Part shown: positions 1 through 64,000 of the stretch, piece by piece | How positions within the stretch are numbered: position 1 is the stretch's first letter | Layout: each line of letters begins with the position of its first letter | From: Candidatus Omnitrophota bacterium | Lineage (GTDB): Bacteria; Omnitrophota; Gorgyraeia; Tantalellales; Tantalellaceae | Direction of reading: 5' to 3' | Length of the DNA: 64,000 nucleotides | Assembly: GCA_014728075.1 (NCBI GenBank) | Contig: WJMG01000091.1 | Location: forward strand, 13,181 to 77,180 | Notes under the pieces: generated by a model | Database searches by the model: none | What the model was told of the DNA's origin: nothing | Seen by the model: the letters and a program-made list of their open reading frames with translations, nothing else | Position numbers and translations under genes: made by a program

Positions 1-2373
1 GACCATCATCCCCGTACTGCCGGGGACATCAGGGGCGATGTAGATGTTTTCAAGGAAGTCGGCGCTACCGTGTCCATACTGCTTGAGATACTGGAGGAAA
101 AGGGTAAACTCGACCTGACGCCTCTTGAAGCGACACTCATGCTGATAGGTATCTACGAGGAAACCGGCTCTCTTTCCTATTCAACCACGACAAAACTGGA
201 TGTTGACATGGTCAGCCGGCTGCTTGATATGGGAGCCAATCTGAATGTAGTCTCCTCTTACCTCAACAGGAACCTTGACGGCAACGAGCTTACGGCGCTT
301 ATAGAACTGCTGGGTTCGACCGATGTGGTTAATGTGAACGGTGTTAACGCCGCTTTTTCCCTGGTCGATTCCGAACGGCTTGACGGGGAAATGGGGACGG
401 TTGTCCATAAACTGCAGGATGTAGAGAACTATCCGGTGCTTTTCGCGATGTTCGTTTCCGGTGAGAAAGTAAAGATACTGGCCCGGAGCAGGATAGAAAT
501 GATAGATGTTAACCGCCTGTTGTCCAATTTTAACGGGGCGGGCCATTCCTCGGCGGCAAGCGCCAGGGTAACCGGAAGGGACCCCGATGAGATCAAAGGG
601 GAGATCGTATCCCTGCTGGGAGGCGTGTTGCAGCCGGAGGTTTTCGCGAAGGATATAATGACCGAAGAAGTAGAGACCTTTTCTCAGGATGAGCTGGTGG
701 CCGATGTTAAGGCCAGACTTGAGGAAAAAGGTTACGAGGGCGCTCCGGTAGTCGACGATAAAGGGCATCTGGCGGGGATGATAACTCAGAGTGACCTTAA
801 AAAAGCCGTTAACAGGGGTATGGGGCATTCGCGGATAAAGGGATATATGGCCGTTAACCTTAAGACCGCCTCACCGGACACATCACTTCTGGAACTCAAG
901 GAGATGATGATGTCCGAAGGCATAGGCAGAGTGCCGGTCATCGATAAGGGAAGGATGACGGGTATAGTGACCAGGACCGATGTCCTGAAAAAAGTGCACG
1001 GCGTGCTCTTCGAGGACAAGGCCTCTTCGGGAGCTGCGCACATGGACCTGGCCCCCCGGATGCGCGATCTTCTTCCCGCAAAGCTTCTGGAATTCATAAA
1101 GTTCATAGGTGAAGAGGCGGATTCTTCCGGAATAAACGCTTTTCTTGTCGGAGGCTTTGTCAGAGACCTGCTTCTCGGCAAAAAGAAAAATTACGATCTC
1201 GATGTTGTGGTGGAGGGGGACGCTATAGGATTCGGAAGGAGTATAGCCGACAAGATAGGGGCCGCTCTCGTGATACACAGGAAGTTCGGGACCTGTACGG
1301 TGGTCAGGGACTGGCCGAGATGGCTGGGCAAGGCCCTGCACCCCGATAATAAATTCAAGATAGATATAGCTACCGCGCGGGAAGAAACATATGAGAGCCC
1401 GGCGGCTTTGCCGACGGTAAAGTTCAGTTCTCTCAGGGAAGATCTGTACAGGAGGGATTTTACCATAAACGCTATGGCCGTAAATATCAATAAAAAGAAC
1501 TTCGGGTTCTTCCTGGATTTTTTCGGCGGCAGGACGGATCTGAAAAACGGTACTGTCAGAGTGCTTCACGATAAGAGTTTTATAGACGATCCCACGAGGA
1601 TATTCAGGGCGGTACGCTTTGAGCAGCGGTTCGGTTTTGTCATAGAAGGGCATACCGAATATCTGATAAAGCACGCGGTAAAACAGGAAATGTTCAAGAG
1701 GACCGAGAACCAGAGGATCAGGGACGAGCTCAAGCTCATGCTTCAGGAAGAAGACCCGGAAAAAGCGGTTTTCAGGATGAAAAGCCTTCACGAGCTCAGG
1801 TTCATACATCCGGAACTGGTGCTGCGGAGATCCATAAAAAGGTATTTCCGGGAGATCCGAAAGGCCGTTGAATGGTACCGGAAGGAAGCGTCGAACCCCC
1901 GTAAGCTTGACAGGTGGATAATGTACCTTATACTGGTCCTGGACAGCCTGACCGGTAAACAGCTGGAGGAGGTCCTGGACAAATTCGTTTTCACGAGAGG
2001 GGAAAGGATACGGCTGAGATCTTCCAAAGGCAGGGCCCGCCGGGCGCTTAAAAGGTTTTCGTCAAGGGGGAAGATGTCCCCGAGCCTGGTTTACCGGCTG
2101 CTGGAGCCTCTTTCCCACGAGACAGTTCTATGTATGCTGGCTAAAACAAGGTCAGTCCCCGCGAGAAAAAGGATAAGGAAGTTCCTTTCGGAGTACAACG
2201 GGACCAGGCTTGCCATCAGGGGGCAGGATATAAAAGAAATGGGTATAGAGCCCGGCCCCGAATACAATGATCTTCTTAAAAAGGTACTTTACGCCAAGAT
2301 CGACGGGAACCTTGACGGAAAAAAGGAGGAAATGCGGTATCTGGGGCAGCTTGTGAAAAAGAACCCTTCGTAG
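1..2373 (+). CDS. Multidomain DHH/DHHA1 - CBS pair - poly(A) polymerase/CCA-adding nucleotidyltransferase family protein. The 5' end is truncated by the window edge; the frame is open from nt 1.
   Basis: The N-terminal region (IYEETGSLSYSTTTKLDVDMV...) resembles the DHH/DHHA1 core of the NrnA-like protein at 2819. The middle has CBS-pair motifs (GAPVVDDKGHLAGMITQSDLKKAV; IGRVPVIDKGRMTGIVTRTDVLKKV). The C-terminal half has the polymerase-beta head motif GGFVRDLLLG...DLDVVVEGD plus a tRNA-NT tail. No stop codon occurs between nt 1 and 70 in this frame. Confidence 0.7.
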   Translation, partial: DHHPRTAGDIRGDVDVFKEVGATVSILLEILEEKGKLDLTPLEATLMLIGIYEETGSLSYSTTTKLDVDMVSRLLDMGANLNVVSSYLNRNLDGNELTALIELLGSTDVVNVNGVNAAFSLVDSERLDGEMGTVVHKLQDVENYPVLFAMFVSGEKVKILARSRIEMIDVNRLLSNFNGAGHSSAASARVTGRDPDEIKGEIVSLLGGVLQPEVFAKDIMTEEVETFSQDELVADVKARLEEKGYEGAPVVDDKGHLAGMITQSDLKKAVNRGMGHSRIKGYMAVNLKTASPDTSLLELKEMMMSEGIGRVPVIDKGRMTGIVTRTDVLKKVHGVLFEDKASSGAAHMDLAPRMRDLLPAKLLEFIKFIGEEADSSGINAFLVGGFVRDLLLGKKKNYDLDVVVEGDAIGFGRSIADKIGAALVIHRKFGTCTVVRDWPRWLGKALHPDNKFKIDIATAREETYESPAALPTVKFSSLREDLYRRDFTINAMAVNINKKNFGFFLDFFGGRTDLKNGTVRVLHDKSFIDDPTRIFRAVRFEQRFGFVIEGHTEYLIKHAVKQEMFKRTENQRIRDELKLMLQEEDPEKAVFRMKSLHELRFIHPELVLRRSIKRYFREIRKAVEWYRKEASNPRKLDRWIMYLILVLDSLTGKQLEEVLDKFVFTRGERIRLRSSKGRARRALKRFSSRGKMSPSLVYRLLEPLSHETVLCMLAKTRSVPARKRIRKFLSEYNGTRLAIRGQDIKEMGIEPGPEYNDLLKKVLYAKIDGNLDGKKEEMRYLGQLVKKNPS

Positions 2374-2439
2374 AAACGCGTACTTCCGCGCCGGACTTTC
2401 GCGTGCGCGGACGGGGCGGATGAGTGGAGTGACGATATC

Positions 2440-2832
2440 ATGGACAGGATGAACAGGGTGGCGAAACTTATAATGATGGAAATAAGCGTTCTTCTGCAGA
2501 AAGAAGTTAACGATCCGCGGGTAAGCGCCATTACCATCACCGATATCGAGATAACCAGGGACATGAGGCTCGCGAAGATCTACTATGTACCCGCTGTTTC
2601 GGACGCTAACGAAAAAAAAGAGGTATCCCGCGGCTTGAGAAGCGCTTCGCGTTTTCTGCGGGGTGAACTCGCCAGAAGGATGTCCATGAAATATACGCCG
2701 AAACTGTCTTTCCGGGAGGATATTACCGAGGAAAAACAGAGGACGGTCGATGAGCTTTTCGAGAGGATAGAGAAAGAGCCGGGTTTCAGCGGCGGAGAAG
2801 AACAGAAAGGGGCGCAGGATGAGGACAGATGA
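2440..2832 (+). CDS. rbfA: Ribosome-binding factor A
   Basis: MDRMNRVAKLIMMEISVLLQKEVNDPRV...ITITDIEITRDMRLAKIYY is typical RbfA. Synteny with truB, rpsO and pnp supports it. Confidence 0.9.
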   Translation: MDRMNRVAKLIMMEISVLLQKEVNDPRVSAITITDIEITRDMRLAKIYYVPAVSDANEKKEVSRGLRSASRFLRGELARRMSMKYTPKLSFREDITEEKQRTVDELFERIEKEPGFSGGEEQKGAQDEDR

Positions 2833-3796
2833 CATGAAAAGCGTGGCGCGGGTTATCAGGGAGAACAGGAATTTCCTTATAAGCGCCCATATAAACCCGG
2901 AAGGTGATTCGATAGGAAGTCAGCTGGCGTTGAGCTTCATGCTGGGGGTAATGGATAAGCGGGCCTACATGATAGATCAGGACAGGGTCCCCGATAACCT
3001 TATATTCCTTCCCGGGGCCAAGAATATCCTTACCGAGCCTCCTGCTGATTTCGAGCCTGACGCCGCTTTGATAGTCGACTGTCCTGTCATTGAACGCACC
3101 GGGGATGTGTCCGGGTACCTGAAGAAGGCCGGTCTCATAGTGAACATAGACCATCATGTAAGCAACGAATATTACGGAGATGTCAACTGGGTCGAGGAAG
3201 GGTTCAGCTCGGTCGGTGAAATGATGTTCCACCTCGCGGGGGAGCTCGGTGTCCGCATGGAAAGAGTTCTCGCGGAGAATATTTACGCGGCTATAGTTAC
3301 CGATACGGGCATGTTCAGTTACAACAATACCTCAAGCGATACCCATCGCGTGACGGCGGAGCTGGTCGAGGCCGGAGTAGACCCGAATTTCATGCATGCC
3401 GAGATTTTCGAGAAAAAGGATCTGGCCGAGATAAAGCTTCTCGGAGAAGTGCTGAATTCCCTGGAGATATCAGAGGAAGGTAAGGTCGCTCACATAAAGC
3501 TTACCCGCGGCATGTACTCCAGGGTAGGGGCCGATAAAGTGGCTACTGACGAATTCATAAATTACCCCCGTTCCGTTAAAGGGGTGGAAATAGCTGTTTT
3601 CTTCAAGGAAAGTACCGGTGAGAAAGATAAGGTGTATGTGAGTTTTCGCTCCAACGGAAAGGTTGATGTTAACCGGCTGGCTTCGCTTTTCGGCGGCGGG
3701 GGCCATCAAAAGGCCTCCGGATGCATGCTTGCCTGCGGGATGGAAGAGGCCGTCGGGAAGGTCCTTTCCGAAGCCGAAAAGGTCTTGCAACAATGA
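2819..3796 (+). CDS. DHH/DHHA1 phosphoesterase (NrnA-like oligoribonuclease / pAp phosphatase)
   Basis: The DHH motif region (NIDHHVSN), a DHHA1 domain and the C-terminal GGGGH motif are present. The gene overlaps the rbfA stop. Confidence 0.8.
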   Translation: MRTDDMKSVARVIRENRNFLISAHINPEGDSIGSQLALSFMLGVMDKRAYMIDQDRVPDNLIFLPGAKNILTEPPADFEPDAALIVDCPVIERTGDVSGYLKKAGLIVNIDHHVSNEYYGDVNWVEEGFSSVGEMMFHLAGELGVRMERVLAENIYAAIVTDTGMFSYNNTSSDTHRVTAELVEAGVDPNFMHAEIFEKKDLAEIKLLGEVLNSLEISEEGKVAHIKLTRGMYSRVGADKVATDEFINYPRSVKGVEIAVFFKESTGEKDKVYVSFRSNGKVDVNRLASLFGGGGHQKASGCMLACGMEEAVGKVLSEAEKVLQQ

Positions 3797-4476
3797 TGAT
3801 CGCAGACGGAATACTGGTAGCAGATAAGGAAAAAGGGATGACCAGCCACGATGTGGTGAGCCTTGTGCGAAGGCGCTACCGCCTGAAAAAAGTAGGACAT
3901 GCCGGTACCCTTGACCCGAACGCTACCGGCGTACTGGTGCTGCTGTTAGGAAAGGCGACCAAACTGTCCGGCACCTTTCTCAACGAGGACAAGGAGTATA
4001 TTGCTACCATGAAGCTCGGGGAAAACACCTCCACAGGTGATTCCGAGGGGGAAGTAACGGCGGCCGGGGAAGTTAGCTGTTCACCCGAAGAGGCCGCCGC
4101 GGCAGTTTCGGCTTTCAGGGGCGAAATGGACCAGGTCCCGCCGATGGTCTCCGCAAAGAAGATCGGCGGAAAGAAGCTCTACAAGCTCGCGAGAAAAGGC
4201 ATAGAGGTCAAAAGGGAGCCCCGTAAGATATTCATAAGCGAAATGGAGGTGCTCGAAGTGTCCATCCCCGTGGTGGTCTTCAGGACGGTATGCAGTAAGG
4301 GGACATATATACGCCAGCTGGCGCAAGACATAGGAACTCAACTGGGATGCGGAGCCCATCTCGCAGAATTGAGGCGGATCCGTTCGGGAAGTTTCGGGAT
4401 TGACCGGGCTGTCCCTGTAAGTGTTTTGAAGCGGATCGGTCCGGAAGAACTAAATGAGAAGATTATACGGGTATGA
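3793..4476 (+). CDS. truB: tRNA pseudouridine(55) synthase
   Basis: GILVADKEKGMTSHDVVSLVRR...VGHAGTLDPNATGVLVLLLGKATKL is the TruB catalytic motif. ATG 3793 overlaps the upstream stop (ATGA). The track ORF from 3721 is an upstream in-frame extension. Confidence 0.9.
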   Translation: MMIADGILVADKEKGMTSHDVVSLVRRRYRLKKVGHAGTLDPNATGVLVLLLGKATKLSGTFLNEDKEYIATMKLGENTSTGDSEGEVTAAGEVSCSPEEAAAAVSAFRGEMDQVPPMVSAKKIGGKKLYKLARKGIEVKREPRKIFISEMEVLEVSIPVVVFRTVCSKGTYIRQLAQDIGTQLGCGAHLAELRRIRSGSFGIDRAVPVSVLKRIGPEELNEKIIRV

Positions 4477-5428
4477 CAATATCAGGCAGGAATTAAGGGA
4501 CCCGGTCGCGGCCATCGGTATGTTCGACGGTATACACCTGGGGCACAGGCGCGTTATCAATAAGGTGCTGCGGGCCGCCGGAAAGGACAGGGACGCCGCG
4601 GTCATCACTTTCGATCCGCATCCACAGTCGGTCATCGATCCGCGGAAGGCCCCGCCGAGGATCATGTCCCTTGAGCACAGGCTTCACATCTTCGAAAAGA
4701 TGAAACTGGACGCGGCCGTGGTCATAAAGTTCACCGGCGGCGTATCGTCGATGGGCCCTGAGGATTTTGTGGACAAGGTCATTTCCGGCATGGGGGCCCG
4801 AACGGTGTTCGTCGGCAGCAATTTCCGTTTCGGAAGCGGGAAGTCGGGTGATGTGAAGCTTCTAAAGGATATCGGCGGAAGCCGAGGTATAGATGTTTTC
4901 GAAGTAAAGCCGGTCAAAATGGGCGGGAGGGTGATAAGCAGTACCTGGCTGAGAAAACTTATTTCTTCGGGGGATATCGCAAAGGCCGAAAAGCTTCTAA
5001 GGAGGCCTCCTTCGGTGCTCGGGACCGTAGTGGAAGGAGACCGGAGAGGACGGTCTCTTGGGCTTCCGACGGCTAATATAGATCCGCACCAGGAGGTAAT
5101 ACCCCCGCCGGGAGTTTATGCCGTAAAAGTGGAGCTTGGAGGAAAACTCTTCAACGGGGCCCTTAACATCGGGTTTAAGCCGACCTTTTACGGGAGTAAA
5201 TTAAAAAAAAGAAAGGAGCCAAGCGCGGAAGTCCATGTTATAGATTATGACGGCAGTCTTTACGGGAAGACCCTGGAGATCTTTTTTATAAAGGCGTTAA
5301 GGAAGGAGAAGCATTTCCGAACCGAGAAAGAGCTGGTCTTTCAGGTGCGGAAGGATATGGAGAGAGCCAGGCAGCTGTTAAGTTCAAAAAGAACAAGCGA
5401 AAAGATAAGAAAATACAAAGATATCTGA
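4454..5428 (+). CDS. ribF: Bifunctional riboflavin kinase / FMN adenylyltransferase
   Basis: The N-terminal GMFDGIHLGHRRVI nucleotidyltransferase motif and a C-terminal riboflavin kinase domain are present. Confidence 0.9.
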   Translation: MRRLYGYDNIRQELRDPVAAIGMFDGIHLGHRRVINKVLRAAGKDRDAAVITFDPHPQSVIDPRKAPPRIMSLEHRLHIFEKMKLDAAVVIKFTGGVSSMGPEDFVDKVISGMGARTVFVGSNFRFGSGKSGDVKLLKDIGGSRGIDVFEVKPVKMGGRVISSTWLRKLISSGDIAKAEKLLRRPPSVLGTVVEGDRRGRSLGLPTANIDPHQEVIPPPGVYAVKVELGGKLFNGALNIGFKPTFYGSKLKKRKEPSAEVHVIDYDGSLYGKTLEIFFIKALRKEKHFRTEKELVFQVRKDMERARQLLSSKRTSEKIRKYKDI

Positions 5429-5572
5429 GAACAGGGTCCAGCCCGGCCCTATATATAAATAATTTGTTATAATGTTTACAAAATTATATTTGTGTGATAG
5501 TATAATGCGCGAATAAAAATAACTGCCGAAAACGGATATGATCCTTTTCGCGGAAGAAAGGAGGTGAGTTAA

Positions 5573-5842
5573 GTGTCGATCGTAAAGGAAAAGAAAAATG
5601 AGATCATAGGTACTTTTCGAAAACACGATAAAGATACCGGTTCAGCCGAGGTGCAGATCGCTCTTTTGAGCGAAAGGATAAATTCCCTGACTGAACACTT
5701 TAAAAAGCATAAGAAGGATTTTCATTCGAGAAGAGGGCTTCTGATGCTCGTAAGCAAAAGAAGGAAGCTTTTGACTTACCTTAAGTCCGTAGATAACGAT
5801 AAGTACCAGGAAGTTATCAAGAAACTCGGGCTCAGAAAGTAA
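5573..5842 (+). CDS. rpsO: 30S ribosomal protein S15
   Basis: 89 aa with [42 protein letters not shown] lies upstream. The gene sits immediately upstream of pnp. Confidence 0.95.
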
Positions 5843-5895
5843 TTAATGGTACATACATATAATGTTAACAGCAAGCTTAAGAAGGACAGGTATAC

Positions 5896-8004
5896 ATGAT
5901 TGATGTAAGAGCAGATCTGGGCAGGGAGCAACTCATTATTTCAACGGGGAAATTGGCTAAACAGGCAGGCGGTTCCGTTACGGTGCAGTACGGCGGTACT
6001 ATGGTGCTGGTGACATGCTGCTGCGCGAAAAAGGCAAAAGAAGCTATGGGATTTTTCCCGCTGACCGTGGAATATCAGGAAAAGACATTCGCGGCCGGTA
6101 AGATCCCCGGAGGATTTTTCAAAAGGGAAGGACGGCCTTCCGAAAAAGCGATTCTGACATCCAGGATGATAGACAGGCCGATACGCCCTCTTTTCCCCAA
6201 AGGGATGCTTAACGAGGTGCAGGTAGTGGTCACGGTGCTGTCGTACGACGGGGTCAACGATCCCGATGTCCTGGCCCTTACGGGCGCCTCTGCCGCTCTT
6301 ACTATATCGGAAATACCTTTCGAAGGTCCCATCGCGGGAGCGAGAGTGGGAATGGTCGACGACAGGTTCATCCTCAATCCGACAGCCGAAGAGATGGAAA
6401 AGAGCACTCTCGATGTTATACTTGTCGCGAACGAGGAGAGCGTCATCATGCTGGAGGCCGGGGCGGAAATGGTCTCCGAAGACAGGATGGTAGAAGCGAT
6501 AAAGTTCGGCCACGAGGGGATCAAGCCGCTTTTAAAGATACAGGACGAGCTCAGGGAAAGGGCGGGCAAGCCCAAGAGAGAGGATATAACCATTGTCGAG
6601 CTCGACCAGGAACTTTTCAAGAAAGTTAAGGAAAAGTACTCTTCAAAGATAAAAGAAGCTCTTCAGATAGTCGATAAGCAGCAGAGAATAGAAGAGCTCG
6701 ACAGCCTTGAAGCCCAGCTGATCGAAGAAGAAGCCGACCCGGAGAAGGAAGGTCTCGAGGCCGACCTGAAGCTGGCGTTCGCCGAGGTGGAGAAGGACCT
6801 GGTCAGGGAAGTCATATTAAAAGACCGCAAGAGGATAGACGGAAGGCAGTTCGATGAGATAAGGCCTCTTTCTTCCGAGGTCAACATGCTTCCAAGAACA
6901 CACGGTTCCGCTCTTTTTACCAGGGGGGAAACACAGGCGCTGGCCGTAGTTACACTGGGTACGGTGGCCGACGAGCAGAGGATCGATGCCCTGGAAGGCG
7001 AAACAACGCGTTCGTTCATGCTGCATTATAACTTTCCTTCTTTCAGCGTAGGCGAGACCAGACCGATGAGAGGACCGGGGAGGAGAGAGATCGGGCACGG
7101 CGCGCTTGCCCACAAAGCTCTTACTCCCGTTCTGCCCGAACCGGAGAATTTTCCTTATACCATAAGGATAGTTTCCGAGATACTGGAATCGAACGGTTCA
7201 AGTTCCATGGCCACCGTGTGTTCAGGGTCAATGTGCCTTATGGGCGGCGGTGTCCCCATAAAGGAATCCGTAGGCGGTATAGCCATGGGCCTGGTCAAGG
7301 AAGATGATAATTACGCTATTTTAACGGACATAGCCGGCGCCGAAGACCATCTCGGTGATATGGATTTCAAAGTTGCGGGGACCAGGACCGGTATAACCGC
7401 GGTGCAGATGGACCTGAAGGTCAAGGGTATTAACTACGACATACTTAAAGAGGGGTTCGAGAACGCCCGGAAGGCAAGGCTCAGTATAATCGACCATATG
7501 GAGCATACCATAGCGCGTCCCAGGGAAGACATGTCCCCGGATGCTCCCAGGATAGTCGTGGTGATGGTGCCGGTGGATAAGATCCGGGAAGTCATAGGCC
7601 CCGGCGGCAAGGTCATAAAGGGTATAATCGCGGAGACAGGCGCGGATGTTAATATAGAGGATGACGGGACCTGCCAGATAGCTTCCTCGAACAAAGAATC
7701 CCTGGACAAGGCCGTAGAGATGGTCAAAGGTCTCATTGAGGAACCGGAAGTAGGCAAGACCTACGAAGCTACAGTGGTCAAAATAATGGATTTCGGGGCA
7801 TTCGTCAGGTATATGCCCAATCAGGAAGGTCTCGTGCATGTTTCCGAAATATCCAATGAATATGTAAAGGATGTTCACCAGTTCCTGAAAGAAGGCCAGG
7901 AAGTGAAGGTCAAACTGGTCGGAATAGACGACCAGGGGCGGGCAAAGCTGAGCATGAAACAGGTTGAAGAGAAACAGGTTGAAGAGAATAAGGATACAGA
8001 TTAA
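5896..8004 (+). CDS. pnp: Polynucleotide phosphorylase
   Basis: 702 aa with two RNase PH domains, a KH domain and a C-terminal S1 domain (GLVHVSEISNEYVKDV). It follows rpsO as in the canonical operon. Confidence 0.95.
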   Translation: MIDVRADLGREQLIISTGKLAKQAGGSVTVQYGGTMVLVTCCCAKKAKEAMGFFPLTVEYQEKTFAAGKIPGGFFKREGRPSEKAILTSRMIDRPIRPLFPKGMLNEVQVVVTVLSYDGVNDPDVLALTGASAALTISEIPFEGPIAGARVGMVDDRFILNPTAEEMEKSTLDVILVANEESVIMLEAGAEMVSEDRMVEAIKFGHEGIKPLLKIQDELRERAGKPKREDITIVELDQELFKKVKEKYSSKIKEALQIVDKQQRIEELDSLEAQLIEEEADPEKEGLEADLKLAFAEVEKDLVREVILKDRKRIDGRQFDEIRPLSSEVNMLPRTHGSALFTRGETQALAVVTLGTVADEQRIDALEGETTRSFMLHYNFPSFSVGETRPMRGPGRREIGHGALAHKALTPVLPEPENFPYTIRIVSEILESNGSSSMATVCSGSMCLMGGGVPIKESVGGIAMGLVKEDDNYAILTDIAGAEDHLGDMDFKVAGTRTGITAVQMDLKVKGINYDILKEGFENARKARLSIIDHMEHTIARPREDMSPDAPRIVVVMVPVDKIREVIGPGGKVIKGIIAETGADVNIEDDGTCQIASSNKESLDKAVEMVKGLIEEPEVGKTYEATVVKIMDFGAFVRYMPNQEGLVHVSEISNEYVKDVHQFLKEGQEVKVKLVGIDDQGRAKLSMKQVEEKQVEENKDTD

Positions 8005-8428
8005 GCGGAAGGAAGACGCTCTGGACCTTCCTGTGCCGTCGTACGCCACCGCGGGTTCAAGCGGTATGGACCTTTACGCGGATGTCGAGTCCGAACTGGT
8101 TCTGCGGCCCGGCGACATAAAGCTTGTTTCCTGCGGGATATACATCGAGTTGCCCGCGGGTTACGAAGCCCAGATAAGGCCCAGGAGCGGTTTGGCCCTT
8201 AAACACGGTATAACCCTCGTCAATACGCCCGGGACCATAGACAGCGACTACCGGGGTCTTATAAACCTTATAATCACGAACATCGGCAGAGAGGATTTTG
8301 CCGTCAAAAGGGGCCAGAGGCTTGCCCAGATGGTCATTAAAGAAGTCGTCCTGGCCGATCTCGATGAGGTAAAGGAGCTGGGAGATACCGTGCGTGCCGC
8401 GGGAGGTTTCGGCCACACCGGGATTTAG
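7964..8428 (+). CDS. dut: dUTP diphosphatase. The start is uncertain: TTG at 7964 or TTG at 7979. It overlaps the pnp 3' end.
   Basis: PSYATAGSSGMDLYA...GTIDSDYRGL are dUTPase motifs 1-3. No ATG start is available; both candidate starts are TTG. Confidence 0.85.
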   Translation: MKRNRLKRIRIQIKRKEDALDLPVPSYATAGSSGMDLYADVESELVLRPGDIKLVSCGIYIELPAGYEAQIRPRSGLALKHGITLVNTPGTIDSDYRGLINLIITNIGREDFAVKRGQRLAQMVIKEVVLADLDEVKELGDTVRAAGGFGHTGI

Positions 8429-8462
8429 CGCCCTGTTTTCAGAGGCGGGAACAGGATCTTTT

Positions 8463-9230
8463 ATGACTATAGCGGAATCAGTGATCTCGGGTCTGGTACA
8501 GGGGCTTACCGAATTCCTTCCCGTTTCAAGCTCCGGTCATCTCGTTCTTTTGCACAGATTTTTCGGTTATGAAGAGCCGGGAGTTTTTTTTGATGTCTGT
8601 CTTCACGCCGGGACCCTTTTGTCGGTCCTTGTTTTTTTCGGGCCCTACATCGTTTCCCTGGCGGTCAAGAAAGATGGAAGATCACTGTTGATGCTCTTTA
8701 TCGCAACTCTGCCTGCCGTAGGGGCCGCGCTTTTATGGGGCGACGCAATTGAAGGGTTTTTTACCGACCCCCGTTCCGTCGCTTTTTTTCTTTTGTGTAC
8801 CGGCGTAATGCTTTTAGCCGCTCAATTACGAATGTACGGACAGAGGAATAGCGGAGGCGTAACACGCCCTGTACCGGCTTTTTTGATGGGGATAGCCCAG
8901 GCGCTCGCGCTTCTGCCGGGGATCTCCAGGAGCGGATCAACTATCTCGGCGGGAATACTTTCAGGGGTTTCGGAAGAAGAGGCTTTCAGGTTCTCTTTTC
9001 TGATGTCGATACCAGCCATAACCGGCGCGCTCGTATTTAAATCACGGAGTATAGGCGCAGCCGGCCTGGATCTGGATACCGTAACGGTCTACTCCGCCGG
9101 AATACTGACCGCGTTCGTTGCCGGCATCCTGAGCCTTTATGTCCTGCGGAAGGTGCTTAAGTTCAGGAAACTTTATTTTTTCGGTATATATTGCGTTGCG
9201 ATCGGTCTGACCGGTCTTTTTCGATGGTAA
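8463..9230 (+). CDS. uppP: Undecaprenyl-diphosphate phosphatase
   Basis: LVQGLTEFLPVSSSGHL is the BacA/UppP signature and the protein is polytopic. ATG 8463 was chosen over the track start at 8394. Confidence 0.9.
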   Translation: MTIAESVISGLVQGLTEFLPVSSSGHLVLLHRFFGYEEPGVFFDVCLHAGTLLSVLVFFGPYIVSLAVKKDGRSLLMLFIATLPAVGAALLWGDAIEGFFTDPRSVAFFLLCTGVMLLAAQLRMYGQRNSGGVTRPVPAFLMGIAQALALLPGISRSGSTISAGILSGVSEEEAFRFSFLMSIPAITGALVFKSRSIGAAGLDLDTVTVYSAGILTAFVAGILSLYVLRKVLKFRKLYFFGIYCVAIGLTGLFRW

Positions 9231-9239
9231 GCGCCGGGG

Positions 9240-11489
9240 TTGATAAAAATGGATCAGGTTAGAAAGAACGAAATAGTAGCTGTAGGTCTTTTCGCGCTGA
9301 GCCTTTTTCTGTTCCTCAGCATATTCACTTTCAGCGAACAGGATATAGCGCTTTTCACGAGCGATCCCAACCAGACGGCCCAGAATGCCACAGGTATCGT
9401 CGGAGCCTATGTGGGGGGCTTCCTGGTGTTCCTTCTCGGGATGGCATCTTATGTTATTCCTCTTCTGGTGCTGGTATGGGCTTTCACAAGGCTCCTGCAG
9501 TCCCGCCCGTCAAAGTTGTTCATGAAACTTTTCGGCACCGCGGTCCTGGTGACCGCGGTCAGCGCCAGTCTGAGCATGATGGCCGATTCCAGCAGGGTGA
9601 TGGCTTTCCGCAAGGGAGGGCTTATAGGTTCGCTGTCATCCGAGTTCCTTCTCGAGTACCTCGGCAGGGTAGGCGCAAATGTTTTTATAGGCGCCATGAT
9701 AGTCCTTTCCGTCCTGGCGGCTACAGAATTCCTTATACTCCCTCTCCTTATGAGCGTGATCAACTTTTTCAGGGACCTGCCCGCCAGGGTAAAACAGACT
9801 TTGCCCGAGGGACGGGAAAAAGAGGAGTCTGAGACCGTCAGGCAGCGAGTGGCGTCCGCCAGGGCCGAGATATCGAAGAAGATAAATGACATGAAAGCAC
9901 GCGCGGAACAGGCAAGGCAGGAAGCCGAAGAAAAGAAAGCAGAGCTGAAAGCCCTTAAAGAACGCACCGCCGCCCCGGAGCCCAAAATAGAGACATCCAG
10001 GACTTCCCCGAAAGCCGCGCCCGCTCCCGAAAGGGTAGCTCCCGTTTCAGACGGCAATACGGGGCAGAAGATAGATTACAAAATACCCTCCATACAGATC
10101 TTGAGAGCCCCTAAAAAGGTCAACATAAAGGAAAGGGAGAGTGACCTCAAGACCAAGGCCGCGATACTGGAAAGGACCCTGCTTGAGTTCGGGGTAGAAG
10201 CCAAGGTGGTAAAGATAAACAGGGGACCTGTTATTACTATGTATGAGCTTGAGCCTGCCGTAGGCACCAAGGTTAACAGGATAACATCCCTGAGCGATAA
10301 TATATCCCTGGCGATGAAATCCGCTAACATACGGATAGTCGCTCCGCTTCCCGGGAAGGGTACCATAGGCATAGAAGTTCCGAACGCCAAAAGCGAACTC
10401 GTTCGTATGAGGGATATACTGGAGACTTCGGAATATGCCGGGAACGAAGCTCCGCTCAAATTGGCTATCGGTAAGGACATAGGCGGGACACCGATAATAC
10501 TTGACCTGGCCAAAATGCCTCATTTGCTCATAGCGGGGGCTACGGGGTCGGGGAAGACCGTATGCATCAACTGCATAATAACCAGCCTTCTTTTCAACTC
10601 CACGCCCGACGAGGTCAAATTTCTCATGATAGACCCGAAAAGAGTTGAGTTGATGCCCTTCGAGGGTATACCCCATCTCGCTTCTCCTATAGTCACCAAT
10701 CCCAAAAAAGCGGCATCGGCGCTTAACTGGGCCATTTCGGAGATGGAAAGGCGTTACGAGGTATTCGCCGAGAAAGGTGTGCGTAACATAACCGCCTACA
10801 AGGAACGCATGGAGGAAGATGACGAGAACCTTCCTTACATTGTCATAATAGTCGATGAACTTGCCGATCTCATGATGGTGGCTCAGCAGGATGTCGAGGG
10901 GTCCATAATGCGTCTCGCCCAGCTCTCCAGGGCTGCCGGTATCCACATGATACTGGCCACGCAGCGGCCTTCGGTAAATGTCATCACGGGTACGATAAAA
11001 GCGAACTTTCCCGCCAGGATCTCCTTTAAGGTAGCTTCCAAAGTGGATTCCAGGACGGTTCTTGACGCCAACGGAGCCGAAAAGCTCCTGGGCAGAGGCG
11101 ATATGCTCGTAATGGAGCCCGGTGCCGCCGCTATCACCAGAGGACAGTGCAGCCTCGTTGAGGACGGTGAGATCAGGCAGGCAGTAAAGAACATAAAGTC
11201 ACAGGCAGGCCCCCGGTACATAGAGGAGGCCGTGGAGAAGCAGGAGACCAAAGCGGTCGGTGTGGAACAGGAAAAGGATGATCTTTACGACGAAGCCGTC
11301 AAGATAGTGGTGACCACGAAACAGGCTTCCGTTTCAATGGTCCAGAGAAAGCTTAGAGTAGGGTATACCAGGGCCGCGAGAATGATAGACATCATGGAGG
11401 AAGAAGGCATAGTCGGCCCGTACAACGGGTCCAAACCCCGGGATATACTCATCGAGGATATAGACGATCTCGTTGAACAGGAAAAATAA
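9240..11489 (+). CDS. ftsK: DNA translocase FtsK/SpoIIIE
   Basis: N-terminal TM segments, a linker rich in charged and proline residues, an FtsK ATPase domain (LLIAGATGSGKTVCINCIITSLL) and a C-terminal gamma wHTH domain. Confidence 0.9.
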   Translation: MIKMDQVRKNEIVAVGLFALSLFLFLSIFTFSEQDIALFTSDPNQTAQNATGIVGAYVGGFLVFLLGMASYVIPLLVLVWAFTRLLQSRPSKLFMKLFGTAVLVTAVSASLSMMADSSRVMAFRKGGLIGSLSSEFLLEYLGRVGANVFIGAMIVLSVLAATEFLILPLLMSVINFFRDLPARVKQTLPEGREKEESETVRQRVASARAEISKKINDMKARAEQARQEAEEKKAELKALKERTAAPEPKIETSRTSPKAAPAPERVAPVSDGNTGQKIDYKIPSIQILRAPKKVNIKERESDLKTKAAILERTLLEFGVEAKVVKINRGPVITMYELEPAVGTKVNRITSLSDNISLAMKSANIRIVAPLPGKGTIGIEVPNAKSELVRMRDILETSEYAGNEAPLKLAIGKDIGGTPIILDLAKMPHLLIAGATGSGKTVCINCIITSLLFNSTPDEVKFLMIDPKRVELMPFEGIPHLASPIVTNPKKAASALNWAISEMERRYEVFAEKGVRNITAYKERMEEDDENLPYIVIIVDELADLMMVAQQDVEGSIMRLAQLSRAAGIHMILATQRPSVNVITGTIKANFPARISFKVASKVDSRTVLDANGAEKLLGRGDMLVMEPGAAAITRGQCSLVEDGEIRQAVKNIKSQAGPRYIEEAVEKQETKAVGVEQEKDDLYDEAVKIVVTTKQASVSMVQRKLRVGYTRAARMIDIMEEEGIVGPYNGSKPRDILIEDIDDLVEQEK

Positions 11490-12267
11490 CATGCCGACCC
11501 CCAAGGAAATAGGCAACATTTTCAAGGAAGCCCGGAAGAAGAAGGGCTTAAGCGTCCTCGAAGCGGCTCACAAAAGCCGGATACTGGAAGAGGTGGTCAG
11601 GGATATCGAGACAGGTGTTTTCGACCGCCTCGGCAAACCTTATGTGAAAGGCTTTCTCGGGAAATACGCTAAATTTCTCGGGCTGGACGCCGATGATATA
11701 ATAGACCAGTACAGCTCGATATCTTCAAGGATCCCTTCAAAAGAACTGGATTTCGGACAGGACCCTAAGGAAAAGAAGGTCGATGTTCTTCCCGGGTACA
11801 GAAAAAAAAAGGTACAGGCGGCGATCGCTCTTTCCTTTTCGGCGCTTGTGGTCGTGTTCGTAATGTATCTTATAGGTTCCGCCCGCTCCAGGTCGGCAAC
11901 GAACGGCGGGAGGCGAATAGAGAGCGGGACCGCCGCGGAGAGACGCTCTTTATCCGTGAAACCGTCCGAAAGAACGGCTGTTACCCGTGACGGCAATTAC
12001 GAGCTTACGCTGAACGCCACCGGCGAGGTATGGGTGCAGGTCAAGCGGGGTGAGAACACGGTCTACGCCGGGATCATGCAGAGAGGTGACGCCAAGACCT
12101 TCTCCGATGACGGGCCGCTTACCGTCCTGACGGGAAAAGGGGAAGAACTGGAATTCGCTTTTAACGGCACGGACCTCGGCGTAATAGCCGAAGGTGTGGT
12201 CAAAGACATACGGGTCTCATCTGACGGTATAAAGGTCGGTTCAAGATGGGCAGTCCGGGGAAAATAG
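11473..12267 (+). CDS. RodZ-like cytoskeleton protein (XRE-type HTH, one TM segment, C-terminal DUF4115-like domain)
   Basis: An N-terminal HTH (GLSVLEAAHKSRILEEVVRDIE), a central TM segment (AIALSFSALVVVFVMYLIG) and a C-terminal beta-rich domain. Confidence 0.6.
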   Translation: MNRKNNMPTPKEIGNIFKEARKKKGLSVLEAAHKSRILEEVVRDIETGVFDRLGKPYVKGFLGKYAKFLGLDADDIIDQYSSISSRIPSKELDFGQDPKEKKVDVLPGYRKKKVQAAIALSFSALVVVFVMYLIGSARSRSATNGGRRIESGTAAERRSLSVKPSERTAVTRDGNYELTLNATGEVWVQVKRGENTVYAGIMQRGDAKTFSDDGPLTVLTGKGEELEFAFNGTDLGVIAEGVVKDIRVSSDGIKVGSRWAVRGK

Positions 12268-12281
12268 AACAGGCTCTCGAA

Positions 12282-13619
12282 ATGTCAAAGATATATCTCT
12301 TAAGCCTTGGGTGCCCGCGTAACATGAACGACAGTGAACTTCTGTTGTCCATGCTGGAAAAAGAAGGGTTCTCCGTTACCGACGACCCTGTCTCCGCCGA
12401 TGCCGCGATAGTGAATACCTGCGGGTTCGTGGAAGACGCGAAGCGTGAATCCATAGATGTGATTCTGCGTCTCGCGGAGTTGAAAAAAAAGGGTGACATC
12501 GAGCGCATAGTGGTAACGGGATGCCTTTCCCAGAGGTATCCCTCGGAACTGATGGATCAGATAGGCGAGATCGACGCTGTTTTCGGCACTTCCGATTTTC
12601 TGAAGATACCTTCCATGCTGGGCCTTGTCTTTTCGGGAAAAAGAATAAAAGAGGTCAACCCGGAACCGGATTTCCTTGACGACGGGACCACGGGCCGAAA
12701 GATCCTTACACCGCCCCATTACACTTATGTGAAGATACAGGAAGGCTGTTCCAACAGGTGTTCGTACTGTGTAATACCGGCCTTGAAGGGCAGGAGGAGG
12801 AGCAGAACGCCTTCTTCCATTATAACCGAGGTCCGGAGGCTTGTTTCTTCCGGAGAGGTCAGGGAGCTTATACTGATAGGGCAGGATACCACCTCGTACG
12901 GCATGGACCTGGGCCGGGAAGTACGGCTTCCCGCTCTATTGAGGGAGGTCTGTGCCGCTGCCGGAAATACCTGGGTAAGGCTTCTTTACACTCATCCCGC
13001 GCATTTTACCGATGAACTTACGGAGGTCGTTTCGGAAACCCCTAACCTCCTGAAATACATAGACCTGCCGGTGCAGCACATAAACGACAGGATACTGCGG
13101 GAGATGAACAGGTCCGTCAGCGGCGGGGAGGCGCGTTCGTTGATAAACGGCATCAGGAGACGGATCAAAGGCGTGGCGCTCAGGACTTCCGTAATAGTGG
13201 GGTTTCCCGGGGAGACTGAAAAAGAATTTTCGGAACTTCTTGATTTCCTGAAGGAAGTACGGTTTGAACGCCTGGGGGCGTTCGTTTATTCGAGGGAGGA
13301 AGGATCGGCCGCCGCGGATATGCCGGGCCAGGTGCCGGATGCCCTGAAGAAAGAGCGGTTTGACAGGGTGATGACCCTTCAAAGGGACATCTCCGCCGAG
13401 AACAACGCCTCGCTTATCGGTAACGAACTCGATGTTCTGATAGACGAGCCCGCCGGGGAAGGGCGTTATGCGGGGAGGTCCTATATGGACGCGCCCGAAG
13501 TGGACGGTGGCGTGTTCGTTCTGGGCGAGGGGCTATCCGCGGGTGACCTGGTAAAGGCCAGGATAACTGGAGCCATGGAATATGACCTGGTAGGAGAACT
13601 GACAGATGAACCTGCCTAA
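12282..13619 (+). CDS. rimO: Ribosomal protein S12 methylthiotransferase (radical SAM, MiaB/RimO family)
   Basis: IYLLSLGCPRNMNDSE is the UPF0004 domain. The radical-SAM motif CSNRCSYCVIP and a C-terminal TRAM domain are also present. Start set at ATG 12282. Confidence 0.85.
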   Translation: MSKIYLLSLGCPRNMNDSELLLSMLEKEGFSVTDDPVSADAAIVNTCGFVEDAKRESIDVILRLAELKKKGDIERIVVTGCLSQRYPSELMDQIGEIDAVFGTSDFLKIPSMLGLVFSGKRIKEVNPEPDFLDDGTTGRKILTPPHYTYVKIQEGCSNRCSYCVIPALKGRRRSRTPSSIITEVRRLVSSGEVRELILIGQDTTSYGMDLGREVRLPALLREVCAAAGNTWVRLLYTHPAHFTDELTEVVSETPNLLKYIDLPVQHINDRILREMNRSVSGGEARSLINGIRRRIKGVALRTSVIVGFPGETEKEFSELLDFLKEVRFERLGAFVYSREEGSAAADMPGQVPDALKKERFDRVMTLQRDISAENNASLIGNELDVLIDEPAGEGRYAGRSYMDAPEVDGGVFVLGEGLSAGDLVKARITGAMEYDLVGELTDEPA

Positions 13620-14196
13620 TAAGCTCACCATAGCCAGAATAGTTCTAGCGTTTATATTCATGGTGCTTCTTTTCTGTAATTCCGTGACCTGCAAAGTTCT
13701 GGCGCTGCTTACCTTTCTGGCGGCCTCTTTCACCGATTACCTGGACGGCTTTATCGCCAAAAAATTCAACATCACATCCGATTTCGGGAAGATCATGGAC
13801 CCGGTGGCCGATAAGATCCTTACCATAGCGGCTTTTCTGGCTTTTGTGGAACTGAAGCTCGTACCCGCCTGGACGGTAGCTGTCATAATTCTTAGAGAAC
13901 TGGTTATCACGAGTATGCGCCTCAGGGCCCTTCTGGACAGGGAAGTCCTGCCTGCCGGAATGGCGGGCAAACAGAAAACGGTCTCTCAGATCGTTACTAT
14001 AGTGGCGATACTGGTGTTTATAGTTTTTAAGGAGACAGGAGTAAGGGCTTTCGGGTTCTGGAACGAAACATTCGAGTACTGGTACAGGCAGGGGATATTC
14101 ATCATGATGCTTGTTACGGTCGCTCTTACTCTTATAAGCGGGTTCTCCTATATGCTGGGCAACAAGAAATACCTTTTCGGTAACGGCAGGATGTAA
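13606..14196 (+). CDS. pgsA: CDP-diacylglycerol--glycerol-3-phosphate 3-phosphatidyltransferase
   Basis: The CDP-alcohol phosphatidyltransferase motif DYLDGFIAKKF...GKIMDPVADKIL is present. Confidence 0.85.
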   Translation: MNLPNKLTIARIVLAFIFMVLLFCNSVTCKVLALLTFLAASFTDYLDGFIAKKFNITSDFGKIMDPVADKILTIAAFLAFVELKLVPAWTVAVIILRELVITSMRLRALLDREVLPAGMAGKQKTVSQIVTIVAILVFIVFKETGVRAFGFWNETFEYWYRQGIFIMMLVTVALTLISGFSYMLGNKKYLFGNGRM

Positions 14197-14639
14197 TGAA
14201 GAACCTTCACGAGAACATTTCCACTCTTTTCGGTCTTGGCAGGATCCCTTTCGCCCCGGGCACATGGGGGTCGTTCGCGGGCCTGCTGGTCGCTATAGTC
14301 TTTCGCGGGAGTCCTCTTTTGCTGGGTCTGCTTTTCGCTCTGCTTTTCCCCCTGGGAGTATTCTCCTCAGGGGTGGCCGAAAGACGCGCCGGGAAGAAGG
14401 ACCCTTCCGATATAATTATCGATGAATTTGTATGCATCCTGCCGATCTTCATAATAACGCCCGCGGAACCTTTTTACTTCGCGGCGGGTTTCCTTTTTTA
14501 CAGGCTGATAGACATTATCAAGCCACCTCCTTTGGGCTATTGTGAAAAGATAAAAGGAGGATGGGGGATAATGCTCGACGATCTCGGCGCCGCCGTATAT
14601 ACGACCGTTATATTACGGCTGCTTTCCCTTCTGATATGA
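14196..14639 (+). CDS. pgpA: Phosphatidylglycerophosphatase A
   Basis: LFGLGRIPFAPGTWGSFAGLL...GWGIMLDDLGAAVYT is the PgpA family signature. The gene overlaps the pgsA stop (TAATG). Confidence 0.8.
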   Translation: MKNLHENISTLFGLGRIPFAPGTWGSFAGLLVAIVFRGSPLLLGLLFALLFPLGVFSSGVAERRAGKKDPSDIIIDEFVCILPIFIITPAEPFYFAAGFLFYRLIDIIKPPPLGYCEKIKGGWGIMLDDLGAAVYTTVILRLLSLLI

Positions 14640-14688
14640 ACCACATATAGACCCACATCTATACATACTTGTCAGTTTTTCCCCTGGC

Positions 14689-14716
14689 TTGACACCTCAT
14701 TTTTTCCCTGTATACT
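14689..14716 (+). promoter_or_regulatory. Candidate sigma70-type promoter (TTGACA-N16-TATACT) upstream of the signalling operon
   Basis: TTGACA lies at 14689-14694 and TATACT at 14711-14716. The predicted TSS (about 14723) falls inside the first copy of the repeated TCAAAATACCTTG motif. Confidence 0.35.
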
Positions 14717-14963
14717 CAAAATACCTTGATAATTTATAACAAATCACATCAATAGCTACCTGTAAATATAGAAAAGCGGTGAATTGTATAAAAAGTAACG
14801 GCTTTTATAATTCTTGAACAAGGACTTTATAATGATAATTTATATGCTGCATATCTTCAGGCATATGCTGGAACATGTTGATATCCAAAGATATAGAAAA
14901 ACGGGTTCAGGGAACTCCGATCAAAATACCTTGTAAATTCAAATCGAATAAAGGGGTGGGAGA

Positions 14964-15149
14964 ATGATAAGTACGGTTATGACTGTCGAGGAACTCGCTA
15001 AATACCTCAAAATGAAAGTGGTTACGATCTATAAGCACGCTCAGGAAGGGAGAATACCGGGTTTTAAGGTAGGGTCCAAATGGCGCTTTAAAAAAGAAAC
15101 CATAGATGAATGGATCAGCCGGCAGGAAAGGCGTACCGGCCAATTTTAA
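14964..15149 (+). CDS. Small excisionase-family (MerR-superfamily, HTH_17) DNA-binding protein
   Basis: 61 aa with MTVEELAKYLKMKVVTIYKHAQEGRIPGFKVGSKWRFKKETIDEWI, which matches the excisionase/XIS HTH pattern. A GGGGTGGGAG RBS lies upstream. Confidence 0.7.
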   Translation: MISTVMTVEELAKYLKMKVVTIYKHAQEGRIPGFKVGSKWRFKKETIDEWISRQERRTGQF

Positions 15150-15162
15150 AGAAAGGATTCCC

Positions 15163-16536
15163 ATGGATTTTAATATCGCAGAAATAGATAATAGGAATAC
15201 TCCTAGAGTTCAATTAAATCTTCCTATTAAAATAAACAACAATAAGGGAGAAACAATAGATTTTAATGAATTAGGAATGGGATTTCGTACGCTAAATAAG
15301 ATTGAAAAAAGGGATTACAATGCAGAAATTAAACTAGATAGTGGGTGCATTGATTTTAATATTGAGATAATTTGGTCAAAGAAGGATAAAAAGTCAAATA
15401 CATACATCCATGGTGCAAAATTTTCAGAAATAAACCCTGTTAAGTTACAAAAAATAAGAAAAAAAGTTATTATCACAAAGTTGAAAAACACTATTAAATC
15501 TTTTTCTCTAAAAGCAGATAAGAAAGACTTAATGAGATTTTCAAAAGAAGTCTTAGCTTATTTGTCTTCCTTATATCATCTCTCAGAAAAACTAGATTCT
15601 GGCAATATGAGAGTTAAAAATGCATCAGAATTTTTAAAGACTAGAACAGACAAGGTGATGGAGGAAGCTAAAATTTTTCAAGATTCGATTAATAATAAAC
15701 TATTGGAGAAAAAAGCCAAAAAAGATTTTCGTGACCTGACGAGTTCTTGGGCCTATAAAGGGTTTATTGTTAAGAGATCTTTTGATAAGCCTCGAGGGTA
15801 TCCAGGTGATTTTAGGATAATGGAATATATTTATGACGAGATTTTAATATCAAAAGGGATTGGCCAGTGTTTTGATGTGTATTTCCAGAATAATGAATAT
15901 GCAGAAGCTGTTAGGAAAAGAAAAGACTGGATGAGGAGATATTTGGAAAATTTCATATCGGAAAAAAATAAGAAAAACATAAATATTTTAAATATAGCTT
16001 GTGGATCAAATCGAGAAATCAGAGAACTTTTGCATAATAAACCTTATGTTTATACACATCTTTCTGAAAAAGGAAAGAAAGTGATTTTGAATTTATTAGA
16101 TCAAGATAATGAAGCATTAGCCTTTTCTAACTTAAATCTAAAGTCTTTTAATCGTTTCGTTGACATAAGATTGCTTGATAATGATATTATGGATTTAACA
16201 AAAGAAAATGAAGTTCAAATTAATCAAAGCATGGATTTGATTTATACAATTGGATTGGCAGATTATTTACCAGACAGAATCTTGGGAAAGTTGCTCAATA
16301 GATGTGTGGATAATTTTTTAAAAAAAGATGGGAAGTTAGTTATTGCTCATAAAGATATTTCTCGTTATAGACCTATGCCTCCAAACTGGTTTTGTGATTG
16401 GAATTTTTATTCAAGAAATAAAGATGATTTAAATAATCTACTAAAAAAACATGTTGGATTTGATACTGTTGATGTTCAGTATTACAGAGATGATACTGGA
16501 ATTATTATTTTCGCAGAGTTGACAAAAATAAAATGA
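15163..16536 (+). CDS. PilZ-domain :: class I SAM-dependent methyltransferase fusion protein (putative c-di-GMP-responsive methyltransferase)
   Basis: The N-terminus has RNTPR (RxxxR) followed 19 aa later by DFNELG (D-x-N-x-x-G, a variant of PilZ DxSxxG). The C-terminus has methyltransferase motif I (ILNIACGSNREI), an acidic beta2 (LNLLDQDNE) and post I/III motifs (IRLLDNDIMDL; MDLIYTIGLADYL). ATG 15163 has a GAAAGGA RBS. The gene is markedly AT-rich. Confidence 0.6.
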   Translation: MDFNIAEIDNRNTPRVQLNLPIKINNNKGETIDFNELGMGFRTLNKIEKRDYNAEIKLDSGCIDFNIEIIWSKKDKKSNTYIHGAKFSEINPVKLQKIRKKVIITKLKNTIKSFSLKADKKDLMRFSKEVLAYLSSLYHLSEKLDSGNMRVKNASEFLKTRTDKVMEEAKIFQDSINNKLLEKKAKKDFRDLTSSWAYKGFIVKRSFDKPRGYPGDFRIMEYIYDEILISKGIGQCFDVYFQNNEYAEAVRKRKDWMRRYLENFISEKNKKNINILNIACGSNREIRELLHNKPYVYTHLSEKGKKVILNLLDQDNEALAFSNLNLKSFNRFVDIRLLDNDIMDLTKENEVQINQSMDLIYTIGLADYLPDRILGKLLNRCVDNFLKKDGKLVIAHKDISRYRPMPPNWFCDWNFYSRNKDDLNNLLKKHVGFDTVDVQYYRDDTGIIIFAELTKIK

Positions 16537-18692
16537 ATTTTCTAGCCTTTACTGGATTAATTAACTTTATTACCTGTATCGCTTTAGGTCTTTTTGTTCT
16601 TTTGAAAGGATTTAAGTCTCGCCAAAATATCACATACTTTTTTTTAAATGTAAGTGTTGCTGTTTTTAGCTTGGGGTATTTTCTCTGGCAAATAACATCC
16701 GATCTTTCAGCTGTTCAATGGTTTAAGTTATTAGTGGTAGGTATTATTTTAATTAATCAAGCATATCTTATTTTTGTGTTTACTTTTTTAAATATAATTA
16801 AACGCCATAAAGTACCATTGACCATATGTTTTGCATTGAACTTATTTTATATCTTTGCAAATTACAAAGGATGGTTGTACCAAGATTTTCTAAATAAATT
16901 CGAATTAGGTATTTGGCCGATTCCAACAAATTTATTTGTGTCATATCTTATTTTTTGGGTTGTTCAATGTGTTTATGGGTTTATTTATTTATTTATTAAT
17001 GCAAATAAAGGCTCAACGAGAAGAAGATTGCAAATAAGGTATTTCACAATAGCGGCAGTTGTTGGATTTCTGGGAGGCGCGACTAATTGGCCTATTTGGT
17101 TCAATATATATTTTCCTCCGTACGGTAATATCTTAATAAGTTTATATATCGCAATTGTTGCTTATGCAATTGTTAGGCATCAATTGATGGATATTAGCGT
17201 AATTGTAAAGAAAACGATAGTTTTTGCCGGTTTGTTTATAGCTTCGTACGCGGTTTTTGCAAGTTTTGCTTATATCGGTCTAGGCGTTATAGAAAACTTT
17301 ACTAAAAATAGATGGATAGCAATGCTGCCTTCGGTATTTGTTGTAGTTGTTATGTTGCGGCCGTTAGAGAGTTTTTTGAGGAATGTTACCGATAAATTCC
17401 TCTTTCAAAAAAAATACGATTATAAGACATTGCTCAAGACCTTTGCCGACGATGTCCTGATGGTCCTTGACATGAACGAACTTGTCAACCTTACCGTTAA
17501 TAAATTAACCGAGATCGTAAAGCTGGAGAACGCCACGATCTTGCTGAGCTCGGGGGAAGACGGCGATTTTAGCATAGTGGCCAGTTCCGGAATGGAGGAC
17601 CCCGAATATGAAATAACTTCAGGTTCCGGGATAAGCGATCTGCTTATGACAAAACCCGATTATCTTCTTTTTGAGGACTCCTCCGATACCGATAACTATG
17701 ACAATGAAGTCAGGCGTGCTATGAAAGACCTTCAGGCCCGGCTTCTTATCCCGCTTGTCCACAGGAACCAGGTAGTGGGGCTGCTTACCCTTGGAAAGAA
17801 GAAGTCTGATGAGGAATTCAGCCAGGACGACATCGATATCCTTCTTCCCATATCAAGGACGCTTTCCATAGCCATCGCCAACGCCAGGCTGTTCGAGCAG
17901 CTATCCGAAGCCCAGGCACAGGCGGCGCAGAGGGAGAAAATGGCCGTTATAGGCACGCTTTCGGCCGGGATCAATCACGAGATCTGCAATCCCCTGGGTA
18001 TCGCCAGGGGGCAGTGCGAGATGTTCCTTCTTAACCTTAAAGAGGGCCTTTACGACGCTAAAGACCCCGAAGAGCTTCTTTTGAAAGCCCGGGAGATAAT
18101 GGAGAAGGTCATAACCGAAACCGACCGGGCGACCGTTATTACACGCAAGCTTTCCTCCTTCGCCAAACCGGCAAAGGGGAACCTCCGGGAAGGCGTAGTC
18201 GTGGCCGAGGAACTGAGAGAGGTGATTTCGCTTCTCGAGCATGATCTCAGGCTGGATAATATAGAGATCGTAGAGGATTTCGGCGGCGATGTCCCGCCGA
18301 TAGTCGCCGACAAAAAACAGCTTCAGGAGATATTTTTCAACCTGATAAGGAACGCGGCCCAGTCGATCAAGGCGGAGGGCGCGATAATACTGCGGACCCG
18401 GTCTGACAGGGGCAGGGTTTCTGTCGAGATAGAGGATACGGGAGAGGGAATAAGTGAAAGCAACCTTAAGCGCATATTCGATCCGTTCTTCACGACAAAA
18501 GACCCGGGTAAAGGCACCGGTCTCGGGCTTTTTATCGTCAAGCAGATCGTTGAGAGGAACAACGGCCGAATATCGGTTGCCAGCGAATCCGGGAAGGGGA
18601 CCGTGTTCTCGGTCGTATTCGGTTCCGTTAAGGGCGCAGGCCTTTTTGCCGGCGGAGAGGACGGCGGGAAAAGAAAGGTAGCGGTTAAATGA
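16533..18692 (+). CDS. Sensor histidine kinase with N-terminal 7TM sensor module, GAF domain, HisKA and HATPase_c
   Basis: About 230 aa of polytopic N-terminus paralogous to the HK at 20828-22432. A GAF-like middle domain. The H-box INHEICNPLGI and the G-boxes DTGEGI...GTGLGL are present. The gene overlaps the upstream stop (ATGA). Confidence 0.85.
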   Translation: MNFLAFTGLINFITCIALGLFVLLKGFKSRQNITYFFLNVSVAVFSLGYFLWQITSDLSAVQWFKLLVVGIILINQAYLIFVFTFLNIIKRHKVPLTICFALNLFYIFANYKGWLYQDFLNKFELGIWPIPTNLFVSYLIFWVVQCVYGFIYLFINANKGSTRRRLQIRYFTIAAVVGFLGGATNWPIWFNIYFPPYGNILISLYIAIVAYAIVRHQLMDISVIVKKTIVFAGLFIASYAVFASFAYIGLGVIENFTKNRWIAMLPSVFVVVVMLRPLESFLRNVTDKFLFQKKYDYKTLLKTFADDVLMVLDMNELVNLTVNKLTEIVKLENATILLSSGEDGDFSIVASSGMEDPEYEITSGSGISDLLMTKPDYLLFEDSSDTDNYDNEVRRAMKDLQARLLIPLVHRNQVVGLLTLGKKKSDEEFSQDDIDILLPISRTLSIAIANARLFEQLSEAQAQAAQREKMAVIGTLSAGINHEICNPLGIARGQCEMFLLNLKEGLYDAKDPEELLLKAREIMEKVITETDRATVITRKLSSFAKPAKGNLREGVVVAEELREVISLLEHDLRLDNIEIVEDFGGDVPPIVADKKQLQEIFFNLIRNAAQSIKAEGAIILRTRSDRGRVSVEIEDTGEGISESNLKRIFDPFFTTKDPGKGTGLGLFIVKQIVERNNGRISVASESGKGTVFSVVFGSVKGAGLFAGGEDGGKRKVAVK

Positions 18693-19495
18693 ACATTCCG
18701 TACGGAGCCGGAGAGGGAGGCAGGAAAGCGATCCTCTCTATAGATGACGAAACCAGTTTTACGGAACTGCTCAAGGGGTATTTTGAGCTGAGAGGCTACA
18801 GGGTCGATGTCACCAACGACGGTTCCAAGGGGCTTGAGCTCGCGAAAAGGAACCGGTACGATGTTGCGCTTCTCGACCTTAAAATGGAAGGCATGGACGG
18901 GGACGAGGTCATGCGGAAGATGAGGCGGATAAATCCCCGTACAAGGACTATATTCATAACCGCTTACAACGATTCGGGCAAGACCCGGAAGAGGCTTCTT
19001 GACGAAGGGGCCTTCGCGTTTGTGGAAAAACCGATCTCTAGCCTTAAAGACCTGGAGGAAACGGTCAGGCGGGCCGTTGAACCTCCCACAAAGAAAGGGG
19101 CTGACGCTATGCTTAAGATCCTGGTCGTGGACGACGAGATAGATATCTGTGATTTCGTGAAAAATTTTTTCAAGGACAGGAATTTCGAGGTTTTCGTGGC
19201 CCACGACGGCAGGGAGGCGCTCAACCTGGTCGAGTCCAGGAGACCCGATATAGTGCTCCTGGATGTCAAGATGCCCGTCATGGACGGCATGCAGGCCCTG
19301 AGGGAGATAAAGAAAGTGAACAGGAAAAGCCGGATAATAATGATCACGGCGGTGAACGATACCGACAGGATAGAGGAAGCGAGGCGACTCGGTGTGTACG
19401 AGTACATAACCAAGCCTCTTTTGCTGGAACAGCTGGAAAGGACCGTGCTGACCGTGGCCGAAGAGATAAAAATGGAGGAGACAGAGGGTGAATAA
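18689..19495 (+). CDS. Response regulator with two tandem receiver (REC) domains and no output domain
   Basis: REC1 has ILSIDDETS...VALLDLKMEGMDG and REC2 has KILVVDDEIDI...IVLLDVKMPVMDG. The gene overlaps the HK stop (ATGA). Confidence 0.85.
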   Translation: MNIPYGAGEGGRKAILSIDDETSFTELLKGYFELRGYRVDVTNDGSKGLELAKRNRYDVALLDLKMEGMDGDEVMRKMRRINPRTRTIFITAYNDSGKTRKRLLDEGAFAFVEKPISSLKDLEETVRRAVEPPTKKGADAMLKILVVDDEIDICDFVKNFFKDRNFEVFVAHDGREALNLVESRRPDIVLLDVKMPVMDGMQALREIKKVNRKSRIIMITAVNDTDRIEEARRLGVYEYITKPLLLEQLERTVLTVAEEIKMEETEGE

Positions 19496-20837
19496 CTCTA
19501 CGAAAAACGACAATTTCGCGCAGGAGAATAACTGGCTTAAGCTGCAGGACTGGATATCGGAAAAGATAAGGAGCTGCGACGGCGGCCTTATCCCCATGGA
19601 CAGCGACCTCGGCAGCAGGAGAGAAGAACCGGAGCTTGATTACCAGTACTTTCTCGAGAACGCGTCCAGGACCATGATACGCTTCAAGAAGGTGGAGCAC
19701 CTGATAAAGATGATCGTGCGCACCATCGACGAACAGGTAAAGGTCACTCATACGGCCATGCTGGTCCTCAGCAGGGATAAAGACTGCTTTAACCTTATCG
19801 ATTCCAAAGGCGTGGAGGGGATGAAGATACCCGTGGGGTTTATCCGCCTGACCTTTACCAACCCGCTGGTGAAATTATTCAACGAGAGGCGGAATTTCAC
19901 GATCTCCGAAACCGGGGCCGTAAGCTACAAGGGTCTGCTGGATTCGCTTACGAGGAACGAAAAAGTGGCCGGTAACACCGGGCTGTCGGAGCTTGTGAAA
20001 CTTTCGATAAAGCAGATGGAGCTTCTCAAGGCCACCCTGTGCGTCCCGATATATTACAAAAAGGACCTTCTCGGTGTCTTTGTCCTGGGGAAAAAGCTTT
20101 CCAACATGAGCTTCTGCAGGCAGGAGATAAGTTTTTTCGGAACGCTCGCCAACGATGTCGCCATGGCCATTTCGAACGCCAATCTCATACAGGACCTGCA
20201 GGAGAAGATATACGAGGTCCACGAGCTTTACGAAAGGGAGCACCGTATATTCATCAATACTTCGATCTCGCTTGCGGCCGCTATAGACGCCAGGGACCCG
20301 TATACCCACGGCCATACCGAACGAGTGACCCAGTACGCGCTTTCGATATCCGAGGAGCTTGACGATCTGCCGGAAGCACAGGCTTACCTGAACTTCAGGG
20401 AAACCCTGCACATAGCGGGCCTCCTCCACGATGTGGGGAAGATAGGAGTACCGGACAGTATATTGAACAAGGAGGACCAGCTTACTTCAGAGGAGTACGA
20501 ACGGATAAAAGAACACTCGCTTACAGGCGCGGCGATACTTTATCCGATAAGCGAACTGAAAGGCGTGTGCAACGAGGTGCGGGCGCATCACGAAAGATAC
20601 GACGGGGAAGGCTATCCTGACGGGCTGAAAGCCGACGAGATACCTTTCGTCGCGCGGATAATCGCCGTCGCGGACACCTTTGACGCCGTAACCAGCGACA
20701 GGCCGTACAGGAGGAAAAAACCGGCCGAGACGGCCGTCAGGATAATAGAGGAAAATTCGGGAACTCAGTTCGACCCGGTAGTTGTAAGCGCTTTTCTGCT
20801 GGCATATAAAAAAGGCAAGTTCAAGAATTATGTCTGA
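19488..20837 (+). CDS. HD-GYP domain c-di-GMP phosphodiesterase with N-terminal GAF-like domain
   Basis: HGHTERV...HDVGKIGVP...HHERYDGEGYPDGL (HD plus GYP motifs) are present. The GTG start overlaps the upstream gene end. Confidence 0.85.
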   Translation: MNNSTKNDNFAQENNWLKLQDWISEKIRSCDGGLIPMDSDLGSRREEPELDYQYFLENASRTMIRFKKVEHLIKMIVRTIDEQVKVTHTAMLVLSRDKDCFNLIDSKGVEGMKIPVGFIRLTFTNPLVKLFNERRNFTISETGAVSYKGLLDSLTRNEKVAGNTGLSELVKLSIKQMELLKATLCVPIYYKKDLLGVFVLGKKLSNMSFCRQEISFFGTLANDVAMAISNANLIQDLQEKIYEVHELYEREHRIFINTSISLAAAIDARDPYTHGHTERVTQYALSISEELDDLPEAQAYLNFRETLHIAGLLHDVGKIGVPDSILNKEDQLTSEEYERIKEHSLTGAAILYPISELKGVCNEVRAHHERYDGEGYPDGLKADEIPFVARIIAVADTFDAVTSDRPYRRKKPAETAVRIIEENSGTQFDPVVVSAFLLAYKKGKFKNYV

Positions 20838-22432
20838 TCTCCGGCAGGCAGCTCTATCCTGAAAGAGGCGCCTTCCTTTGTGCTTGAGACTTTTACCGAG
20901 CCCTCGTGTTTCTCTATAATACCGTGCACTACGCTTAAGCCTAATCCGGAACCTTCGTCCTTCCTGGAGAAGAAGGGGTCGAATATCCTCTTCAGGTCTT
21001 CCTTTTCTATCCCCGTGCCGGTATCGGATATTTCAACGAACACTTTCGTTCCTTCTTTCCCGGTCCTTATTACGATCGAACCCGGCGGGCGGATCGCGTC
21101 TTTCGCGTTAAGGAGAAGGTTGAGGAAAGCCTGTTTCAATTGGACCGGATCGGCGTTTATGCGGGGAAGGTCGGACAGGTGCCTTTCAACAGATATGTTC
21201 TTTCTGAGAAAATCGTTGTTCAGGAACTCGCAAGTCTCGTTTATCAAAAGATTAACATCCGTTCTGCGTATATTGAGGCTCGCCGGTTTTGAGAATTCAA
21301 GCAATTGCCTGACGATGTTGTTGATCTTGTCGACTTCGGCCGGGACTATCCGGCAGAACTTCTCTAAAAAAACGGGGTCGTTGTGCCGGGCGGGCAAAAA
21401 CTCGGAAAAGGTCTTTATCGAGGTTAAGGGGTTCTTTATCTCATGCGCCATGCCGGCGGCAAGGGTGGATATGGCCTTGAGCTTTTCTGCTCGCTGGAGT
21501 TCATTTCTCAACTTTATATTTTCTTCGTCGATTTGCGAGATGGATCCATGAAAGAAATATTTGTCTAAAAGATATTGAATTTTGTTTTTTATAGGATTAA
21601 ATAAAAAAAGGAAAAAACATAAAATAAACAAAGAGAAAGAAATAGAATGATATTTATAGTAATTTCTAAATATATGTTCGAGAATAAAGATGGTCGAAAT
21701 GTATAGTGCTAAAAGAGTTGAAACGATAACGCTATATATAACAGTTTTTTTAAAAACTATATTAATGTCGAGTAATTTGTGTGCAATAATGGTATAAGCA
21801 AGTATTCCGATATAAATTGTTAAAAGTAAATTTAAGTAAGGGGGGATAGGGATTTTAAAAAAAAGAAAATAATTAGTTGAACCGCCTAGATATCCTGCTA
21901 TCAATGCAATGACAATATATTTTATTTTATTTTTATTTGCTGAAGATGCTTTACGATAACATTTTAATGGTGTCACAATTGATAACATAGCATAAGTGAA
22001 AAAATATGCTAAAAAAACATAATAAATTGGGCCTGGAATTCCCCAGTATGGAAAAATGTCTACAGAACGCACGCCTGATATGAAATATGGCGTAAAAATT
22101 AATAGTGCGATAGTTGTTCCGAATAAATATCCTATAAAAAGCAATTTATCTCGTTTAATCTTTAAGAGAGTAGACACGAAATGAAAAGTAGTAATAGGTA
22201 TAAATACAGCGCCTAAATGTAGGAATCGAAACCAGAATAAAACTTTAATAGGGATTGTTGATAAGGGCCAAAAGATATATCCAAAACTCCAAATTGCTAT
22301 GAAGACATTCATTATTGAAAAGCGAAAATTAATTCTTGAATGGGGGTTTTTAGATAATACATAGACGGCTAAGATAAGTGCACCTATGAAATTTATTGCT
22401 CCAGATAGTGAAAAAAAATGTAAATAATTCAT
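20828..22432 (-). CDS. Sensor histidine kinase (7TM sensor module, HisKA, HATPase_c)
   Basis: The N-terminal polytopic domain is paralogous to the 16533 HK (compare AHKLLDINIVFKKT with RHQLMDISVIVKKT). The H-box MAHEIKNPLTSI and the ATPase G-boxes DTGTGI...GSGLGL are present. Confidence 0.85.
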   Translation of the reverse strand: MNYLHFFSLSGAINFIGALILAVYVLSKNPHSRINFRFSIMNVFIAIWSFGYIFWPLSTIPIKVLFWFRFLHLGAVFIPITTFHFVSTLLKIKRDKLLFIGYLFGTTIALLIFTPYFISGVRSVDIFPYWGIPGPIYYVFLAYFFTYAMLSIVTPLKCYRKASSANKNKIKYIVIALIAGYLGGSTNYFLFFKIPIPPYLNLLLTIYIGILAYTIIAHKLLDINIVFKKTVIYSVIVSTLLALYISTIFILEHIFRNYYKYHSISFSLFILCFFLFLFNPIKNKIQYLLDKYFFHGSISQIDEENIKLRNELQRAEKLKAISTLAAGMAHEIKNPLTSIKTFSEFLPARHNDPVFLEKFCRIVPAEVDKINNIVRQLLEFSKPASLNIRRTDVNLLINETCEFLNNDFLRKNISVERHLSDLPRINADPVQLKQAFLNLLLNAKDAIRPPGSIVIRTGKEGTKVFVEISDTGTGIEKEDLKRIFDPFFSRKDEGSGLGLSVVHGIIEKHEGSVKVSSTKEGASFRIELPAGDQT

Positions 22433-22443
22433 ATCATGGAAGA

Positions 22444-22803
22444 TTATTTTAATAAATTTCTTGTTTTTTCAAAAACTTCTGATTTGTTGAAAGGCTTGGA
22501 AATATATTCTACAGCTCCTAATTTCATTGCTTTTGTTGCCATTTCAACACTTTGATATCCCGTGATTATTATCACTTTCAGTTCCGGGGCTATTTTCCTG
22601 ATCTCCTCTAAAGTCTCAAGCCCGTTACGGACGGGCATTTTTATATCTAGAAGCAGGCCGTCGTAAGGGGCTTCTTTGATCTTGTTTACGGCTTCCGCGC
22701 CGTTATTCGCGAAATCAAGCTCGTAATCGTTTTCAAGGATAAGGTTCAGCGACTCGCGCACACCTTCCTCGTCGTCGCATATCAGTATCCGTTTTTTCTG
22801 CAT
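22444..22803 (-). CDS. Single-domain CheY-like response regulator receiver
   Basis: 119 aa with ILICDDEEGV...LLLDIKMPVRNGLE...KPF. It lies 11 nt upstream of the - strand HK. Confidence 0.85.
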   Translation of the reverse strand: MQKKRILICDDEEGVRESLNLILENDYELDFANNGAEAVNKIKEAPYDGLLLDIKMPVRNGLETLEEIRKIAPELKVIIITGYQSVEMATKAMKLGAVEYISKPFNKSEVFEKTRNLLK

Positions 22804-22870
22804 TTTATTCTCCTCCTGTTATTGATTTTTGTATGGGCGCAGCGTAATGACCCGGGGCTGTGCTTATCAA

Positions 22871-23422
22871 CTATAAAGCCGGCGGAGATATTACGCAGAT
22901 CGCTTCGGCCTTTGACCTGCCCTTGTTGGTGAATGTATGGGGGAGCGAGGCGTCAAAATACAGGCTGTCGCCGGTCTTAAGCGAATAATCCGATTTTCCC
23001 ACTACGGCCGTCATCGCCCCCGAAAGTATGTAAATAAATTTCTCCACCCCGGTCCTGTTCTCTTCAGGCTGGGTCTTGCCCCCGGGATCGAGCCGTATGA
23101 CCAGGGGCATTATCTTTTTGTCCATGGTCTTGGTGACGAGCAGTTCATAGCGGGCCTTGGGCGAATGCACGAAATGCTCTGTTCTTCTTTTCCTGGGTAC
23201 GCTTTCAACTGTCTTTGATTCTTCCTCGATGCCGGCGTAAAGTTCGGCCAGCGATGTGTTCAGTGCTTTACAGATGTTCTGGTGGGCTTCCAGCGTTCCC
23301 GTCATCTTGTTGTTTTCCATTCTGCTGAGAGTCGCAAGCGCGACACCGCTTTTCTCCGACAGTTCGTTAAGGGTTATCCCGCGGTCTTTTCTCAACTGAC
23401 GCAACTTTTTGCCTATTTTCAT
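22871..23422 (-). CDS. XRE-family HTH plus cupin-domain transcriptional regulator
   Basis: The N-terminus has LRQLRKDRGITLNELSEKSGVALATLSRMEN (an XRE HTH). The C-terminus has a cupin fold (GDSLYFDASLPHTFTN). Confidence 0.8.
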   Translation of the reverse strand: MKIGKKLRQLRKDRGITLNELSEKSGVALATLSRMENNKMTGTLEAHQNICKALNTSLAELYAGIEEESKTVESVPRKRRTEHFVHSPKARYELLVTKTMDKKIMPLVIRLDPGGKTQPEENRTGVEKFIYILSGAMTAVVGKSDYSLKTGDSLYFDASLPHTFTNKGRSKAEAICVISPPAL

Positions 23423-23586
23423 AAGATATCCTCCCGGATGGTGTTCTGTAAAAATACCTTCAAAACAAATATACCCTTTATTTTCTAAAAAATCAAATAA
23501 TATTTAATTATTTACAAATCGACCGAAGAGCCGGCAGGTCATTATAACTTGTTACTTGAGGTGGCATATGCTAGAATTATTCAACT

Positions 23587-26376
23587 ATGGCAAAAGAATA
23601 CATTTACATTAAGGGAGCGAGGGAGCATAACCTCAAGGATATCGAGACCAGTATCCCCAGGGGTGTTCTCTGCGTGGTGACCGGGCTTTCGGGCTCCGGA
23701 AAATCTTCCCTCGCGTTCGATACCATATATGCCGAGGGCCAGCGCAGGTATGTCGAATCGCTGTCGAGCTATGCCAGGCAGTTCCTGGAACGCCTGCAGA
23801 AGCCCCGTGTGGACCATATAGAGGGGCTGTCTCCGACCATAAGCATCGAACAGAGGGCAAGCGGAAGGAATCCCCGCTCTACCGTAGGAACACAGACGGA
23901 GATATTCGATTACCTGAGGATACTCTTCGCCCGTGTGGGCATACAGCACTGCCCGGTTTGCGGAAAGCCCATATCCGGACAAAGTTCGCAGCAGATCGTG
24001 GACAACATACTGGACATGGAAGAAGGTACGCGCATAATGCTCCTCGCCCCGCTTGTTCAGGGGAGAAAAGGCGAGCATCTTGAATTGATGAAAAAGGCAA
24101 GGCAAGAAGGGGTTATCAGGCTTCGTGTAGACGGCGAGATAGCGGAGATAAGCGACAGGATACCCGATCTTAACAAGAAGGTCAAACATTCCATCGAAGC
24201 CGTTATAGACCGGATGGTCGTTAAAAAGGGGATAAGGACAAGGCTTTCGGACTCCGTTGAAACGGCTCTGCGCATGGGAGGGGGAGTAGTGATCGTTTCT
24301 CCCGCCGAAAGCCAAAAGAGATCCGGCGGTGATATATTGTTCAGCGAACAGAACGCCTGCGTGGATTGCGGTATAAGTTTTGACAAGCTCGCTCCCAGGA
24401 ATTTTTCCTTTAACAGCCCTTACGGGGCCTGCCCCGTCTGTAACGGGCTCGGGAACAAACAGGAGATCGATACCGGACTGCTCGTGAAAGACCCTTCGGA
24501 GCCGCTGATACGGGCCATAATCCCCTGGAAAAGGGGCGGTAAGGGAATGGTCCTTCATTTCAGGCGGCGGATACGGCGCCTTGCCAGGTATCACGGGTTC
24601 GATTTTAACACGCCCTGGGAAGATCTTGACGATGAGCTTCGCCGGATGGTCCTGTACGGGGATGAAGAGTCCGGTTTTGAAGGCGTTATCCCCAATCTGG
24701 AAAGGCGTTTTCAGCAGACAGACAGCGATTTCATGAAGGAGCTCATCGGATCGTTCATGTCGGAACAGCCATGCCCGGAATGCGGCGGTGACCGCCTCAG
24801 GAAAGAATCCCTGTCGGTATATGTGGACGGAAAGAATATCGCGGATATAGGAAGGATGTCGATCAAGCAGGCGAAGGAGTACTTTTCCTCGCTGAAACTT
24901 ACGGGGACTCAAAAGAAGATCGCCGAAGAGGCTCTCAAGGAGATCTGCGCCAGGCTCGATTTTATGGTGAATGTCGGCCTGAACTACCTTACGCTCGACC
25001 GTAAAAGCAATACTCTTTCCGGGGGGGAAGACCAGAGGATACGCCTTGCCACTCAGATCGGAGCCGGACTGGTCGGAGTGCTGTATGTGCTGGACGAGCC
25101 GAGTATAGGGCTTCACCAGAGGGATAACCGCAAACTTCTCGATACGCTTACGGCCCTGCGGGACCTGGGTAATTCCCTTATAGTGGTAGAGCACGACGAG
25201 GAGACGATAAGGTCGGCTGACCATATAATCGACCTGGGGCCGGGAGCGGGTGAACACGGCGGGAAAATAATAGCCCAGGGAAATATCGATGAGATCCTCG
25301 CGAGCAAAAGGTCCCTTACCGGTAAGTATCTAAGGGGCGAGATCAAGATCGAAGTGCCCGGTAAGAGGCGCAAGCCCCCCGGCGGAAATTATTTAGAGGT
25401 AAAGGGCGCCGCGGAGCATAATCTCAGGAACATAAATGTCAAGTTCCCGCTGGGCGTATTTAACTGCGTAACCGGTGTTTCAGGGTCGGGTAAAAGTACG
25501 CTGATCGACGAGATACTTTACAGGGCGCTTGCCAGAGAGCTTTACAGGGCCAAACAGACCCCCGGGAAACACAAAGCCATCAAGGGTATGGAAAACATCG
25601 ATAAGGTCATAGTGATCGACCAGGCCCCTATCGGAAGGACACCCCGGTCGAACCCCGCCACATATACGGGGGCGTTCGATCCCATAAGGAAACTTTTCAG
25701 CGGGCTTCCCGAATCCAGGCTGAGGGGATACAAGCCCGGCAGGTTCAGTTTCAATGTCAAAGGAGGCAGGTGTGAGGCCTGCCGCGGTGACGGGGTAAAA
25801 AAGATAGAGATGCATTTTCTTCCCGATGTTTATGTCCAGTGCCAGGTCTGCGGAGGACGGCGGTTCAACGACCAGACGCTCGAGGTCGCTTACAAAGGGT
25901 ATAATATCTCTGATATACTTGACCTGAGCGTGGAAGAGGCCCTTAAGGTCTTTGAGAACATACCGCCTGTGGAGGCCAGGCTCAGGACGCTTTACGATGT
26001 GGGTCTGGGCTATATAAAACTCGGGCAGCCCGCGACAACCCTTTCCGGAGGGGAGGCACAGCGCGTAAAACTTTCCACGGAGCTTTCCAGGACGGCTACT
26101 GGGAAGACCCTTTATATACTTGACGAGCCTACAACAGGCCTTCATTTCGCCGATATACACAAGCTTCTCGATGTCCTTCACCGGCTGGTCGATTCGGGGA
26201 ATACCGTTCTGGTCATCGAGCACAATCTGGATGTTATTAAGTCCGCGGACCATATCATAGACCTGGGGCCCGAAGGCGGGGACCAGGGGGGCAAGCTGGT
26301 CGCCTGCGGGACTCCCGAGGAAATAGCCGCCGAAAAGGCTTCGTACACGGGCAAATATCTCAGTGAAGTGCTTTGA
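23587..26376 (+). CDS. uvrA: Excinuclease ABC subunit A
   Basis: 929 aa with two ABC ATPase modules ([10 protein letters not shown]; [10 protein letters not shown]) and zinc-finger cysteines. Confidence 0.95.
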
Positions 26377-26528
26377 TCTCCGGTATTTTGGTATTTGCGC
26401 TGCCCCTGCCGGCCGCTTTAAAAATACCTTGATGGCGGCTCTCTATTTTGATAGCATATATGTTATAATTATGACTTATAACCTAAACTAAGCGATCGTC
26501 CCGCGAGTTTGCGCGAAAAACCGTCTAG

Positions 26529-28970
26529 ATGAAGAAAATTTTTCTGCTTATACCGCTTGTTGCTTTAATGGCAGCATGTCCTTTATCGGCCGAAGACGCG
26601 GTTTACAGGTCTGATATGGATTTTGCCCGGAAAGCCATAAAGGACGGATTTTACGATCTGGCGGAGAACAAGTTGAATTCCGTGCTTCTGTCCGAGATCC
26701 CCCGTGATATGCAGGCGGAAGCTCATCTGTTGCTGGGAAGGGTATACCTGGAGAAAGGCCTTTCCACTAAAGCTCTTACCGAGTTCAATTTCGTTATAGG
26801 CCGGGATGTAAGTGAAGACTTTCTTGCCGCGGCTACTTACTGGGCAGCGGAGGTCTATTTCAGGGAAGGCGAATTCGAACAGGCTCTTTCGTATTATCAG
26901 TCGGTTATCGAGGATTTCCCTTCCAGCGAATATGTAAAGTATTCGTATTTTTCACAGGCCTGGTGTTACGAGGAAATGGCGGAATACGAACTTGCCCTTG
27001 AGGTGTTTGGTGATATTTTGGAGCTTTATCCGCACAGCAGCCTGGCCCTTGACGCCAAATATAAAATAGCGGAAGTGCTTTACAGTTCCGGAGAACTCGA
27101 TCGCGCCAAGGTACATCTCAGGGAATTCGCGTCGGCTTACCCGGTCAGCGAGAAGATATTCGATGTGTATTACATGCTGGCGGATGCGCAATACAGGACC
27201 GGCGAATACCTGTTGAGCATAAACAACGCGAAGAAAGCCGTAAAAGGAGGGGTCGGTGCCCCCTGGCGCGCGCAGGCCGAATATATGATCGCAACGGCCC
27301 TTCTGCGTTCGGGCAACGCTTCAGAAAGCGAGAGCTGGTTCAGGAAAGCCGCTTCGGACTCAAAGGACCCGGAGATCACCGCCGCCGCTCAGATGGGGAT
27401 AGCGCGCATTAACATGGAAAAAGGGGATCCGGAAAAGGCCGCGGAGGCCGCCAGGACCGTGGTGGAGGAGATACCCGGGAACAAGTGGACCGATGACGCT
27501 TATCTGATGTTAGGCGAAGCCTGTTCGGCTACCGGAAGGCACGGGCGCGCGGCCGAAGTTTACGAAACAGCCATAGAGGCTCTTCCGGGGGCGGAGCTCT
27601 CCGGTGAGTTCCATTATAACCTGGCCTGGGCATATCTTTCTGACGGCCGCGAGGAAGACGCTCTTGAGGCGTTCGACAGGACCGTCGAGGAGGCGGACGG
27701 GGAAGAAATAGTGGCCAGTGCTCTTTGCAGTATCGGCGACATACTCCAGGGAAGGGGCGAGTTCTACAGGGCAGTGGATGTTTACGACAGGGTGCTGAGG
27801 GATCATCCCAAAAGCCTCCTGGCCGACCACGCTCAGTACCAGGTCGGTTCCATTATGAAAGAAGAGCGCAGGTTCGATTCGGCGATCCTGGCCTTCCGTT
27901 CACTGCTGGTAAATTTCCCGTCATCTCCGCTTAAGGATAAAGCTGTTTTTCAGCTGGGACAGTTGTATTTTGCCAGGGGCGATTTCAAGGGAGCGGCGGA
28001 GCAGTTCAGGCTTCTTCGGGAGGAGTACCCCAAAAGCAGGCTGGCTGAAGAAGCGCATATGCAGGAAGCGATAGCTCTTTACAACGCAGGGGAATACCCC
28101 GAAGCGATAAAAAGATATAATGCCATTATCGCGTCTTCTCCCGGTGAAGACATGGCCCTCCGGGCAAGATATAACCTGGGGTGGGCTTATTTCAAGACCG
28201 GTAACGAAGCCAGGGCCCTTGAAATTTTTAACAGGATACTTAACGAGACCTCCGATCCCAGGTTCGCCCCGGGGATCAAACTGTGGTTCGGGGAATATTA
28301 TTACGGCAAGGGGGATTTCGATAAAGCCGGACGCTATTTTTCCGAGGTTACGGCGGAATACCCCGATACGAAATACGCCGAAGAAGCTTCCTACTGGCTG
28401 GGATGGGCCCTTAACGACTCCGGGAGCACCGGCAAAAGCATCGAGCATTTCCGCAAAGTCCTGGAAGAGATGCCGCGAAGCGGGCGGGCGCCGCAGATAG
28501 TGCTTACGCTCGGGGACATCTACAGAAAGAACGGGGAGCATCACCGCGCGATCTCCATGTATAAAAGGCTTTTAAGGGATTATCCCGAAAGCGGCATAAC
28601 CAACATCGCGAATAACCGTATCGGTATGATCTACAAGGAACAGGGGAAATTCGACCTGGCCATAGATTATTTCCGTACTTCGATCACGGGTTCAAATACA
28701 GAGACCAACGCCCAGATACAGTTCGATATCGCGGAATCACTGGAAATGTCCGGCCGTGTGGATGACGCCATCGAGGAATACCTCAAGGTGGAATACAAGT
28801 ATCCCGCGGGGGAATACTGGGTCATGAGGGCCCATTACAAATGTGCCCGGCTTCTCGAGCTTACGGGAAGACCGGAAAGGGCGCTTAAGCTTTACCGGAA
28901 ACTTGCCGACGGTGAAGGCCGTGAGGCGGCTTTCGCCGAGGAAAAACTGAAACTTTTGAAGCAACGATAA
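26529..28970 (+). CDS. Secreted tetratricopeptide-repeat protein (multi-TPR, YbgF/CpoB-like repeats)
   Basis: A signal peptide (MKKIFLLIPLVALMAACPLSA) is followed by many TPR units with a repeating A/Y/L pattern. The gene sits upstream of exbB/exbD/tonB. Confidence 0.7.
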   Translation: MKKIFLLIPLVALMAACPLSAEDAVYRSDMDFARKAIKDGFYDLAENKLNSVLLSEIPRDMQAEAHLLLGRVYLEKGLSTKALTEFNFVIGRDVSEDFLAAATYWAAEVYFREGEFEQALSYYQSVIEDFPSSEYVKYSYFSQAWCYEEMAEYELALEVFGDILELYPHSSLALDAKYKIAEVLYSSGELDRAKVHLREFASAYPVSEKIFDVYYMLADAQYRTGEYLLSINNAKKAVKGGVGAPWRAQAEYMIATALLRSGNASESESWFRKAASDSKDPEITAAAQMGIARINMEKGDPEKAAEAARTVVEEIPGNKWTDDAYLMLGEACSATGRHGRAAEVYETAIEALPGAELSGEFHYNLAWAYLSDGREEDALEAFDRTVEEADGEEIVASALCSIGDILQGRGEFYRAVDVYDRVLRDHPKSLLADHAQYQVGSIMKEERRFDSAILAFRSLLVNFPSSPLKDKAVFQLGQLYFARGDFKGAAEQFRLLREEYPKSRLAEEAHMQEAIALYNAGEYPEAIKRYNAIIASSPGEDMALRARYNLGWAYFKTGNEARALEIFNRILNETSDPRFAPGIKLWFGEYYYGKGDFDKAGRYFSEVTAEYPDTKYAEEASYWLGWALNDSGSTGKSIEHFRKVLEEMPRSGRAPQIVLTLGDIYRKNGEHHRAISMYKRLLRDYPESGITNIANNRIGMIYKEQGKFDLAIDYFRTSITGSNTETNAQIQFDIAESLEMSGRVDDAIEEYLKVEYKYPAGEYWVMRAHYKCARLLELTGRPERALKLYRKLADGEGREAAFAEEKLKLLKQR

Positions 28971-28984
28971 ACCATCGACGGTAA

Positions 28985-29632
28985 ATGTCAGGAGGGAGAA
29001 TGTGGGAACTTGTAATTAAGGGCGGGCCTTTGATGTTCTTGATAATACTATGTTCGGTCATAGCGGTAGCCGTGCTGATCGAGAGGTTGTGGTATCTTCA
29101 CAACGCCCGGATAAATACCGCTGATTTTATGGAGGATATATCCGAGACATTGCGACGGAACAAGGTGCTGGACGCTATCGATAAATGTAACGCGATGCCG
29201 GGTCCCATAGCCCGTATATTGAAAGCGGGGATCCTGAAGCACGACAGGTCGAGGGTCGAGATCAAGGAAGCGATCGAGGACGCGGGCCTTCACGAAGTGC
29301 CCCGCCTTGAAAGTAACCTGGGTGTACTGGCGACCATAGCCCATATATCCCCGCTCCTGGGCCTGCTGGGCACCGTTACGGGGATGGTAAGGTCCTTTCA
29401 GGTGATAGAGCAGAAAGCTACGGCTCTCATGCCGGTGAACCCCGGTGATCTCGCCGGAGGCATATGGGAAGCTCTTATTACTACCGTCGCGGGACTTGCC
29501 GTGGCTATCCCTACTTATGTGGCCTATAACTTTCTGGTAAGCAAAGTAGACGGTTTCGTGCTGGAGATGGAGAAGAGCGCAACGGACCTGGTTAACATAC
29601 TAGGGGCCAAGAGAGAAGAAGATGAAGTTTAA
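28985..29632 (+). CDS. exbB: MotA/TolQ/ExbB proton-channel family protein
   Basis: Three TM segments and the conserved IAHISPLLGLLGTVTGM...AIPTYVAYNF pattern. Confidence 0.85.
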   Translation: MSGGRMWELVIKGGPLMFLIILCSVIAVAVLIERLWYLHNARINTADFMEDISETLRRNKVLDAIDKCNAMPGPIARILKAGILKHDRSRVEIKEAIEDAGLHEVPRLESNLGVLATIAHISPLLGLLGTVTGMVRSFQVIEQKATALMPVNPGDLAGGIWEALITTVAGLAVAIPTYVAYNFLVSKVDGFVLEMEKSATDLVNILGAKREEDEV

Positions 29633-30014
29633 ACGGAAAACCTTTCTGGAAAAAGGCAGGCTCGATATAGCGCCTCTTATAGATGTGGTGTTTCTGCTGC
29701 TTATTTTCTTCATGCTTACTTCCAGCTTTATTTTTCAGCCCGGTATACGGGTCAACCTTCCTAAAGCGGTGACCAGCGAGGTCCTTCACAGGGAGGTAAT
29801 GGTGGTTACGGTCACGGAGGATAATACCGTGTTTATCGACGAAAGGCCGGTGGAGGGTGAAGAGCTGCTTTCCCGGATAACGGCCGCGGGGAAAAGTTCC
29901 CAGCCGCTGCTCATAAAAGCGGACCAGCAGGCCGATCTCGGCAAAGTGATCGAGATATGGGACCTTTGCCGTCAGGTTGACATAAAACAGATAAACATCG
30001 CTACGACCCAGTAA
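29622..30014 (+). CDS. exbD: ExbD/TolR biopolymer transport protein
   Basis: 130 aa with an N-terminal TM segment (IAPLIDVVFLLLIFFM) and an ExbD periplasmic domain. Confidence 0.85.
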   Translation: MKFKRKTFLEKGRLDIAPLIDVVFLLLIFFMLTSSFIFQPGIRVNLPKAVTSEVLHREVMVVTVTEDNTVFIDERPVEGEELLSRITAAGKSSQPLLIKADQQADLGKVIEIWDLCRQVDIKQINIATTQ

Positions 30015-30025
30015 AAGGGTTCTTT

Positions 30026-30727
30026 ATGCCTATATCAAGGACGCTACGAACTGCTATTCTTATCTCCGTGGGAGTACACCTGGCGGGAATGTCAGCGGTC
30101 GAGATCATTACTCCGGAAGGCCTTGAGAGGATCAAGCCTTTTACCCAGGTGGATTTTCTCGGGCCTATACTTAAAAAGACAGCGTTCGAGATAATGATAG
30201 AGCATTCCGAACCCGGGTTCTCAACAGCTTACGGGGAGTTCTCGGCGGCCCCGGCGGGCGGATACTTGAAGGTCGCCACGCCCAGGCGTAAATTCTCGGT
30301 CGAGAGGTATCCCGGATATTTCGGCATATCTCCGGCAGCGGGTGTTTTCGATTTTCTTTCCGGGAGCAAGAGCCTTCCGGATATGATGCTTTCCAGGCCA
30401 ATGCTCGGGGAGCCGGCGGTCCCGCGGACCGGGCCCTTATCCGGAGGCTCTTCCGCCGAAAGGCAGGTGGTTCACAGGCCCGAACAGCCCAATCTTCTCA
30501 GGGGGCTTTACGGGAATGAAGCCGGTTTCGCGGTGAGGTTCAGGGTGCTGGTGGATCGTGCGGGTAATGTAAAGATGGCGGAGCCTTTGACCACTACAGG
30601 GTTCCCCCAGCTTGACCTTAAAGCGGCCGAATATGTTAAGAGCTGGATCTTCGCTCCGGCTAACACAACAGAGCCGGGAGAGGAGTGGGTAGAAGTTGAG
30701 GTCCTCCTTGAAACGGGAGGAAGATAG
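30026..30727 (+). CDS. TonB-family energy transducer (C-terminal TonB domain)
   Basis: An N-terminal TM segment, a Pro-containing linker and the C-terminal sequence RVLVDRAGNVKMAEPLTTTGFPQLDLKAAEYVKSWIFAPA typical of the TonB CTD. Confidence 0.6.
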   Translation: MPISRTLRTAILISVGVHLAGMSAVEIITPEGLERIKPFTQVDFLGPILKKTAFEIMIEHSEPGFSTAYGEFSAAPAGGYLKVATPRRKFSVERYPGYFGISPAAGVFDFLSGSKSLPDMMLSRPMLGEPAVPRTGPLSGGSSAERQVVHRPEQPNLLRGLYGNEAGFAVRFRVLVDRAGNVKMAEPLTTTGFPQLDLKAAEYVKSWIFAPANTTEPGEEWVEVEVLLETGGR

Positions 30728-30985
30728 ATGGTCAAACTGGATATTTCAATGGCCCTGTTCTTTTACCTGCTTTTTACCGCGGTCTTTATGCTTATTGTCT
30801 GGTCCTTCTTCGATCTGGGCACCGGGCTTAAAAGCTACGGGTCCGATGAAAAATATATCTGGCATTGCCCGATATGCGCTTATAATTATATCGACAGCCG
30901 GAACGAGGAGATCTCGGTATGCCCGAGGTGCAAAAGCTATAATCAGCGGGTAGATAAAGAAAAGATCCTCAAGGATAAAGCGTAG
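30728..30985 (+). CDS. Small membrane protein with C-terminal CxxC...CxxC zinc-ribbon
   Basis: 85 aa with a TM helix (ALFFYLLFTAVFMLIVWSFF) followed by CPICAY...CPRCKSY. Its start abuts the tonB-like stop. Confidence 0.4.
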   Translation: MVKLDISMALFFYLLFTAVFMLIVWSFFDLGTGLKSYGSDEKYIWHCPICAYNYIDSRNEEISVCPRCKSYNQRVDKEKILKDKA

Positions 30986-31019
30986 ATCAGATTTTGACCT
31001 TAAGCCAAAAGGAGGTAAA

Positions 31020-31226
31020 ATGATAACCAAGATAGGTCTGGCGGCGGGAGATATATGGAATTATCTGGAGAAAAAACACGGTTCTTCTTCTTTCAGCGAG
31101 ATAGTGGAAGGGTTGGGTCTCAAAAAAGAACTTGCGCTCATGAGCCTCGGCTGGCTGGCCCGGGAAGGGCATATCGTCCTTGATACGGAAGACGAGGATT
31201 TTCTTGTAAGGCTCAACAAAAAATAA
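31020..31226 (+). CDS. Small winged-helix protein (DUF2582-like)
   Basis: 68 aa with ...LALMSLGWLAREGHIVL..., which resembles the conserved LGWLAREGKI motif of the small wHTH family. A strong AAAGGAGGT RBS is present. Confidence 0.5.
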   Translation: MITKIGLAAGDIWNYLEKKHGSSSFSEIVEGLGLKKELALMSLGWLAREGHIVLDTEDEDFLVRLNKK

Positions 31227-31236
31227 GGAGATCGCC

Positions 31237-31551
31237 ATGGAAGAGATGATCTATGAACCGGCGGTGGCGGAAGACGAGAGACTCGTAGGCGGGGAAGGGT
31301 CCGTAGCGGAAGCGGTTCCTATAAAACCACCGCTCAGGGTCGTGGACCACAGGACTATCAATAAGAAATTCGGATGGTGGGCGGCCGTTGTAATGATCGA
31401 GAGTTACGCCAAGAAACAGGTCTGTTTTTATCTGTGGCAGAAAAAGGACGGTACTTGGAAAAGAAAACAGAAGTTCGGGATCCATTCAAAGTCTGACTGG
31501 AAAAAGATGAAGGAGGCGGTGGATTCTTTCGCGGAAGAACTCGATGATTAA
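31237..31551 (+). CDS. Hypothetical protein
   Basis: 104 aa with an acidic N-terminus and a basic, Trp-rich C-terminus (KKFGWWAAVVMIESYAKKQVCFYLWQKKDGTWKRKQKFG). There is no recognisable family. An AAGGAG RBS is present. Confidence 0.35.
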   Translation: MEEMIYEPAVAEDERLVGGEGSVAEAVPIKPPLRVVDHRTINKKFGWWAAVVMIESYAKKQVCFYLWQKKDGTWKRKQKFGIHSKSDWKKMKEAVDSFAEELDD

Positions 31552-31574
31552 CTTCGTTCGGGAAAGGTTTGTTT

Positions 31575-31650
31575 TGGTGGAGCTAAGGGGGATCGAACCC
31601 CTGACCTCCTGATTGCGAACCAGGCGCTCTCCCAGCTGAGCTATAGCCCC
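31575..31650 (-). tRNA. tRNA-Ala (anticodon CGC), CCA encoded
   Basis: The reverse complement is GGGGCTATAGCTCAGCTGGGAGAGCGCCTGGTTCGCAATCAGGAGGTCAGGGGTTCGATCCCCCTTAGCTCCACCA. It folds as a cloverleaf with the G3:U70 Ala identity pair, the anticodon loop TTCGCAA (anticodon CGC) and GTTCGATCC in the T-loop. Confidence 0.85.
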
Positions 31651-31720
31651 ACCGAAGTTTTAATATTATAACATTTATCAGTAAGGTGTAAACAGAAAAC
31701 TAAAAAGATATTTTTGGAGA

Positions 31721-32206
31721 ATGATGAAAAGCAGCCCGGTAAAAGCAGTTTTAACCGCCTTGATGATGTGCGCGGTACTTTCGCCCGTTGCGCCGTGTTT
31801 CGCGGACAGCGGCCCTATACGCGTTAAGCTTGAGGTGATAGGGGACTGGCGGATAAACAGGGAAGTGGAAAGTTTCCTCGAGACATACATCGCTTCCTGC
31901 GAAGGGGTCGAGGTGGTCGATTCGGCCCCGAGGGTCTACATACATGTTATAGCGCGGGGAATAGATACGAATAAAGGAAGGCGCCTTGGTTATGTAATGG
32001 CTTCAGCAAGTTCGGAAATAATGGAAATGGTCCTGGACAGCGGCCGGGAACGGGTAATTACCGACTATAACGGCCTCTGGATGGAAACCGGACCGGATCT
32101 CCGCAAGCTTTGTGAACAATGCGCCGTGGCCATAGACGCCGGGGTTTTCGATAAATACAGGGCCGAAGTTGTTTCCGCGGGGCCCGGAACGGAAGAGGAA
32201 AGATGA
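31721..32206 (+). CDS. Hypothetical secreted protein
   Basis: A signal peptide (MMKSSPVKAVLTALMMCAVLSPVAPCFA) is present and no known domain was recognised. Confidence 0.4.
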   Translation: MMKSSPVKAVLTALMMCAVLSPVAPCFADSGPIRVKLEVIGDWRINREVESFLETYIASCEGVEVVDSAPRVYIHVIARGIDTNKGRRLGYVMASASSEIMEMVLDSGRERVITDYNGLWMETGPDLRKLCEQCAVAIDAGVFDKYRAEVVSAGPGTEEER

Positions 32207-33069
32207 AAGGAAGCTTCAAACGGAAAAGAATAGCGGTTTTGCTGATAGGCGCGGTGTTTTGCGCCTGTGCCGCCGGTTGCGGCGGAAAGGACCCCGGCGA
32301 TGAGGTCATAGCCTCCGTGGGGAACACCCGGATAACGGTGAACGATTTTAACGAAAGGGTCTCTAACCTTCCTCCGCGGTATCAGAGAATAGCAAAAGCG
32401 CGTAAAGGCCAGTTCCTGCAGGAGTTGATCACGGACATTCTGCTTTATAACGCCGCCCTCGAGAAGGGAGTGGACAAGGACAGGGAAGTCCGGAAAATGG
32501 TGGAGGAGGCGAAGAAAAAAATACTGATAGCCAGGCTGCTTAAAGACGAGGTTAACGAAGCCGTTACCATCACCGACGAGGAAGTGGAGGAGTATTACCT
32601 GAGTAATCCGGTAAGGTACATGACCCCCGAGATATTAAGGGCATCCCACATCCTTCTGCTGAACAAGGATGACGCGGAAGAAGCCGTCAGGGCTCTGGAT
32701 GCAGGCGTGCCTTTCGAGGAAGTGGCCAGGGCAAAATCGGTGGACCCGACCGCGCAGAACGGCGGTGATATAGGTTATTTTCCCAGAGGCCAGCTCATGC
32801 CGGAATTCGAAAAAGCCTGCGCCGGTCTCGAGGTGGGTCAGGTTTCCGGCATAGTCCGTACCAGTCTGGGATACCATATAATCAAACTTACCGACCGGCG
32901 GGATCCCGTGTTGAGACCCCTGGAGCAGGTCGAGGATTCCATCCGCGCCAGGATCGCCGCCAGGAAGAGAAGCGAAGCTTTCAGTTCTCTTCTCGCGGAA
33001 CTTAAGCGGGATACGGAAGTTAAGATAAACGAAGAAGCTTTATCTATGGACCCGGAAAAAGAAAAGTAA
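32203..33069 (+). CDS. Peptidyl-prolyl cis-trans isomerase, SurA/PpiD-like parvulin lipoprotein
   Basis: A lipobox (AAGCGG), a SurA N-terminal-like region and a parvulin domain (ASHILL...GGDIGYFPRGQLMPEF) are present. Confidence 0.75.
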   Translation: MKGSFKRKRIAVLLIGAVFCACAAGCGGKDPGDEVIASVGNTRITVNDFNERVSNLPPRYQRIAKARKGQFLQELITDILLYNAALEKGVDKDREVRKMVEEAKKKILIARLLKDEVNEAVTITDEEVEEYYLSNPVRYMTPEILRASHILLLNKDDAEEAVRALDAGVPFEEVARAKSVDPTAQNGGDIGYFPRGQLMPEFEKACAGLEVGQVSGIVRTSLGYHIIKLTDRRDPVLRPLEQVEDSIRARIAARKRSEAFSSLLAELKRDTEVKINEEALSMDPEKEK

Positions 33070-33106
33070 GCGTTTTAACGATACAACATGAAGGGAGGGA
33101 TATAAC

Positions 33107-34078
33107 ATGTCAGCAAGGACAAGAAGATATGCGGCGGTATTTTCGTTGCTGTTGTTCGCCTGTGCCGGTCTCACCTGTGTTTCGTCTCATGCGGTTATGG
33201 TCGATAAGGTGATAGTGGAAGTTAACGGCGAGGTTATAACACAGCGAGAATTTGACAGGACTTTCGACCCTATCAAAGCCCAGATAGAGGCTAATTTTCA
33301 GGGTGAAGAACTGCAGAACCGCCTTGAGATGGCAAGAAAGGGGGTGCTGGAGCAGCTTATCAATTCAAAACTGGCGATAAGCGCGGCGAAAAAAGCTGAT
33401 ATAGAGATAGACGAACAGGAGCTGCAGCAAAGGATAGAGAGGATACAGTCCTATTACGGCAGCAGGGAAGAATTCCTGAAGGCCCTTGATCAGAAAGGAA
33501 CCAATCTGTCCGAGTTCGAGAAGGAGATCAGGGAGCAGATGCTCGCCCAGCAGGTCGTCCAGAAAGAGATCTCCGGGAAAATAACCGTGGCGCCGGGAGA
33601 AGTAAGCGAACTGTACGAAAAAAACCGTGAAAAGCTCATCTCTCCGAAAAGCTACAAGGTAAGGACCCTGATGGTCCGGAAATCCGGCGAGGATAACAAG
33701 GCGGAAGACCGCGCTAAAGCCGAGTCCATCCGTAAGGAAATAAAGGAAGGCGCTGATTTTTCCGAAGTGGCGGCCTCCAGGTCCGAAGGGCCCTTTGCTG
33801 ATAAAAAGGGTGATATGGGGTATATCGTGCAGGGACAGTTGGCGCCGCCTCTCGAAGAAGTAGTGCTCGGGCTCAAAGAGAACGAGATCTCACGGGTCGT
33901 CGAGACGCCCATAGGATTCCATATATTCAAAGTGGAAGATATCGAGGAGCCCAGGCAGCTTTCCCTTGAAGAGGTCAACGAGTTCCTGAAGGACCAGCTC
34001 TATAAGAGAAAGTTCCAGGAAGAGCTGGTCGAATGGCTCGAGAAAGAAAGGGAGGAAGCCCATATTTCCTATAAATAG
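33107..34078 (+). CDS. Peptidyl-prolyl cis-trans isomerase, SurA-like (second paralog)
   Basis: A signal peptide, a SurA-like chaperone region and a parvulin domain (KGDMGYIVQGQLAPPLEEVV). Confidence 0.75.
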   Translation: MSARTRRYAAVFSLLLFACAGLTCVSSHAVMVDKVIVEVNGEVITQREFDRTFDPIKAQIEANFQGEELQNRLEMARKGVLEQLINSKLAISAAKKADIEIDEQELQQRIERIQSYYGSREEFLKALDQKGTNLSEFEKEIREQMLAQQVVQKEISGKITVAPGEVSELYEKNREKLISPKSYKVRTLMVRKSGEDNKAEDRAKAESIRKEIKEGADFSEVAASRSEGPFADKKGDMGYIVQGQLAPPLEEVVLGLKENEISRVVETPIGFHIFKVEDIEEPRQLSLEEVNEFLKDQLYKRKFQEELVEWLEKEREEAHISYK

Positions 34079-34097
34079 AAAACTGGTCTTTCTCACC

Positions 34098-35063
34098 ATG
34101 GGGGACCCGGCGGGCATCGGCCCCGGTATTATCCTGAACGCGCTTCGCGACATCCGGACCGGTGATGGCGTCCTCTATGTTGTTATCGGCGACAGGGATG
34201 TTTTCAACGGCCTTGCGGGGCCGGGTGTTCTGCGGGAGGTGTCCCCGGAAGACGCGGCCGCTTTCCGTTTTCCCGGATCCGGGATATCTCTGGTTGACCC
34301 GGGCGGAGCACTGGAAGGGAATGTTTTCGGCAAACCTACGGAAAAGGGCGCGGCAAAATCTCTTAGCTGTATAGACACGGCGGTTGATCTCGTGAAGCGG
34401 ACACCCGAGGGCATTAAGTCCGCTATCGTTACGGCCCCTGTCAGCAAGGAAGCGGTTGCCGCCGTATGCCCCGGATTTGTGGGGCATACGGAGCATCTTC
34501 AGAAAGCTTTCGGCGCTGAAAAGGTGACGATGGTAATGGTAGGCGAGAAACTCAAAGTCGTGCCCGTAACACGCCATATCCCCCTTAAGGATGTTCCCGG
34601 AAGTCTTACACCTGAACTGATCGTGGACACTATACGACAGGTAGTGGCGGACAGGTATATAGTTTCCGGGGCGGAAGACCCGTCTATCGCAGTTTGCGCG
34701 CTTAACCCTCATTGCGGGGAAGGAGGCAGGATCGGCAGGGAGGAATTAGATATTATAGGGCCCGCCGTGGCCGCCGCCGCGCGGGATTATCCGCGCATCA
34801 AGGGGCCGGTTTCCGCCGATGTGGTCTTTTACAAAGCATTGAAAGGCGAAGTGGATATAGTACTCTCGATGTACCACGATCAATGCCTTTCGCCTTTCAA
34901 AATGGTGGACTTCGACAGGGGTGTGAACATGACCCTGGGACTCGGGCATGTAAGGACCTCGCCGGACCATGGCACGGCTTTCGATATTGCCGGAAAGGGG
35001 ATCGCGGACCACGGTTCCATGCTGGCGGCGATAAAACTGGCTTTAAGGGCCGTGGAAAATTAA
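34098..35063 (+). CDS. pdxA: 4-hydroxythreonine-4-phosphate dehydrogenase
   Basis: MGDPAGIGPGIIL...HTEHL...HGTAFDIAGKG are PdxA motifs. The frame is open upstream to 34080, so the true start may be a non-ATG codon a few residues earlier. Confidence 0.85.
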   Translation: MGDPAGIGPGIILNALRDIRTGDGVLYVVIGDRDVFNGLAGPGVLREVSPEDAAAFRFPGSGISLVDPGGALEGNVFGKPTEKGAAKSLSCIDTAVDLVKRTPEGIKSAIVTAPVSKEAVAAVCPGFVGHTEHLQKAFGAEKVTMVMVGEKLKVVPVTRHIPLKDVPGSLTPELIVDTIRQVVADRYIVSGAEDPSIAVCALNPHCGEGGRIGREELDIIGPAVAAAARDYPRIKGPVSADVVFYKALKGEVDIVLSMYHDQCLSPFKMVDFDRGVNMTLGLGHVRTSPDHGTAFDIAGKGIADHGSMLAAIKLALRAVEN

Positions 35064-35068
35064 AGGCT

Positions 35069-35923
35069 ATGGACCTGAGGAACTTAAAGTCTGTATGGAA
35101 AGAGATCGGATTCCGGCCGGACCGTTCTCTCGGGCAGAATTTCCTTATCGACAAGAATGTACGGAAGAAGATACTCGATAACCTGAGGCTTAAAGGGGAT
35201 GAAACGGTTCTGGAGATAGGGCCGGGGTTCGGGATGATGACATTTGAACTTGCGGGTTCGGCCGGGGAGCTTATCGCGGTGGAAAAAGACCGCAGGATTT
35301 GTTCGGTAATGAGGCCGTTCTTTAAGGACGCGGGGAATATCCGGCTTGTGAACGGTGACATAATGAAGACGGACATAGCCGGTCTTATAGGCGGAAGGGC
35401 CTCAAGGGTCGTTGTTTACGGGAATGTGCCTTATTATATTTCCACTCCTATCATCGGGAAAGTTATCGAGGAGGGGAAAGGGGTAGACAGTTTTTTTGTG
35501 GTCATACAGGAAGAGCTTGCGGACAGGCTTACCGCGCCGCCCGGTTCACGGACCTACGGATCGGTCAGTTGTTATGTCCAGTATCACACGAAGCCCAGAA
35601 AGGTCATGCGTGTGAAAAAGAACTGTTTTTACCCCGTCCCGAAAGTCGACTCGGCCCTTCTAGAGATGGAACTGGTGCCGGAAAAGACGGTTAAGCCCGC
35701 AGATCCTCAGCTTATGTTCCTGATAATCCGTAAGGCCTTTTCTCAGAGGAGGAAAAAGCTTGTCAATCCGCTCTCCGGAGGCGGGATCCGCGGTATTGAC
35801 AAGAAAGGATGGATACAGATCCTGCAAGGCGCAGGTCTGGACCCTTCCAGCAGGGCCGAGGATCTTTCCCTTTCGGATTACGCGGCTATAAGCGATATTG
35901 TTCACGAAGGGGCCGTTCGGTGA
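35069..35923 (+). CDS. rsmA: 16S rRNA (adenine1518/1519-N6)-dimethyltransferase
   Basis: MDLRNLKSVWKEIGFRPDRSLGQNFLID...LEIGPGFG is the KsgA signature. It starts 6 nt after the pdxA stop. The track ORF 34712-35923 is an out-of-frame-overlap extension of this gene. Confidence 0.9.
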   Translation: MDLRNLKSVWKEIGFRPDRSLGQNFLIDKNVRKKILDNLRLKGDETVLEIGPGFGMMTFELAGSAGELIAVEKDRRICSVMRPFFKDAGNIRLVNGDIMKTDIAGLIGGRASRVVVYGNVPYYISTPIIGKVIEEGKGVDSFFVVIQEELADRLTAPPGSRTYGSVSCYVQYHTKPRKVMRVKKNCFYPVPKVDSALLEMELVPEKTVKPADPQLMFLIIRKAFSQRRKKLVNPLSGGGIRGIDKKGWIQILQGAGLDPSSRAEDLSLSDYAAISDIVHEGAVR

Positions 35924-35989
35924 CGAGGGTCGTCTCTCTGGCGGTCATTCTTTACTTATTTATACCGATGTGCTATTGTATCTTCTATT

Positions 35990-36307
35990 ATGCGCAAAGA
36001 TAAGAATAAATATTCTATATCCATAGAAGATGTATCGTACGCGGCGAGGCTTTCCCGTATTGAACTCGAATCCGATAAAATGGGAAAATTCCGGGAGCAG
36101 CTCAACGATATTCTTGTGTATATAGACCAGCTTAACGAGGTCGATACCGAAGGGGTCGCCCCCACCAGCCATGTTCTTACTTCCATGAGGAATGTTTTCA
36201 GAGAGGATGAGCCGGGCACTTCACTTCCGAACGAAAAAGCCCTGGCGAACGCTCCCGCAAAAAGCGGTAATTTTTTTAAAGTTCCGAAAATAATCAAAGA
36301 ATCCTGA
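35990..36307 (+). CDS. gatC: Asp/Glu-tRNA amidotransferase subunit C
   Basis: 105 aa with SIEDVSYAARLSRIELESDKM...LNEVDTEGVAPTSHV. It is immediately followed by gatA. Confidence 0.85.
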   Translation: MRKDKNKYSISIEDVSYAARLSRIELESDKMGKFREQLNDILVYIDQLNEVDTEGVAPTSHVLTSMRNVFREDEPGTSLPNEKALANAPAKSGNFFKVPKIIKES

Positions 36308-37768
36308 ATGAAAGATATATTCAAAAGCATAGAAGCTTACAGGCTCTGGGAGAAGGAGGAGCCGAGGTCCCCGGAGGATAAGGCTTCTTTTATCGCTGAC
36401 AGGATAGATGTATCCGACCGCGATCTGAACGCTTTTATAACCCTGGACAGAGAAGCTTTTTCCCGCAAGGCCAAGGCGGCTTTTTCGCCGGAAAGGCGTA
36501 AAAGCCCCCTTGGCGGAGTTCCCGTCGCGGTTAAGAGCAATATATGCGTGGAGGGAGAGCTTACTACCTGCGCTTCCCGTATGCTCGAGGGTTTCCGCCC
36601 GCCTTATAACGCTACGGTCATCGAAAAACTGGATCACGAGGGAGCGTTCGTGATCAGCGGTGCTAATATGGACGAATTCGCTTTCGGTTCGTCATGCGAA
36701 ACTTCCGCTTACGGCCCTTCCCGGAACCCATGGGACGAGGACCGCATACCCGGAGGCTCCAGCGGAGGTTCGGCGGTGGCCGTTTCCTCGGGCCAGGTGG
36801 TATGTGCTCTAGGTTCCGATACGGGAGGGTCTATAAGACAGCCGGCCTCCCTTTGCGGAGTAGTAGGTTTTAAGCCTACTTACGGCAGGGTTTCCAGGTA
36901 CGGGCTTATAGCCTTCGCTTCAAGCCTGGACCAGATCGGACCTTTGGCCAGGAATGTGACCGATTGCGCCACCTTGCTGAAGGCTATATCCGGATATGAC
37001 GAAAAAGACTCGACTTCGGTGAATATAGAAGTGCCGGATTATTGCGCAAGCCTGGGGATGGACATAAAAGGGATGAAGGTCGGCATGCCGTCCGAATATT
37101 TCCAGGAGGGGATAGACGGGGATGTTCAGGAAAGGCTGCGGGAGGCCGTAAAGGCGCTGGAAGAGCTGGGAGCGGAGATCCTCGAAGTGTCACTGCCCCA
37201 TACGCGGTACGCGGTAAGCTGTTATTACATAATAGGTCCCGCGGAAGCCAGTTCAAACCTGGGCAGGTATGACGGTGTCCATTATGGGTACAGGGACGAA
37301 GAGGCCCGGGACATGATAGACATGTATGTCCGTTCCAGGACAGAAGGGTTCGGTGACGAGGCTAAAAGGCGTATTATTCTCGGAACATATGCCCTGAGCA
37401 GCGGTTATTACGAAGCGTATTATCTCAAAGCCCTCAAGGTGAGGACCTGTATAGCCGAAGATTTCAGGAAGGCGTTCGAGGTCTGTGACGCTATAGTAAC
37501 ACCTACCTCTCCCACCACGGCTTTCCGTATAGGGGAAAAGAGCAATGATCCTCTTAAAATGTATCTTTCGGACATTTTTACCATACCCGCCAATCTCGCG
37601 GGAATACCGGCCGTGTCAATTCCATGCGGATTGGGCGATAACGGGATGCCTGTGGGCATGCAGCTCATGGCCGCACCTTTTGCCGAAGAGAAATTGATAC
37701 GCATAGCTCACGCTTTTGAACGGAATACAGGCTTTCACGAATTAAAGCCCGGAACGATTGAGGATTGA
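36308..37768 (+). CDS. gatA: Asp/Glu-tRNA amidotransferase subunit A
   Basis: The amidase signature GGSSGGSAVAVSSG is present. Confidence 0.95.
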   Translation: MKDIFKSIEAYRLWEKEEPRSPEDKASFIADRIDVSDRDLNAFITLDREAFSRKAKAAFSPERRKSPLGGVPVAVKSNICVEGELTTCASRMLEGFRPPYNATVIEKLDHEGAFVISGANMDEFAFGSSCETSAYGPSRNPWDEDRIPGGSSGGSAVAVSSGQVVCALGSDTGGSIRQPASLCGVVGFKPTYGRVSRYGLIAFASSLDQIGPLARNVTDCATLLKAISGYDEKDSTSVNIEVPDYCASLGMDIKGMKVGMPSEYFQEGIDGDVQERLREAVKALEELGAEILEVSLPHTRYAVSCYYIIGPAEASSNLGRYDGVHYGYRDEEARDMIDMYVRSRTEGFGDEAKRRIILGTYALSSGYYEAYYLKALKVRTCIAEDFRKAFEVCDAIVTPTSPTTAFRIGEKSNDPLKMYLSDIFTIPANLAGIPAVSIPCGLGDNGMPVGMQLMAAPFAEEKLIRIAHAFERNTGFHELKPGTIED

Positions 37769-37816
37769 ACGCCTTTCGCGGGCGCGATCAACCTGCAGGA
37801 GAAATCGATTTTTGCC

Positions 37817-39253
37817 ATGGGAAGTAAATACGAAACAGTTATAGGGCTCGAAGTACATGTCCAGCTTGCTACCAGGACGAAGATATTCTGCGGTTGTAGC
37901 ACGAAGTTCGGTGCTGACCCCAACACACAGGTCTGCCCGGTCTGCCTGGGGCTCCCGGGATCCCTTCCCGTTCTAAACAAGAGAGCTTTTGAATACGCGA
38001 TCAAGGTTGCTCTCGCCCTGGAATGCGACATACAGGGTACGGTCAAGTTCGACAGGAAAAATTACTATTATCCCGATCTTCCGAAAAACTATCAGATAAG
38101 CCAGTTCGATATGCCTATAGCTTACAACGGCCGGGTAGTGTTGACTTCCGGCGACGGGGAAAGGGCTATCGGCATAACACGCGCTCACATGGAAGAGGAC
38201 GCGGGGAAGCTCCTGCACGACCAGGACCCCGCAAGCAGCTTTATAGACCTTAACAGGACCGGGACACCCTTGCTGGAGATAGTCTCCGAACCCGATATGC
38301 GCTCTCCCTCAGAAGCTTATGAATACCTTAAGATACTCAAACAGACCATAAAATACCTTGATGTTTCAGACTGCAATATGGAAGAAGGCAGCCTGAGGTG
38401 TGACGCCAATATTTCTCTCAGAACGAAAGGAAGCAAAGCATTAGGGAGCAAGGTCGAGATAAAGAACCTTAATTCTTTCAAGGCGGTGAGGGATGCCCTG
38501 CTTTACGAACAGGAACGGCAGGAAGACCTTCTGGAGGAAGGCGGTGCGGTGAAACAGGAAACGAGGCTCTGGGACGAGAATAATGCCGTTACGCTTTCGA
38601 TGAGGTCCAAGGAGGAGGCCCAGGATTACCGGTACTTCCCGGAACCCGATCTTGTGCCTTTCGAGGTCGGCAGGGAGGTCGTTGAACGGATCCGCTCGGA
38701 GCTGCCGGAACTACCTTCGGCCAAGAAGTCCAGGTTCATCGAATGCTACGGGCTGGATGCCGGGGACGCGGAACTCCTTGTATCCGAAAGGCCTGTCGCG
38801 TGTTTTTTTGAGGCTGTCCTGGAAGAGTGTGACGATGTCAGGTCCGTGCTCAACTGGATAAAGGGAGAGGTGTTGAAGCACTTAAAGGAACACCAGGCAG
38901 GTCTTGACGCGCTTAAGCTGACCCCGTCCGGTCTGGCCTCGATAATAACAATGACAGCCTCGGGCAAGATCAGCGGACTTGCGGCCAAAGAGGTCCTGAA
39001 GGACCACCTGGTCTCGGGCAGACTTCCTTCGGAAATAGTTAAGGAAAAAGGCCTGGAGCAGGTATCCGACACCGCTGAGCTGGACGCTGTAGCCGCCCGG
39101 GTGATAGAGGACAACCCGAAATCCGCCGGTGATTACAGAAGCGGGAAGAAGAACGCTCTGAGCTTTCTTATAGGACAGGTAATGCGTGAAACGAAAGGCA
39201 AAGCCAACCCTAAACTTGCCGGAGAGATACTCAGTAAAAAACTTTCAGAATGA
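37817..39253 (+). CDS. gatB: Asp/Glu-tRNA amidotransferase subunit B
   Basis: ETVIGLEVHVQL...KIFCGC is the GatB N-terminus. A GatB/YqeY C-terminal domain is also present. Confidence 0.95.
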   Translation: MGSKYETVIGLEVHVQLATRTKIFCGCSTKFGADPNTQVCPVCLGLPGSLPVLNKRAFEYAIKVALALECDIQGTVKFDRKNYYYPDLPKNYQISQFDMPIAYNGRVVLTSGDGERAIGITRAHMEEDAGKLLHDQDPASSFIDLNRTGTPLLEIVSEPDMRSPSEAYEYLKILKQTIKYLDVSDCNMEEGSLRCDANISLRTKGSKALGSKVEIKNLNSFKAVRDALLYEQERQEDLLEEGGAVKQETRLWDENNAVTLSMRSKEEAQDYRYFPEPDLVPFEVGREVVERIRSELPELPSAKKSRFIECYGLDAGDAELLVSERPVACFFEAVLEECDDVRSVLNWIKGEVLKHLKEHQAGLDALKLTPSGLASIITMTASGKISGLAAKEVLKDHLVSGRLPSEIVKEKGLEQVSDTAELDAVAARVIEDNPKSAGDYRSGKKNALSFLIGQVMRETKGKANPKLAGEILSKKLSE

Positions 39254-39266
39254 CGAGGACGGGCTT

Positions 39267-40691
39267 ATGAAAAATATCAGGAAAAAGTTTCTTATATTGC
39301 TTGTTTTAACAGGCGTGGTCTATTGCATGGTCACGGGGGTCCGGGCTGAGAACGGAAGTCTGGTGGACGGGAAGAAGGATCTTTTCTCATCTATACAGCT
39401 TTTCGCCGACGCTCTCAGCCTTATCAGTACGGATTATGTCGAGTCGGTAGAGGCCAGGGACCTGGTCTACGGCGCCATTGAGGGGATGATGGGAAAACTC
39501 GACGATTACAGCCAGTTCCTTGATCAGGAGAGTTTCCGGGAGATCACCGAAGAGACTAAAGGGGAGTTCGGAGGCATAGGTATCGAGGTAGGGATGAGAG
39601 AAGGTATACTGACGGTCATATCCCCGATAAAGAACACACCGGCCGCGAAAGTGGGGCTGGAAAAGAACGATAAAATAATAAAAATAGACGGTGAACTTAC
39701 CCGTGGCCTGACGCTCAGCGACGCTGTAAACCTTCTTAAGGGTGACCCCGGTACCCGCGTTACGCTGTCCGTTTACAGGAAAGGCGAAAAAGACCTGAAG
39801 GATTTTCGTATAACCAGAGCCGTTATCAAGCTGGAAAGCATAAAGGATGTGAGCGTGATCGCCGACGGTATAAGTTACATCAACCTGGTCGAGTTCCAGG
39901 AGAGAACGGCGAAGGACCTCAGGGAAACCCTTAACGGGCTTTCCGAAAAGGATGTACAGGGGGTCATACTGGACCTGAGAGATAACCCCGGCGGGCTTCT
40001 GAACGCGTCCATAGATGTCGCGGACCTGTTCCTTCCCCAGGGCGCTCTAATAGTATATACCGAAGGCAGGGATCCGGGGAAGAGGGCGGAGTTCAGGTCC
40101 AAGAAGATCTCCGATTTTGACGGAATGGACCTTGCTTTACTCGTTAACAAAAGGTCGGCAAGCGCTTCCGAGATCCTGGCGGGTGCTGTTAAAGACAACG
40201 GCAGAGGCCTGGTAATAGGAGAAACCACATACGGCAAGGGTTCTGTACAGACAGTTATACCGCTCAAGGACAAGTCAGCGTTGAGGCTTACTACGGCCTC
40301 TTATTTCACCCCTTCCGGGAAAAGCCTAAGGAACACCGGCATAGATCCCGACATTTATGTTAAGAGGGTCCGGCGTCCGGAAAGGGAAAAAGGCCGCAAA
40401 AAAGAGGACCTTTTCCAGAAACTGGCCGCTGAGGGTAAGATCGAGCTTCCCGACGACGAAGATGCCGGGGACGAAGAGGAAAAAGACGGCAAAAGCGACC
40501 GGTCCGGGCTAAAGCACGAAAATGTGACCGTTGAGGTCAAAGATATGCCGCTTTTGGAGGACAACCAGATAAAGGCGGCTTTTGATATATTGAAAGGCAT
40601 AAAACTTTCCCGCAAGGCTTCTGTCCGTCTTCCGGAGGAAAAGACCGGGGAAAGCGGCGGAGCAGAAGACGGGCCGCTTCAGGGAAGATAA
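39267..40691 (+). CDS. S41 family C-terminal processing peptidase (Ctp/Prc-like)
   Basis: A signal/TM segment, a PDZ domain and the S41 catalytic region (LRDNPGGLLNASIDVADLFL...SASASEI). ATG 39267 follows the gatB stop. Confidence 0.85.
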   Translation: MKNIRKKFLILLVLTGVVYCMVTGVRAENGSLVDGKKDLFSSIQLFADALSLISTDYVESVEARDLVYGAIEGMMGKLDDYSQFLDQESFREITEETKGEFGGIGIEVGMREGILTVISPIKNTPAAKVGLEKNDKIIKIDGELTRGLTLSDAVNLLKGDPGTRVTLSVYRKGEKDLKDFRITRAVIKLESIKDVSVIADGISYINLVEFQERTAKDLRETLNGLSEKDVQGVILDLRDNPGGLLNASIDVADLFLPQGALIVYTEGRDPGKRAEFRSKKISDFDGMDLALLVNKRSASASEILAGAVKDNGRGLVIGETTYGKGSVQTVIPLKDKSALRLTTASYFTPSGKSLRNTGIDPDIYVKRVRRPEREKGRKKEDLFQKLAAEGKIELPDDEDAGDEEEKDGKSDRSGLKHENVTVEVKDMPLLEDNQIKAAFDILKGIKLSRKASVRLPEEKTGESGGAEDGPLQGR

Positions 40692-40706
40692 CCCCATGGG
40701 GAGCGT

Positions 40707-41585
40707 ATGTTCTCATCCAGGGTCGTGACCGCGATCGCGGGTATTTTTCTTTTGATCCTTTCCGGGTTTCTGGTCTTTAATCATTTTTCGACACGGTCAC
40801 CGGATGAAGGCACAGAACGGTCCGTTCGGTCCGAAAAGAGCTTTGACGAAGAGACCCGGGGTGAACTTGTGATCGTGCTCGACGATTGCGGATACTCAAC
40901 AAGGAACCTCCGGGCTTTGCTTGACCTGGAAGTCCCGGTTACTCTGGCTGTGCTGCCCGATACGCCGTATGCCTCCCATGTCGCCCGTTCGGCTTCTGGC
41001 CGGGGTAAAGAGGTCATAGTACATATGCCCATGGAACCTTTAGACGGGTCCGCGGCCCTGGAAAAAAGTACCGTTAAGTTAGGCATGCGCCCGGAAGAGA
41101 TAAGAAAGATGTTTTCCGACGCTGTAGCGGCTGTTCCCGGAGCGGCCGGGGTTAATAACCATATGGGGTCTAAACTTACCGCCGATCCTTATTCCATGGA
41201 GATACTTTTCGAGGAAATAGGGAAAAGAGATCTTTTTTTTCTGGACAGCCTTACTACCGCCGGATCCGTTTGTTCCGAGATAGGAAACGCTAAGGGCGTG
41301 ACGGTACTGAAAAGGGATATATTCATTGACAATGTGAATGATGAAGACCATATCAAGGGACAGATGGAAAAGATAAGGTCTATTCTTGATGAAGGCGGGA
41401 CCGTACTGGCTATAGGGCATGACAGGCCCGTTACCGTAAGGGTTATTTCCGAATATGTGGACGAGTTCAAGAGTATGGGGGTAAAGTTCACTACGCTCTC
41501 GGCACTTGCCGGAAAAAGGACCGGGCCTTTCGAAGGTTCCGGAAATACAGTGGAGGCTATGTCCCCACCGCGCGAAAGGGACTGA
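40707..41585 (+). CDS. Divergent polysaccharide deacetylase family protein (YibQ-like)
   Basis: An N-terminal TM segment and the motifs VIVLDDCGYS...VNNHMGS...AIGHDRP of the divergent polysaccharide deacetylase (PF04748-like) family. Confidence 0.7.
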   Translation: MFSSRVVTAIAGIFLLILSGFLVFNHFSTRSPDEGTERSVRSEKSFDEETRGELVIVLDDCGYSTRNLRALLDLEVPVTLAVLPDTPYASHVARSASGRGKEVIVHMPMEPLDGSAALEKSTVKLGMRPEEIRKMFSDAVAAVPGAAGVNNHMGSKLTADPYSMEILFEEIGKRDLFFLDSLTTAGSVCSEIGNAKGVTVLKRDIFIDNVNDEDHIKGQMEKIRSILDEGGTVLAIGHDRPVTVRVISEYVDEFKSMGVKFTTLSALAGKRTGPFEGSGNTVEAMSPPRERD

Positions 41586-41590
41586 TTCTT

Positions 41591-42604
41591 ATGATAACCG
41601 TAGGTATAGAGACTTCCTGTGACGAGACGGCGGCGGCTGTCGTCTCCGACGGGAAAGTGCTCTCCAGCGAGGTTTCCTCCAGCGTAGATCTCCATTCTTC
41701 CTACGGAGGGGTCGTTCCCGAGATAGCTTCACGCTTTCACTCGGAATATATACTGCAGGTTTTCAGAAAAGCCCTGGATAAAGCGGATATTGGTGCCGGG
41801 GATATAGACCTCGTTTCTGTTACGCAGGGGCCGGGTCTTCCCGGTTCTCTTCTTGTGGGCATATCCTTCGCCAAGGCGCTGAGTTACTCTTCCGGCGCCG
41901 AAATACTGGGGATCGATCATGTGCACGCGCATTTGTTCTCGGGTTTTACGGATGGGATGCCCCCGGAAGACGAACCTTTTACCGGTATGGTAGTTTCGGG
42001 GGGGCATACCAGTCTTTTTTTGTGCCGATCGGTCGAAGATATCCGGGAAACAGGAAGGACCAGGGACGATGCCGTGGGTGAAGCTTACGATAAAGTAGCC
42101 AAGATACTCGGCCTCGGATACCCCGGAGGACCGGTCGTTGAGAGGATGGCCGGGAAAAGTGACGGAAAAGACAGGATAGGGTTTCCCAGGCCCCTTTTGG
42201 GCCGGGACAGCGGACTGGATTTCAGCTTCAGCGGCATCAAAACGGCTGTTCTTTATTACTGGAGAGATTGCCCCCGGAGCGAGAAGGACCTGATCGATAT
42301 CTGCTTTTCTTTTCAAGAGGCGGTATTGGATGTTATAATAGAAAAACTGAAAAGGGCCGTCAGATCTTCGGGCACAGGGAACATCGTTATAGGCGGGGGA
42401 GTGGTGAACAACGGTCCGCTGAGGAGAAAGCTCAGGGCTTTTTGCGAGGCTGAAGGAATAAACCTTTTTATGCCCGATAAGCAATATTGTACCGATAACG
42501 CGGCGATGGTAGCCCTTCTCGGAGAAAGGCTTTACAGGAAAGGCGAAAGGAGCGACCTTGCGATAAACGCCGAACCTTCCGGGTTGACCGGAGGAAGGAG
42601 ATGA
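41591..42604 (+). CDS. tsaD: tRNA N6-adenosine threonylcarbamoyltransferase
   Basis: MITVGIETSCDETAAAVV...GGVVPE...GLGYPGG are Kae1/TsaD motifs. Confidence 0.9.
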   Translation: MITVGIETSCDETAAAVVSDGKVLSSEVSSSVDLHSSYGGVVPEIASRFHSEYILQVFRKALDKADIGAGDIDLVSVTQGPGLPGSLLVGISFAKALSYSSGAEILGIDHVHAHLFSGFTDGMPPEDEPFTGMVVSGGHTSLFLCRSVEDIRETGRTRDDAVGEAYDKVAKILGLGYPGGPVVERMAGKSDGKDRIGFPRPLLGRDSGLDFSFSGIKTAVLYYWRDCPRSEKDLIDICFSFQEAVLDVIIEKLKRAVRSSGTGNIVIGGGVVNNGPLRRKLRAFCEAEGINLFMPDKQYCTDNAAMVALLGERLYRKGERSDLAINAEPSGLTGGRR

Positions 42605-42605
42605 T

Positions 42606-43259
42606 ATGGAGACCGGCGTAATGGTCATTCGGATACTGCTGGCTACGGTGCTCGGTGCAATAGTCGGCTTTGAAAGAGAGGTCAACGGCTGCGCGGCCGG
42701 ACTCCGGACCCATATACTGGTCTGTCTCGGTTCGGCGGTTTTTATGGTGGCTTCCGTGGTGGTGGCGCCCATGTACGGACATCTGGGAGCGGTCGATCCT
42801 TCACGAATAGCCGCAAACATCGTTACGGGTGTAGGTTTTCTGGGCGCCGGAGCTATAATCCGCTACGGCGCATCTATCAGAGGATTGACGACCGCGGCAA
42901 GCATCTGGGCCGTAGCCGCCGTAGGACTCGTGGCGGGCGCCGGCATGTATATAGCCGCTGTTCTCAGTACGGTCCTGATAGTATGTACACTTTTTCTTTC
43001 CAAGCTGGAGGAGAGAATGGAGCTCAAGCGGGGCGGCAAGAAACTCATTATCCGGCTTTCCTCCGAAGAGGCTGTAGACGCTCAGGATGTACATAAAATA
43101 ATATCAGCTTACGGAGGCAGCGTCCGGAAAGTCGAAAAAGACAGGAACCAGGATGAATACCTTCTTATAGTCGATCTTATGCTTTCAAGGCTTTATCGCA
43201 AGGATGTAGTTTCCGAGCTTCTGAACCTCTCCGGTGTTCACGAAGTGGAATGGAAATGA
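42606..43259 (+). CDS. MgtC/SapB family membrane protein
   Basis: ILLATVLGAIVGFEREVNGCAAGLRTHILVCLGSAVFMV is the MgtC signature. A C-terminal ACT-like soluble domain is present. Confidence 0.8.
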   Translation: METGVMVIRILLATVLGAIVGFEREVNGCAAGLRTHILVCLGSAVFMVASVVVAPMYGHLGAVDPSRIAANIVTGVGFLGAGAIIRYGASIRGLTTAASIWAVAAVGLVAGAGMYIAAVLSTVLIVCTLFLSKLEERMELKRGGKKLIIRLSSEEAVDAQDVHKIISAYGGSVRKVEKDRNQDEYLLIVDLMLSRLYRKDVVSELLNLSGVHEVEWK

Positions 43260-43299
43260 GCGGATTTTTGTCGTTTACCGAAATAAAAAGGAGGTCGTG

Positions 43300-43857
43300 A
43301 TGAGACGGAAAAAACAACATAAAGAAGAGGCGCTTCCGAAACAGGAAGAGAAGGTCCTGGATGTTAACGCCAGCATGCAGGGGACATTAAGGTTTGATGA
43401 TCCCGTTAATTTGAGGATAAGCGGGAAGTTCGAGGGCACGCTCGATACAAAAGGGCGTCTCATGGTAGGGAAAAAAGCCGATATCTCGGCGGATATAACC
43501 GGTGAAAGCATTTCTATAGCCGGTAATGTAAAAGGCAACATAAAAGCTTTCGGCGTACTTTCTTTAGAGTCGACCGCGGTTCTTGAGGGTGATGTCGAGG
43601 CTGCCAGTCTTTCCGTTGAAGAAGGCGCTGTAATAAACGGAAATCTCAGGATGACGGGGTCCGGATCCTCCGCGCCTTCCGGGCGGGGAGACTGGATGAC
43701 CATCTCGCAGCTGGCAAAATACCTTGAGGTCGAGTCCGCGAAAGTGACCGAATGGGCTGATGGCGGCATGCTCCCCGGCACAAGGGAAGGAGGAGAGTGG
43801 GTCTTCGAAAAGAACAAAGTGGACCAGTGGATAGCTGACGGAAAGGTCAAGGCTTGA
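43300..43857 (+). CDS. Bactofilin-domain protein fused to a C-terminal excisionase-type HTH DNA-binding domain
   Basis: Bactofilin (DUF583) beta-helix repeats are present (ISGKFEGTLDT...ISADITGESISIAGNVKGNIKAF...LEGDVEAASLSVEEGAVINGNLRM). A C-terminal MTISQLAKYLEVESAKVTEWADGGMLPG...GEWVFEKNKVDQWI HTH_17 follows. An AAGGAGG RBS lies before ATG 43300. Confidence 0.7.
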   Translation: MRRKKQHKEEALPKQEEKVLDVNASMQGTLRFDDPVNLRISGKFEGTLDTKGRLMVGKKADISADITGESISIAGNVKGNIKAFGVLSLESTAVLEGDVEAASLSVEEGAVINGNLRMTGSGSSAPSGRGDWMTISQLAKYLEVESAKVTEWADGGMLPGTREGGEWVFEKNKVDQWIADGKVKA

Positions 43858-43858
43858 T

Positions 43859-44224
43859 ATGCCCGAAAAACTTTTGACACTGGATGAACTTTCGGAATAC
43901 CTCCAGATAAAGAAGAAGACGCTCAACCGCCTGGTGGACAAAGGTGTCATTTCTGCGTACCGGATAGGCGGTGAGCTTCTCCGGTTCAGAAAAGAACAGA
44001 TAGACGCTATAAAGTCCGAGATAGATTCACGAATTGCCGAAAAGGACAGGTTGCTCAGGGAGGAGGGCGATAACCGCACGGGAGCCGAGCGTTTGCGGCA
44101 GATGCGCCGTAAGGGAAACGAATCGTTGAGGGATAAGGTCAGTGATTTCCTTTACTTCAACGATTTTTACATACTCTCGGCATGTATAATAGCTGTTCTG
44201 CTGGTGGTAATATTCCGCAGATGA
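43859..44224 (+). CDS. Excisionase-family HTH protein with C-terminal transmembrane anchor
   Basis: LLTLDELSEYLQIKKKTLNRLVDKGVISAYRIGGELLRFRKEQIDAI is an HTH_17. A C-terminal hydrophobic segment (FYILSACIIAVLLVVIF) follows. It starts 2 nt after the bactofilin-HTH stop. Confidence 0.6.
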   Translation: MPEKLLTLDELSEYLQIKKKTLNRLVDKGVISAYRIGGELLRFRKEQIDAIKSEIDSRIAEKDRLLREEGDNRTGAERLRQMRRKGNESLRDKVSDFLYFNDFYILSACIIAVLLVVIFRR

Positions 44225-44305
44225 GAAGACGGTCCGCGAAGCCCGCTTTCTTCATCGCATTCGCGCTGAAAGCAGCGAGTTGAACTTCAGAAAGATGATT
44301 TGCGA

Positions 44306-45265
44306 ATGAATATCTTTAAAGCCGTATGGGGATCCCTGTTTTTCCTTGCCGTCCTTACCGGGTCCTGTTACGGCGATACCGTTATACTCAAAAACGGCAA
44401 AAGGGTCAAAGGTCTTGTCCTGGAAAGGTTCAAGGACAGAGTGGTCGTTTCCACCTTCGAGGGTGAAAGAACGATAAAAAAATCCGCAATACGCTCGGTG
44501 ATCTACGATACAGACGAAAAAGCTCTTCTCCAGGACGCTAGGAACCTTTTCGTAAGGGGCAACTATGTTGATTCCTTTTACGCTTACGAGAAGGTGCTGA
44601 GCATAGACCCGGCCCATAGCGAAGCCAGGTTAAGATACGATTACCTTAAAGGTTTCCTTGAAGGAAGCGTGCGCGAAGATATCCGGAAGGATGTGGAGTT
44701 GAAACAGGAGGCGGTTACCGGAGGCTCCGGCGGTGATCCCTTGATGAAAGTCCGTGATGACCTGGGGGTCTCTATAGGGACGGCCGGCCAGAAGACCGTT
44801 GTGACCGAAGTGGTTGATGATTCTCCCGCGGCCCGTTCCGGGCTCAAAGAAGGGGATACGATAGTAGCTGTCTGGGGAGAGTTGACGGATTATCGTTCGG
44901 TGGAAGAAGTCGCGGAGATGATGAGCTCTCCGGGAGAAGTGCGCCTTTTGATAGCCCGTGTATACGAGCCGCTTCTCTCCGGTTCCGTATCCATTTTCGA
45001 CGGTATTTTGTTCAGCAGGTACGGCAGGACAATAGGAGGCGCCCTCAGTCTTGAAAAAGAAGGTGTTGTTGTTTCCGGGGTGCGGAAGAACGGCCCGTTT
45101 TCGAGAGCGGGGATAAGGAAAGGCGACAGGCTGACCGAGATCGACGGCGTTGATATTACATATATGCCGATGTCATCTTTGATAAGCAGGCTGCGCAGAT
45201 CGAGAGGAGAGCGTTTGCCGATCACCGTATTCAGGGATATAACGATATGGAGCAGGGAGAAATGA
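44306..45265 (+). CDS. Secreted/periplasmic protein with two PDZ domains
   Basis: A signal peptide (MNIFKAVWGSLFFLAVLTGSCYG) and two PDZ-like segments (GVSIGTAGQKTVVTEVVDDSPAARSGLKEGDTIVAV; VVVSGVRKNGPFSRAGIRKGDRLTEIDGV). Confidence 0.6.
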   Translation: MNIFKAVWGSLFFLAVLTGSCYGDTVILKNGKRVKGLVLERFKDRVVVSTFEGERTIKKSAIRSVIYDTDEKALLQDARNLFVRGNYVDSFYAYEKVLSIDPAHSEARLRYDYLKGFLEGSVREDIRKDVELKQEAVTGGSGGDPLMKVRDDLGVSIGTAGQKTVVTEVVDDSPAARSGLKEGDTIVAVWGELTDYRSVEEVAEMMSSPGEVRLLIARVYEPLLSGSVSIFDGILFSRYGRTIGGALSLEKEGVVVSGVRKNGPFSRAGIRKGDRLTEIDGVDITYMPMSSLISRLRRSRGERLPITVFRDITIWSREK

Positions 45266-45266
45266 T

Positions 45267-45815
45267 ATGGGGGGCATGAGAAGAAGGACGACATTGTTCA
45301 TCGCGAGGCGTTTTCAGATCAGGTACATAACCCTTATCCTTCTTATGATGTTCGCCGTGGTCGGTGTTACCGGTTATACCGTCTATGTCACGACCTGGAT
45401 AATGTTCGGAGAGAAATTAGCGGCGGTTTATCCTCAGGGCCTGCTTCTTGATATCGTAAAACAGGTAAATGCGGTGCTCGTCATGCGTCTGCTGTTCCTG
45501 GTCCCGCTCGTGCTTTTCGTGGGCCTTGTTCTTTCCAACCGTATAGCAGGACCCATTTATCGGATCAAGAGATATCTTTCCAAAGTAGCGGGCGGAGCTT
45601 ATTCCGGGCAGTTGAAGCTGAGGCATAAAGATGAATTGCAGGATCTGGCGGAAGTGATAAACCAGCTTGCCGACAAGCTGGATTCGGACCGTAAAAGCAG
45701 AATGGAAAAGATCGGTCATATGGATAAGGTGATCGAGAAACTCGACCGCGGGGAGATCCCTCCCGCTGAAGCGGCAGATGTCCTCAGGAGTCAGCTGAAG
45801 ACTTTCCGGGAATGA
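45267..45815 (+). CDS. Membrane protein with two TM segments and a HAMP domain, without any output domain
   Basis: Two TM helices followed by RIAGPIYRIKRYLSKVAGGAYSGQLKLRHKDELQDLAEVINQLADKL (HAMP consensus P...G...DE.) and a short coiled tail. Confidence 0.4.
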   Translation: MGGMRRRTTLFIARRFQIRYITLILLMMFAVVGVTGYTVYVTTWIMFGEKLAAVYPQGLLLDIVKQVNAVLVMRLLFLVPLVLFVGLVLSNRIAGPIYRIKRYLSKVAGGAYSGQLKLRHKDELQDLAEVINQLADKLDSDRKSRMEKIGHMDKVIEKLDRGEIPPAEAADVLRSQLKTFRE

Positions 45816-45909
45816 CTTTTCGTCTTCGCTGCAGCCGGTCTTCCTTCAGGGCGGGGGCGTTCCCCGGCAGCTCCCTGTTCTCGTCCGGGGATTTATAAAG
45901 CCCGTGAAC

Positions 45910-45938
45910 TTGACAAACCGGGGATATTTATATAATAT
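45910..45938 (+). promoter_or_regulatory. Candidate sigma70-type promoter upstream of polA (TTGACA-N15-TATAAT)
   Basis: TTGACA lies at 45910-45915 and TATAAT at 45931-45936, about 140 nt upstream of the polA start. Confidence 0.3.
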
Positions 45939-46077
45939 AATTATGCTGACAACGATATGGACTGCTCGTGAACTCCTTTCGCATTAACCCAGACAAACAG
46001 TAATCCGGAAACCGGCACATACCGTATTTCTTTTTACCGACCCCTGAAAAAATAAACCCTCATTAACATACCCCTCA

Positions 46078-48717
46078 ATGACCGAAAAACAAGAACAGAT
46101 ATACCTTATTGACGGTAATTCGCTCTGTTACCGGGCTTATTACGCCATCAAAGAGCTTGCGACTTCGAAGGGCAGGCCGACGAACGCCATTTACGGTTTT
46201 ATCAACATACTGGAAAAGATAAAACGGGAATACGGACCGGAAATGATGGTTGTCGCTTTCGATACTCCCGCTCCTACTGAAAGGCACAAAAGGTACGAGG
46301 AATATAAGATACACCGTAAGCCTATGCCGGATGACCTTGTTGAGCAAATGCCGGAGATCAAAAAAGTGATAAAGGCATTCGGTATACCCGTTCTGGAGAA
46401 GGATGGGTACGAAGCGGACGATATTATCGCAACGGTGGCCGAGCGCGCCAGGGATCAGGGGAAAAGCGTGGTGATAGTGAGCGGGGATAAAGACGCCTTA
46501 CAGCTTGTCGGAGAAAAGGTTAAGGTGCTGAGCCCTTCAACCTCCGCGTACAATCTTTACGGACCGGATGAAGTCAAGGAAAAATTCGGCGTGGAACCCG
46601 GAAAAATGGTCGAGCTTATGGCGCTGATGGGTGACGCCAGCGATAATGTTCCGGGGGTAAAAGGAGTGGGTAAGGTCACCGCTGCCAGGCTCATAGACCG
46701 ATATCGGACGGTTGAGGGGCTTTACGGCCACCTTGAGGAGCTTTCAGCTTCTCTTAAACAAAAGCTTTCCGATTCCAGGGAAGATGCCGAATTGAGCAGG
46801 GAGCTGGTAACGCTTGACAGGCAGGTCCCTGTAGACCTGGAGCTTTCCGAAGCGGCCGTACGGGAACCGGATACAGAGACCCTGATCCAACTTTACAAGG
46901 AATACGAGTTCAATAAGCTCCTGAAAGAGATAGCGCCCCGCGCAAGCAAGAAGGTGAACTACGAGATCTGCGACGCGGATAGGCTCAAAGCGTTCGCGGC
47001 GGGCTCCCGCGGGGGTAATGGCTTCGCTTTCTTTCCGGTCATAGACGATACTTCGGGCCGCCTTTCGGGCCTGGCTTTATCGGCGGCGGAAGGTTCGGCT
47101 ATCTTCGTGCCGACCGAGCTTGTTTCCGGGGGGGGTGATCTGGCTCGCCTGATGCGGAGCGATAAGGTCACCAAGGTCTGTTTTGACCTTAAGGCGCAAT
47201 TACGGCTTTTCCGACGGTCCGGCATCTCTATCGGCGGCCCTTTTTTCGATGTCATGCTCGCGGATTACCTGATCGACCCTTCAAGGCCGAAATACGAGCC
47301 CGATGATATGGCTATCCGTTACCTTGACCGCATTCTTTCCTCCGGAAAGAAGGATGTGAACTGGGACACCCAGGGGCAGGGCATGATGGACCTTTCGGAA
47401 GGGCCCGGCGACATCGAATATTTTTGCGAACGCGCGGATCTTTTCTTTACGCTGCGTCCCCGGCTGGAAGATGAACTCAGGGATAAGACGCTGATCCAAC
47501 TGTTCGAGACCGTGGAAATGCCCCTCGCGGAGATCCTGGCCGACATGGAAGATGAGGGGGTCACGGTGGACCTGGATTTCCTTTCCAGAGCTTCATCCGA
47601 AATGGGTGACCGCCTGGAAAAAGTGACGGCCGAAATATACGGTATAGCCGGAGAGGAATTCAATATTAATTCCCCGAAACAGCTGCAGGTAATACTTTAC
47701 GAAAAACTGGGTCTCCCGGCCCTGAAAAAGACAAAAACCGGTATTTCCACAGATGAATCCGTGCTTAAAAGGCTTGCCCGTAACCACGGGCTTCCCGAAA
47801 AGCTTCTGGAATACCGGGAGTTGAATAAGCTTAAAACGGCTTATTACGATTCCATCCGCAAACAGGCCGACCCTTCGGGAAAGATCCACGCTCTTTTCAA
47901 TCAGGCCGTAACCGCTACGGGAAGGCTTTCTTCCAGTGAACCCAACCTGCAGAACATTCCCGTGAAAACGCCGATGGGCCAGGAGATCCGTAAAGCTTTT
48001 ATTCCTTCATCGGGCGGCCGTTTACTGCTGGCCAGTGATTATTCCCAGGTTGAGTTAAGGGTTCTGGCCCATCTTTCGGGGGACAGAAATCTCATAAAAG
48101 CATTCGAAAGATCTGAGGATGTCCACAAGTATACCGCTTCACTTATATTTGACAGCTCCCTTGAGGAAGTTACTCCGGAAATGCGTTCAGTAGCTAAAAC
48201 GGTCAATTTCGGGATCGTATACGGGATAAGCGCGTTCGGGCTCTCGAAAGATCTGAACATCAGGATAGACGAGGCGCAGGGTTTCATAGACGCCTATTTC
48301 GAGAGATATTCCGGGATACGGGAATTCATAGAACGGACCGTATCCGAGGCGTGCGGGAACGGTTATGTCACGACTATCCTGGGCAGGCGGAGGTATATCC
48401 CGGAGATAAACAGTTCCAACGACAGGATAAAGGGATTTGCCGAGCGGGCGGCTGTCAATACCCCGGTCCAGGGATCGGCCGCCGACCTGATCAAGCTCGC
48501 TATGATAGAGTGCGGCAAAGAATTCCGGGACAGCGATGTGAAGATGATCCTGCAGGTTCACGATGAGCTTGTTTTTGATGTGCCCGGGAACAGGCTCAAA
48601 AAGGCGGCCGCAAAAGTAAAAAAAATGATGGAAAGCGTTTTTGACCTGAAGGTCCCCCTGGTCGCGGATGTGGAATACGGGCCCAACTGGCTGGAAATGG
48701 AACCGATGGACTTTTGA
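46078..48717 (+). CDS. polA: DNA polymerase I
   Basis: 879 aa with a 5'-3' exonuclease domain, a 3'-5' exonuclease-like domain and polymerase motifs A, B and C (DYSQVELR; RRYIPE...KGFAERAAVNTPVQGSAADL; QVHDELVF). Confidence 0.95.
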   Translation: MTEKQEQIYLIDGNSLCYRAYYAIKELATSKGRPTNAIYGFINILEKIKREYGPEMMVVAFDTPAPTERHKRYEEYKIHRKPMPDDLVEQMPEIKKVIKAFGIPVLEKDGYEADDIIATVAERARDQGKSVVIVSGDKDALQLVGEKVKVLSPSTSAYNLYGPDEVKEKFGVEPGKMVELMALMGDASDNVPGVKGVGKVTAARLIDRYRTVEGLYGHLEELSASLKQKLSDSREDAELSRELVTLDRQVPVDLELSEAAVREPDTETLIQLYKEYEFNKLLKEIAPRASKKVNYEICDADRLKAFAAGSRGGNGFAFFPVIDDTSGRLSGLALSAAEGSAIFVPTELVSGGGDLARLMRSDKVTKVCFDLKAQLRLFRRSGISIGGPFFDVMLADYLIDPSRPKYEPDDMAIRYLDRILSSGKKDVNWDTQGQGMMDLSEGPGDIEYFCERADLFFTLRPRLEDELRDKTLIQLFETVEMPLAEILADMEDEGVTVDLDFLSRASSEMGDRLEKVTAEIYGIAGEEFNINSPKQLQVILYEKLGLPALKKTKTGISTDESVLKRLARNHGLPEKLLEYRELNKLKTAYYDSIRKQADPSGKIHALFNQAVTATGRLSSSEPNLQNIPVKTPMGQEIRKAFIPSSGGRLLLASDYSQVELRVLAHLSGDRNLIKAFERSEDVHKYTASLIFDSSLEEVTPEMRSVAKTVNFGIVYGISAFGLSKDLNIRIDEAQGFIDAYFERYSGIREFIERTVSEACGNGYVTTILGRRRYIPEINSSNDRIKGFAERAAVNTPVQGSAADLIKLAMIECGKEFRDSDVKMILQVHDELVFDVPGNRLKKAAAKVKKMMESVFDLKVPLVADVEYGPNWLEMEPMDF

Positions 48718-48724
48718 GCGGTTT

Positions 48725-49303
48725 ATGGATAAGACCTTGAAGATAGGCGTTACCGGCGGTCTGGCATCCGGCAAAAGCACCGTTTCAGCGATGTTCGCCG
48801 AACTGGGGGCTAAGGTCATAGACGCTGACGCCGTTTCTCACGAGCTTTTACGGGGAGACCCGGAGGTGAAGCGCAGGATCCGGGACCGTTTCGGAGAAGA
48901 AGTTTTCCGGGAAGGGGAAGTCGACAGGGAAAGGTTGAGGAGAAAAGCCTTTAAGTCGTCAGAGTGTCTCCGCGGCCTCTGCTCCATATTACATCCGGGA
49001 ATAATAGAAAAGATAAAAAAGGAAGCGCGGGCTTCAGGTGATCCGGTGGTGATCGACGCGCCTCTTCTCATCGAGTCAGGGCTTAACGACTTCGTCGATG
49101 TTGTTGTTCTGGTCGCCGCTCCCTATGGGACAAGGTTGAAAAGGGCCGGGATGCGGGGGCTTTCCGAGGCTGAGGCGGTCAGGATGATGGAGAACCAGAT
49201 GTCGGAGGAAGAAAAGAGGGGATACGCCGACTATATAATAGATAACAGTGATGATATTGAGATAACAAAAGAAGGAGTAAGAAAGATATGGCAAAAAATG
49301 TGA
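48725..49303 (+). CDS. coaE: Dephospho-CoA kinase
   Basis: [16 protein letters not shown] is the P-loop. Start set at ATG 48725. Confidence 0.85.
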
Positions 49304-50601
49304 GTAAAGGGGAAACGAGAAAGACCTCTAAGCGCCCGGAAAGGAAAGAGCTGGATATAGTGCAGCTTAAGAACATGAAGATCGGTGAACTGACCGAACT
49401 TGCCAAGAGCCTTAATATTAACGGAATAAGCGGTATGAAGAAGCACGACCTGATTTTCAGCATACTGCAGGCTAAGGTTGAGAAGAGCGGCCTGGCTTAC
49501 GGTGAAGGGGTCCTGGAAAAACTTGAGGATGGGTTCGGGTTTCTCAGGAGCCCGGATTATAATTACCTGCCCTGTCCGGACGATATATATGTCTCTCCGT
49601 CACAGATCAGGCGGTTCAACCTGAAGACGGGGGATACGGTCAGCGGACAGATACGCCCTCCCAAGGACGGTGAAAGGTATTTCGCTCTTCTTAAAGTGGA
49701 AGCCGTTAATTTCGAGAACCCTGAAGTGGCGAAGAACAAGATATTCTTCGAGAACCTGACGCCGCTCTATCCCGAAGAAAGGTTCGATCTCGAAACTTCC
49801 TCTGACGAGATCTCCATGCGTATTATGGACCTTTTGACCCCTGTAGGGAAAGGCCAGAGAGGAATGATAGTCGCTCCTCCATACAGCGGGAAGACAGTTT
49901 TCCTTCAGAAGTTCGCCAACAGCATAACTTCCAATTATCCCGAAGTAAAGCTCATCATACTGTTGATCGATGAGCGTCCCGAGGAAGTTACGGACATGCA
50001 GAGGTCGGTAGACGCGGAAGTTATAAGTTCTACTTTTGACGAGCCGCAGCAGAGGCATTGTCAGGTAGCTGAAATGGTCCTCGAAAAGGCCAAACGGCTG
50101 GTCGAGCATAAGCATGATGTTGTAATATTGCTTGATTCGATAACGAGGCTGGCCAGGGCATATAACACAGTGGTGCCCCATTCGGGAAAGATATTGTCCG
50201 GCGGGGTCGACTCCAACGCCCTCCACAGACCCAAAAGGTTCTTCGGAGCCGCCAGGAATATCGAAGAAGGGGGAAGTCTGACCATAATAGCGACCGCGCT
50301 TATTGATACGGGAAGCAGGATGGATGAAGTTATTTTCGAGGAGTTCAAAGGGACCGGAAATATGGAAATACAGCTTGACCGCAGCCTTTTCCAGAGAAGG
50401 ATATTCCCCGCGATCGACATTAAGCGTTCTAATACCCGGAAGGAAGATCTTCTGATAGAGCCCGATGAATTGCAGAAGATATGGCTCATGCGCAAGGCGC
50501 TGAGCGACCTCGATTCAGCGGAAGCTATGCAGCTTCTTATCAGCCGGATGAAAAAGAGCAAGGATAACGAGGAATTTCTCAACAATATGGGACAGGCTTG
50601 A
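49288..50601 (+). CDS. rho: Transcription termination factor Rho
   Basis: An N-terminal Rho_N/CSD domain, the Walker A motif GKTVFLQ, and Q- and R-loops (LIDERPEEV...[27 protein letters not shown]). Confidence 0.95.
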
Positions 50602-50831
50602 TCGGCCCAAAGGGAATCGTATCTTTCCCGGATCCCGGTCGAGGATTTCATAGAAAAGAGCCTGTATCGGAATGTTGTTTCTTGAACTTCCTGTCAACTT
50701 AACATGCTATGCGCTTTTTTCCCGGCGAGGTCCACGGAACGCAATAAATACTTGATATTTACGCTAAATTTAGTACAATATTAGTTCGCCTTGACATGCG
50801 TATAAATAAATATATATAAGGAGGGTTAGAA

Positions 50832-51077
50832 GTGAAGAAAGGTATACATCCTAAATATGAGGATTCGACGATCGTATGTGTGTGCGGGAACACGGTGCAT
50901 ACCCGTTCCACTAAACCCAGTATACATGTAGAGATATGTTCCAAATGCCATCCTTTCTATACCGGAAAACAGAAACTTGTCGACTCCGCCGGTATGGTCG
51001 AAAGGTTTCAGAAAAGGTATGCCTCAAAGGGCAAGAAGGCCGCAAAGAAGCAGGAGAAACCCGCTGAAGGTGAATGA
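50832..51077 (+). CDS. rpmE: 50S ribosomal protein L31
   Basis: [29 protein letters not shown]...[17 protein letters not shown] start is preceded by an AAGGAGGG RBS. Confidence 0.9.
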
Positions 51078-51187
51078 TCTGCTTAAGCGGCGTCAGATAT
51101 AGATCAAAGGCTAAAGGAACAATTTGACAGATGGTTGGCGGATCGTAAAGGATTTGCCAATCATGTTTTTTTATTAATTAATATTAT

Positions 51188-52255
51188 ATGTTCGAGTCTC
51201 TCAAAGATAAAAAAGAACAGTTCAAAAAGCTGGAGAAAGAGCTTTCTTCTCCGGACCTGTTATCCGACAGGGAGAAATACCGTGAAAAAACAAAGCAATA
51301 CGCGGATCTCAAGGAAATAGTCGAGGAATATGACAGGTATCTCGCTCTCGAAGCGGAACGGGAATCCCTTTGCCGGATGATAGAAGAGGAGGGCGAAAGC
51401 GAATACGCCCAGCTGGCGGGAAAAGAACTGGAAGGAATAGAAAAAGCCCTTGGCGGCAAAAAAAAGGACCTGGAGGACCTTTTGCTGCTGGAAGACTCCG
51501 AAGAGCTCAAGAGGAATGTGATAATGGAGATCCGTGCCGGTACCGGAGGCGTGGAAGCCGGTCTTTTTGCCGGAGACCTTTATAAGATGTATACGAAATA
51601 TTCCGCCGCGAAGGGATGGAAGACCCCGGTCATCAGTCTTACCGAAACGGAGCTGGGGGGAGTAAAGGAAGTTATTTTTTCCGTTGAGGGACACAATGTG
51701 TTCAGGCACCTGAGGTTCGAGAAAGGTACCCACAGGGTACAGCGGGTCCCCGAGACTGAAGCCAGCGGAAGGATCCATACTTCGGCCGCTACGGTGGCGG
51801 TGCTTCCCGAAGCGGAAGATGTGGAGGTAGACATCAATTCTCAGGATCTGAGGATAGATGTCTACAGGGCGAGCGGGGCCGGAGGACAGCATGTCAACAA
51901 GACCGAATCGGCGGTTCGTATAACTCATTTGCCTACCGGAATAGTGGTAAGCTGTCAGGACGAAAGAAGTCAGCACAAGAACAAGAACAAGGCCATGAAA
52001 GTGCTGAAAGCCCGTCTGCTTGAGAAAAAAGAGGAAGACCAGATGAAACAGCGTTCTGAGGCAAGAAAAAAACAGGTAGGCAGCGGAGACAGGTCGGAGA
52101 AGATCAGGACCTACAATTTTCCCGAGAACAGGGTGACCGACCACCGGATAAACCTGTCGCTGTATGATCTGGCCAATATCCTGGAGGGGGATCTCGAGGG
52201 ACTTGTGGAGGCGCTTAACAAGGCCGACAGGGAGCTCAGGCTGAATGAGGCATGA
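51188..52255 (+). CDS. prfA: Peptide chain release factor 1
   Basis: The GGQ motif ([19 protein letters not shown]) and the RF1 PxT region are present. Confidence 0.95.
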
Positions 52256-52955
52256 TATGTCCGAATTGTCCGTTGATAACGCTCTGAACGAGAATATACC
52301 GGTACAGTACAGGAAGGGCAAGGCGTCTTTCCTGGACATTGATGTTTCCGTGGATCCCAGGGTGTTTATACCCAGGCCCGAGACCGGGGTCCTCGTTAAG
52401 GTTGTTTGCGAAACCTGTCGTAAGGAAGGGTGGGACGGTCCGCGTATTCTGGAACTGGGAACGGGCAGCGGGATAATACCTATAAGCCTTGCCAGGCGTC
52501 TTCCCGGTGTGCGCATAACGGCAGTGGATATTTCCAGGGACGCTTTGGCCGTGGCCGCGGATAACATTAACGCTTTCGGGGTTTCCGGCCGTATAGATCT
52601 TCTGGAGTCTGACATGTTCGATTCACTGGGGCAGGGGTATACGGAAATTTTTGATGTTATCGTGTCAAATCCTCCCTATGTTTCGGAGCCGGATCTCGCG
52701 CGTCTGGATGTATGGGTAAAGGCCGAACCCGAGATAGCGCTTTTGTCCGGGGATGAGGGGATGGACCACCTTATGATAATAGCTTCGCGGTCAAGGCGTT
52801 ACCTGAAAAAAGGCGGCATGGTAGCCGTTGAGGTCGGATATGACCAGGCTGAAAAGGTCAAGCGCGCTTTCAGGGAGAACGGGTTGGAGGAGATCGCTTC
52901 TTTTCGGGATGAAGCCGGCCACGAGCGGGTAATAACGGGGCGTAAGAATGGATAA
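52245..52955 (+). CDS. prmC: Release factor glutamine methyltransferase. The start may be ATG 52257.
   Basis: The HemK-family NPPY motif (VSNPPYV) and SAM motif I ([10 protein letters not shown]) are present. The gene follows prfA. Confidence 0.85.
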
Positions 52956-54213
52956 GCTGGTCATAGAAGGAGGGGCTCCCCTTGCCGGGGAGATACAGAT
53001 AAGCGGTTCCAAGAACGCGTGCCTTCCCATCCTCGCGGCTTCAATACTCACCGAGGACGAATGTGTCATCGGTAATGTCCCTGAGCTTAAGGATGTCGGG
53101 ACGATGATAAAGATACTGGGGGCCCTGGGCAAGAACGCGCGTATAGATTCAGGTTCTGTTTCGGTAAAAGCGGGTAAGATAGATAATGTTACGGCATCTT
53201 ACGATCTCGTGAGCACGATGCGGGCGTCAATCTCCGTTCTGGGCCCGCTTCTCGGGAAATACGGAAGGGCAAAGGTTTCGTTCCCGGGGGGGTGTGTGAT
53301 CGGCCCCAGGCCGATAGACCTCCATCTGAAGGGCCTGAGGGCCCTGGGAGCGGATATCAGGATAGAGGAAGGTTATATCATAGCGGACGCTCCCAGGCTC
53401 AAGGGGGCAAGAGTATACCTGGGAGGGCATTTCGGATCCAGTGTACTGGCTACCGCCAACACTCTTTCCGCGGCCGTTCTGGCCGAAGGTGAGACGGTGA
53501 TCGAGGACGCCGCATGTGAGCCGGAAGTCGAGGACCTTTCAAATTTCCTGGTAGCGATGGGGGCGGACATTTCAGGGATAGGGACCCCTACCCTTGTAGT
53601 GAGAGGCGTCGATTCGCTCAGAGGCGTGTCTTACGATGTGATATCCGACAGGATAGAGGCCGGTACATATATGATAGCGGCGATATTGACGGGGGGAAGG
53701 CTCTCTCTTAAGAACGCTTTCGCGGGACATAACCTTGCGCTAATAGATAAGCTCAGCGAATGCGGAGGTGTCGTTGAGGAGCATGCATGGGGGCTTGAGG
53801 TATACAGGCGCGGAGAGGATATAGAAGCTACTCATATCACGACCTTGACCTATCCCGGTTTTCCGACGGACCTTCAGGCTCAGATGATGAGCCTGGTCGC
53901 TCTGAGCAGAGGGATAAGTGTAATAACCGAGAAAATATACCCCGAAAGGTTCATAAATATAAGCGAGCTTAACAGGATGGGCGCGGATATAATGCTGGAA
54001 GGTTCTTCCGCGATAATAAACGGCGTTGACCGTTTGAGCGGGACAAGGGTCATGGCTTCCGATCTGAGAGCGTCAGCCGCCCTGGTGCTTGCCGGGCTGG
54101 TAGCGGAAGGTGTTACCGAGATCTCCAGGATATACCACCTTGACAGGGGATATGAGAAGATAGAGAAAAAATTATCCGAGGTCGGAGCTAAAATACGCAG
54201 GGAAAGCGAATGA
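52948..54213 (+). CDS. murA: UDP-N-acetylglucosamine 1-carboxyvinyltransferase
   Basis: [24 protein letters not shown] and full-length EPSP-synthase-fold similarity. Confidence 0.95.
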   Translation: MDKLVIEGGAPLAGEIQISGSKNACLPILAASILTEDECVIGNVPELKDVGTMIKILGALGKNARIDSGSVSVKAGKIDNVTASYDLVSTMRASISVLGPLLGKYGRAKVSFPGGCVIGPRPIDLHLKGLRALGADIRIEEGYIIADAPRLKGARVYLGGHFGSSVLATANTLSAAVLAEGETVIEDAACEPEVEDLSNFLVAMGADISGIGTPTLVVRGVDSLRGVSYDVISDRIEAGTYMIAAILTGGRLSLKNAFAGHNLALIDKLSECGGVVEEHAWGLEVYRRGEDIEATHITTLTYPGFPTDLQAQMMSLVALSRGISVITEKIYPERFINISELNRMGADIMLEGSSAIINGVDRLSGTRVMASDLRASAALVLAGLVAEGVTEISRIYHLDRGYEKIEKKLSEVGAKIRRESE

Positions 54214-54343
54214 TCTGAAAAGGATCGCCTGAGAGCTATTCGCTGAGAGGTTTAGAGAAACGGGAAAGTCCGTAAAGGTTAGTCAGGCAGCCCGGTATGC
54301 TATGCCGGGGGCAGGCATAAAATGAAACAAGGAGGATAAAGTA

Positions 54344-54586
54344 ATGTCGGTAGTATTGAGATTGAAGAAGTTCGGCAGTAAGAAAAACCCCTTTTACAGG
54401 ATCGTTGCCATGACCAAATCCACGAAAAGGGACGGAAGGGCCCTGGAAGAGCTCGGGCATTATGACCCCAAAAAGGGTAAGGATAAGGTTACTCTTGACA
54501 GGGAGAGGGTCGGGTACTGGCTCAAGAACGGCGCAAAGCCTTCCGAAACGGTAAGCAGCATAATAAAAAGACTAGAGATCGGTTGA
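54344..54586 (+). CDS. rpsP: 30S ribosomal protein S16
   Basis: MSVVLRLKKFGSKKNPFYRIVAMTKSTKRDGRALEELGHYDP. A GGAGG RBS is present. Confidence 0.95.
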   Translation: MSVVLRLKKFGSKKNPFYRIVAMTKSTKRDGRALEELGHYDPKKGKDKVTLDRERVGYWLKNGAKPSETVSSIIKRLEIG

Positions 54587-54620
54587 TCGTCAGGGAGTAT
54601 TTGCTATTCAGCGGAGTTCC

Positions 54621-55304
54621 ATGAAAATAGACATAATCACTCTGTTCCCCGGCATGTTCAGCGGTCCTTTCGATGAGTCCATAATAAAACGGGCGAAGCA
54701 AAAAGGACTGGTGGATGTATGCATACACGACCTGAGGAAATGGACGGATGATCTTCATCGTACGGTCGACGACAAGCCTTACGGGGGAGGCCCGGGGATG
54801 GTCATGAAGGTCGAACCCGTGGACAGGGCGCTTTCCGAGATCAGGCCCGGGCCTGGATCCTATACGGAAGTTATCCTTATAACGCCGCAGGGAAATAGAT
54901 TTGACCAGAGTACAGCCCGGGACCTGTCCGGAAAGGACCGTCTTATCTTTATTTGCGGCCATTACGAGGGGTTCGACGAAAGGATCAGGTCTCTCGTCGA
55001 TTCAGAGATATCGATAGGCGATTTCGTGCTTACATGCGGAGAGTTGCCTGCCATGGTAATATGCGATTCTGTCATAAGGCTCCTGCCCGGTGTGCTGGGT
55101 GACGAGGCATGTCTTGAACATGAATCCTTTGAGCACGGGTTGCTTGAGTATCCCCAGTATACCCGACCCGCTGATTATAAAGGCATGAAGGTCCCCGGGG
55201 TGCTTCTGTGCGGGGACCCCAAAAAAATATCCGCATGGCAGGAACAGATGTCCCTGGAAAGGACGAAAGAAAGAAGGCCGGACCTTTTAAAGCACAGGAA
55301 GTGA
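54621..55304 (+). CDS. trmD: tRNA (guanine37-N1)-methyltransferase
   Basis: MKIDIITLFPGMF...DKPYGGGPGMVM...ICGHYEGFDERI. Confidence 0.9.
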   Translation: MKIDIITLFPGMFSGPFDESIIKRAKQKGLVDVCIHDLRKWTDDLHRTVDDKPYGGGPGMVMKVEPVDRALSEIRPGPGSYTEVILITPQGNRFDQSTARDLSGKDRLIFICGHYEGFDERIRSLVDSEISIGDFVLTCGELPAMVICDSVIRLLPGVLGDEACLEHESFEHGLLEYPQYTRPADYKGMKVPGVLLCGDPKKISAWQEQMSLERTKERRPDLLKHRK

Positions 55305-55375
55305 TGAAGCGCCGCTGAGCGGCGCCTTCTGGCATAGAAGACAATGTAACAGAGAGCAGATCTACAGGAGGAAAA

Positions 55376-55738
55376 ATGAAACAGATAAAGGACCTGGAAT
55401 CAAAATACATCAAAAAGGATGTTCCCGATTTTAATGTGGGGGATACCGTTGATGTCCATTTCCGGATCAAGGAAGAGAACAAAATGCGTATACAGGTCTT
55501 CAACGGCATAGTGATAAGCCGCAAAGGAGACGGTACGCGTGAGATGTTCACCGTCAGGAGAATATCGTACGGCGAGGGTGTGGAGCGCATTTTCCCCCTT
55601 AATTCACCTCTGGTTGAAAAAATAGTGGTAAAGAAAAAGGGTGAGGTCAGAAGGGCAAAACTTTATTATCTCAGGGCCAAGAAAGGAAAGAAGGCTACAC
55701 GGGTAAAGGAGAAAATTGTCCACAAAAAAGAATCCTGA
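55376..55738 (+). CDS. rplS: 50S ribosomal protein L19
   Basis: [42 protein letters not shown] is present. Confidence 0.95.
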
Positions 55739-56351
55739 GCCGGCAGATCGGCTGCTTTTCGAGAAAAAAGCCTTTGATGAAGGATTCGGTGCCGTAGCCG
55801 GCATAGACGAAGCCGGAAGGGGCCCTCTGGCAGGTCCCGTGGTCGCGGCCGCCGTGGTAGTGATCAACTCCGATTTTTCGGAAAGGATAGATGATTCAAA
55901 AAAACTGACAGAGCGCGCCAGGGAAAGAGCCTTTCTGGAGATAATGGACAAATGCGATGTGGGTATCGGCAGGGCCGAGGTTGAAGATATAGATACGATC
56001 AATATATTGAACGCTACCCTGCTGGCCATGAAAAGGGCCGTTCACGATCTTTCGCGCCGGCCCGATTACCTCCTTGTGGACGGTATGATGGACCTTGACC
56101 TGCCGCAGGAAAGGATGTGTCTTGTAAGAGGAGAGGCCCACAGTATCTCTATAGCCTGCGCTTCCATCGTTGCTAAGGTTTTCCGGGACAAGCTAATGGC
56201 CGAATATGAGCGTGAATATCCTGTATACGGCTTCGGCAGGCATAAGGGGTATGGCACAAAAGCGCACATAGAGGCGATAAGAGAACACGGTCTGTGTCCG
56301 ATACACCGCAGGTCTTTCGGTCCGTGCGGAGCTCAGGGGCGCAGAGATTAA
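55716..56351 (+). CDS. rnhB: Ribonuclease HII. The TTG start overlaps the rplS 3' end and the exact start is uncertain.
   Basis: [19 protein letters not shown]...LLVDG...HKGYG. Confidence 0.9.
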
Positions 56352-56407
56352 AGGAGCCGTAGTATTTTCCGCCGGTCTTCGGTCGAGAAGAAAAAAAGGA
56401 GTTCAAG

Positions 56408-58108
56408 ATGGCTTACAGTTATGACGCAAAGGTGGCTTCCGGTATCAAGCTTAAAAAGATAGAGGATATAGCCAAAAAGGCGGGAATTACATCCAAATAC
56501 CTTATCCCTCACGGCAAATATGTGGCCAAAGTGTCGGCGGATATATTGAATTCTCTGAAAAAAAGGAAGAACGGCAAGCATGTGCTGGTGACATCAATAA
56601 CCCCGACCCATCTCGGTGAAGGTAAAACGGTTAATACCATAGGGCTTTCGATGGCCCTTAACAAGCTCGGCAAAAAGTCCATCGCGTGTCTCCGGCAGCC
56701 GTCACTCGGACCTACTTTCGGCATCAAGGGCGGAGCGGCGGGAGGAGGGCATTCCCAGGTCCTGCCGACGGATATTATTAACATGAACCTTACCGGTGAC
56801 TCTTATGCCGTTGCCAACGCGCAGAACCTTTGCGCGGCTTTTCTCGATAACAGCCTTTTCTGGGATAATCACCTCCATATAGACAAGGACAGTATCAACT
56901 GGAAAAGGGTCTCGGAGCTCAACGACAGGTCGCTCAGGAATATTTCCATAGGCGGCGGCGGCAAGCTTCACGGTGTAAGCCGGAAAAGCGGGATAGATAT
57001 AACGGCCGCCGGGGAATGCATGGCCATTCTTTCGCTGGCGGAAAATCTCAAGGACCTCCGGTCCCGGCTCGCGAAAGTTATAGTGGCTTTCAATAAAAAA
57101 GGAAAGCCCGTAACTGCCGAAGATCTGGGCGTCGCGGGAGCGATGACCGCAATGATGAAGGAGGCCCTTAATCCTAATATTATGCAGACTATCGAACATA
57201 CCCCGTGCTTTGTACACACGGGCGCCTTCGCCAATGTGTCTCACGGGTCGAGCTCGGTCATAGCAGATAAGATCGCCATAAAATTATCCGATTATACCGT
57301 CACCGAGACCGGTTTCGGGGTGGACCTGGGTGCCGAGAAGTTCATAGACATAAAAGCGCGTGAAGCCGGATTCAGGCCGGATGTAGCCGTGCTGAACTGT
57401 TCCGTACGGGCCCTTAAGATACATAGCGGCGATTTTTCCGTCAAAGGGGGTGTTCTGCCCTCCGATATCAGGAAAGAGAACCTTTCCGCCGTAGACCGTG
57501 GATGTTCCAACCTGGAGAAGCAGGTCGAGAACCTGAAGATGTTCGGTGTGCCTATAGTTATCTGCATTAACAAATTCGATTCGGATACCAAAAAAGAGAT
57601 CGATGTGGTCATAAAACGGGCCGAGGCGCTCGGTGTTCACGGGATAGCGGTAAGTAATGTGTACAAAGAAGGCGGCAAGGGCGGTGTTGAGATGGCTAAA
57701 GCCGTAATAGAGGCGTCTAAGGAAAAGTCCAGGATGACTTTTCTTTACCCTCTCGATATGAACCTCAGAAGCAAGATCGAAAGGGTGGCCAAATCTATGT
57801 ACGGAGCCAGTGAAGTGAAATATTCGGAACAGGTACTGGCAAAGATCGAGTGCGTAGAGGGCACTTCACTTGACGAATTGCCTGTATGTATGGCCAAGAC
57901 CCAGCTCTCATTGTCAAATAATCCTAATAAGAAAGGCCGTCCCAGGGGTTTTAAACTTACCATCGACGACATCGATATAGCCGCGGGCGCGGGGTATATA
58001 GTGGCCAAGTGCGAGGGTGTGAACACCATGCCGGGCTTGCCTAAGAAACCGCGTGGTGCCGGCATCGATGTGGACCTCAAGACCGGTGATATAAAAGGCC
58101 TTGTCTGA
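56408..58108 (+). CDS. fhs: Formate--tetrahydrofolate ligase
   Basis: 566 aa with KYLIPHGKYVAKVS...TPTHLGEGKTV (the FTHFS P-loop). Confidence 0.95.
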   Translation: MAYSYDAKVASGIKLKKIEDIAKKAGITSKYLIPHGKYVAKVSADILNSLKKRKNGKHVLVTSITPTHLGEGKTVNTIGLSMALNKLGKKSIACLRQPSLGPTFGIKGGAAGGGHSQVLPTDIINMNLTGDSYAVANAQNLCAAFLDNSLFWDNHLHIDKDSINWKRVSELNDRSLRNISIGGGGKLHGVSRKSGIDITAAGECMAILSLAENLKDLRSRLAKVIVAFNKKGKPVTAEDLGVAGAMTAMMKEALNPNIMQTIEHTPCFVHTGAFANVSHGSSSVIADKIAIKLSDYTVTETGFGVDLGAEKFIDIKAREAGFRPDVAVLNCSVRALKIHSGDFSVKGGVLPSDIRKENLSAVDRGCSNLEKQVENLKMFGVPIVICINKFDSDTKKEIDVVIKRAEALGVHGIAVSNVYKEGGKGGVEMAKAVIEASKEKSRMTFLYPLDMNLRSKIERVAKSMYGASEVKYSEQVLAKIECVEGTSLDELPVCMAKTQLSLSNNPNKKGRPRGFKLTIDDIDIAAGAGYIVAKCEGVNTMPGLPKKPRGAGIDVDLKTGDIKGLV

Positions 58109-58138
58109 ATAAGACTTTCACTTACATGAGGGGGTTCC

Positions 58139-58750
58139 ATGAACGGAAGTTACATGGAAGGGGAATTCAGCGCATTTCTCGGGGACTTGTCTTCCAGGAA
58201 GATGACCCCGGGAGGAGGCAGCGCATCCGCCGCGGCGGCGGCTCTGGGGGCGGCGCTTAACTTGATGGTTATAAATTACACTCTAGACAAGGACGGGAAA
58301 GGTCCGGAAGACCTGGTCCGTTCGGGCGAACAGCAAAGGGCCGTGCTGGAAAGCCTTAAAGTCCTTGTCGACAAGGATTGCGAAGTCTTCCGGGAACTCA
58401 TGAAAGGCCTTTCATCCGGGTCGGGTGACCTCCAGGAGCTTTACAGGAAGGCGGCGATGGTGCCCGCGGAGATCTGCCGACTTTCTTTCGCTTCGGCGGA
58501 GATCTCCTTGTTCCTCGCTAAGGAAGGGAACAGGAACCTTATCTCCGATGTCGGATGCGCGGCCTCGATCCTGCGCTCTTCTTACTCGGCGGCAAGGCAT
58601 AATGTATGCGTTAATCTCAGGCACATCGATGATAGAAAGTTCGTTCGAGAGCTTTCTTCCGAATTGGACATAAAGCGGGAAGAGATCTTTCACCTGGATA
58701 AGGCCGTACAGTTAATGATCGAAGATGCTCTTAAACGAAAGGACCGGTGA
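58139..58750 (+). CDS. Cyclodeaminase/cyclohydrolase family protein (FchA-like methenyl-THF cyclohydrolase / FtcD C-domain family)
   Basis: LGDLSSRKMTPGGGSASAAAAALGAALNLMVINYT is the cyclodeaminase-family N-terminal signature. The gene lies between fhs and folD. Confidence 0.75.
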   Translation: MNGSYMEGEFSAFLGDLSSRKMTPGGGSASAAAAALGAALNLMVINYTLDKDGKGPEDLVRSGEQQRAVLESLKVLVDKDCEVFRELMKGLSSGSGDLQELYRKAAMVPAEICRLSFASAEISLFLAKEGNRNLISDVGCAASILRSSYSAARHNVCVNLRHIDDRKFVRELSSELDIKREEIFHLDKAVQLMIEDALKRKDR

Positions 58751-58751
58751 G

Positions 58752-59609
58752 ATGGTCAAAATGGTCAACGGCAGGGCGATAGCCCGTAAAAGCAACGATT
58801 CGGTCAAGGAAAAGATCGCCGGCATTGTTTCCGGGGGCGGCGGTCCGTTAAAGCTCGTATCGGTGTCGGTCGGTTCTAACGAAGGCGCCAGGATATATAT
58901 GGCGATGCAGAAGAGGGCGGCGGAATATGTTGGGATCGATTTCGAAACTATAGAACTGCCGGGGGCGACATCCCAGGAGGAACTGTTTGCCCTGATAAAC
59001 GAACTTAACGGCGACCGGGGCGTTACGGCTATGATCGTTCAATCCCCGGTACCTGCCCGGATAGACCACAACAGGGCCGTCGCGGCCGTTGCCCCTTTCA
59101 AGGACGCCGAGGGTATACATCCGTACAATCTCGGCAAGATCCTTCGTATGGAAGCCGATATAGTTCCATGTACCCCGGGTGCCGTTATGAAGATCCTGCG
59201 GAATATAGGATGTGAGCTTTACGGCAAGGAGGTCGTGATAATCGGACACTCCGCTATAGTCGGCAAACCCCTGAGCCTTATGATGCTTAACGAGAACGCT
59301 ACGACGACCGTGTGCCATCTCGCGACCAGCGAAAAGGGGGATATAATATCCCATTCCCGAAAGGCGGATATCCTCGTCGTGGCGGCGGGAGCTGCGGGGC
59401 TTGTCAAAAGCGGATGGATAAAAGAAGGGGCGGTAGTCGTTGATGTGGGGATAAATAAAGTGGACGGCGGAGTGGTCGGAGATGTGGATCCGCGCGCGGC
59501 CTCTGAGAAAGCGTCTTATCTTACGCCCGTGCCCGGCGGGGTGGGGCCGGTCACTGTCTCGATCCTCATGCGGAATGTTCTGAGGGCATATCTGGAACAG
59601 AAAGGTTAG
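58752..59609 (+). CDS. folD: Bifunctional 5,10-methylene-THF dehydrogenase / methenyl-THF cyclohydrolase
   Basis: VNGRAIARK...PGGVGPVTVSILMRN. ATG 58752 overlaps the upstream stop. Confidence 0.9.
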   Translation: MVKMVNGRAIARKSNDSVKEKIAGIVSGGGGPLKLVSVSVGSNEGARIYMAMQKRAAEYVGIDFETIELPGATSQEELFALINELNGDRGVTAMIVQSPVPARIDHNRAVAAVAPFKDAEGIHPYNLGKILRMEADIVPCTPGAVMKILRNIGCELYGKEVVIIGHSAIVGKPLSLMMLNENATTTVCHLATSEKGDIISHSRKADILVVAAGAAGLVKSGWIKEGAVVVDVGINKVDGGVVGDVDPRAASEKASYLTPVPGGVGPVTVSILMRNVLRAYLEQKG

Positions 59610-59618
59610 AGGTGACAA

Positions 59619-60359
59619 ATGGGAAGAGTATCACTTGAACTTGTGCCTAGAAGTGAAGAGTCCTTCACGGTTGAACTTGAAGAGGTCCGAGAAAGGTTCT
59701 CCTGCATAGACACCCTAAATATTCCCGATATTTTAAAATTCGATATGCGTATACCTGAAGCCTGCAGGGTCGCCGCCCCTTTTTTCAGTAATATTATCCC
59801 TCATATACGCGCGGTTTCCGTCCACAGGGAGAAGCCGTTGCCTTTCAAACGGTATTTCCAGGAGCTCGGAATAAAAGAAGCGCTTGTGATCCTCGGAGAT
59901 AACCCGGAAATAGTCTCTGAGAGCGAAATGCCCTGCGACAGCCCGGGCCTCATACGCAAGATAAAGAAGGAAATGCCCGGCGTGAAGGTTTACGCTGGAA
60001 TAGATCAGTGGCGGACCACCATTGAGGAAGAAATAGCTTACGCCGGAGAGAAGATCGACGCCGGAGCGGACGGTTTTTTCACCCAGCCGTTTTTTGATAT
60101 CGATCACATGCGTAAATGGGGGGAACACCTTACGGATACCGAGATATTCTGGGGAGTAGCTCCCGTTATAAGAGAATCTTCGCGTAAATACTGGGAAAAT
60201 AAGAACAAGGTGGTCTTCCCCGAGAATTTCGCCTGCAGCATGGAGTGGAATAAAGACTTTGCCCGGGAAGTGCTGGATTTTTCAGGCTCCGAGAATTCCC
60301 ATGTGTATTTTTGTCCGATAACGGTGGATTTTGTGGATTATCTTACCGGTATTATATGA
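59619..60359 (+). CDS. metF: Short MetF-like 5,10-methylenetetrahydrofolate reductase
   Basis: VSLELVPRSEESF aligns with E. coli MetF SFEFFPPRTSEME. IDAGADGFFTQPFFDIDHMRKW aligns with MetF VDAGANRAITQFFFDVESYLRF. The product is only 246 aa. Confidence 0.65.
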   Translation: MGRVSLELVPRSEESFTVELEEVRERFSCIDTLNIPDILKFDMRIPEACRVAAPFFSNIIPHIRAVSVHREKPLPFKRYFQELGIKEALVILGDNPEIVSESEMPCDSPGLIRKIKKEMPGVKVYAGIDQWRTTIEEEIAYAGEKIDAGADGFFTQPFFDIDHMRKWGEHLTDTEIFWGVAPVIRESSRKYWENKNKVVFPENFACSMEWNKDFAREVLDFSGSENSHVYFCPITVDFVDYLTGII

Positions 60360-60373
60360 TAGAGGTCGGCAAA

Positions 60374-61177
60374 ATGGGTTACCGAAACGAAGTAATATCA
60401 TCGATCGAGGCGAAAAAAAAGCGTGGTCAAAAGATAACCATGCTTACCGCATACGATTATCCTACCGGCCGTATGGTGGACCGGGCAGGTATAGATGCCG
60501 TTCTTGTGGGTGATTCTCTCGGGATGGTGGTGCTGGGGTATGAAACGACGAGAAAGGTCACAATGGACGATATGTTACACCACGCCAGGGCAGTTAGAAA
60601 AGGCGTTGAGCGTGCTCTGCTTGTAGGGGATATGCCGTATATGTCGTGTGAGCCTGACGAAGACGCCGCCGTCAGGAACGCCAGGAGATTTATCCGGGAG
60701 GCCGGTTGCGATGCCGTTAAGGTGGAAGGCGGGACCGGCGTCGTCAGCAGGATAGAAGCTATAATAGCCGACGGGATACCCGTTATGGGGCATGTAGGGC
60801 TTACCCCTCAGAGCGTGGACGAGGGGAACGGGTTTAAGGTAAAAGGCCGCGGGAAAGAGGATGCCGAGAAGATAATAAAAGACGCGGCTGCGGTCCAGGG
60901 CGCGGGGTGTTTTTCCGTGGTCCTCGAATGTGTTCCGGCCGTTCTGGCCGGAAAAATAACCGCAGAACTTACTATACCCACTATCGGCATCGGGGCCGGG
61001 CCCTCCTGCGACGGGCAGGTCCTGGTGATCCACGACCTTCTGGGGATGTTCGATAAATTCGTCCCGAAATTCGTTAAACGATACGCTGACCTTAATGCTG
61101 AGGCGGTCAGGGCCATCGAGGCTTTCAAGCAGGAAGTGGAGTCGGGGGAATTCCCTTCCGCGGACAGTTCGTTTTGA
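60374..61177 (+). CDS. panB: 3-methyl-2-oxobutanoate hydroxymethyltransferase
   Basis: ITMLTAYDYPTGRMVDRAGIDAVLVGDSLGMVVLGYETT. ATG 60374 was chosen over the track start at 60311. Confidence 0.9.
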   Translation: MGYRNEVISSIEAKKKRGQKITMLTAYDYPTGRMVDRAGIDAVLVGDSLGMVVLGYETTRKVTMDDMLHHARAVRKGVERALLVGDMPYMSCEPDEDAAVRNARRFIREAGCDAVKVEGGTGVVSRIEAIIADGIPVMGHVGLTPQSVDEGNGFKVKGRGKEDAEKIIKDAAAVQGAGCFSVVLECVPAVLAGKITAELTIPTIGIGAGPSCDGQVLVIHDLLGMFDKFVPKFVKRYADLNAEAVRAIEAFKQEVESGEFPSADSSF

Positions 61178-61195
61178 CCGGAACGGTGCCATCGA

Positions 61196-62335
61196 ATGAA
61201 AAATTACCTTGATAACTGGGAAAAGATCTTCGGCGTAAGAAGGGCAAAAAGAATATTTATAGCCGCTACCAGGCAGAATGTAGGTAAGACCACGATATCG
61301 CTCGGATTACTGGCAGCCATGCGGAAACGGTTCGACGGGGTCGGTTTCATCAAGCCGGTAGGGCAACGGTATCTGGAAAAACACGGGTTCAAGGTTGACG
61401 AGGACTCCCTGTTGATGGACCGGATATTCGATTTCGGGCTTCCTCTCGACGCTCTTTCCCCTGTAGCTATCGATAAAGGATTTACGGAGAGGTATCTTGA
61501 CGGGCTTGTCGGAAAAGATGCCAATAAGCAGATAACCGATTCTTTCCGGCTTGTGGCCGAGGGAAGGGACATGGTGGTCATAGAAGGGACCGGCCACGCG
61601 GGCGTAGGGTCGGTGTTCGATCTTTCTAACGCCGATGTGGCGAAAATGCTGGGTGCCGGGGTGATACTTGTCTCTCCGGGCGGAATAGGCAACCCTATTG
61701 ATGTGATCATGCTGAACAAGGCTTTGTTCGACAGTAAAGGAGTAAGGATAGCCGGTGTTATCGTCAATAAGGTCCGCCCGGCAAAGTACGAAAAGGTCAA
61801 TAAATATGTCCGCCTCGGGCTTAACCGGCTCGGCATACCTGTCCTGGGAGTTGTTCCTTACATGGAAATGCTCGATGCTCCCACTCTCAGGGATTTTAAG
61901 GAAGAACTTGATATGCATGTTCTCTGCGGAGAGGAATTCCTTGACCGGCAGACTAAAAAAGTACTTGTCGGCGCGATGGAGGTTAAAGAAGCCGTACATT
62001 TTATAGAGAACGATTGTTTGATGATCACTCCCGGTGACAGGACGGATCTTTTGAACCATATAATCAAAATGCATTCATCCAGGTATAAGTTCAGATTGAG
62101 AATGACCGGGCTCGTTCTTTCCGGCGGTATGGTTCCCAGGCGGAGGGTCTTCAACGCTCTAAAAAAAGCCGGGATACCGGTCCTTATGACCAGAAGGGAC
62201 ACTTACGATGTTGCTTCAAGGATCCACGATCTGACGGTGAAGATCAAGTCCCGCGATGTCAACAAGATCAAGATCGCTATAGATATGTTCGAAAAACATG
62301 TGGATATGGATGCGGTCACGAGGGCTATAGGCTAG
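61196..62335 (+). CDS. Standalone phosphotransacetylase N-terminal-like protein (CobQ/MinD-like P-loop domain plus DRTGG domain)
   Basis: IFIAATRQNVGKTTISLGLLAAMRKRFDGVGFIKPVGQ aligns with the E. coli Pta N-terminus ([38 protein letters not shown]). The downstream DRTGG-like segment is MITPGDRTDLLNHII...GLVLSGG. There is no acetyltransferase domain. Confidence 0.7.
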   Translation: MKNYLDNWEKIFGVRRAKRIFIAATRQNVGKTTISLGLLAAMRKRFDGVGFIKPVGQRYLEKHGFKVDEDSLLMDRIFDFGLPLDALSPVAIDKGFTERYLDGLVGKDANKQITDSFRLVAEGRDMVVIEGTGHAGVGSVFDLSNADVAKMLGAGVILVSPGGIGNPIDVIMLNKALFDSKGVRIAGVIVNKVRPAKYEKVNKYVRLGLNRLGIPVLGVVPYMEMLDAPTLRDFKEELDMHVLCGEEFLDRQTKKVLVGAMEVKEAVHFIENDCLMITPGDRTDLLNHIIKMHSSRYKFRLRMTGLVLSGGMVPRRRVFNALKKAGIPVLMTRRDTYDVASRIHDLTVKIKSRDVNKIKIAIDMFEKHVDMDAVTRAIG

Positions 62336-62346
62336 TTGAAAGGTAC

Positions 62347-63369
62347 ATGAGAAATACAGTCACATCATTTTTGGCCTTTTGCATCTGTTCGGCCGCTTTA
62401 CTTTCCGGTTGTACCCCTGTTAAGGGAAATGAATATTCCCGCACTCTCCCCGTAATGGGGACTTACCTGCAGGTCAAGTTGGGAGATCCCGCCGTGAGCC
62501 GGGAAAAGGCCCTGAACGCAATTGACGAGGCTTTTCGACTCGCTGAATATCTGGAGAAAGTACTGAGCATTTATTATCCCGACAGCGAAGTCAATGTGCT
62601 TAACCGCAGTAAAAGTTTAAACGCTTCCGAGGACCTTTATTCGGTAATATCTATCGCGGAAAAAATAGGCCGGTCGACGGACGGAGGATTCGACATAACC
62701 GTGGCTCCCGTAATGAGGGATTCGGGCCTGTATGCCGCTCTTCCGGAAAAGATACGGGATACTATTCCTGCGGGCTACGGCGGCCTGGGATGGCGTAATG
62801 TGGAAATAGACCGGGCAGGCAGGAAAATAGAGCTCAGGAACGGCGCCTGGGTCGACCTTTCCGGAATAGCCAAAGGATATATAGTTGACAGAATATACGG
62901 CTTGTTCCGTGAAAAGGGGATAAAAGGCGTTCTGGTGAACGCGGGAGGCGACATGTATTGCGGGCCCAGGCCCGGCGGTAAACCCTGGAATATCGGGGTA
63001 AGAGACCCGGGTTCGGGCAGTATAGCTATTGTCCTGAGGATATACGAGGGGGCCGTGGCTACAAGCGGGGACTACGAAAATGTCGTGTTCAATGAGGCTG
63101 CCGGAAGTTATTTTTCCCATATAATAGATCCGGGGTCCGAAGTCCCGCTTATCGAAGCCCCGTCCGGTATAACAGTCATAACGGGTTCCGCCGCGCGGGC
63201 TGACGCTCTGGCCACAGGGATGATGGCTATGGGTCCGGAAAGAGCCGTGCTCCTTGCGGAACTTCAGGATGATGTGGAAGTTCTGGTTATCGATGAAAAG
63301 AACGGGGAAAAGCGGACGGTCTTCTCGAAAGGCGCGGAGAGATATTTCCCGGGGGAATATTTAAAATGA
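62347..63369 (+). CDS. apbE: FAD:protein FMN transferase (ApbE family lipoprotein)
   Basis: A lipobox (LLSGCTP) and the ApbE motifs DLSGIAKGY...VATSGDYEN. Confidence 0.8.
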   Translation: MRNTVTSFLAFCICSAALLSGCTPVKGNEYSRTLPVMGTYLQVKLGDPAVSREKALNAIDEAFRLAEYLEKVLSIYYPDSEVNVLNRSKSLNASEDLYSVISIAEKIGRSTDGGFDITVAPVMRDSGLYAALPEKIRDTIPAGYGGLGWRNVEIDRAGRKIELRNGAWVDLSGIAKGYIVDRIYGLFREKGIKGVLVNAGGDMYCGPRPGGKPWNIGVRDPGSGSIAIVLRIYEGAVATSGDYENVVFNEAAGSYFSHIIDPGSEVPLIEAPSGITVITGSAARADALATGMMAMGPERAVLLAELQDDVEVLVIDEKNGEKRTVFSKGAERYFPGEYLK

Positions 63370-64000
63370 AGGTAATGATCGCTATGTCGGGCGGTGTTGA
63401 TTCCAGCGTGGCCGCCTACGAATTGAAGAAAAAGGGATACGATGTTGTCGGCATGACGATGCGTACCTGGGACGCGGGAGCCGACGCCGGTGAGCGGGAT
63501 GATAAATTCTGTTGTTCCGAAGAAGCCGTAACCAGAGCGGCGGCCGTATGCGCCCGGCTCGGCATGATCCACCGTGTGGTGGACCTGTCCCGTGAATTCG
63601 AGGAGGAGGTCAAATCGTATTTCGCGAAGGAATATTCGGCCGGCAGAACACCAAATCCCTGTATAATATGCAATACCAGGCTCAAGTTCGGGCGTCTTTT
63701 CAGTGAGGCGAAAAAGCTGGGTGCCGAAAAGATAGCTACCGGCCATTTCGCTAGGATCATCGAAAAGCAGGGGGAACACCTGCTCTGTACCGGCGCCGAC
63801 AGCGCAAAAGACCAGTCTTATTTTCTTTACGCGCTTCCCAGGAACATACTTCGCTCGATAGTTTTTCCGCTCGGGGAGATCACGAAAGAAAAGGTCAGGC
63901 GGATCGCCTCCGAGCGGGGATTTGTTTCCGCCGGTACCCCTTCGAGCCAGGATATCTGTTTCGCTCCCGGGAACGGGGGATATAGGAAATATCTTGAGGA
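63366..64000 (+). CDS. mnmA: tRNA-specific 2-thiouridylase (3'-truncated by the window end)
   Basis: MKVMIAMSGGVDSSVAAYELKKKGYDVVGMTM is the PP-loop. The frame is open to the window end. It is absent from the ORF track because no stop lies within the window. Confidence 0.85.
   Translation, partial: MKVMIAMSGGVDSSVAAYELKKKGYDVVGMTMRTWDAGADAGERDDKFCCSEEAVTRAAAVCARLGMIHRVVDLSREFEEEVKSYFAKEYSAGRTPNPCIICNTRLKFGRLFSEAKKLGAEKIATGHFARIIEKQGEHLLCTGADSAKDQSYFLYALPRNILRSIVFPLGEITKEKVRRIASERGFVSAGTPSSQDICFAPGNGGYRKYLE

Follow-up and report, generated by a model that had tools for sequence, protein, structure and literature searches.

Among described systems, the closest to the locus studied here are HisKA_7TM kinases, which combine PF16927 with PF00512 and PF02518 and work with a CheY-like receiver; we know of no ligand or signal for this sensor family. 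Two further systems offer comparisons. Mosaic penicillin-binding-protein genes in Streptococcus and Neisseria arise by interspecies homologous recombination with known donors, and their blocks are 10-25% different. The O-antigen (rfb) clusters of Enterobacteria are low-GC hypervariable cassettes at a fixed site between conserved genes. Histidine kinases are also described as expanding in a lineage-specific manner while their N-terminal sensory domains are shuffled (Alm, Huang and Arkin 2006, PMC1630713). Here we analyzed a receiver-kinase operon in which the sensor-coding part of the kinase, together with the end of the adjoining receiver gene, differs sharply in composition from the remainder. 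The window is the whole 64,000-nucleotide stretch of an Omnitrophota contig, and relatives are designated by L numbers.

A low-GC block in the receiver-kinase operon

The features of the region are collected in Table 1. By its sequence, the minus-strand kinase HK2 is an intact HisKA_7TM/HisKA/HATPase kinase of a Candidatus Omnitrophica MAG. HisKA_7TM (PF16927) matches at aa 15-223 (E = 8.9e-11; 42.5 bits, above the cut-off of 28.6), and a hydropathy scan found two more TM-like segments beyond it, at aa 232-250 and 263-281. The core comprises a conserved juxtamembrane helix (QIDEEN...), HisKA (PF00512, aa 322-383) and HATPase_c (PF02518, aa 428-530). Conserved columns of the HK2 alignment begin at aa ~285-303, and in all 35 homologues compared H329 and the G-box glycines are unchanged; the H-box of HK2 reads AGMAHEIKNPL. 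HK2 and the adjoining receiver, which is 62-72% identical to its positional orthologues, form a predicted two-component pair in which phosphotransfer would be expected.

Table 1. Positions of the features in the window.
Feature	Position	Strand	Basis
Low-GC block 1	14629..17431	+	GC scan, change-point fit, Pfam
HTH_17 gene in block 1	14964-15149	+	GC3 0.51, mostly native-like
PilZ-methyltransferase gene	15106-16536	+	GC3 0.25
HK1 7TM module	16533 to ~17400	+	GC3 0.28
HK1, 7TM-GAF-HisKA-HATPase kinase	16533..18692	+	Pfam; GC3 switch at codon ~285
Double-receiver protein, GC-normal	18689-19495	+	Pfam, GC3
GAF/HD-GYP protein, GC-normal	19488-20837	+	Pfam, GC3
HK2 kinase core, GC-normal	20828..21544	-	Pfam matches, GC3 0.62
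Low-GC block 2	21500..22578 (codon-level ~21545-22560)	-	Change-point fit, sliding GC, GC3 profile
Junction A, sensor/core	21530..21560	-	GC3 switch at HK2 codons ~295-301 (FHGSISQID); 2-log-unit support 21494-21551 (change-point fit)
HK2 sensor module, aa 1-296	21545..22432	-	PF16927, hydropathy scan, GC3
11-nt spacer, receiver stop codon to kinase start codon, within block 2	22433..22443	-	Sequence read directly
CheY-like stand-alone receiver, 119 aa, intact	22444..22803	-	PF00072, E = 5.6e-30
Low-GC 3' third of receiver gene, codons ~82-119	22447..22560	-	GC3 test, codon view
Junction B, within receiver gene after codon 81 (..VIIITG/YQSVE..)	22545..22575	-	Codon view; 2-log-unit support 22537-22596 (change-point fit)
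XRE-HTH/cupin regulator, GC-normal	22871..23422	-	Pfam; adjoins receiver gene in all relatives

Sliding GC drops from 0.47-0.57 to 0.23-0.32 across ~21500-22550. The limits of this block (block 2) were set by a two-change-point maximum-likelihood fit with a log-likelihood gain of 92, and between them GC is 0.28, as against 0.51 in the surroundings. Only block 2 and block 1 contain 1-kb stretches with GC <0.40 in the 64-kb window. A smooth GC profile was not seen, and the GC and GC3 scans confirmed, in coordinates as in description, the original prediction of an AT-rich block over the 3' part of the receiver gene and the HK2 7TM module. The AT-rich intergenic spacer that it named does lie inside the block, but is merely 11 nt long.

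The drop in GC is at synonymous sites. GC3 was compared with the value that a segment's own amino acids would give under the codon usage of its neighbouring genes: HK2 codons 1-296 gave 0.22 where 0.61 was expected (z = -14.5), and receiver codons 76-119 gave 0.20 where 0.63 was expected (z = -6.1). GC3 was normal (z of -0.1 to -0.9) in the receiver head, in the HK2 core (0.62, with 0.62 expected) and in the control membrane protein pgsA. The amino acids of the HK2 sensor are AT-shifted as well, with FYMINK at 0.47, GC1 at 0.31 and GC2 at 0.30.

Viewed codon by codon, the switch points fall after receiver codon 81 (~22561) and at HK2 codon ~297 (~21544). The kinase-side edge (junction A) is thus at the sensor/core boundary, 16 residues past the last TM-like segment and ~25 before the Pfam HisKA match, in agreement with the abrupt switch at a domain boundary that had been proposed. 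The low-GC part of the receiver begins directly past the conserved IITGY motif. Protein conservation of the receiver tail is comparable to that of the head (62-64% vs 64-72%, window vs relatives); the same tail has a GC3 of 0.45-0.57 in relatives, and its low GC is found only in the window. A GGATCC site at junction A is a coincidence.

Block 1 holds an intergenic stretch, the HTH_17 gene, the PilZ-methyltransferase gene and the 7TM module of a second kinase, HK1, which is separated from HK2 by the double-receiver and GAF/HD-GYP genes. As had been claimed, the HK1 and HK2 sensors are paralogues, with PF16927 in each and 29-32% identity between them.

The same locus in relatives

A ~533-aa 7TM-HisKA-HATPase kinase stands at the same position in relatives, flanked by HD-GYP and receiver/XRE-cupin/uvrA genes. 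Because synteny with relatives extends over the entire locus, the 7TM-plus-core architecture is ancestral rather than a new fusion, and the suggestion of one in the idea that a 7TM module had been delivered onto a GC-rich core does not hold. The number of tandem kinases in this slot ranges from 0 to 4: the receiver-HK2 pair is missing from L002 and L005 and single in the window, L001, L081 and L169, and kinases number 2-4 in L164, L165 and L166, a patchiness of the gene pair and not of the low-GC tract itself. In block 1, the HTH_17 gene is a conserved resident gene kept in all relatives, and the order HTH17/PilZ-MT/HK1 is syntenic in L169 and L168, which rules out block 1 as a window-specific insertion that would prove import. 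The syntenic PilZ-methyltransferase gene of L169 (44% identical) and its HK1 sensor are low-GC as in the window.

The locus is a hot spot, in which the tandem kinases number 0-4, the sensors are hypervariable and the cores have undergone gene conversion. Across the family, sensors are 30-64% identical and cores are conserved. Cores of tandem paralogues carry patches of 100% nucleotide identity (seen in L165 and L166), and in tandem paralogues of relatives identity collapses upstream of aa ~190-280; the cores in relatives have been homogenised by gene conversion. In family-level trees, cores cluster by genome (97-100% support) and sensors by type across genomes, a sensor/core conflict with 88-100% support. 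For the window HK2, both parts group with 'a-type' orthologues (sensor clade 88%, core with L165_a 68%), and no discordance between its sensor and core trees was detectable when these orthologues were compared. The incongruence for which a test had been proposed is therefore strong only at the level of the family and not detectable for HK2 itself.

The low-GC sensor on a GC-normal core recurs in the independent assemblies L081, L164, L169, L089, L113 and L092. The similar mosaic at the P0002 locus (L081-L083) is represented by 13 contigs from several assemblies and was seen in three separate ones. In a survey of 33 metagenome family members, GC3(core) minus GC3(sensor) had a mean of 0.06 (sd 0.085), compared with 0.39 in the window; the difference was positive in most members and never strongly negative. 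Sensors of lower GC occur in both tandem kinases of L092 and in all four of L165. Sensors of the same type are low-GC in the window, L081, L164 and L169; UvrA is only 74-82% identical among these genomes, and their synonymous sites are therefore saturated. Three a-type orthologues share the shape of the GC3 profile, with a minimum at aa ~180-300.

GC-normal sensors were also found. The HK1 sensors of L002, L005 and L168 have a GC3 of 0.56-0.66, and GC-normal 7TM modules occur in L164_b, L087, L104 and L110 as well; together, these rule out an intrinsic need of 7TM coding for low GC. In L002, L005, L168 and L164_b, orthologous sensors that are equally divergent (31-42% identity) have normal GC. 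Faster protein divergence as the cause of low GC is likewise ruled out by equally divergent stretches of the HK2 core that are GC-normal: between the window and L081, stretches of core aa 340-465 diverge as much (29-63%) as the sensor does (38-72%), and their GC3 is normal. A TPR gene that is 51-53% identical to relatives has a GC3 of ~0.6 in those relatives. The kinase array of L166/L167 has a GC3 of 0.28, and one of its sensors, of the a-type, shares 53% identity with that of the window. The L166 cores are as AT-rich as its sensors despite their 100%-identity conversion patches; conversion in L166 thus shows no visible bias towards GC.

Searches for a donor of the sensor gave a best match 56-57% identical in a full-length protein search. 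A sensor-only search gave five weak matches, none closer, and carries little weight since it also missed the query's own protein. No related sequence was matched in plasmids, phages or viral contigs, no mobile-element hallmarks or meaningful flanking direct or inverted repeats were found at the block edges, and the ORFs of 12.5-27 kb include no integrase or transposase genes. The 64-kb window contains no second HK2-like copy that could have served as a conversion template, the HK1 core being only 38% identical. Over this region, exact words in common between the window and six sampled relatives are at most 14-18 nt long.

Origin of the low-GC block

We consider it somewhat probable that block 2 entered by homologous replacement from a relative of low GC, the crossovers lying within conserved motifs. 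Such import is the best explanation, based on the composition and on the odd edge inside the receiver gene. The break in composition, the intact reading frames, the synteny, the family's hypervariable sensors and recombining cores, and the recurrence in independently assembled genomes were all observed, and the donor, the direction (low-GC import as opposed to GC-normal overwriting), the recency and the functional consequence of such an exchange are inferred. The operon would be a mosaic of GC-normal (resident) and low-GC versions of one syntenic locus, in which ~1 kb was swapped in frame, namely the last 38 receiver codons, the spacer and the HK2 sensor. The donor was likely an unsampled low-GC Omnitrophota relative with a homologous operon. 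Crossovers would have fallen at the highest nucleotide conservation, past the receiver IITGY and at the start of the juxtamembrane helix QIDEEN leading to DHp/HisKA. In this way, the input module would have been exchanged, with the resident N-terminal two-thirds of the receiver and the DHp/catalytic core retained, and the outcome would be a two-component pair that works. The DHp/catalytic core and the N-terminal part of the receiver form the surface of kinase-receiver recognition. Because this surface would stay resident, the phosphotransfer partnership would be preserved, and signal specificity may have been altered.

Several observations argue for import. Both edges are abrupt and keep the reading frame, GC3 being 0.2 vs 0.62, and the AT shift in the sensor's amino acids is what a long stay in a low-GC genome would leave. 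The 114 nt that reach into the conserved receiver fit the endpoint of a tract and not a property of sensor coding, and 7TM coding occurs without low GC in relatives, as does membrane-protein coding in pgsA of the window. The window's core-sensor gap is far above the survey mean, and protein divergence, as in HK2 core aa 340-465 and the TPR gene, does not predict low GC. In addition, the locus family recombines here, as its varying kinase number, identical core patches and tree conflict attest, the syntenic low-GC relatives L166/L167 exist as possible donors, and like mosaics were assembled independently (P0002/L081-L083, L164, L169, L089, L113, L092). Against import, the searches gave no donor, with the nearest sensor only 56-57% identical, and the HK2 trees are not detectably discordant. 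Since low GC marks the same sensor type in several lineages as far apart as their UvrA proteins indicate, import would have had to recur often, and the PilZ-MT/HK1-sensor pair of block 1 is likewise low-GC in L169. In GC-rich hosts, sensor GC is below or about equal to core GC and never clearly above, which points to a possible systematic in-situ process. Moreover, RecA-type recombination at such a GC3 contrast would have very short anchors, as the shared words indicate, and mobile-element hallmarks and flanking repeats are absent.

Such an in-situ process is the substance of a rival explanation that we hold to be rather unlikely, in which the sensors, and the accessory gene of block 1, were inherited vertically near the AT-biased mutational equilibrium. 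Elsewhere, GC3 would be raised by GC-biased gene conversion or by weak selection for GC-ending codons, a force that would fail in hypervariable segments that exchange no sequence with conspecific alleles, or in those where recurrent local sweeps weaken selection. This would account for same-type low-GC sensors in the window, L081, L164 and L169 at saturated synonymous divergence, for the shared GC3 profile of the three a-type orthologues, for L169, whose PilZ-MT gene and HK1 sensor match the window's in low GC, for the mostly positive and never strongly negative differences of the survey, and for the lower-GC sensors throughout L092 and L165. It does not fit the conserved receiver tail, which is low-GC in the window only, nor the normal GC of equally divergent HK2 core stretches and of the TPR gene in relatives, nor the GC-normal sensors of L002, L005, L168 and L164_b, which are as divergent, nor the converted L166 cores, which are as AT-rich as the sensors. 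A related and still doubtful reading is that in this Omnitrophota clade the low-GC sensors of the locus are no scar of single transfers but make up a maintained trans-specific cassette system of ancient divergent alleles that includes the adjacent PilZ-methyltransferase gene; these alleles would escape a genome-wide GC-raising process, with the cores homogenised by gene conversion. If so, the intragenic GC3 step would directly mark the point within a gene at which recombination or GC-favouring selection ceases to act.

Other explanations locate the mosaic within this genome, in the assembly or in the protein itself. The sensor of one tandem paralogue of this genome could have been joined to the core of another by unequal crossover or gene conversion; relatives do have tandem arrays of 2-4 kinases here whose cores are converted, and their identity breakpoints at aa ~190-280 are near the window junction. 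We judge this improbable, as HK2 is single, the 64 kb hold no other template, and a purely intragenomic event leaves both the GC3 of 0.2 vs 0.62 and the low-GC receiver tail unexplained. An assembly chimera, in which reads of a population with normal GC and of a co-occurring relative with low GC were joined at conserved motifs into a mosaic found in no cell, is more improbable still. In its favour, the window rests on one metagenome assembly, P0001, the protein cluster of the kinase, has one member on one contig, exact-protein look-ups gave no second assembly, and the two junctions coincide with the best-conserved motifs, at which an assembler could pass from one sequence to the other. However, the two blocks would need four junctions in 8 kb, all in frame, and the shared words of 14-18 nt are below usual assembler k-mers, metagenome assemblers usually using longer ones. 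Like mosaics are also present in independently assembled relatives (the P0002 contigs, and L164, L169, L089 and L113 from other samples). Finally, an artefact of amino-acid composition, by way of the AT-rich codons of membrane-helix residues (F, I, L, Y, N, K), was rejected and has next to no likelihood. The FYMINK, GC1 and GC2 values of the HK2 sensor are in its favour, but the sensor's GC3 deficit stands after its amino acids are taken into account, the soluble receiver tail drops equally, and there is no drop in pgsA or in the GC-normal 7TM modules of relatives.

Comparison with known systems

If import is the right explanation, block 2 would be a clean, codon-resolved case of signalling re-tooling, in which the input module was exchanged at the membrane/cytoplasm boundary and the core and most of the receiver stayed resident. 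Across Omnitrophota, the pairing of a low-GC sensor with a GC-normal core is found repeatedly. Were the low GC maintained and not imported, this locus would offer a natural test bed for what sets bacterial GC content, where biased gene conversion could be set against selection as the counterweight to AT-biased mutation.

Most likely, block 2 illustrates known processes, namely sensor shuffling, mosaic genes and low-GC flexible segments, and no new mechanism or system. HK2 shares its architecture, H-box, G-box and operon pairing with HisKA_7TM kinases that work with a CheY-like receiver, and is unusual among them only in the nucleotide composition of its sensor-coding part. As in the kinases of Alm, Huang and Arkin (PMC1630713), cores are kept, upstream sensory parts are replaced or diverged, no transposons are nearby, and the expansions in relatives are tandem arrays. 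Unlike the shuffling described there, a 7TM module stands in for a 7TM module, of the same domain family and not another domain type, and the exchange appears as a sharp GC3 scar that reaches into the adjoining receiver gene.

With mosaic penicillin-binding-protein genes, block 2 has in common an in-frame, foreign-looking block, crossovers in conserved stretches and the lack of a mobile element, but it is recognised by composition only, without a known donor. The likeness to rfb clusters is in the divergent, persistently low-GC variants at a fixed position across higher-GC genomes, a comparison made here between genomes, and in conserved flanks that can act as recombination arms. In contrast to rfb clusters, the variable unit here is an intragenic signalling input module and not a biosynthetic gene set.

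Boundaries and gene content of block 2

Sliding GC drops from ∼0.5 to 0.23-0.32 between ∼21500 and 22550, and a two-change-point likelihood fit placed block 2 at 21500-22578, with support intervals of 21494-21551 and 22537-22596 for its edges. Across the 64 kb scanned, 1-kb stretches below 0.40 GC were found only here and in block 1 (14629-17431). We compared GC at synonymous third codon positions (GC3) with the value predicted by the amino acid sequence together with codon usage in eight neighboring genes. HK2 codons 1-296 had a GC3 of 0.22 versus 0.61 expected (z = -14.5) and receiver codons 76-119 had 0.20 versus 0.63 (z = -6.1); the same test found normal GC3 in the receiver head, the HK2 core (HisKA and HATPase_c), and the membrane protein pgsA. 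Since GC3 lies far below expectation, the drop sits at synonymous sites, and the test rules out amino acid composition as its sole cause. Codon by codon, GC3 switches after receiver codon 81 (∼22561, junction B) and at HK2 codon ∼297 (∼21544, junction A). The original prediction of an AT-rich block here, ending at a domain boundary, is borne out by the GC profile, the change-point fit, and GC3; instead of the smooth profile that would contradict it, we observed a sharp drop from 0.51 outside to 0.28 inside. The mosaic composition of block 2, with its step at a domain boundary, is real and statistically extreme.

At 5429-5895 and 50602-51187, GC dips more mildly, to 0.41-0.46; both stretches are intergenic with no ORF of at least 90 aa and are not further mosaic blocks. 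One lies between ribF-like and pnp-like ORFs and the other between rho-like and prfA-like ORFs, labels that reflect a reading of the ORF translations only. A GGATCC (BamHI) site at 21546-21551 falls exactly at the sensor/core junction; we saw no other signs of engineering and take it as a coincidence.

Genes and domains at block 2, with the second kinase of the window
Feature	Position	Strand	Description
Receiver gene	22444-22803	minus	119 aa, Pfam Response_reg; last third within block 2
Spacer, receiver to HK2	11 nt		inside block 2
HK2	20828-22432	minus	534 aa; first 296 codons in block 2; Pfam HisKA_7TM aa 15-223, HisKA aa 322-383, HATPase_c aa 428-530
HK1	16533-18692	plus	7TM-GAF-HisKA-HATPase (Pfam)

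By hydropathy, HK2 has additional TM-like segments, the last ending at aa 281, so junction A lies 16 residues beyond the last membrane segment, where a highly conserved stretch, QIDEEN..KL..EL, begins. The receiver and HK2 frames are both intact and keep every family-invariant residue. The HK2 protein is 100% identical to GF408_08415 ("MAG: hypothetical protein", Candidatus Omnitrophica bacterium), encoded on a 91-kb contig of a single assembly, and has about 120 full-length homologues, nearly all in Omnitrophota (85-100% coverage, 33-57% identity). HK2 is an ordinary HisKA_7TM kinase, and its neighbor an ordinary CheY-type receiver. As predicted, the sensor (7TM) modules of HK1 and HK2 are, from their 29-32% identity, distant paralogues.

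Synteny, sensors, and cores among related loci

Related loci (L numbers; suffixes denote tandem kinases) share the gene order rimO, pgsA, pgpA, HTH_17, variable genes, HK1, receiver(s), HD-GYP, HK2-type kinase(s), receiver, XRE-cupin, uvrA, and TPR, with UvrA identities of 69-82%. The 7TM-plus-core kinase is therefore ancestral here and no new fusion. HK2-type kinases number none in L002 and L005, one in the window, L001, L081, and L169, two in L164, three in L166 and L167, and four in L165; the receiver/HD-GYP slot thus holds 0-4 tandem ∼533-aa 7TM kinases (L164 8001-11242; L165 1498-8192; L166 5994-10797; L167 6400-11203), and one of the four in L165 is oriented opposite to the other three.

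Several local variations accompany this order. In L168 (8777-12491) the order is rearranged: HTH_17 occurs twice, and HD-GYP and XRE have shifted upstream. Between XRE-cupin and receiver, L164 carries a small gene (7230-7592), absent in the window, that matches 23S_rRNA_IVP and bAvd, the latter being the accessory protein family of diversity-generating retroelements. For the HK2 orthologue of L169 (14634-16333) the gene call is truncated to 345 aa, but a complete 7TM module (MINLYGISN...) lies in open frame upstream of it; the truncation seems to reflect where the gene caller set the start codon, not a pseudogene. The window HTH_17 and PilZ-methyltransferase genes (14964-16536) overlap at 15106-15149 and are fused in one protein (PF12728 + PF07238) in the Omnitrophota homologue clusters P0140, P0222, and P0239, a hint that they function as a pair, which may be a c-di-GMP-linked regulator beside the HD-GYP phosphodiesterase cluster.

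Sensor identities are 30-64% for the HK2 type (positional orthologues and array members) and 31-42% for HK1, and core identities are 59-92% and 64-74%, respectively. Tandem paralogues of one genome share core patches with 97-100% nucleotide identity, such as L165_b/c around aa 444-480 (L165 3099-6312) and L166_a/b around aa 458-495 (L166 5994-9193), and their identity falls to 35-50% upstream of aa ∼190-280. The identical patches together with this collapse point to recent gene conversion limited to the cores; the two example patches fall in the ATP-binding part.

In neighbor-joining trees (200 bootstraps), sensors clustered by type across genomes, with an a-type clade of the window, L081, L164_a, L165_a, and L166_b (88%) and L164_b joining L165_b (88%). 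Cores clustered by genome, with 97% support for L166_a plus L166_b and 100% for L165_b, L165_c, and L165_d. Sensor and core histories are therefore incongruent within the family, but not detectably for HK2 of the window: its core joins L165_a, also a-type, weakly (68%), and because of this placement no conflict is detectable.

Origin of the low-GC tract

GC-normal sensors in relatives rule out low GC as obligatory for 7TM sensors: the HK1 sensors of L002, L005, and L168 have GC3 of 0.56-0.66, and the sensors of L164_b, L087, L104, and L110 are also GC-normal. Subtracting sensor GC3 from core GC3 gave a mean of 0.06 (sd 0.085, maximum 0.24) over 33 metagenome family members, compared with 0.39 for the window. 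Sensors of a-type are low in L081 (GC3 0.25) and L164_a (windowed GC3 12-48), as is the N-terminal part of the short L169 HK2 call (windowed ∼0.18-0.25), with uvrA GC3 at 0.64-0.69 in these loci. HK1 sensors are low-GC in L164 and L169, as is the L169 PilZ-methyltransferase gene, and the same sensor/core step occurs in L089, L113, L094, and both L092 tandem kinases. Protein cluster P0002 alone was found on 13 contigs, and since several mosaic loci come from independent assemblies, the mosaics are real biological objects.

L169 8808-12491 repeats block 1 of the window (PilZ-methyltransferase GC3 0.25, HK1 sensor 0.15-0.30, genome ∼0.6); in L168 8777-12491 these genes are GC-normal. Receivers at L081 9605-11608 and L169 16333-16689 are low-GC at the 5′ end and GC-normal at the 3′ end, the reverse of the window, so receiver-side compositional boundaries differ among lineages. 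Among relatives with UvrA identities of 74-82% (L166/L167, L004, L168, window, L164, L001), genomic GC3 spans ∼0.43 to 0.71; base composition therefore evolves fast in this Omnitrophota clade.

We lean toward reading block 2 as a replacement tract acquired from a low-GC relative. Its sequence would have replaced the resident one by homologous recombination, with crossovers at IITGY and QIDEEN, the motifs of highest conservation, leaving the N-terminal part of the receiver and the DHp/catalytic core resident. Partner recognition in two-component systems resides in these two parts, so it would be kept as the input changed. This reading is favored because the low-GC tract takes in 114 nt of the conserved receiver gene, where the tail equals the head in protein conservation yet, compared with positional relatives, is low-GC in the window only; because HK2 aa 340-465 are as divergent as the sensor yet GC-normal, as is the equally divergent TPR gene in relatives; and because orthologous sensors can be GC-normal. 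Also in favor are AT-adapted amino acid usage within the block, family recombination at this boundary, and the syntenic low-GC relatives L166/L167 (kinase array GC3 0.28). Against import, the window HK2 sensor and core trees show no detectable conflict, and import must recur because low-GC sensors occur in lineages with saturated synonymous divergence. A further point against import is that a full-length protein search found no donor for the sensor (best sensor identity 57%). The predicted delivery of a sensor module onto a GC-rich core is plausible but supported only in part, as import into an ancestral, syntenic kinase and not as a new fusion. A word-indexed search with the 296-aa membrane module alone was uninformative, returning five weak matches and missing both the 57% homologue and the protein the query came from; its candidate step apparently copes poorly with low-complexity TM sequence. 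Block 2 showed no mobile-element signature, and comparison with plasmids, phages, and viral contigs gave no matches.

That hypervariable sensors instead escape a GC-raising force and stay low in situ would account for the recurrence across lineages and the one-sided sign of the sensor-core difference; we consider it unlikely given the low-GC receiver tail and the GC-normal divergent segments and orthologous sensors. An intragenomic hybrid between tandem paralogues is improbable, as the 64-kb window holds no paralogous template and the composition would be left unexplained. An assembly chimera is highly improbable: it would require four in-frame junctions within 8 kb, exact words common to relatives are just 14-18 nt, and the same mosaic type is reproduced elsewhere.

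Relation to known systems

Mosaic genes and low-GC flexible cassettes are known in other bacteria, and the present pattern matches them. Block 2 is a new, clean example of an already known kind of process; it would gain significance should low GC in sensor cassettes prove to be a maintained, trans-specific state. The evolutionary pattern here is also that of the sensor-domain shuffling seen alongside lineage-specific expansion of kinases (Alm et al. 2006, PMC1630713).

Follow-up and report, generated by a model that had tools for sequence, protein, structure and literature searches.

Within the window – the 64,000-nucleotide stretch of Omnitrophota DNA analyzed here – two adjacent genes encode a bactofilin fused to a winged helix-turn-helix (wHTH) domain (protein A) and a second wHTH protein that ends in a transmembrane helix (protein B). 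We found that these genes are a core pair, phylum-wide and highly conserved in the Omnitrophota, a phylum of ultra-small, mostly uncultivated bacteria. Our tentative reading of the pair is a membrane-attached bactofilin scaffold, with B as the anchor and the likely DNA contact.

Protein A is a bactofilin with a C-terminal winged HTH domain

ORF A (43300–43857, plus strand, as for all segments of A and B given below) encodes 185 amino acids and was delimited from the ORF list, the sequence and matches to PF04519 and PF12728. The bactofilin profile (PF04519) matched amino acids 19–116 over 96 of its 98 positions (E=3.3e-24; 85.4 bits, Pfam cutoff 27.9). The HTH_17 profile (PF12728) matched amino acids 132–180 (E=4.2e-8; 33.8 bits, Pfam cutoff 27), and the ‘excise’ family TIGR01764 also scored above its threshold (33.0 bits, cutoff 28.8). 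Of the two segments quoted in the first-pass annotation, LEGDVEAASLSVEEGAVINGNLRM corresponds to amino acids 95–118 and MTISQLAKYLEV begins at amino acid 133.

These matches and an AlphaFold2 model define four segments. A basic, disordered N-terminal tail (MRRKKQHKEE..., amino acids 1–18, 43300–43353; pLDDT and family alignment) precedes the bactofilin beta-helix core (amino acids 19–118, 43354–43653; Pfam, AlphaFold2 and Foldseek). A flexible Gly/Ser-rich linker (amino acids 119–131, 43654–43692; pLDDT and family alignment) then leads to a MerR/Xis-type wHTH (amino acids 132–180, 43693–43839; HTH_17, AlphaFold2, Foldseek and residue map). In the model the beta-helix spans residues 20–118 with pLDDT above 90, the tail (1–16) and linker (121–129) fall below 50, and residues 132–179 adopt a beta-alpha-alpha-beta-beta-alpha winged HTH with pLDDT of about 80. 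The linker varies in length and sequence across the family and is nearly missing in a distant clade. The first-pass annotation was thus right about the identity of both domains, the C-terminal HTH_17 being borne out by the HMM search and by the predicted fold, but it placed the bactofilin domain at residues 30–135 rather than at about 19–118.

Bactofilins are typified by a right-handed beta-helix core of about six windings, and structural comparison placed the beta-helix of A with BacA (2N3D; TMt 0.84, rmsd 1.7 Å) and TtBac (6RIB/6RIA), and the wHTH with BldC (6AMK; rmsd 1.2–1.4 Å), RacA, Pukovnik Xis and the TerS N-domain. As a single-sequence query against the PDB the HTH returned chance matches only, so a profile search was needed; its best match was RacA (E=0.0021).

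The C-terminal polymerization interface of bactofilins includes a hydrophobic residue, F105 in TtBac and F130 in BacA. The polymerization-critical TtBac F105 aligns with I112 of A, and the family alignment has V, I, L or F there throughout. This is conservation of sequence and not proof of polymerization, which in bactofilins is nucleotide-independent and yields filaments. A membrane-targeting sequence (MTS) is usual in bactofilins but is not a strict criterion of the family. Protein A lacks the membrane-targeting Phe, its MRRKKQHKEE start having zero hydrophobic residues. In the family alignment, N-termini read MRKKK in the near clade and MTS-like MAFKKK or MALRRK in the distant clade. The canonical bactofilin MTS is MFSKQAKS, of which F2, K4 and K7 are critical in BacA (PMC12448750).

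Protein B is a tail-anchored wHTH protein encoded one nucleotide downstream

A single nucleotide (43858) separates the stop codon of A from the ATG of ORF B (43859–44224; ORF list, sequence and Pfam), which encodes 121 amino acids in a reading frame other than that of A. Its wHTH (amino acids 5–51, 43871–44011) is supported by HTH_17 (E=1.3e-10; 41.8 bits, cutoff 27), TIGR01764 (E=6.5e-12; 45.6 bits, cutoff 28.8), a residue map, a MerR-like winged-helix secondary structure at amino acids 5–50 of the AlphaFold2 model, and Foldseek matches to BldC (rmsd 1.6–1.7 Å), RacA and Xis. A charged linker follows (amino acids 52–95, 44012–44143; pLDDT and alignment), with pLDDT below 50 at amino acids 67–88, variable length and sequence, and a mean net charge of +2.1.

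The linker ends at a juxtamembrane aromatic motif, DFLYFNDFYI (amino acids 96–105, 44144–44173), with the consensus DFxYFNDFYI. Among 75 sequences D96, F100 and F103 are invariant, and conservation reaches at least 90% at F97, Y99, D102, Y104 and I105. The motif is retained in distant B partners, as DFWKYSDIYI at locus L072 and DFFYFNSFYI at locus L076. Kyte-Doolittle analysis and AlphaFold2 place a C-terminal transmembrane helix, or tail anchor, at about amino acids 100–119 (44156–44215), after which only RR remains. The hydrophobic C-terminus FNDFYILSACIIAVLLVVI has a mean hydropathy of 2.35 and is followed by three residues. The 19-residue maximum is 2.35 in this protein and 1.9–3.0 across 14 B homologues, and the model contains a helix at residues 102–120 with pLDDT of 81–93. 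The downstream HTH_17 protein with a C-terminal transmembrane helix that the first-pass annotation described is therefore upheld by both the Pfam match and the hydropathy profile.

The A–B pair is conserved across the Omnitrophota

We identified A homologues in 780 clusters and B homologues in 629; every A cluster with a named source came from Omnitrophota, and every such B cluster from Omnitrophota/Omnitrophica. Protein A itself is 100% identical to an NCBI metagenome-assembled genome protein (P0001). Both Pfam domains are present in all of the best 120 of the 780 A clusters, in proteins of 178–207 amino acids drawn from NCBI, JGI, ENA and Logan assemblies. The fusion is thus real and not the frameshift or assembly artifact that had been named as a possible refutation. 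Among 11,465 bactofilin hits in total, about two dozen of the best 150 50%-identity clusters match A over near-full length. One 311-amino-acid ‘fusion’ with an unrelated N-terminal part (P0343), encoded on a 1-kb contig, is a probable gene-call or assembly chimera and was set aside.

The fusion architecture is present in all 44 Omnitrophota species loci retrieved. In 43 of them the next gene downstream is B, with a gap of 1 nt in 26 of the 43. Gene order across the 44 loci is ctp, yibQ-like, tsaD, mgtC, A, B, (PDZ, HAMP), polA, with the PDZ and HAMP genes absent from about half. Two loci have different flanks – dnaE, a response-regulator/HATPase_c (two-component) protein, A and B at L072; A, B and AIRC at L076. 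Because the pair persists at both, we regard A–B as the unit. Within the near clade A leads the block in conservation (64.7% identity versus 59.0% for tsaD and 54.0% for polA). The wings of the two proteins co-vary, with GGE in both in the near clade and in neither in the distant clade, but since the pattern tracks the clade split this co-variation is inseparable from shared phylogeny. A second, separate Omnitrophota lineage of bactofilin–HTH proteins is encoded alongside a ParA/MipZ-type ATPase in a cassette that is itself conserved, which suggests that the architecture is again tied to positioning systems.

A literature search found no paper on a bactofilin–HTH fusion or on any Omnitrophota bactofilin. 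The earlier description of the fusion as unusual therefore stands relative to studied bactofilins, though not in the sense of a one-off.

Genomic context and family assignments

The tight linkage to tsaD and mgtC noted in the first-pass annotation was readily recovered, with tsaD at 41591–42604 and mgtC at 42606–43259 in the block directly upstream of A. A Shine-Dalgarno sequence, AAGGAGG (43288–43294, plus strand), lies 5 nt ahead of the ORF A start codon, an ATG. A similar (A)AGGAGG sequence at the same distance in nearly all of 43 related loci suggests strong translation. Several loci also have TATAAT-like boxes upstream of A, and the two features together suit an abundant structural protein. 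Inspection by eye of the 75 nt preceding A in the 43 related loci and the window revealed no common operator-like motif, only the Shine-Dalgarno sequence. A promoter and terminator scan of 41400–46200 was uninformative about operon structure because counts were at or below shuffled expectation.

Neighbors of the pair include gatA/gatB, ctp, tsaD, polA, coaE, rho, prfA and murA, and the conserved envelope-related ones are an S41 Ctp protease, a YibQ-like deacetylase, a PDZ protein and a HAMP membrane protein. We found no par, smc or nucleoid genes in the conserved block. Since the neighbors are envelope and housekeeping genes, the context does not point specifically to chromosome biology. The block likewise contains no M23 peptidase, penicillin-binding protein (PBP) or other known bactofilin client, and no integrase, phage gene or mobile element was found within about 10 kb of A–B.

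Assignment to several known families was considered and rejected. The term ‘excisionase-type’ used in the first-pass annotation fits the fold but not the function: an excisionase or recombination directionality factor is at odds with the housekeeping surroundings, the missing integrase and synteny kept in 44 species. Scores for the BldC family NF033787 (17.3 bits for A and 19.6 for B, cutoff 77) indicate a similar fold rather than membership. The MADS defense component MAD1 (NF047737) scored about 40 bits against a cutoff of 80, PADLOC mad1 scored 28 bits, and other MADS genes are absent. Neither protein had any Pfam hit to BacR/DUF4004 at E≤0.1, and what follows the HTH in B is a linker and a transmembrane helix, whereas DUF4004 proteins have an N-terminal HTH and then a C-terminal domain of about 150 amino acids. 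As for a RacA-type anchor, the base-reading RacA Arg aligns with a conserved E/D of A, which also lacks a coiled coil such as the C-terminal one with which that type binds a polar scaffold, leaving a functional resemblance only.

DNA-contact positions are acidic or hydrophobic in A and partly basic in B

The wHTHs of the 44 A–B pairs are slightly acidic (mean net charge –1.25 for A and –1.05 for B). A hand count on the aligned RacA segment led us to judge net charge too blunt as a test of DNA binding, so we mapped both domains residue by residue onto BldC (and RacA), using a sample of 33 A family members.

Positions through which BldC and RacA contact DNA are conserved acidic or hydrophobic residues in the A HTH. 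The residue matching the base-reading Arg30 of BldC and its RacA counterpart is Glu/Asp in 30 of 33 A proteins and basic in none of the 33; at the positions of Arg22 and Arg50 every one of the 33 has Glu/Asp. The BldC wing residues His46/Arg47/Arg48 are replaced in A’s clade by Trp, a gap and Val/Ile. In the protein studied here, BldC K26, R30, H46, R47 and R48 correspond to A147, E151, W167, a gap and V168, with none of the basic contacts retained. The charge-reversed contact positions are E143, E151 and E170, and the wing reads E166-W167-V168. In BldC either R30A or H46E is sufficient to abolish DNA binding (PMC5859096). Backbone-contacting and structural positions are kept: K148 does not vary within the near clade, and A has both T150 and W152. 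The oligomer-interface ‘head’ of BldC (F21, V23 and W31) corresponds to conserved hydrophobics in A (L142, V144 and W152).

A free-standing canonical HTH_17 protein in the same genome (14964–15149) has Lys where BldC has Arg30, a wing reading KWRFKK and a net charge of +4; its Pfam score is 63 bits, compared with 34 for A. Basic recognition helices also occur in more distant fusion proteins, such as P0402 (MVRKWAREG) and P0405 (DPKTLNQWAQKGK), and the ancestral bactofilin–HTH fusion was therefore probably DNA-binding. For protein A itself, these substitutions make DNA binding by the filament doubtful.

In B, the equivalents of BldC K26, T27, R30, R48 and R50 are K20, T21, R24, R42 and R44. Across the same five contact positions examined in A (BldC K26, R30, H46, R47 and R48), B has K20, R24, L40, L41 and R42, retaining part of the basic contact set. 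In the wing, R42 never varies within the family, and the R44/K45 positions mostly hold basic residues. This B and those of L072 and L076 have recognition helices that are basic and fully canonical. Because B here keeps canonical contact residues, it is the better candidate, and in this genome B rather than A likely contacts DNA. DNA binding by B is not assured family-wide since the Arg30-equivalent position (R24) is unconserved, with S, D, E, R, K and Q all occurring; most near-clade B proteins have SEEKIxSLVD as recognition helix.

A putative membrane-attached scaffold and its alternatives

In the mechanism that we tentatively favor, A and B would make up a conserved cytoskeletal module of two translationally coupled genes, specific to the Omnitrophota and to related lineages of the PVC group. 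A would polymerize through its bactofilin beta-helix, each subunit bearing a monomeric wHTH flexibly tethered by about 13 residues, and the filament would thus present a multivalent wHTH array. B would sit in the cytoplasmic membrane by its tail anchor, its wHTH extending into the cytoplasm on the charged linker of about 45 residues. There it may act as membrane receptor and anchor of the A filament, compensating for the MTS Phe missing from A in this clade, and as the DNA-touching component in this genome. By clustering many B and wHTH units, the filament could combine monomeric contacts, each of them weak, into a strong tether close to the membrane, by which the chromosome would be anchored or organized. 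Because its canonical contact positions are conserved as acidic residues, the A wHTH is more likely to dock on a protein with a basic surface, for example on the wHTH wing or the linker of B; non-canonical DNA binding would be the alternative. Head-to-tail assembly of the BldC/Xis type and the binding of CbpA by MerR-like CbpM are precedents for wHTH–protein docking.

The proposal of the first-pass annotation, that the C-terminal HTH_17 lets the bactofilin polymer bind DNA directly while B forms a second, independent membrane–DNA tether, is weakened by the acidic Arg22, Arg30 and Arg50 equivalents and by the replaced basic wing – the sites of BldC loss-of-binding substitutions among them – and we consider it unlikely. 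The A domain is a true wHTH whose closest relatives (BldC, RacA, Xis and the TerS N-domain) are DNA-binding architectural proteins; it keeps K148, T150 and W152, weak binding could be offset by the multivalency of a polymer, and the distant fusions P0402 and P0405 retain basic recognition helices. Glu in a recognition helix can, moreover, read cytosine in some regulators. The net negative charge of the A wHTH nevertheless differs from the basic, higher-scoring HTH_17 protein of the same genome. About as unlikely, in our judgment, is that neither wHTH binds DNA, both being protein adaptors, with B as bactofilin membrane receptor in a scaffold for envelope growth, division or shape. Most studied bactofilins do serve envelope growth, division or cell shape. 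Both wHTHs tend to be acidic, the A contact residues are charge-reversed, the conserved neighbors are envelope-related, and protein-binding MerR-like folds are among the structural matches (CbpM–CbpA, 3UCS; DafA, 9DVI). Integral membrane clients also recur for bactofilins (PMC12448750; PMC13649987), and a client can replace the MTS (PMC12448750). A purely protein-binding role is harder to square with the basic wing of B and the canonical recognition helices of B here and at L072 and L076, and the envelope connection is loosened by the absence of known clients (M23 peptidase, PBP) from the block and of PDZ and HAMP genes from about half of the loci.

We give only a small chance to a BacR-like switch, in which one HTH would be a transcription factor, possibly autoregulating, with access to DNA set by sequestration on the polymer or membrane. 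The adjacency of A and B resembles yhbD-bacEF of Bacillus subtilis, where membrane-held BacR, bound by bactofilins near its HTH, loses DNA binding (PMC13649987). B, however, is permanently membrane-anchored and has no sensor domain, and the A HTH is covalently part of the polymer, so release to the nucleoid would need proteolysis. The missing operator-like motif and DUF4004 match also speak against such a switch, and the strong Shine-Dalgarno sequence and housekeeping-level conservation suit a structural protein. The remaining reading, an artifact or an excisionase or MADS MAD1 component of an integrated element, draws on the ‘excisionase’ name borne by HTH_17/TIGR01764 and on the weak MAD1 matches in NCBIfam and PADLOC. 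It is refuted by an architecture found in hundreds of clusters from independent assemblies, by core-genome synteny in 44 species with about 10 kb free of integrase or phage genes, and by a MAD1 score far under the 80-bit cutoff.

Comparison with characterized systems

The membrane-attached scaffold proposed here has counterparts among known systems. In Myxococcus xanthus, BacNOP–PadC–ParB/ParA links a bactofilin polymer to the chromosome (PMC5703909); there too a bactofilin polymer and DNA-associated proteins position chromosomal regions, and the adaptor gene lies beside the bactofilin genes (PMC5703909). The Myxococcus bactofilins, however, have short unstructured tails only and use a separate ParB-like adaptor, PadC, whereas the Omnitrophota wHTH is covalently fused, the partner is a tail-anchored wHTH protein, and the ParB fold is not involved.

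RacA–DivIVA of B. subtilis (PDB 5I44) likewise tethers a MerR-like wHTH to a membrane-associated scaffold, and RacA is both the best PDB profile match of the A wHTH and a structural match for A and B. It differs as a coiled-coil dimer without a transmembrane partner, its DNA-reading Arg is Glu/Asp in A, and DivIVA, the scaffold that it uses, is not a bactofilin but a separate protein of the coiled-coil type.

B. subtilis also provides bactofilins, BacE and BacF, that bind the HTH protein BacR (YhbD), encoded by a gene adjoining their own, and keep it membrane-bound (PMC13649987). As a soluble, dimeric regulator of the DUF4004 family, BacR alternates between membrane and nucleoid; the Omnitrophota pair, by contrast, has one HTH joined covalently to the bactofilin and another held permanently in the membrane by its anchor.

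BldC, the lambda-type and Pukovnik Xis proteins and RdfS are monomeric MerR-like wHTHs that assemble head-to-tail on DNA (PMC5859096, PMC11963761). BldC/Xis proteins are the closest folds to A and B (rmsd 1.2–1.7 Å, 26–28% identity) and, like them, lack the MerR dimerization coiled coil. They are nonetheless small free-standing proteins, tethered to neither polymer nor membrane, and the Arg30 and His46 equivalents that are essential in BldC are absent from A.

The proposed role of B for an A protein without the MTS Phe is paralleled by PbpC of Caulobacter crescentus, a bitopic membrane client whose cytoplasmic segment binds the bactofilin BacA and which can stand in for the MTS (PMC12448750). 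PbpC synthesizes cell wall and has a large periplasmic domain, whereas almost nothing of B is extracytoplasmic and its cytoplasmic part includes a wHTH.

Implications for Omnitrophota biology

To our knowledge, studied bactofilins have short disordered tails only and recruit their clients non-covalently. Here a folded domain of nucleic-acid-binding type is fused to a bactofilin polymer and co-encoded with a tail-anchored paralogous domain, and the fusion is fixed throughout a phylum. That Omnitrophota chromosomes are organized or segregated by a bactofilin filament with a wHTH array and a tail-anchored wHTH partner, linking DNA to the membrane, is possible, though we lean against assuming it. 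If true, the pair would be a bactofilin-built, one-operon equivalent of RacA–DivIVA or ParB–PopZ, and the Omnitrophota lineage linked to a ParA/MipZ-type ATPase would embody the same principle in another form. A module that tethers DNA would represent a new, simple solution for chromosome anchoring; if the acidic wHTH is instead a protein adaptor, a DNA-binding fold would have been repurposed as a cytoskeletal docking module. Either outcome would offer a testable entry into the cell biology of the Omnitrophota.

A bactofilin fused to a winged helix-turn-helix, with a membrane partner

ORF A (43300-43857, +; 185 aa), preceded by a Shine-Dalgarno sequence (AAGGAGG, +) 5 nt before its ATG, encodes a bactofilin domain (residues 19-116, Pfam PF04519, E=3.3e-24) followed by HTH_17 (residues 132-180, PF12728, E=4.2e-8). 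One nucleotide separates its TGA from the ATG of ORF B (43859-44224, +; 121 aa), in which HTH_17 spans residues 5-51 (E=1.3e-10). The ORF list and Pfam agree with the coordinates, quoted peptides and domain calls of the first-pass annotation, except that the bactofilin core, placed there at about residues 30-135, is corrected to about 19-118. In both proteins the NCBIfam model TIGR01764 ('excise') scored above its cutoff, and BldC-family and MADS-MAD1 models scored far under theirs. Membership of the protein in the BldC, MAD1, DUF4004/BacR and RacA families was rejected.

An AlphaFold2 model of A (71 homologues, mean pLDDT 80) contains a beta-helix at residues 20-118 (pLDDT >90) and, in the region annotated as HTH, a beta-alpha-alpha-beta-beta-alpha winged HTH (wHTH) at 132-179 (pLDDT about 80); disorder is predicted for the N-terminal tail (1-16) and for the linker (121-129). 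In a Foldseek comparison with the PDB the two halves found separate matches: the core resembles the bactofilins BacA (2N3D; TMt 0.84, rmsd 1.7 Å) and TtBac (6RIB), and the C-terminal domain BldC (6AMK/6AMA; rmsd 1.2-1.4 Å, 28% identity), with further matches to a small-terminase N-domain, RacA, Pukovnik Xis, MerR-family regulators and CbpM. In A, the residue aligned with TtBac F105, where mutation prevents polymerisation, is I112, and this position is hydrophobic throughout the family. A has the bactofilin features that sequence and fold can address and, except for the DNA-contact residues, those of HTH_17. Its N-terminal tail is basic. The canonical bactofilin membrane-targeting sequence (MTS) is MFSKQAKS in BacA, where F2, K4 and K7 are critical (PMC12448750). 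The tail resembles it in the more divergent, distant clade of Omnitrophota loci (MAFKKK or MALRRK); in the window's clade it is MRKKK, without a hydrophobic residue.

The model of B (pLDDT 69) places a wHTH at residues 5-50, its best matches being BldC, RacA and Xis as for A, followed by disorder (67-88), a helix (90-100) and a confident helix (102-120). Conserved parts of the family are the wing (GGELLRFRKEQIDA), an almost invariant juxtamembrane motif (DF(L/F)YFNDFYI) and the transmembrane (TM) helix, whereas the linker between wing and motif varies in length and sequence. Consistent with the annotated C-terminal TM helix, the last 19-20 residues are strongly hydrophobic. With only 0-3 residues beyond them, B is predicted to be tail-anchored, with all other parts in the cytoplasm.

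A conserved, lineage-restricted fusion in Omnitrophota

A search among 5.8 billion proteins returned 780 clusters for A and 629 for B, with the same taxonomic signature. Both Pfam domains occur in all of the best 120 of the 780 A clusters (178-207 aa; 59-81% identity), which are drawn from NCBI, JGI, ENA and Logan assemblies; the named taxon, among the clusters listed, is always Candidatus Omnitrophota/Omnitrophica. The presence of both domains in these independent assemblies rules out an assembly or frameshift artefact. Scanning 1.84 billion 50%-identity representatives exhaustively with HMMER gave 11,465 bactofilin matches, yet near-full-length matches to the query numbered about two dozen among the best 150 clusters, which suggests that the bactofilin-HTH architecture is lineage-restricted. 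Within GTDB contigs (one genome per species), 44 loci encode a protein matching A nearly end to end, HTH included, and all 44 belong to Omnitrophota MAGs; in the remaining 26 loci returned, from other phyla, the match ends at or barely past the bactofilin core. The fusion is therefore widespread in its lineage.

Several 'binchicken' co-assembly MAGs titled 'uncultured Planctomycetia/Planctomycetales bacterium' (loci L002-L005, L007, L008, L010, L024, L031, L040, L042 and L044) have full Omnitrophota-type synteny and A proteins 41-70% identical; their NCBI organism names are probably placeholders rather than true taxonomy. In one 311-aa homologue (P0343) the last bactofilin turns and the HTH follow an unrelated N-terminal region; its very short JGI contig (1085 bp) makes a chimera of gene calling or assembly the likeliest explanation, ahead of a third architecture.

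A and B form a conserved pair in a housekeeping context

The gene order conserved across these loci is ctp (S41 protease), YibQ-like deacetylase, tsaD (41591-42604 in the window), mgtC (42606-43259 in the window), A, B, (PDZ, HAMP) and polA, with tsaD and mgtC upstream as annotated. B lies directly 3' of A in 43 of the 44 loci, the 44th contig stopping before B, and in 26 of these 43 the two genes are exactly 1 nt apart. Among the near loci (n=27), A has the highest mean identity of the block (64.7%; tsaD 59.0%, mgtC 56.1%, polA 54.0%, B 53.7%); among the distant loci (n=17) it equals tsaD (47.5% and 48.8%). The pair is under strong purifying selection. Nearly all loci printed have an (A)AGGAGG-like Shine-Dalgarno sequence before A, and TATAAT-like boxes lie close upstream in several, features that would suit an abundant structural protein.

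In the wider window the pair belongs to a co-directional housekeeping run (SurA-like, pdxA, gatA, gatB, coaE, rho, prfA, prmC, murA) in which no integrase was found. The label 'excisionase-type' thus holds for the fold and not for the function.

Two loci keep A and B under entirely different flanks: L072, in a MAG labelled 'PVC group bacterium' (dnaE, a response-regulator/HATPase_c two-component protein, A, B, a chorismate-binding enzyme), and L076 (A, B, AIRC, GDSL lipase). HTH, aromatic motif and terminal TM helix are all retained in their B-like proteins. The functional unit therefore appears to be the A-B pair, not the linkage to tsaD and mgtC.

In the window B is followed by genes for a two-PDZ protein and a small HAMP membrane protein, then polA; only around half the syntenic loci have the PDZ and HAMP genes. 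The PDZ protein (44300-45265, +) looks secreted, and its N-terminal region weakly resembles Leptospira 'Lepto_7_Nterm' (35.9 bits, cutoff 43). The HAMP-only protein (45267-45815, +), 1 nt further on, has two TM helices. A DNA polymerase gene adjoins the pair in two differing contexts, polA downstream (46078-48717) and dnaE two genes upstream (L072, 1-3351), a proximity that may be coincidence.

Several DNA-contact positions are acidic in A

In BldC-DNA structures, Lys26 and Arg30 read bases, Thr27, Thr29, Lys33 and Trp31 contact phosphates, and His46, Arg47 and Arg48 enter the minor groove; R30A and H46E each abolish binding, and RacA uses the equivalent arginine (PMC5859096). A profile of the A HTH matched RacA (E=0.0021), Pukovnik Xis and BldC in the PDB, with the arginine of RacA and BldC opposite a conserved Glu/Asp of A. 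We aligned 33 A and 32 B domains with BldC. In A the Arg30 equivalent is E151 (E/D in 30/33, Q/N in 3, never basic), and those of Arg22 and Arg50 are E143 and E170 (each E/D in 33/33); Lys26 corresponds to A147 (variable), Thr27 to K148 (Lys in 20/33), and His46/Arg47/Arg48 to W167, a gap and V168, the last position being R/K only in the distant clade. The B equivalents are R24 (variable) for Arg30, Q16 (mostly Gly) for Arg22, R44 (R/K in 26/32) for Arg50, K20 and T21 (both variable) for Lys26 and Thr27, and L40, L41 and the invariant R42 for the minor-groove residues. The recognition helix of the B family is often acidic (SEEKIxSLVD); in L072 and L076 the distant B partners have a fully basic one. 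A free-standing HTH_17 protein encoded in the same genome (14964-15149, +; 61 aa, 63 bits in Pfam) served as a control: it carries a net charge of +4, a Lys in place of Arg30 and the canonical wing KWRFKK. A 476-aa ORF (15106-16536) with only a sub-threshold PilZ match begins within the 3' end of its gene and is followed by a large membrane histidine-kinase-like ORF (16533-18692).

More distant fusions have basic recognition helices (MVRKWAREG in P0402, for example), suggesting that the acidic pattern is a derived, conserved trait of the core Omnitrophota family. The C-terminal domain of A is a true wHTH, as the first-pass annotation held, but these residues make canonical DNA binding unlikely, and of the two proteins B is the likelier DNA binder in this genome.

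Other bactofilin-HTH lineages

A second Omnitrophota lineage (Omnitrophica WOR_2) has the same architecture, about 30% identical to the window protein, with an N-terminus (MKFFSQKKR) resembling the canonical MTS; no B (HTH_TM) partner was found in these contigs. In three of them (L071, 1-6567; L079, 866-4317; L080, 869-4321) the fusion comes last in a conserved cassette: a ParA/MipZ/CbiA-type ATPase (C-terminal AMPK1_CBM domain) and then two unknown proteins of about 217-270 aa precede it. Only L071 adds a Volactin-family actin-like gene (E=2e-91); a MamF/MmsF-family membrane protein lies upstream there. The cassette may serve cargo positioning or segregation, and its positioning ATPase is compatible with, though no proof of, such a role for these fusions.

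In contigs L077 (5939-6142 and 7687-7754) and L078 (5911-6114), genes for a histidine kinase, a sigma-54 activator and response regulators come after a WOR_2-lineage fusion gene, with a gas-vesicle protein gene (GvpA family) about 5 kb downstream; L077 also has an AAA+ ATPase gene (AAA_5/AAA_3 Pfam matches) in that region. P0402, the basic-helix bactofilin-HTH_17 protein (38% identical; L074, 5001-5558; L075, 4832-5389), has no HTH_TM partner. A phage-type integrase, a DUF1016 protein and a STAS protein lie 5' of it and a 598-aa protein with weak AMIN and PilZ matches lies 3', a context different from that of A-B and possibly mobile.

Possible roles of the A-B pair

The analysis establishes that A joins a monomeric wHTH by a tether to a polymer-type core, that its translationally coupled partner B is a tail-anchored wHTH protein, and that the context is one of housekeeping genes. 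We tentatively favour a model in which A filaments, anchored and connected to DNA by B, act as a chromosome tether. Polymerisation of A would display its wHTH multivalently, and B would be the membrane anchor, which is plausible because near-clade A lacks the MTS phenylalanine; in Caulobacter a membrane client can stand in for the MTS (PMC12448750). The B wHTHs, clustered by the filament, would contact DNA near the membrane, and the acidic wHTH of A may dock on a basic partner surface or bind DNA non-canonically. Precedents are BacNOP-PadC-ParB (PMC5703909), RacA-DivIVA, BacE/F-BacR (PMC13649987) and the head-to-tail assembly of BldC/Xis/RdfS-type wHTH monomers.

That A itself binds DNA directly is unlikely: its true wHTH is closest to BldC, RacA and Xis, but several contact positions are acidic, with the Arg30 equivalent never basic. 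We likewise doubt a purely protein-adaptor or envelope role. A BacR-like regulatory switch seems very improbable, and the chance that the fusion is an artefact or a mobile element is negligible.

Full-text searches found no bactofilin-HTH fusion in the literature and no mention of bactofilins together with Omnitrophota, and database labels of these proteins are generic only. A represents a conserved and uncharacterised bactofilin subfamily in which a wHTH is fused to the core and a tail-anchored wHTH protein is the obligate partner.
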